Below, piece by piece: positions 1 through 22,135 of a stretch of 22,135 nucleotides of DNA (positions within the stretch are counted from its first letter, which is position 1; every line of letters starts with the position of its first letter). The notes under the pieces are model-generated. The model saw only the letters and a program-made list of their open reading frames with translations, ran no database searches and was not told where the DNA came from. The DNA comes from Octopus sinensis (taxonomy: Eukaryota). Both the position numbers and the translations under genes were made by a program. The stretch spans positions 1 to 22,135 of the forward strand of contig NW_021837004.1 in assembly GCF_006345805.1 (NCBI RefSeq), given 5' to 3'.

Positions 1-740
1 TAATCAGTATACAGTGAAAACTTATAATTCTATTTACACTTGCGTATTACCTTTGGCAATGCCGTTCTATAATGCTAATCATATCCATAAATATTATAGC
101 TTTTCAAACTATATATTTAAAATAAATATCGCTGCTTATACGCCAACTGAACATTCCTTAAACAAATCTAATAATGCAAGCTGATGAAATCAAATAGATT
201 GTTCCCTTGTAGAAATTGTCCACAGCTTACTGGCTAAATAAAACTTGACTTCTGCGTAACTGAAAGTAATTAATATACGCTTACTTTGCAGGGTGTCGCC
301 ACAATCAGTGAACCTATGAGATAGGAATTACCTCTTATCTTTCCGTTTTTACGTTTATGAATTTATGTTGCAAGATTCCTGATGTGAAGTCGTGTGTTGA
401 AACAGATATTGTTATATTTCGGGATGGTCATTTTTTTTTGGTTCTGGGAATGGAATAAGCAGAGCAAGAGCACACACGAAGACGGAAAGTGTCGCTGAGG
501 AGGTCACAGATGTATGACGAAGGATTGGACAATGGACAAGAGTTAGAATAATAAACGAGTGAAGAACGAATATATAATGCATGTTTATTTCGCAAAAAAA
601 ATAAAGAAAAAGAAAAATGACCGTGTCGAAACACAACACTATTTCCCTTTGTTGTATTCTAATTAATAATGTTTGGTCAACAATTTCTCATGCGTCTGGT
701 CACTCCTTCTATTGTCTACTTTCTATGACAACCTAACTGA

Positions 741-959
741 AATACCTATTTCTTTACTACCCCAAGGGGCTAAACATAGAAGGGACAAACAAGGACAGAC
801 AACCGATTAAGTTGATTATATAGACCCCAGTGCGTAACTGGTACTTAATTTATCGACCTCGAAAGGATGAAAGCAAAGTCGACCTCGGCGGAATTTGAAC
901 TCAGAACGTAACGGCAGACGAAATACGGCTGCGCATTTAGCCCGGCGTGCTAACGTTCC
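741..959 (-). mobile_element. tRNA-derived SINE, family B, slightly 5'-truncated
   Basis: Near-identical to the copy at 3121-3351 (cctatttctttactac...gtcgacctcggcggaatttgaactcagaacg...cccggcgtgctaac). B-box-like gagttcaaattcc on the minus strand. Confidence 0.9.
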
Positions 960-1667
960 ACCCTCCTTCCATTTATGAAATGTGGTTTTCTTGATGTTAT
1001 TTTATACAACGCTGAAGTTCTCCCTTGGAATTCCAGATGACCAAACACCAGTGGATTTGCTGGATTGCCTACCCGTTGGTTTTGTTTTTTACCGTGTTAT
1101 CATTATATGGTGCGTTTCATTTTGGTATGCCCCGATTTAATTTTGATTGTTCTCCTTAATATATACATACCTACGCACATACACGCGCACGCACGAAGCC
1201 CGGACAACCGTTACCCCAGGACAAAGTCCTTCCTCTGGGCTATGTGAACGAGAGGAAGACCAAAGAGAAATTCTGAATGGCTTAGAGCACAGCATAAAGG
1301 TTGTTAGTAAAATGTACTTTAAATGAATCTCAACACTTAATAAGGCTTTTGATATGTTTGTTTTCATTTTTCAAAGATACATTATGATGCTCTTTTTATT
1401 ATACTCACTTTTGTAATTGGGGTTATTATATAATTAATGTGATATCTTAAATCTTAGAGAAGTGTTCATGAACTACAAATAATAAGAATAAAAGTTGATT
1501 TCAAAAGTACTTAATTTTTTTTTGTCTTCAGGGAGTTTTGTTCTCGGATTTCTTTCCAGCGATTTTGTCCTACCCGCCACACAAACACGCAAATACAATC
1601 AATGGGGATGAGTTCTCAACACCGCATTGGTGGATAAATATTCTTTATTTGTGGTTTAACAAGGCTA

Positions 1668-1872
1668 CCAATGGTTTCATGCTGAGAGAAATGCCTGTCA
1701 CGTGGAACATTAGAACGAGTATGCATAATCATTATATTTGTTTATTTATCCTCAAGTCCCGTACAGTCTCGTGTAATCTCCTGTATTTTCATTCAGAACG
1801 GAAACGAGTACAAACCTCTCATGTGACAGGCTTGATAATTGTGAGAGATTTCTCTCAACAAGAAACCAATGG
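1668..1872. repeat. Imperfect inverted repeat (fold-back/MITE-like remnant)
   Basis: 1668-1692 matches the reverse complement of 1848-1872 at 22/25. 1693-1704 (gcctgtcacgtg) matches the reverse complement of 1820-1831 (catgtgacaggc) at 11/12. Confidence 0.55.
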
Positions 1873-1914
1873 ATGTATAAAACCAACGGATATTATAAAA
1901 GTAAAAAAGAATAT

Positions 1915-2095
1915 ACACACGCATCCACGCACACACATAACATATATATGATTGTGCGTTTGTGTATGTATGATATAAATATAAATATATATATATATAT
2001 AAATATATATATATATTACACATGCATGAATACATACATACATACATACATACATACATACATACATACATACATACACACATACTTGCGTGCAT
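1915..2095. repeat. Compound microsatellite (CA)n/(TA)n/(TACA)n
   Basis: Direct inspection; the source of several low-complexity ORFs. Confidence 0.95.
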
Positions 2096-2289
2096 GCGAA
2101 CGTACAACTTGCCATTTACGTTCATAAGAAAAACATACTTGAACTCTGATAAGAAACGAAAATGACGCGATGCATTTTTGAAAATATATCTTTAAAATAA
2201 TGTGTATTTTAATGAAAAATATATCTCGTATAGAATGAATAGTTTTAAAACTGGATGAAATATTGACTTTGTATTTTTCTTTTTATTAT

Positions 2290-2530
2290 TTTACCTCTTT
2301 CCTTTATTGGACTGAGGCCATTCCAGAACAGAAGCTTGAAAAGTTTTTCGTCGAGAAATCGACCCTTGTTCTTATATTTTTATGGTCTGATATTTATTCT
2401 TTTGGTCGCTCTTCTTGCTGAGACACTGAGTTATGGGAACGGAAATAAACCAGTACTGGCCGCCTGCCAATCGCACACACACACACATTGAGAGAAAGAG
2501 TACGTAAAGACAAATAGACAGACAGACACT

Positions 2531-2572
<42 letters not shown>

Positions 2573-2896
2573 AACTGACTGATAGACGGACAGATAAACT
2601 GATTGCCAGGTAGATACGTTATTATACATGCACATGACACACACAAATACATAGGGATATGTATATATATATACATGTGTGCATGCATATATGTATGTAT
2701 TAGATATATATGTATCTGTATGTTTCCACATGTATATGTATGGATGGACGGATGGATGGAAGTGATTATGTGTGTATCTATGTATTATACGAGCATGTGC
2801 GTTTGTGTATGTGTGTGTTTATATATATATATATATATATATATAAACACACACACACACAACATATATATATATATATATATATAAACGCGCGCA

Positions 2897-2936
<40 letters not shown>

Positions 2937-3010
2937 CACACACACAGAGTTTACCCATAGTTTCCGTGCAACCGAATTGTCTAGGGAGAACTGGTAGATG
3001 AAAGAAACTT
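2290..3010 (-). mobile_element. Old, decayed family-A SINE with an expanded internal compound microsatellite ((GACA)n, (TA)n, (CA)n)
   Basis: 2305-2470 aligns by eye to the reverse complement of the family-A tail (gactgaggccatt...gtcgagaaatcgaccc...tttattctttggtc...gagttatgggaacg). About 2950-3010 weakly resembles the head half (agtttccgtg). Boundaries are approximate. Confidence 0.6.
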
Positions 3011-3120
3011 ATAGTTGTAGAAAGTATTCATTTTAATATAAGATAAAGAAAAAGATTAGGTTGATGTTTGTTAGAGTAATTGTAACCCTATAGGCGTTAA
3101 TGTTTTCTGGGTGAATTAAA

Positions 3121-3351
3121 CCTATTTCTTTACTACCCACAAGGGGCTAAACACAGAGAGGACAAACAAGGACAGACAAACGGATTGAGTCGATTACATC
3201 GACCCCAGTGATTAACTGGTACTTATGTAATCGACCCCGAAAGGATGAGAGGCAAAGTCGACCACGGCGGAATCTGAACTCAGAACAAAACGGCAGACGA
3301 AATACGGCTAAGCAATTCGCCCGGCGTGCTAACCACTCTGCCAGCTCGCCG
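3121..3351 (-). mobile_element. Full-length family-B tRNA-derived SINE with an 18-bp TSD
   Basis: The head reads cggcgagctggcag on the minus strand. Flanked by ttttctgg(g/a)tgaattaaa at 3103-3120 and 3354-3371 (1 mismatch). Confidence 0.93.
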
Positions 3352-3539
3352 TCTTTTCTGGATGAATTAAACCACTAATACAGGGAACAATAAATTAAAG
3401 AATTCGATGTAGAAATATTAAAGAAATGGTAAATTGGAAATCTAAGATCGTATTCCGAAGAATAATGCAAAGAGTGAAATAATGTCAATCAGTTTCAAAT
3501 GTAATTATAAAATGGTAATTTTCGGTAAATTATCTTAAT

Positions 3540-3978
3540 GTCGAGTTAATGGTGGGTAATATGTATGTCTTGGGGTATTATTGGATGTAATGTAGTTATC
3601 CGAGGGTGGTCTCGGGTTATATGTGTGTACATAAGCAGTAAAAACAAAAATAGAATAAGTTTTCTTCTAATGAATAGTGAATTATTGCGGTTCGCCTTAA
3701 CTAATAAATGCTTATTTATAAGAAGGTCATAAATCTTTTGAAATGTGGTCGGCGGTTGTATGTTAATGGGGAATATGAAAAAAAAAAAAAATGAAAAATA
3801 GATAAGGGTAAGTGTTGCAGAGGGTGTGCCCTGTTAATTTCAGCGGGTTCAGAGGGAGTTAAATTAATGTCAGATTTAGCATATTGTATGTATATCAGAG
3901 AAGGGATTTGTTAGTAAAATTAAGGTTAACATAAATTATTGTTTAAGTGAAGGTTTTGGATGTTAAAGTGAATTTAAT
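3540..3978 (-). pseudogene. Decayed Penelope-like retroelement reverse-transcriptase C-terminal/thumb fragment
   Basis: Manual minus-strand translation with many stops: IKFT...IIYVNL..TNK...Y........*LPLN......HTLCNTYP, then after an A/T run DHISKDL*PSYK*AFIS*GEPQ...AYVHTYNPR. Order and spacing match recalled PLE motifs IKFT / FLDV / YLxFxSxHPxHTxxNIP / FxxRGYP / IPxVxTYNP. Confidence 0.6.
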
Positions 3979-3982
3979 GCGC

Positions 3983-4006
3983 GCGAGCTGGCAGTATCGT
4001 TAGCAC
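3983..4006 (+). mobile_element. Short 5' fragment of a family-B SINE
   Basis: gcgagctggcagtatcgttagcac matches the family-B head seen at 3121-3351 and 15111-15326. Confidence 0.6.
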
Positions 4007-4086
4007 TTGTGCCAAAAATTTGAAATCAATGACTAGAGCGTGTAGGCTGGCTTAGGAGGAAGAACATGAACAATAAATAAATAAAT

Positions 4087-4250
4087 AGGCGTATGAGTGG
4101 CTGTGTGGTAAGTAGTTTGCTTACCAGCCATATGGTTCCGGGTTCAGTCCCACTGCATGGCACCTTGAGCAAGTGTCTTCTACTATAGCCACGGGCCGAC
4201 CAATGCCTTGTGAGTTGATTTGGTAGACGGAAACTGAAAGAAGCCTGTCG

Positions 4251-4320
<70 letters not shown>

Positions 4321-4533
4321 GTGTGTGTGTATGTGTATGTGTGTGTCGCTTGTCAACCGATGGTGGCCAGTTTACGTCACCGTAACTTAGCGACTCGGCA
4401 AAAGAGACCGATAGAATAAGTATATTAGGCTTACAAAGAATAAGTCCTAAGGTCAATTTGTTCGACTAAAGGCGGTGCTCCAGCATGGCCACAGTCAAAT
4501 GATTGAAACAAGTAAAACACTAAAGAAAGAGAG
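4087..4533 (+). mobile_element. Full-length family-A tRNA-derived SINE with an internal (TA)n(TG)n tract
   Basis: Collinear with 12628-13080: head (agtggctgtgtggt...ggttcagtcccactg), internal microsatellite, tail (taaaggcggtgctccagcatggcc...gaaacaagtaaaa). Possible low-complexity TSD taaataaataaa. Confidence 0.92.
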
Positions 4534-4951
4534 TAAATAAATAAAATGAAATCAGGAGATACGGAAATGTAGAATTAACTTTTTTAACCGTTTGCCTGTC
4601 CTGCGTATCACATGGGATATACGGGGCATGTTTTCTTGGTATCCATGAATCATATTTGACGCACTTCTCATCATTTTTTTTTTCGACCATTAGAATAACA
4701 TGGGGCTTATGAAAGGAAAGGTTTATATAACAAAGAGCGTATAAACCAAGGGCTAATTAAAAGTCTTAAAATAAGCAAGAGCGTTTAGAACAAACCTATG
4801 AAAATTCATTGGACAGGTAAACAGCAAAAAAGAAACAAAAAGACGCAAACTGGAAAATAAGCAGCTGGATACATTACAAATGGATAAAATACAGTAAGGT
4901 CCTGGATGAAAAACGCTTGATTAGAAGCCCGAAGGATTAGAACTGACCTGG

Positions 4952-7378
4952 GGATCCTTTCGGTTTGAACGGCAGTTTTTTCTAGTGGTGTCATATGAAA
5001 TTGTCACCCATAATTATGACCCTAGCATTTCAATCTGTTTTAGGGTTAGGGTTAGGGTTAGGGTTAGGGGTGGGGAAAGGGTGTCTTTTTTTCTTCACAA
5101 ATGTAAATAAACCCAATCTGTTTCTTAAACGAGGGACATATTCATACGGCACAGAATGTTGTTTACCTCAATGGACGTCAGTGATTGGTTGAAATTGCAG
5201 AAATTAACAACAAATATCTTACAAACTATAGAATTTTCTCAATAAAGCCAAGAGAAAAAGATGTTTTATAAACACATTCTACCAGTATACGAAGTTTAAA
5301 AGTGTTTAGGTACCTAGAAATTATGTTAAAAACTGCCGTTCAAACCGAAAAGACCCAAATATCTTACAAACTATAGAATTTTCTCAATAAAGCCAAGAGA
5401 AAAAGATGTTTTATAAACACATTCTACCAGTATACGAAGTTTAAAAGTGTTTAGGTACCTACAAATTATTTTTAAAAATGCCGTTCAAACCGAAAAGACC
5501 AAAATTCTTACAAACTATAGAACTTTCTCAATAAAGCCAAGAGAAAAAGATGTTTTATAAACACATTCTACCAGTATACGAAGTTTAAAAGTGTTTGGTA
5601 CCTAGAAATTATTTTTAAAAATGCCGTTCAAACCGAAAACCCAAATATCTTCAACAAACTATAGAACTTTCTCAATAAAGCCAAGAGAAAAAGATGTTTT
5701 ATAAACACATTCTACCAGTATACGAAGTTTAAAAAAGTGTTTAGGTACCTAGAAATTATTTTTAAAAATGCCGTTCAAACCGAAAAGACCCAATATCTTA
5801 CTAACTATAGAATTTTCTCAATAAAGCCAAGAGAAAAAATGTTTTATAAACCCATTCTACCAGTATACGAGTTTAAAAGTGTTTAGGTACCTAGAAATTA
5901 TTTTTAAAAATGCCGTTCAAACCGAAAAGACCAAAATATCTCAAACTATAGAACTTTCTGAATAAAGCCAAGAGAAACAGAATGTTTTATAAACACATTC
6001 TACCAGTATACGAAGTTTAAAAGTGTTTAGGTACCTAGAAATTATTTTTAAAAATGCCGTTCAACCGAAAAGACCCAAATATCTTACAAACTATAGAACT
6101 TTCTCAATAAAGCCAAGAGAAAAAGATGTTTTATAAACACATTCTACCAGTATACGAGTTTTAAAAAGTGTTTAGGTACCTAGAAATTATTTTTAAAATG
6201 CCTTTCAAACCGAAAAGACCCAAATATCTTACTAACTATAGAATTTTCTCAATAAAGCCAAGAGAAAAAGATGTTTTATAAACACATTCTACCAGTATAC
6301 GAAGTTTAAAAGTGTTTAGGTACCTAGAAATATTTTTAAAAATGCCGTTCAAACCGAAAAGACCCAAATATCTTACTAACTATAGAATTTTCTCAATAAA
6401 GCCAAGAGAAAAAGATGTTTTATAAAACACATCTACCAGTATAAAAAGTTTAAAAGTGTTTAGGTACCTAGAAATTATTTTTAAAAATGCCGTTCAAACC
6501 GAAAAGACCCAAATATCTTACTAACTATAGAATTTTCTCAATAAAGCCAAGAGAAAAAGATGTTTTATAAACACATTCTACCAGTATACGAAGTTTAAAA
6601 GTGTTTAGGTACCTAGAAATTATTTTTAAAACTGCCGTTCAAACCGAAAAGACCCAAATATCTTACAAACTATAGAACTTTCTCAATAAAGCCAAGAGAA
6701 AAAGATGTTTTATAAACACATTCTACCAGTATACGAAGTTTAAAAGTGTTTAGGTACCTAGAAATTATTTTTAAAAATACCGTTCAAACCGAAAAGACCC
6801 AAATATCTTACTAACTATAGAATTTTCTCAATAAAGCCAAGAGAAAAAGATGTTTTATAAACACATTCTACCAGTATACGAAGTTTAAAAGTGTTTAGGT
6901 ACCTAGAAATTATTTTTAAAACTGCCGTTCAAACCGAAAAGACCCAAATATCTTACAAACTATAGAACTTTCTCAATAAAGCCAAGAGAAAAAGATGTTT
7001 TATAAACACATTCTACCAGTACGAAAAGTTTAAAAGTGTTTAGGTACCTAGAAATTTTTTAAAAATGCCGTTCAAACCGAAAAGACCCAAATATCTTACT
7101 AACTATAGAATTTTCTCAATAAAGCCAAGAGAAAAAGATGTTTTATAAACACATTCTACCAGTATACGAAGTTTAAAAGTGTTTAGGTACCTAGAAATTA
7201 TTTTTAAAACTGCCGTTCAAACCGAAAAGACCCAAATATCTTACAAACTATAGAACTTTCTCAATAAAGCCAAGAGAAAAAGATGTTTTATAAACACATT
7301 CTACCAGTATACGAAGTTTAAAAGTGTTTAGGTACCTAGAAATTATTTTTAAAACTGCCGTTCAAACCGAAAAGATCC
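4952..7378. mobile_element. Non-autonomous TIR DNA transposon (MITE-like, about 405 bp in single-unit form) with a tandemly amplified right end
   Basis: Left TIR 4952-4979 (ggatcctttcggtttgaacggcagtttt) matches the reverse complement of 7351-7378 at 27/28. Direct repeat ctgacctgg at 4943-4951 and 7379-7387 (a 9-bp TSD, or 7 bp tgacctg if the TIRs start with GGG). No transposase ORF. Confidence 0.88.
5040..5069 (+). repeat. Interstitial telomeric-type repeat (TTAGGG)5 inside the TIR element
   Basis: Five perfect TTAGGG copies followed by gtggggaaaggg. Confidence 0.95.
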
Positions 7379-7379
7379 C
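5211..7379. repeat. Tandem array of 15 units of about 145 bp (142-147 bp)
   Basis: One GGTACC per unit, at 5309, 5454, 5597, 5744, 5886, 6030, 6175, 6319, 6463, 6608, 6753, 6898, 7043, 7186 and 7331. Each unit ends in a copy of the right TIR. Confidence 0.97.
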
Positions 7380-7627
7380 TGACCTGGGGTTAAGCATCTC
7401 AGTTAACGACACTAACAAATCAAACAAAACGCTGTACTTCATTATGATGCTTCTTAACTGCTATTTCGCCTACCTCTGGGTTCTGAACTAAAGAGAGAGT
7501 GCAGTGTCTAATTCGGTTGAGTTGTTGATTAGTGATATTAAAAATTAATCGTTTATATCCCGACACTGCTTTGTATCCGTGTAAAAAGCTAGTTTGACAT
7601 TTCGTTCTATTATTATTGAAGGCAGTA

Positions 7628-7806
7628 AGGCAGCGATCCTGCAGATTTGCTCCGTCTTTACATTCTGAGTTCAAATTTCGACTTTGCCGACTTTGCCTTT
7701 CATCCTTTCAGAGTTGATAAATTAAGTACCAATGAAAGACTAGGGTCGGTGAAATCGACTGGTCACCTCCCCACAAATTTCGGCCCTTGTGGCCAATAAA
7801 GAAAGG

Positions 7807-7842
<36 letters not shown>
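7628..7842 (+). mobile_element. Diverged family-B SINE with a (TAT)n tail
   Basis: ttctgagttcaaat...gactttgcctttcatcctttc...gataaattaagtacca...cccttgtgg..aataaagaaaggg, then (tat)n. Confidence 0.85.
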
Positions 7843-8047
7843 GTTGTTGTATTTTAAAAAAAGGATTGACGTAACTCTTCACAAAGGTAAACAATCAAGA
7901 CGAAGAGCACGATTCGATTGTAAGATTTTTTATTGGTTGAACGATATTTCAACAGTACGTCTGTCTTTGTCAAGTTCAAAATAAGAAGTGAATTTTTATC
8001 ACTTCTTGTGTGTGTATATATATATACATATATATGCGTATATGTAT

Positions 8048-8082
<35 letters not shown>

Positions 8083-8110
8083 CATTTATATATACATCTA
8101 CATCCTCTAC

Positions 8111-8410
8111 ATCACGTGACCGACCAGACCATCAGATGTTTTACACATCGCTGGTCACAATGCGCTTCGCATTGTTTTAGCCTTCGAATGACGCCACCGA
8201 GCTGGCTAAGCGAGCAGGCCAACAGAAGAAAGAGAGAGAGAGAGAAAGAGTGGTGAAAGAGTACAGCAGGGATCACCACCCTCTGCCAGAGCCTCGTGGA
8301 GCTTTTAGGTGTTTTCGCTCAATAAACATCACAACGCCCGGTCTGGGAATCGAAACCGCGATCCTTCGACCGCGAGTCCGCTGCCCTAACCACTAGGCCA
8401 TTGCGCCTCC
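8111..8410 (-). mobile_element. Full-length family-C tRNA-derived SINE
   Basis: Highly similar to 18868-19174. Minus-strand head ggaggcgcaatggcctagtggttagggcagcggactcgcgg...gtttcgattccc has A- and B-box-like motifs. Confidence 0.92.
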
Positions 8411-8420
8411 ACATTTATTT

Positions 8421-8665
<245 letters not shown>

Positions 8666-9500
8666 ACACAATGTGATTTTCTTTTCAGTCGTGTGTGTGG
8701 CTGTAACTAACGTATGAAACACGGCATTCAACATCCAGCTGCTAATGGTTTTTGTCTCTTACACACGGAAGCGATCCGTCCAGTATGTTCACGTATTTGC
8801 CTTAAATTTCATAGATCAACACATCCCTAAATATATCTGCAACGGACATTCGAAGTTAGCTAAAGTAATCAGTTTAGCTGAATAGGAATTACCAAAAGAG
8901 AAATTATCGACAACTCGACTCCTTTCAAATTGCTTTGCCAGAATTTCGGTCGTTATTTAATCTATTAATAGCAAATCAGAAAGACTAAAATCTCAATTCC
9001 TCATATCTCATTTAAAAATTTCCTCTTCACTACCAGAGTATGATAATTCATTCTGATCGTTCGCTTCTTCTTTTCACTTGTCCTTCGTTCGTAGTAATTC
9101 ATTTATTCATTCGTTAATAGAAAACAAATTTAGCCTGTGCTGCTTTCTTTAACAAAACGTGAATTGTTTACTACATATCTTTTCTGTATGCCATGTTGTT
9201 TGAAGGATACTTCCGGTCAGAGGGTAGAGACATTTTTCACATCCAAAGCGCTCATGTTATCTCTCACTTCAAATAATTCTTCTTTTCTTTTTGTTTTCTT
9301 TCTTTCTTTAACACCCACCGCCCTCGAAATCTCCATCTCTAACTGCAAAATTCATTTGAACAACAAAAAGGATATGTTGACTTCAGTCATCTAACATTTA
9401 CAAATAGAACACGGGTATAGAAATATATAGTCCATAACACACACACACACAGAGCAAAATACGGATACATAGGATGACATACAGAAACTTAAGTTGGGAT

Positions 9501-9504
<4 letters not shown>

Positions 9505-9545
<41 letters not shown>
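9505..9545. repeat. (GA)n microsatellite
   Basis: Direct inspection. Confidence 0.95.
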
Positions 9546-9549
<4 letters not shown>

Positions 9550-9830
9550 AGGACAGAGAGGGAGAGATGTAGGAAAGAGAGTAAAGAAAGAAGGGTATAT
9601 GTGTAGGAGAGTGTTTGTGTGTATGTGTGCGTGCATGTGACCGACCACACTGAAACACACACATATATGATACCAGATATTTTGAAAAATCCTTCCGCAC
9701 GCAGTATGGATGTGCTCAACACCTCCGGTAATTCTTCGGAAGCAAACTGTTGCTAACGACAATTGTCTCAGCAATGTAAACTTCATTAGAAAATCAGCCA
9801 TCTGTGACCACCACTCGACAATGAAGACAA

Positions 9831-10510
9831 CGTAGGCATGGTTGTGTGATTAACAATCTCGCTTCGCAAACATGTGGAAGCACATGGCCCAGTGGTTAGA
9901 GCAGCGGACTCGAAGTCGAGGGATCGCGGGTTCGAATCTCAGACCGGGCGATGTGTGTGTTTATGAGCGAAACACCTAAGCTCCACGCGGCTCCGGCAGA
10001 AAGTAATGGCGAACTTCTGCTGACTCTTTCGCCACAACTTTCTCTCACTCTTTCCTCCTGCATCTTGCAGCTCACCTGCGACGGACTGGCGTCCCGTCCA
10101 GGTGTGGAACCTATACACCAAGGAAACCGGTTGACCGGCCCTTATGAGCCAGGCATGGCTCGAGAAGGAACTTTGCAAACATGCAGTTTTGGGTTCGGTC
10201 CCACTGTGTGACACGGACAATTGCCTTCTACCATAACCTCCGACATACCAATGCGTTCGTTGTAGATGGAAAGTGTATGCAAGTCCATCATGTGTGCGCA
10301 TGTGTGTTTGGGTGTCTGTGTTTGTACTTCCCCACCCCCAACACCACCGCGTGACAGCCGGTGTTTACTTTGTCGCCATCGTAGTAACCTAAAAGCTGGC
10401 GATAGAATAAGTACGAGGCTTAGAAATGTAAGTACTAGAGACAATTTATTCGATTAAACCTGTCTCGACAATGCCCCATCATGGCCGCATCTGAGTAACT
10501 GAAACTAATA
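9831..10510 (+). mobile_element. Diverged family-A SINE interrupted by a younger SINE
   Basis: Head cgtaggcatggttgtgtg at 9831-9874 resumes at 10175 (gcaaacatg...gggttcggtcccactgtgtgacac) and continues to the tail gatagaataagtac...catggccgca...gaaac. Confidence 0.75.
9876..10174 (+). mobile_element. SINE with a family-C tRNA head and an alternative 3' half, inserted into the family-A copy
   Basis: A-box tggcccagtgg (9885-9895) and B-box ggttcgaatct (9929-9939). Matches family C up to about 10054, then diverges. Flanked by gcaaacatg at 9866-9874 and 10175-10183. Confidence 0.88.
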
Positions 10511-11123
10511 AAAAATATTAAAAAATAAGAGATTAAAGATAAAAAAGCATAAAAAACTATTTCTAATCAGTGTTTGTTTTGTGTGTAACTTTAATATTGA
10601 CTGGTTATAAGTTTTCGCCATCTGCCTTAACGGACCCTCAGTTGTCATGCTATCAAAATCCATATATTTAACTTAATGAGCGAGTGGCTAACTAGTTTTG
10701 AACCTTTCTACGTAATTTCCAGGAAGACCAATAGGTGACCTTTCGAATTAGGGGTACAGTTCATTTGACGGATGTCCACATGACTACCACTGAAGCCATT
10801 TCCGTCTACAAAGTTGATGCACAACTATGCTAGAAAGACACACAAAATGTCGTATAGTGACGTTGAAATGAAGGATTGAACAGCAAACTTAGAACACAGG
10901 TATGCATGAAGGTTGTTTAAAATTTATTTGTATTGGATAATTTGATTGAATTTATGAGTGGGCGAGGCGCAAAATTGGTAACCGGGGCAAAATGAGTAAT
11001 TTCCGATTTCCCGTTATTTGAAACCTGCCTGTTAGAAACTATTACATTGCAAGTACTGCATTATTCTTTCGTATTGTTACATCATCTTTGGGAGTTAAAT
11101 TTGGTCTGCATAGTTGGAGTTGC

Positions 11124-11202
11124 GGGGCGCGTGGCTTAGTGGTTAGGGTATTGAACTCACGATTGTGAAATTGTGGTCTTAAGCAAAACACTTCATTTCA
11201 CG

Positions 11203-11245
<43 letters not shown>

Positions 11246-11465
11246 AGTGTGTGCGTGCGTGTGTGTGTGTGCATATGTTTGTATGATTTTGTTTGTCCCC
11301 CAACCGATGCTTGTGTGTTTACGTCCTCGTAACTTAACGGTTTGGGAAAAGAAGGTGATAGAATAAGTACTAGGTTTACAAAGAATAAGTCTTGGGGTCG
11401 ATTTGTTCGACGAAAGGCGGTGCTCTAACATGGCCGCAGTCAAATGACAAACAAATAAAAGAATT
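11124..11465 (+). mobile_element. Chimeric SINE-like element: distinct tRNA-like head, (TG)n tract, family-A tail
   Basis: Head ggcgcgtggcttagtggttagggtatt...cacttcatttcacgttg is unlike the family-A head. From about 11295 it matches the family-A tail (caaccgatgct...gaataagtactagg...aaggcggtgctc). Confidence 0.7.
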
Positions 11466-11538
11466 ACTCTATTATAAATTTTTTTCTTTTTTTTTGTCAA
11501 GGAGAATGTATTCACATCCACGTTAGACTGGCTGCAGT

Positions 11539-11627
11539 TCCTAGTGTCGACTTACACGACTAAAGGCGGTGCTCCAGCATGACCGCAGTCAAATGACTCA
11601 AACAAGTAAAAGAATAAAAAAAAGAAT
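11539..11627 (+). mobile_element. Isolated family-A 3' tail fragment
   Basis: gtcgacttacacgactaaaggcggtgctccagcatgaccgcagtcaaatgactcaaacaagtaaaagaata. Confidence 0.8.
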
Positions 11628-12058
11628 ATCAGGAAGTCATCCAACCCGAACAGATCGTGTAGAAAGCTATAGAGGATATTTCATGGCAAGTTTTCATATT
11701 TAGCCCATGTGTCATTTTCCGATGATTCTCTTTCATTTGACCAAGATTTTAAATTTTTGTTGCTTTGCTGATCATTCTGATGACTAAGGATGGATATTGA
11801 TGCGTATGAGTCTTTTTTCAAATGTAATTCTCGATAACGAAAGAAGCAAATTACCTTATCTTATAAATGAAAGCTCAAGTTTTCAGTTTCTCCAGTATCA
11901 CTAATTTCTACAATTCGATATTAAACACACACCATTATAAAACATTGCGATCACGCTTTTGTCGTCGACAATGAAATAATAGCATCAGATTTAGCGTGAA
12001 AAATTTCACTTGATTTTTAAATTTCAAAAAGCGAAAGACAAATAGAGAAGGTCCGTGC

Positions 12059-12137
12059 CTTCTACTGTAGCTTCAGGCCGACAAACTCTGTGTAACTGAA
12101 TTTGAGAAACGAAAACTGTGTGGAAAACACGTCGTGC
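12059..12137 (+). mobile_element. Highly decayed family-A SINE fragment (5' half)
   Basis: ttctactgtagcttcaggccgacaaa...gaatttgagaaacgaaaactg...cgtcgt resembles the family-A segment ttctactatagcctcgg..cgaccaaa...ggatttggtagacggaaactg...cgtcgt. Confidence 0.55.
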
Positions 12138-12627
12138 GCACACATTTAAAAAAAAAATTCACGTTTTCTCCACGATAACTGCAGTGAATCTGTCCTTAGA
12201 AGTTGAAATATGTCAAGTATTTTAACCAACCTAAAGTTCGCAGCTATAAGATCATGATTCAATTGTATTAGGCACTTAAATGGTAAGGCACTGGGTCGGA
12301 TCGAAAATTAAGGGTACACAACAAAAATAGACGAATCCAAACGCGGGTACCGAAGTACAAGAAGAAAGATGAAGGTGCACTTGCTGTTGGCTTTTGAATG
12401 ATCATACATTCACTTGATGAAAGGGTTTTTTTCCTAATAATGTAAAGCTTCCATCAATCAAAAATTCGTTGGAAATATCTAGCAAATTGATACATTATCC
12501 ACCTGTTATATATGTGTGCGTCCGGGGGCCGCTCTTTACTGCTTGACAATCAGTCTTGGTTTATTCGCTTAGCAGTTTTGGCAAAAGTAATCCCTAGAAT
12601 CATCACCTGACTTTAAAAAAAAATAAT

Positions 12628-12819
12628 AGGCGCAGGAGTGGCTGTGTGGTATGTAGCTTGCTTACCAACCACATGGTTTCAGGTTCAGTCCCACTGTGTG
12701 ACACCTTGAGCAAGTGTTTTCTACTATAGCCTCGGATCGACCAAAGCCTTGTGAGTGGATTTGGTAGACGGAAACTGAAAGAAGCCCGTCGTATATATGT
12801 ACATGTATATATATATATA

Positions 12820-12853
<34 letters not shown>

Positions 12854-13080
12854 TTGTGTGTCTGTTTGCCCCCCCCCACCATTGCTTGACAACCGATGCT
12901 GGTATGTTTACGTCCCAGTATCTTAGCGGTTCGGCAAAAGTGACCGGTAGAATAAGTACTAGGCTTACAAAGAATAAGTCCTGGGGCTCGATTTGCTCGA
13001 TTTAAGGCGGTGTTCCAGCATGGCCGCAGTCAAATGAGTGAAACAAGTAAAAGAGTAAAAGAGAGAGAGAGAGTAAAGAG
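12628..13080 (+). mobile_element. Full-length family-A SINE (best-preserved copy)
   Basis: aggcgcaggagtggctgtgtggt head, internal (TA)n(TG)n, tail ending in agtaaaagag repeats. Confidence 0.93.
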
Positions 13081-13089
13081 AGCACCGGC

Positions 13090-13168
13090 GCGGGATCGAT
13101 ATGTTCGGTTAAATTTTCCAAGGCGGTGCTCCAGCATGGCTACAGTCCAACTACTGAAACAAGTAACA
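13090..13168 (+). mobile_element. Isolated family-A-type 3' tail fragment (variant)
   Basis: gggatcgatatgttcggttaaattttccaaggcggtgctccagcatggc...gaaacaagtaa. Confidence 0.75.
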
Positions 13169-14318
13169 AAGGAACATTTGGGATTGTAATGTTTACAAAT
13201 CAAATGTTGCAACTGGTGATGCGAGCAAAATTATGGAATTAAAGCAGCTTATAGAAAGACGCTGTACTTGATTAAGTCTGTATTCCTTAGTTTTTTCTTC
13301 GAAGAAGAATGTTCCAAATCTTTTTATATAAAAATACATTCCGTGAATTTCTAAGTTATTTTCTCTCTGTAAAGAGAGAGCGATGGCAAGTAGTTTTGGA
13401 ACTTTGGTGTCATTTGCTGAAATCCCCCCCGCCTTATAACGTGAGGGATAATTACAATCATAATACAATTGGGATAATGAAAGATTATTAAATTTTTAGT
13501 GTGTGTCCCTATAGAGTTTTTAAAATTTTTTTTATCATGCCTCTCTTTCTTTGCTTCTGCAATTCTATTCGTTCAATTCTAGCCATCTTTTTTCTGTGAT
13601 CAAAATATGTGAACTATTTGTCAGTAGTTTTCTCATTGGTTCCTTTAGAATATAGTATTGCATAATATTGCTGCGAAATGCAGCCTGCTGGCACCAACAC
13701 ATCCGAAGTCAGCAGCTAGGAAACTGCAGACCAACCCGACAAGCTAATTTGTAACTGGCAGGAGGTCTTGCGTAATGTGGGTCTTCCTCGCCCGATTCAC
13801 TTCGACTGGTCACGACGCACCTTTTCTTCTTCGTTGCGAAAGAGAGATAAACATATAAGTGGGGACAAAAAAAAAAGTGAACGAATGGAAAATATGAATA
13901 ATGAAATAGAATGGAGGTCCCTCCACCCCACATCTGAGCAACTTCATATAGACCCTTTTAAATAATTCATATTTAGAAATCACTAAAGTCCACCTTTCGT
14001 GGCAAATTACTTCACAGTTTCCATTTTTAGGTCCAAAAATTCTGTCCGATTTCACACTAACTGTTCACCTCCAGCAGTCAGCTGATTTTTTTATTTCCCA
14101 CCAGGGGGACAACATAGATTTGGACAGTACAATCTGATTAGAGGGTCAGATTAACGAATGAAGTTAAACAAAGATGAATTAATATTTTTTGTTAAACAAA
14201 TATAAAACGAATGATAACAGACCGGAAGACATTATGGATGGAGTGAGGAGGTGGGTTCAACTCCAAACCCACGAGCCCCGCCTCACCACTGATGCCCGAG
14301 ACTCGCCCTGCGTCGCAT

Positions 14319-14600
14319 TCATGAGGTACCATTCATACGCAACATTCGTGCAACATTCTACCATCGATTATCAAACATTTTAGCCGTCGGGCATTTTCTC
14401 TCTTGCCCTATTTTCCTTTTCAGGAAATAATTCACCAATTCAGAGTCACAGATGAAGATGCCTGGCTTTAACCCTTTTTGCATCGTCTTCCAAATTACCT
14501 CTCTCGCAATTGCTACTACAATGAGAATACAACTCTTACCTTCTTTGAAAGGAAATCAAGCGGGTCAATTCCTCTCAACACATGGCTATAATGCTGCCCC
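14319..14600 (-). pseudogene. Decayed C-terminus of an L1/Tx1-like LINE ORF2
   Basis: Manual translation FKEGKSCILIVVAIAREVIWKTMQKGLKPGIFICDSELVNYFLKRKIGQERKCPTAKMFDNRW*NVARMLRMNGTS* resembles the AKxxIWxxR...F...RW end of L1/Tx1 ORF2 proteins (recalled similarity; one internal stop). Confidence 0.55.
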
Positions 14601-14619
14601 ACTAGTCCAGTTTTGTTAG

Positions 14620-14850
14620 CTCCTTTTGCATTAGCAGCATACTGTAGCAGGTCTTGTTCCTGTTTACCAAATATTTTGCCATACTTGTTCGTTCTGTGTT
14701 GATGCACTCCCGTACGCTAATCAGCCCACGTCCACTTTTACCTCTCTTCATGTAGAGCCTGTTGCTATCGCAAAAAATATTCTTCATTGATACTTCACTT
14801 AGATTTTTTCCCTGTCTACATACTTTTCCACACCCAGTTCCACAGATCCG
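14620..14850 (-). pseudogene. Decayed fragment of an R4/Dong-like (REL-type) non-LTR retrotransposon, post-RT region
   Basis: ORF 14602-14928 contains SNRLYMKRGKSGRGLISVRECINTERTSMAKYL, matching the recalled DRLYxxRxxGGRGLxxVxxC...L..Y motif. It continues after a frameshift as QEQDLLQYAAN. Confidence 0.7.
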
Positions 14851-14908
14851 ATGCTTCGTACAAACGTAACAAAAGAAAGCAAATAATAGCAACGACATAA
14901 TAATAAAA

Positions 14909-15101
14909 AATGGTTTCAAATTTGGCACAAGACCAGAACTTTAATAGAGCGGGGTGGGGAGTCGATTACATTTATCAAACCCGAAAGGGTGAAAGGCAAA
15001 GTCGACTTCGACGGAATTTGAATTCAGAACGTAAAGACAAAACAATATGCCGCTAAATATTTCACCCGGCGTGCTAACGATTCTACTAGCTCGCTGCCTT
15101 A
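14909..15101 (-). mobile_element. Family-B SINE (diverged)
   Basis: gtcgattacat...gaaaggcaaagtcgac...ggaatttgaattcagaacg...cccggcgtgctaacgattct...agctcgctgcctta. Confidence 0.88.
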
Positions 15102-15110
15102 CTAAATAAT

Positions 15111-15326
15111 GATTTCAAACTTCGTCACAAGGCCAGCAATTTTGGATGAGGGTTAAGTCGATTACATTGAGTCCTAGTACTCAACTGGTGCTTATTTCAA
15201 CTGATTCCGAAAGGAGGAAAAGCATAGTTGTACTCGGCAGAATTTGAACTCAGAACGTGACGACAGGCGAAGCACCGCAGAGCATTTAGCCCAACTTGCT
15301 AACGACTCTGCCAGTTCGCCACCTTA
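15111..15326 (-). mobile_element. Family-B SINE (diverged), tandem to the previous copy
   Basis: Same motifs. ccttactaaataat occurs at both 15097-15110 and 15322-15335; part of this is the shared SINE head and the rest is a possible TSD. Confidence 0.85.
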
Positions 15327-15329
15327 CTA

Positions 15330-15361
<32 letters not shown>

Positions 15362-15440
15362 CAACAACAACAACAACGACGACGACGACGACAACAACAA
15401 CAACAACAATAATAATGATGATAATAATAATAATAATAAT
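15330..15440. repeat. In-phase compound trinucleotide microsatellite (AAT)/(AAC)/(GAC)/(GAT)
   Basis: Direct inspection; explains the poly-Leu ORF 15299-15556. Confidence 0.95.
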
Positions 15441-15912
15441 AAAAGATGGGCTACAGCAAATATTCTGCTCAATACCACAGATTTGCTTGTCAGTTGTTTG
15501 ACTTTAACCAGTTGAGCATGTCCCTTAGTGGCTGGCGATATGTGCACTCTGATCACGAGCAGAAGTAGTGGGGAGCATCATAGCCATGTGTTGAGAGGGA
15601 TTCTTTGGGGTTTGAATAATTCACCTCTGGAAACATGGGTGTTCTTTCAACATCCTTAAACAACCTTATTCAGGGACCCTTTGAGCGGGATGGGCTACTC
15701 AACCTGAAGAAAATTCTAACTGGGCCCACCTGCAAGGTCATGTGCTGTTTATCTTGATATGAGATCACCATGTCGCGCACATATGGTTGTGATGAGCATG
15801 TGCCTGGTGTACCCTTATCAGACGGGTAGTCATGATGGGTATATTGGGCTTCGTATATTTTACCCCAGTGTCACTTTGATGGCATGAACTGCTCTCTCAC
15901 TCAATGATGATG

Positions 15913-15966
<54 letters not shown>

Positions 15967-15981
15967 TAATAATAATAATAA
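15441..15981 (+). mobile_element. Probable 3' end of a non-LTR retroelement with an (AAT)n tail
   Basis: Complex segment ending ...ctgctctctcactcaat followed by a long (AAT)n tail at 15913-15981. I recall this as a recurrent octopus repeat, but there is no second copy in the window. Confidence 0.45.
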
Positions 15982-16131
15982 TCATCCTTTCTACTGGAAG
16001 CACAAGGCTTCAAATTTGGGAGAAAACATTAAGTCGATTATATCGACTCCAGTGCGTAACTGGTACGTATTTTATTCGACCCCAAAAAGATGAAAGGCAA
16101 AGTCGACCCCGGCGGAATTTGAAGTCAGAAT
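15982..16131 (-). mobile_element. 5'-truncated family-B SINE
   Basis: aagtcgattatatcgactccagtgcgtaactggtac...gatgaaaggcaaagtcgaccccggcggaatttgaagtcagaa. Confidence 0.88.
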
Positions 16132-16861
16132 GAAACAATAACAGTAATAATAATAATAATGATGATGATGCAAATTGTAAAGGCTTTGATAAATACATGT
16201 TTTATGTTGATATTCCCAAATGCTAAATATCACAACATATTTAACATGCCTGTAAATATAGAAGAAATATCATAGCTTCAGTTTTTATCCGTCTGTAACC
16301 GCCGTTTCCGTCATATGCCATGCACATGCACCTGTGCAGTACATCGGACGCACTCGAGAGAGAGGAACGAATTAATTATCTCGCCTGGAATCCGCACGCT
16401 CGAGCAGGCCTTTCTCTTCACGATTGCCACTTGAAAATAAGCAGCCATACACAGTGGATCCGTCCAGCAGCGAGATCAAGTGGAAAGTAACAAACTATCT
16501 CTCTTGTTCTTGGGGCTAAACGGCTATGAATTTACCACCTACGTGTGCGTGAAAATTACTTTCTTTGTGTTTGCACAGAGGAGGAAATGACCACGAAACT
16601 GGAGCCTTTGCCATCGGTTGTGAAGCATCCACTTTAACCCCGTGTGTGTGTCGCAGCGGTTGTACTTATATCTATGTGTGCACAGTTAAAAAAATATAAA
16701 AATAAAAATAAATAAATAAATGAAAGAGGAGAGCGAAATAGAGAGGCAGAAAGTTAAATGTATAGGGTGCAAAAGGTAGCAGACGTTAATTGTCTTCAAC
16801 TGGTCCCACACTGTGATGGAATAAATCAAATTTATTAAAAGGATAATCAACGTTTACAATT

Positions 16862-16898
16862 ATACATGTACATGTGTACACACAAACACACACACACA

Positions 16899-16952
<54 letters not shown>

Positions 16953-17203
16953 TATATATATGTGGTGTATGTATGTATGCATGTATGTATGTATGTAGGT
17001 AGGTAGGTATGTATGCATGCTATATGTATGTATGTATGTATGTTTTTATGTATGTATGTATGTTTGTATGTATGCATGTATGTATGCATGTATGTATGTA
17101 TGTATGTATGTATATATATGTATGTGTATATGTATGTATGTTTGTATGTATGTATGTATTTATGTATGTATGTATGTATGCATGCATGTGTATGCATGTA
17201 TGG

Positions 17204-17250
<47 letters not shown>
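16862..17250. repeat. Large compound microsatellite (CA)n/(TA)n/(TATG)n
   Basis: Direct inspection. Confidence 0.95.
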
Positions 17251-17252
<2 letters not shown>

Positions 17253-17602
17253 CAAATTACGTTGTAATTCATAAACTTTGATAAGGTTATCGTTACCAAT
17301 AGTTTCTCTCGCCCATTTCAGCTTCAATTCCTGACACCCTCCGTCTTCTGTACATTTTCTAAATCCAAACTGATTGTATTAGGTTAAAAAAAAAATTTTT
17401 CGATTAATTAACCAAACTGACATTATTTATTATAGACGTGATAATTGGGATTATTTGGCGTTTTGTTGGATTTATCAATCTATAATTTAGGATTTTTAGT
17501 GAAATTATCTATATGGACTTTCGGGGCCGCAAAACGTTTCCTTGGGATGGGTCCGTTTACTTTTATCTTCGATGTTAAATTTTTTGGCTAAGTTATTTCA
17601 TC

Positions 17603-17860
17603 TTTTACGTTTTATTTGTTTGTCATTAGTCTACGGTCATGCTGGGGCACCACCTTGAGGAATTTTAGTCGAATCAGTTGACCCTCCCCCCAGTACTTAT
17701 TTACTTTTTAAGCCTAGCACTTACCTATCGTTCTTTTTTGACGAACCGCTAATTTACGGGGATGTAGACACACCAATGCTGGTTGTCAAGCGTGATTGGG
17801 GGACAAAGAGAGACATACATGAACACACACATACACATGTGTGTATATATGTATGTATAT

Positions 17861-17901
<41 letters not shown>

Positions 17902-18098
17902 TGTGTGTGTTTGTATGTGTGTGTAGTATGTATACGACAGGCGTCTTTCAGTTTCCGTGTACCAAATCCATTCACAAGGCTTTATTCAGACCGAGGTTAC
18001 TGTAGAAGACATTTGCCCAAATTGCCACGCACAGGGACTGAAACCAGAACCATGTGGTTTGGAAGTAAACTTCTTAACAGACAGCCACGCCAGCGCCT
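17603..18098 (-). mobile_element. Full-length diverged family-A SINE with an internal microsatellite
   Basis: Reverse complement of the family-A tail (ggtcatgctggggcaccacctt...), (TG)n core, and head (tttcagtttccgtgtaccaaatcc...gaaccatgtggtttggaagt...acagccacgccagcgcct). Confidence 0.88.
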
Positions 18099-18384
18099 AA
18101 AATGTTGATGTTTGCTTTTTGTTTTTTATTTCTTTTGCCCCACCGTTGATTAAATCATAAGCTTTAGCGCATATTTTATTTTATTTTATTTTTTTGTTGT
18201 TGCTTTCTGTTATAATATTAATTAGTAATTTGCTATGTATGCGGATATCCACCTCATAAGCAGTTTCTGTTTAATCTGCTTTATAAATGTATTTGGCGAG
18301 TTCTTAATAGGGTTGAGAAATTCGTTTAATTCATTCTGGAAGCTATTAGAAATAAAGTTTAGTTTTTTTTTTTTCACTGACATA

Positions 18385-18705
18385 CTTATATGGTAAGAAG
18401 CTCGTTTCCCACCCACATGGTCCCGGGTTCAGTCCCACTGCCTTGGGCACGTATCTTTTACTATAGCCGAACAAAGCTTTGGTACACGGAAACTAAAAGA
18501 AGCTCGTCGTATATGTATATCTATCTACCCATGTATGTGTGTCTTTCTGACTGAGTTTGTACCCCACTACCGCTGACAGCTGGTGTTGGTTAGCTTACAT
18601 CTCTGTAACTTGGCAGTTCGGCCAAAGAGATCGACAGAATAAGTACAAGGCGGTGACACAGCATGACCGCAGTTCAATGACTGAAACAAGCAAAAGTGTC
18701 AAAGA
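18385..18705 (+). mobile_element. Family-A SINE with internal deletions
   Basis: tggtaagaagct...cacatggtcccgggttcagtcccactg...cggaaactaaaagaagctcgtcgtat...agaataagtacaaggcggtg...gactgaaacaagc. Confidence 0.82.
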
Positions 18706-18867
18706 TTAAATATCAACTTAAATGATTGTTGAAAAATTTAATCTTTTGTCACGTGCATAAAAGAATATTTGAGATCACGCAGAATTTTGGTAAAGGTAAA
18801 AAAGGGTTACATTGTCAAACGTAATAAAGACGCTAAACTATAACGAGTCAAAGCTGTTGGCTATATA

Positions 18868-19174
18868 CCGTGATCACCATGACCGACCAGGCTATCAGAT
18901 GTTGCTACACATCGCTGGTCACAATGCGCTTCACATTGTTTTAGCCTTCAAATGACGCCACCCCGCTGGGTAAGGGAGCAGACCAACAGAAGAAAGAGTG
19001 AGAGAAAGTTATGGCGAAAGAGTACAGCAGGGATCACCACCAGCCCCTACAGGAGCCTCGTGGAGCTTTAGGTGTTTTCACTCAATAAACACTCACAACG
19101 CCCGCTCTGGGAATCGAAACCGCGATCCTACAACCGCGAGTCCGCTGCCCTAACCACTGGGCCATTGCTCCTCC
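18868..19174 (-). mobile_element. Full-length family-C SINE with a perfect 12-bp TSD
   Basis: gttggctatata at 18856-18867 and 19175-19186. Body highly similar to 8111-8410. Confidence 0.94.
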
Positions 19175-19674
19175 GTTGGCTATATAAACACCACAAAAAC
19201 AAGTACAGTTCTTCTGAAGTCTCAAAAATTTACTGACACAATAGTATCGCAAATAATTATGCTTCAATAATTGCGGCGCTCGTTCAGTCATTATTTTAAA
19301 TTTCACAACACCATATATTCGGGAAGAAAGTATTTGGTAGAATTGAACTCGGTATTACATTTGCCGGTATCGAATTTGCTGATTCTGAAGAGAAGAAGGT
19401 TGACACAAGAATATGACATACAACGGAAGTAAAAGTTTGCAAAAATCATTTAACCAGACATAACATTTACCAATTCTTTAATCAACGTCCACAAATGCTG
19501 CTAGCTAATGTTAACAATGATGAGAAAGAAATGCAAATGTGGACAAAAAAAATGTGATTAAAGGGAAAGGCCCTTTACAAATGAATACAAATGTGTAACA
19601 AAGAGAAACTGTAAATGGATGAGCAAATAAACGTTGAAACAGGGAAATCGGATTGGAAAGAGAATACGAAATGT

Positions 19675-19743
19675 ATGCACACACACACATACACACACAC
19701 GAAACTACCTCCGCGCACACACGCACACACACATATGTATTTG

Positions 19744-19778
<35 letters not shown>

Positions 19779-19940
19779 GGAGAGAGAGACAGACAGAGAC
19801 AGAGACAGACAGATAGACAGCAAGGGAGAGAAGGAGACAGAGAGAGACACACACACAAATATTTAGGGTTATAGATTAGTTATATATAAATAAAAAAGCT
19901 ATATATGTACATATATATATATATATATATATATACATAC
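19675..19940. repeat. Compound microsatellite (CA)n/(TA)n/(GA)n/(GAGACA)n
   Basis: Direct inspection. Confidence 0.93.
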
Positions 19941-20232
19941 ATATCGGCAGATTCAATATCGACAAAACCAAAAGTCCGAGACTGAACCGGAAGTGATACT
20001 ACCACTGCCAGAAAGATAACAACTTCTTCTTTAAGAGCACGTGTGTTTGAAAAGGTTTAACGAGGTGCTCACATACTAGAAAAGAACTTCTCGTAAAAGG
20101 TTTCATAACATGTTTTTAAAAAAATAATTTTTAAAAAATCACTTTACACTTCAGAAACTGTATTAAGAAATCTTCATAAACTTTCAAATATATATATATA
20201 TATAACAGAGATGCAGCACGAAGTTTTGTCAG

Positions 20233-20500
20233 TGAAAAGGTCGCGGTCTGAAAGCGACGAAAATATTTTGACAAATTAAATTTAAATGTTGAAGTTAATC
20301 TTTTGTGTGTTTCTTAAATGGCTTATAAGCACCTTCCACGCTGCACTTGTTTTCGTTCCAGCACACGATCTCAGATAAAATCATTCGCTATGCAAGTACA
20401 TCTATACTATAATATATATATATATAATATATATATATACATGTGTGTGTGTGTGGTGTGTGTGTGTGTGTGTGTGTGTGTGTTGTGTGTGTGTGTAAAA

Positions 20501-20538
<38 letters not shown>

Positions 20539-20703
20539 CGTGTTTGTATTTGTTTTGCAAGATTCTTTATGTGAATTCGTGTGCTGAAGCATATTTTATT
20601 GTGTCTGGAGAGAGTCATTCTCTTTTAGTACTCACCGGTTCGATTTCCACTCATTTACTTTAATTTTTTTCTAAAACTTTCGTTGCGTCTTGCAACCTTT
20701 TCA
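20233..20703. mobile_element. Candidate fold-back/MITE-like element with degenerate inverted arms and a microsatellite core
   Basis: Left tgaaaaggtcgc...gcgacgaaa resembles the reverse complement of right tttcgttgc...gcaaccttttca. cagcacacga (20359-20368) is inverted at 20577-20586. (TA)n/(TG)n lies between the arms. Confidence 0.45.
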
Positions 20704-20754
20704 ATAGTTATTGACTCTATCCGTTATCAGAGTTGTGGTATGTCCGTCAAACAC

Positions 20755-21075
20755 ATCGATCTCAGGACATTTTTCAAAGCCTAGTACTTATTCCATCGGT
20801 TATGTTGCCGAACCGCCAAGATAAGTGCACACAAATACACTAATACTTATTAAGCAATGGGGTGGGGGTGGCTATAAAAACACATAAATATACAAATACA
20901 TACACACACACACACACACACGACAGGCGTTTGTCAGTTTTCGTCAATCAAATCTACTAGTAAGGTTTTGGTCGGCCCGAGGCTATAGCAGAAGGAACTA
21001 GGTGCCAAGGTGCCACACAATGGGACTGAAGCCGGAACCATGTGGTTGGGTAGCACGGTTCTTACCAGACAGTCA
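20755..21075 (-). mobile_element. Family-A SINE, 3'-truncated and diverged
   Basis: aagcctagtacttattccatcgg...gccgaaccgccaag...(CA)n...ttggtcggcccgaggctatagcagaag...gggactgaagccggaaccatgtggttgg...cttaccagacagtca. Confidence 0.85.
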
Positions 21076-21170
21076 TGGCACTTTGGGCAAGTGTCCTCTA
21101 TTATAGCCATGGGTCGACCAAAACCTAGGAGTAGTTTTGGTAGACGGAAGCTGAAAGAAGCCCGTCGTAT
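21076..21170 (+). mobile_element. Partial family-A SINE directly abutting the previous copy in opposite orientation
   Basis: tggcactttgggcaagtgtcctctattatagcc...tggtagacggaagctgaaagaagcccgtcgtat. Confidence 0.85.
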
Positions 21171-21534
21171 ATACGTATGTGGTGTATGAATGTATGTATA
21201 TACATATGCATATATATATATATATATTATATATATATATATATAACATATATACAACCCCACCCACATACATATATATATATATATTATATATATATAT
21301 ATATATATCAAAATAAAGAATAGGATATCAGTCGTGTGCAGTACGACCGTTTCAAGCGACTCCATTTAATTGAATAATGCAACCATTACATCAATTTAAA
21401 TGCAGTGCCATCATCAGCTGCATACAGCAGGTAATATGAAATAATGTTAGAGAGGTACAATATTTATCATTTAATTTCTTCAAATTTTCCGGGGAATTGA
21501 TATAAAGAAAGGAATACAACTTTTCAACAGATAT

Positions 21535-21662
21535 ATATGCATATTTGTATGTATGTGTGTATGTATGTATGTATGTATGTATGTGTGTGTGTGTATGTAT
21601 GTATGTATGTATGTATGTATGTATGTATGTATGTATGTTTTTTTTTATATGTATGTATGTAT
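21535..21662. repeat. (TATG)n microsatellite
   Basis: Direct inspection. Confidence 0.95.
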
Positions 21663-21843
21663 GTTGTGCGAAAAATCCTAAGTGTTAAATTTTACTCTTA
21701 ATTCCCCTCAAGAAAATGTTTTTTTTTTGTTTTGTTTTTTTACAAGATAATAATATGTTCATTAAAAAAATCACGTCTGAAAATCAACATGTCAAACAGT
21801 AGAATGAGTTTGTGTGTGAATAGTTGTTCGTGAATGTGATTTG

Positions 21844-22135
21844 TTAAACTTTATTCAGTTTTGGTTTGTACTTTTCTATGAATATAGTTTCTTTGTGTAT
21901 TCATGCTTGGTCTGTGGAAAAACTTGGAACTTGGGAAACTTATTTTTGTTGCACAAATGTCTCTGTCCACTAAGTGGTAATTGCCTTGTACTGGGCTCTC
22001 GTATTTGTTGTCTATGAATAGTAAGTCTATTTCTAAGAGTGCGTTTTGTTTGACCTATGTAGTCCGCGGTACATCCTTTACATTTAAGAGCATATATTAT
22101 TTTTTTGACGAACAGGTAAATATTTTTATATGGTG
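21844..22135 (-). pseudogene. GIY-YIG endonuclease domain (C-terminus of a Penelope-like retroelement ORF), frameshifted, running off the window edge
   Basis: Manual translation with two frameshifts: HHIKIFTCSSK/IIYALKCKGCTADYIGQTKRTLRNRLTIHRQQIREPSTRQLPLSGQRHLCNKNKFPKFQVFP.../KETIFIEKYKPKLNKV* (stop at 21844-21846). Shows the IIY..C..C...YIGQT...R...H and E..FI.K..P.LN signatures. Confidence 0.88.

What the first reader, a model, noticed from the sequence alone, without database searches (positions are those of the whole stretch)
4943..7387. Satellite DNA forming inside a transposon: MITE right end amplified 15 times with TIRs and TSD intact
A ~405-bp TIR element has grown to 2427 bp by tandem amplification of its terminal 145 bp, which includes the right TIR. 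The outer TIRs (27/28 match) and the flanking duplication ctgacctgg are preserved, so the whole unit could in principle still be mobilised in trans. It presents 15 tandem putative transposase-binding ends. GG termini with a 9-bp TSD fit Merlin/IS1016- or Mutator-type superfamilies (inference; a 7-bp TSD reading with GGG ends is also possible). TE-derived satellites are known in general, but amplification of the terminus including the TIR is an unusually clear snapshot.
Basis: partly seen in the sequence, partly recalled or inferred. Interest (0 to 1): 0.75.

Follow-up and report, generated by a model that had tools for sequence, protein, structure and literature searches.

The report
Transposon with its right end repeated
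A small non-coding cut-and-paste transposon in what is probably an octopus-like genome carries 15 tandem copies of its last 145 bases, a neat but not unprecedented example of a repeat array growing inside a mobile element.

Summary
Window 4952-7378 is a 2427-bp element with 28-nt terminal inverted repeats (27/28; 28/29 if one more G/C is counted). It is flanked by a direct repeat and contains 15 head-to-tail units of about 145 bp (5211-7378). Each unit holds a copy of the right inverted repeat. It has no coding capacity.

I add four points:
- The flanking repeat is 11 bp (CTGACCTGGGG) and overlaps the element's terminal Gs, so the target duplication can be read as 7, 8 or 9 bp.
- The unit's 3' boundary coincides with the transposon terminus to within about 1 nt.
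- The unit junctions are built alike: 10 of 14 read GACC|CAAAT exactly, 4 are altered by small changes, and none has the outer GATCC. This indicates one founding junction that was later amplified.
- Units 10, 12 and 14 are identical, which shows recent expansion in 290-bp dimers.

Best reading: a Mutator/Rehavkus-like or Merlin-like non-autonomous element. Its founding duplication was probably made by a transposase-linked event (right end joined to a site inside the element) and then grew by unequal exchange.

No other copy could be retrieved, because no eukaryotic DNA collection was available. Family status, copy number and mobility therefore remain untested. Transposons with subterminal tandem arrays are well documented (Rehavkus, Tetris, Galileo, cod hAT MITEs, Merlin). 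This is a new member of a known kind, of modest interest.

The parts
4943..4951 (+). Left copy of the target-site duplication, read as 9 bp (CTGACCTGG). The identical stretch continues to 4953 because it overlaps the element's terminal GG.
   Evidence: The 11-mer CTGACCTGGGG occurs only at 4943 and 7379, with 0.08 expected by chance. Alternative readings are the 7-bp TGACCTG with GGG/CCC ends, or 8 bp.
4952..4979 (+). Left terminal inverted repeat, GGATCCTTTCGGTTTGAACGGCAGTTTT.
   Evidence: 27/28 complementary to 7351-7378, or 28/29 when 4951/7379 are included. This is the only minus-strand copy of the TIR core in the window.
4980..5210 (+). Unique left arm of the element, 231 bp and non-coding. 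It contains (TTAGGG)5 and G-runs at 5040-5082.
   Evidence: No similarity to the unit beyond the TIR: one shared 8-mer against about 2 expected. No ORF longer than 68 aa and no Pfam hit. TTAGGG x5 reported by TRF.
5211..7378 (+). Tandem array of 15 units of about 145 bp (unit starts 5211, 5356, 5500, 5644, 5790, 5931, 6076, 6221, 6365, 6510, 6655, 6800, 6945, 7088, 7233). Each unit ends with a copy of the right TIR, and the 14 internal junctions have the consensus ...CCGAAAAGACC|CAAATATC.
   Evidence: TRF period 145, 15.0 copies, 95% matches. Alignment and junction table. TIR core copies at 5333, 5478, 5621, 5768, 5910, 6198, 6342, 6487, 6632, 6777, 6922, 7065, 7210 and 7355.
6510..7378 (+). 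Youngest block of the array: three 290-bp dimers (units 10-15) alternating two unit variants (position 13 T/A, 24 T/C, 126 C/A).
   Evidence: Units 10, 12 and 14 are identical (0 differences). The dimers differ from one another at 4-9 of 291 columns. In units 8-15 the mean difference is lower at lag 2 and lag 4 than at lag 1 and lag 3.
7351..7378 (+). Right terminal inverted repeat, the true outer end (...CTGCCGTTCAAACCGAAAAGATCC). It forms the last 28 nt of unit 15.
   Evidence: It differs from the internal copies by keeping the T of GATCC.
7379..7387 (+). Right copy of the target-site duplication (CTGACCTGG). The identity continues to 7389.

Best explanation
This is one insertion of a non-autonomous cut-and-paste DNA transposon. 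The host is a eukaryote, probably a cephalopod. The canonical form of the element would be about 405 bp: a 259-bp left part plus a 145-bp right part, bounded by 28-nt TIRs that begin with GG(G), and it makes a 7-9 bp target duplication. That combination fits the Mutator/Rehavkus or Merlin superfamilies.

The element carries a subterminal array made of its own right-hand 145 bp. I infer that the array began with a single founding duplication. Its junction joins the right terminus of the element to an internal site 259 bp from the left end. The simplest way to make such a junction is a transposase-linked event:
- a hybrid-end (sister-chromatid) transposition in which the right end of one sister copy is inserted into the other copy; or
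- a self-nested insertion followed by loss of the duplicated left part; or
- repair synthesis that runs off a cleaved right end.

Any of these leaves the outer TIRs and the original target duplication intact. The founding junction then lost one base (GATCC to GACC). The dimer grew to 15 units by unequal exchange or out-of-register repair, most recently in 290-bp double units next to the right end. The internal TIR copies are likely to bind the partner transposase but to be poor cleavage sites.

What is shown: the anatomy, the position and sameness of the junctions, and the dimer periodicity. What is inferred: the superfamily, the founding mechanism, and transposase binding.
For: - TIR plus flanking direct repeat, far beyond chance.
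- No ORF longer than 73 aa and no Pfam domain inside the element.
- The unit's 3' end coincides with the element terminus. The consensus internal junction is ...AAAAGACC|CAAATATC, against the terminal ...AAAAGATCC|CTGACC. For a duplication with random breakpoints in a 404-bp element, landing within about 1 nt of the end has a probability of roughly 3/404, under 1% (my estimate).
- The 14 junctions share one design: 10 read GACC|CAAAT exactly and 4 differ by small changes, none has the outer GATCC, and none contains a copy of the genomic target. This indicates one founding event followed by amplification.
- Units 10, 12 and 14 are identical and alternate with a second variant, the signature of recent unequal exchange in dimers.
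- Literature. Alternative transposition using ends from two copies or sisters makes tandem direct duplications that start precisely at the transposon end (Ac/Ds and P hybrid element insertion; PMC3744419). Tandem TE dimers do expand by unequal exchange, for example hobo with 13-19 copies (PMC5932611). Rehavkus has a 9-bp TSD, 26-400 bp TIRs and a minisatellite before the 3' TIR (PMC6446971), with up to 50 monomers in Tribolium. Merlin has GG termini, an 8-9 bp TSD and internal tandem repeats.
- Mutator and Merlin families are both annotated in Octopus vulgaris. The only database hit for the window's repeats is an Octopus bimaculoides protein.
Against: - Only one copy is available, so nothing shows that the element belongs to a dispersed family, that a partner transposase exists, or that the single-unit form exists.
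- The junction is not a perfect terminus. One T is missing, and I must explain that as a later mutation.
- The boundary coincidence is a post hoc observation on a single locus. A one-base microhomology (C) at the breakpoints is also compatible with slippage.
- The target-duplication length is ambiguous (7-9 bp), so the superfamily call is weak.
- Rehavkus is so far reported only from arthropods and annelids.
- Copy number could be mis-assembled. Units 3-7 have many 1-nt indels that may be consensus errors.
Confidence: 0.55

Rival explanations
1. The same transposon insertion, but the founding duplication arose by ordinary replication slippage or unequal crossing-over with no transposase involved. 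The coincidence of the unit boundary with the terminus is then chance.
For: Slippage and unequal exchange are the default origin of tandem duplications and are enough to explain the later growth. The two breakpoints share a 1-nt microhomology, C before CAAATATC and at the end of the unit. The junction lacks one base of the terminus, so it is not a clean strand-transfer product.
Against: A random 3' breakpoint falls within about 1 nt of the terminus less than 1% of the time (estimate). One nucleotide of microhomology is no better than chance.
Confidence: 0.28
2. The array is an inherited, family-wide feature rather than an in-situ 'snapshot'. On this view the master copy already carried the minisatellite, as Rehavkus, Tetris and Galileo do. 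The whole 2.4-kb element transposed here, and the repeats serve as extra transposase-binding sites that aid mobilisation.
For: Families with a variable number of subterminal repeats are documented, and extra binding sites are proposed to raise transposition efficiency. Here the target duplication is perfect and the outer TIRs differ at 1 of 28 positions, while some units differ from each other at up to 17 substitutions plus indels. Part of the array may therefore be older than the insertion.
Against: Units 10, 12 and 14 are identical, so at least the last expansions are very recent and could be local. Only the right end is repeated, and the left arm has no unit-related motif. None of the internal ends keeps the outer terminal sequence. 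This rival concerns timing and function and is compatible with the founding mechanism in my best explanation.
Confidence: 0.4
3. The array was built by repeated independent insertions of the element, or of a truncated form, into the same site (the double-insertion model).
For: Double insertion is a documented source of tandem DNA-transposon dimers (PMC5932611).
Against: That model predicts a copy of the target site in each junction and whole elements as units. Here the junctions share one design, contain no copy of CTGACCTGG, and the units lack the 259-bp left part.
Confidence: 0.02
4. Assembly artefact: a single unit or a few units were inflated by mis-assembly of long reads.
For: Units 3-7 show many single-base indels, some in homopolymers, which is typical of long-read consensus errors. 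Tandem arrays are prone to copy-number errors.
Against: Units differ by ordered substitutions (two alternating variants, plus private changes in units 1, 3, 4, 6, 9 and 13), which cannot come from one template. The array is only 2.2 kb, shorter than a typical long read.
Confidence: 0.05
5. Not a TIR transposon. It could be a Helitron/Helentron-type carrier of satellite-like repeats, as in bivalve molluscs, or a free satellite array that happens to be flanked by an inverted partial monomer.
For: In molluscs, short satellite-like arrays are typically carried by Helentron-derived non-autonomous elements (PMC7492417, listed).
Against: A 28-nt TIR that abuts a perfect 9-11 bp direct repeat at both ends is the signature of DDE cut-and-paste insertion. 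By general knowledge of those families, Helitrons and Helentrons make no such target duplication and lack such TIRs.
Confidence: 0.03

Closest known systems
Rehavkus elements (Mutator-related DNA transposons) and their satellite-bearing derivatives in Tribolium
   Same: 9-bp target duplication (one reading here), TIRs from 26 bp upwards, and a minisatellite placed just before the 3' TIR. The number of subterminal repeats is variable, up to 50 monomers, and can expand into true satellites (PMC6446971; bioRxiv 10.1101/2024.12.02.626372).
   Different: No transposase (PHD-finger DDE) could be linked to this element. Rehavkus is known only from arthropods and annelids, whereas this host is probably a mollusc. 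In Tribolium the repeats sit in both long inverted termini, but here only the right end is repeated, and the unit contains the whole TIR up to the terminus.
Merlin superfamily elements with internal tandem repeats
   Same: Conserved 5'-GG termini, 8-9 bp target duplication and TIRs of 24 bp or more. Several families carry internal tandem repeats, including a 163-bp unit in 3-4 copies (PMC8101967). Merlin families are annotated in Octopus vulgaris.
   Different: No DDE_Tnp_IS1595 partner was found. The described Merlin repeats are not reported to include the TIR or to reach 15 copies.
Tetris (Drosophila virilis) TIR-220 repeats and Galileo TIR repeats
   Same: These are non-autonomous elements whose subterminal tandem repeats share sequence with the terminal domain: 37 bp at about 80% in Tetris, with extra transposase-binding sites in Galileo. 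The repeats vary in number by unequal crossing-over and seed satellite arrays (PMC4079207).
   Different: Tetris and Galileo are foldback-like, with repeats in both long TIRs. Here the array is one-sided, the unit contains the complete 28-nt TIR at 93-96% identity, and the unit boundary is the terminus itself.
Tandem direct duplications made by alternative transposition (maize Ac/Ds reversed-ends or sister-chromatid transposition; P-element hybrid element insertion)
   Same: A duplication in which one breakpoint is exactly a transposon end, produced in one step by transposase acting on ends from two copies (PMC3744419).
   Different: Those cases duplicate flanking host DNA and involve hAT or P elements. 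Here the target would lie inside the element itself, and the event is inferred, not observed.
[quoted passage not shown]
   Same: MITEs that exist with one or many internal monomers and can lose their ends to become satellites. The cod MITE has TIRs made of 167-169 bp tandem units (PMC12628747; PMC12368964).
   Different: Different superfamilies (Tc1/mariner, hAT) and different proposed mechanisms (stem-loop excision, capture of a pre-existing repeat, microhomology). In none of them is the unit boundary reported to be at the terminus.

Membership tests
Non-autonomous TIR (cut-and-paste) DNA transposon / MITE | Terminal inverted repeats at both ends | tested here: met
   28-29 nt with 1 mismatch, 4951-4979 / 7351-7379.
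Non-autonomous TIR (cut-and-paste) DNA transposon / MITE | Target-site duplication immediately outside the TIRs | tested here: met
   A perfect direct repeat abuts both ends. The 11-mer occurs only twice in the window. Its length can be read as 7, 8 or 9 bp.
Non-autonomous TIR (cut-and-paste) DNA transposon / MITE | No transposase gene | tested here: met
   The longest stop-free stretch is 73 aa, with no Pfam hit.
Non-autonomous TIR (cut-and-paste) DNA transposon / MITE | Many dispersed copies with different target duplications, and small size (under about 800 bp) | not testable with these tools
   No second copy in the window. The collections hold no eukaryotic genomes, so there were only chance 20-mer hits. 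The protein route was empty. The inferred single-unit form is 404-405 bp, but this copy is 2427 bp.
Merlin superfamily | 5'-GG termini | tested here: met
   GGATCC... at the left end, and GGATCT... for the reverse complement of the right end. Criterion taken from PMC8101967.
Merlin superfamily | 8- or 9-bp target duplication | tested here: inconclusive
   The 9-bp and 8-bp readings are both possible, and so is a 7-bp reading, because the repeat overlaps the terminal Gs.
Merlin superfamily | Autonomous partner encoding a DDE_Tnp_IS1595 transposase with the same TIRs | not testable with these tools
   No transposase in the window and no host genome available.
Mutator / Rehavkus | 9-bp (8-11 bp) target duplication | tested here: inconclusive
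   The 9-bp reading CTGACCTGG is possible but not the only one.
Mutator / Rehavkus | TIR of 26-400 bp with a minisatellite before the 3' TIR | tested here: met
   A 28-nt TIR and a 15-unit array abutting and including one TIR only. Criterion taken from PMC6446971. This is an architectural resemblance only.
Mutator / Rehavkus | Partner transposase (MULE DDE with PHD finger) | not testable with these tools
   None in the window and no host genome available.
Satellite DNA | Head-to-tail tandem monomers | tested here: met
   15 units at 95% matches.
Satellite DNA | Long arrays and high genomic abundance | not testable with these tools
   Only one 2.2-kb array is seen. There is no other unit in the 22-kb window.
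Foldback elements (Tetris, Galileo, FB) | Long inverted termini, both built from tandem repeats | tested here: not met
   The left end has a single 28-nt TIR and a unique 231-bp arm with no unit-related sequence.
Tandem TE arrays made by double insertion | A copy of the target site inside each tandem junction | tested here: not met
   The junctions have the consensus GACC|CAAATATC and contain no CTGACCTGG. Criterion taken from PMC5932611.
Helitron/Helentron carriers of satellite-like repeats (molluscs) | No TIRs and no target duplication | tested here: not met
   Both a TIR and a target duplication are present. The criterion comes from general knowledge of the family.

The most novel reading that the evidence does not exclude
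The unit junction is a fossil of an aberrant transposition: the element's right end was inserted into a sister or second copy of the same element. If so, transposase itself seeds satellite-type arrays made of transposon ends in an animal genome. The resulting row of crippled ends (T lost from GATCC) would then act as a decoy or enhancer that changes how the family is mobilised. This would give a one-step, testable route from MITE to satellite, distinct from the slippage, capture, stem-loop and double-insertion models.
Probability: 0.3. Interest if true: 0.55.

Novelty: new member of a known kind. Interest (0 to 1): 0.3.

Why it matters
How dispersed transposons turn into tandem satellites is still explained by several competing models. 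This copy still has intact outer ends and its target duplication, together with an array whose unit starts exactly at the transposon terminus. That lets the founding step be separated from the later growth. If the same junction design recurs in other copies or families, it would point to transposase-made founding dimers. Taken alone, this is one more example of a DNA transposon with a subterminal minisatellite, in a poorly studied host group, apparently cephalopods. It is useful for repeat annotation there but not surprising to specialists.

Tried and rejected
- I scanned the metagenome, prokaryotic-genome and viral collections with a 20-nt TIR pattern. This gave 5, 9 and 0 loci. All hits were bare 20-22-mers in bacterial contigs with no further similarity, so they are chance matches.
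- I tried a protein route into eukaryotic assemblies, using a chimeric query of all stop-free peptides from the unit (both strands) and the left arm. It produced 1947 word candidates and none scored E<=1.
- Exact look-ups of two window ORFs, and of the one octopus hit, were not on record.
- I looked for a paralogous empty site by joining the two flanks and searching the window. The 200 bp around the insertion point are unique; only distal SINE-like parts repeat.
- I looked for a second copy of the element in the window and found none.
- I looked for subterminal motifs shared by the left arm and the unit that could be extra binding sites. There was one 8-mer against about 2 expected.
- I searched full-text papers, and the supplement of the Octopus vulgaris repeat paper, for the TIR or unit sequence. 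There were no occurrences.
- Rfam and tRNA scans of the window found nothing.
- The 433-bp period offered by TRF is no better than 145 bp. The real higher-order pattern is a 290-bp dimer in units 10-15.
- I considered an 11-bp target duplication and rejected it, because it would make the two ends unequal (ATCC... against GGATC...).
Full report
Tandem Repeats Finder reports one array at 5211-7375 with period 145, 15.0 copies, 95% matches and score 3910. I cut the array at a conserved anchor and aligned it, which gave 15 units of 141-146 bp from 5211 to 7378. The inverted-repeat search returns arms at 4951-4979 and 7351-7379, 29 nt and 97% complementary. A 21-nt core of this repeat occurs 15 times in the window against none in 100 shuffles: once on the minus strand at the left end and 14 times on the plus strand, one per unit. 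Unit 6 is missed only because of a 1-nt deletion. Every unit has one GGTACC. No reading frame inside the element exceeds 73 codons, and the longest ones have no Pfam match. The element is therefore non-coding.

**The flanking duplication is real but ambiguous in length.** CTGACCTGGGG (11 nt) occurs exactly twice in the window, at 4943-4953 and 7379-7389. It overlaps the terminal Gs of the element, so three readings are possible:
- 9 bp (CTGACCTGG) with GG...CC ends;
- 8 bp with ends unequal by one base;
- 7 bp (TGACCTG) with GGG...CCC ends.

An 11-bp reading would make the two ends unequal and I reject it. The length cannot be fixed from one copy.

The junction table shows that the 14 internal unit junctions share one design, with the consensus ...CCGAAAAGACC|CAAATATC. 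Ten read exactly so and four (into units 3-6) are altered by small changes. The true right end reads ...CCGAAAAGATCC|CTGACC, and the first unit is preceded by ...AATTAACAA|CAAATATC. Three things follow.
- The 3' boundary of the repeated unit is the transposon terminus itself, to within about one base. For a duplication with random breakpoints in a 404-bp element I estimate the chance of this at under 1%.
- The junctions share one design, none has the outer GATCC, and none contains a copy of the genomic target. The array therefore descends from one founding junction and not from repeated insertions. This excludes the double-insertion model, which predicts a target copy in each junction (PMC5932611).
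- None of the 14 internal TIR copies keeps the outer terminal sequence. Ten lack the T of the terminal GATCC and the other four are altered further there. Ten of the 14 also carry a further change in the TIR (ATGCC or ATACC instead of CTGCC, or an indel). They are not equivalent to the outer end.

**Growth of the array.** Units 10, 12 and 14 are identical. They alternate with a second variant that differs at positions 13, 24 and 126. The three 290-bp dimers of 6510-7378 differ from each other at only 4-9 of 291 columns. In units 8-15 the mean difference is lower at lag 2 and lag 4 than at lag 1 and lag 3. This is the usual footprint of recent unequal exchange, or out-of-register repair, in double units next to the right end. 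Units 3-7 are the most divergent, with up to 17 substitutions plus indels between units 6 and 9. Many of their differences are single-base indels, which may be true decay or long-read consensus errors; I cannot tell which. The 433-bp period that TRF also lists is no better than 145 bp.

**Mechanism.** Shown: the anatomy, a founding junction at the terminus, and amplification in dimers. Inferred: how the founding junction arose. A junction between a transposon end and a site inside the same element is what a hybrid-end transposition would give in one step. In that event the right end of one sister copy and the left end of the other are used together, with the target inside the element. The product is a-L-t-R|t-R-b, with the outer TIRs and the original target duplication untouched. 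The by-products are a small circle and an empty-site chromatid. Such alternative transpositions are established for Ac/Ds and P elements, and they produce tandem direct duplications that begin precisely at the transposon end (PMC3744419). Two other routes give the same product: a self-nested insertion followed by recombination between the two left parts, and repair synthesis running off a cleaved right end and re-priming internally. All three depend on transposase cleavage at the right end. The missing T must then be a mutation of the single founding junction that all later junctions inherited. An intact internal end would compete with the outer end, so a crippled one may also be what allowed the composite to persist; that is speculation. 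I put about 0.5-0.55 on a transposase-linked founding step and about 0.3 on plain slippage with a coincidental boundary. One base of microhomology is present.

**Timing.** I cannot say whether the array grew here or arrived with the element. The perfect target duplication and the near-perfect outer TIRs, set against up to about 10% divergence between some units, are compatible with either. The last dimer expansions are very recent.

**Host and surroundings.** The window has no detectable gene, tRNA or Rfam match. It has about 36% G+C and is packed with microsatellites, 44 TRF rows. It contains two SINE-like repeat families in several copies and a GIY-YIG endonuclease fragment at its right edge that passes the Pfam cut-off. 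A chimeric query made from these repeats hit a single database protein, UniRef A0A0L8I0J4 of Octopus bimaculoides, through an exonised copy of one SINE-like family: 70% identity over 50 residues, with five further copies in the window. The host is therefore probably an octopus-like cephalopod. This rests on one repeat match only. Mutator families (55), Merlin families (18) and MITE families (74) are annotated in Octopus vulgaris, so both candidate superfamilies are plausible there.

**Comparison with what is known.** Transposons that carry subterminal tandem arrays, and arrays that share sequence with the terminus, are well documented.
- Rehavkus elements have a 9-bp duplication, TIRs of 26-400 bp and a minisatellite before the 3' TIR (PMC6446971). 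In Tribolium they carry 2-50 monomers and have given rise to an 80-kb satellite.
- Tetris TIR-220 repeats share 37 bp with the terminal domain and vary by unequal crossing-over. Galileo repeats add transposase-binding sites (PMC4079207).
- Atlantic cod has hAT MITEs whose TIRs are built from 167-169-bp units (PMC12368964).
- Merlin elements have GG termini, 8-9-bp duplications and internal repeats, including a 163-bp unit (PMC8101967).
- Reviews list the Xstir and miDNA4 models (PMC12628747).

This copy resembles Rehavkus most in architecture and Merlin most in its termini. Membership of either cannot be tested without a partner transposase. It is not a foldback element, because the left end is single. 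It is not a double-insertion tandem, and it is not Helitron-like, because TIR and target duplication are both present.

**What could not be done.** No eukaryotic nucleotide collection was available. Scans of the metagenome, prokaryotic-genome and viral collections with the TIR gave only chance 20-mers. Peptides from the element found nothing. Exact-protein look-ups failed. There is no second copy and no paralogous empty site in the window. The sequence does not occur in the searchable literature. Copy number in the genome, the single-unit form, the partner element, the true duplication length and the assembly's copy count are therefore all open.

**Verdict.** This is a new member of a known kind. 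Its most interesting feature is a unit junction sitting exactly at the transposon end, which makes a transposase-made founding dimer a testable idea. Interest is modest (0.3).

Noticed in passing
window 5040-5082: Five perfect TTAGGG repeats followed by G-runs (GGGGTGGGGAAAGGG) lie inside the unique left arm of the element. This is an interstitial telomere-like, potentially G-quadruplex-forming tract carried by a transposon.
   Followed up: no
window 4124-4465(-), 10145-10453(-), 12606-13001(-), 17659-18105(+), 18349-18492(-), 20937-21365(-): Several copies of one SINE-like repeat, recognisable by recurring peptide motifs in ORF translations such as ...AIVEDTCSRCHAVGLNPEPYGW. Each lies next to TG/TA microsatellites. 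ARAGORN and Rfam do not call a tRNA-like head.
   Followed up: partly
window 839-963, 3188-3375, 7609-7797, 14966-15038, 15208-15324, 16077-16135: A second SINE-like family. A piece of it is exonised in the Octopus bimaculoides predicted protein UniRef A0A0L8I0J4 (70% identity over 50 aa). This is the only clue to the host.
   Followed up: partly
window 21879-22133 (-), running off the right end: An open frame with a GIY-YIG endonuclease domain (PF01541, 26.1 bits against a cut-off of 22.6). It is probably the 3' part of a Penelope-like retroelement.
   Followed up: partly
whole window, e.g. 8416-8602 (TA)96, 16902-17250 (ATAT)87, 15330-15442 (AAT/AAC)n, 15913-15982 (ATA)n: Very high microsatellite density, 44 TRF rows in 22 kb. 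No protein-coding gene, tRNA or Rfam family was detected.
   Followed up: no
window 5500-6220 (units 3-7): These units carry many single-base indels, partly in homopolymer runs, unlike units 8-15. They may reflect older units or long-read consensus errors.
   Followed up: no
window 5304-5313 and once per unit: Each unit contains the perfect 10-bp palindrome TAGGTACCTA (KpnI site) inside a longer imperfect palindrome. Its significance is unknown.
   Followed up: no
window 9500-10500: A local G+C rise to 0.49 against about 0.36 elsewhere. It overlaps a SINE-like copy and an (AG)n tract, and no coding signal was found.
   Followed up: no
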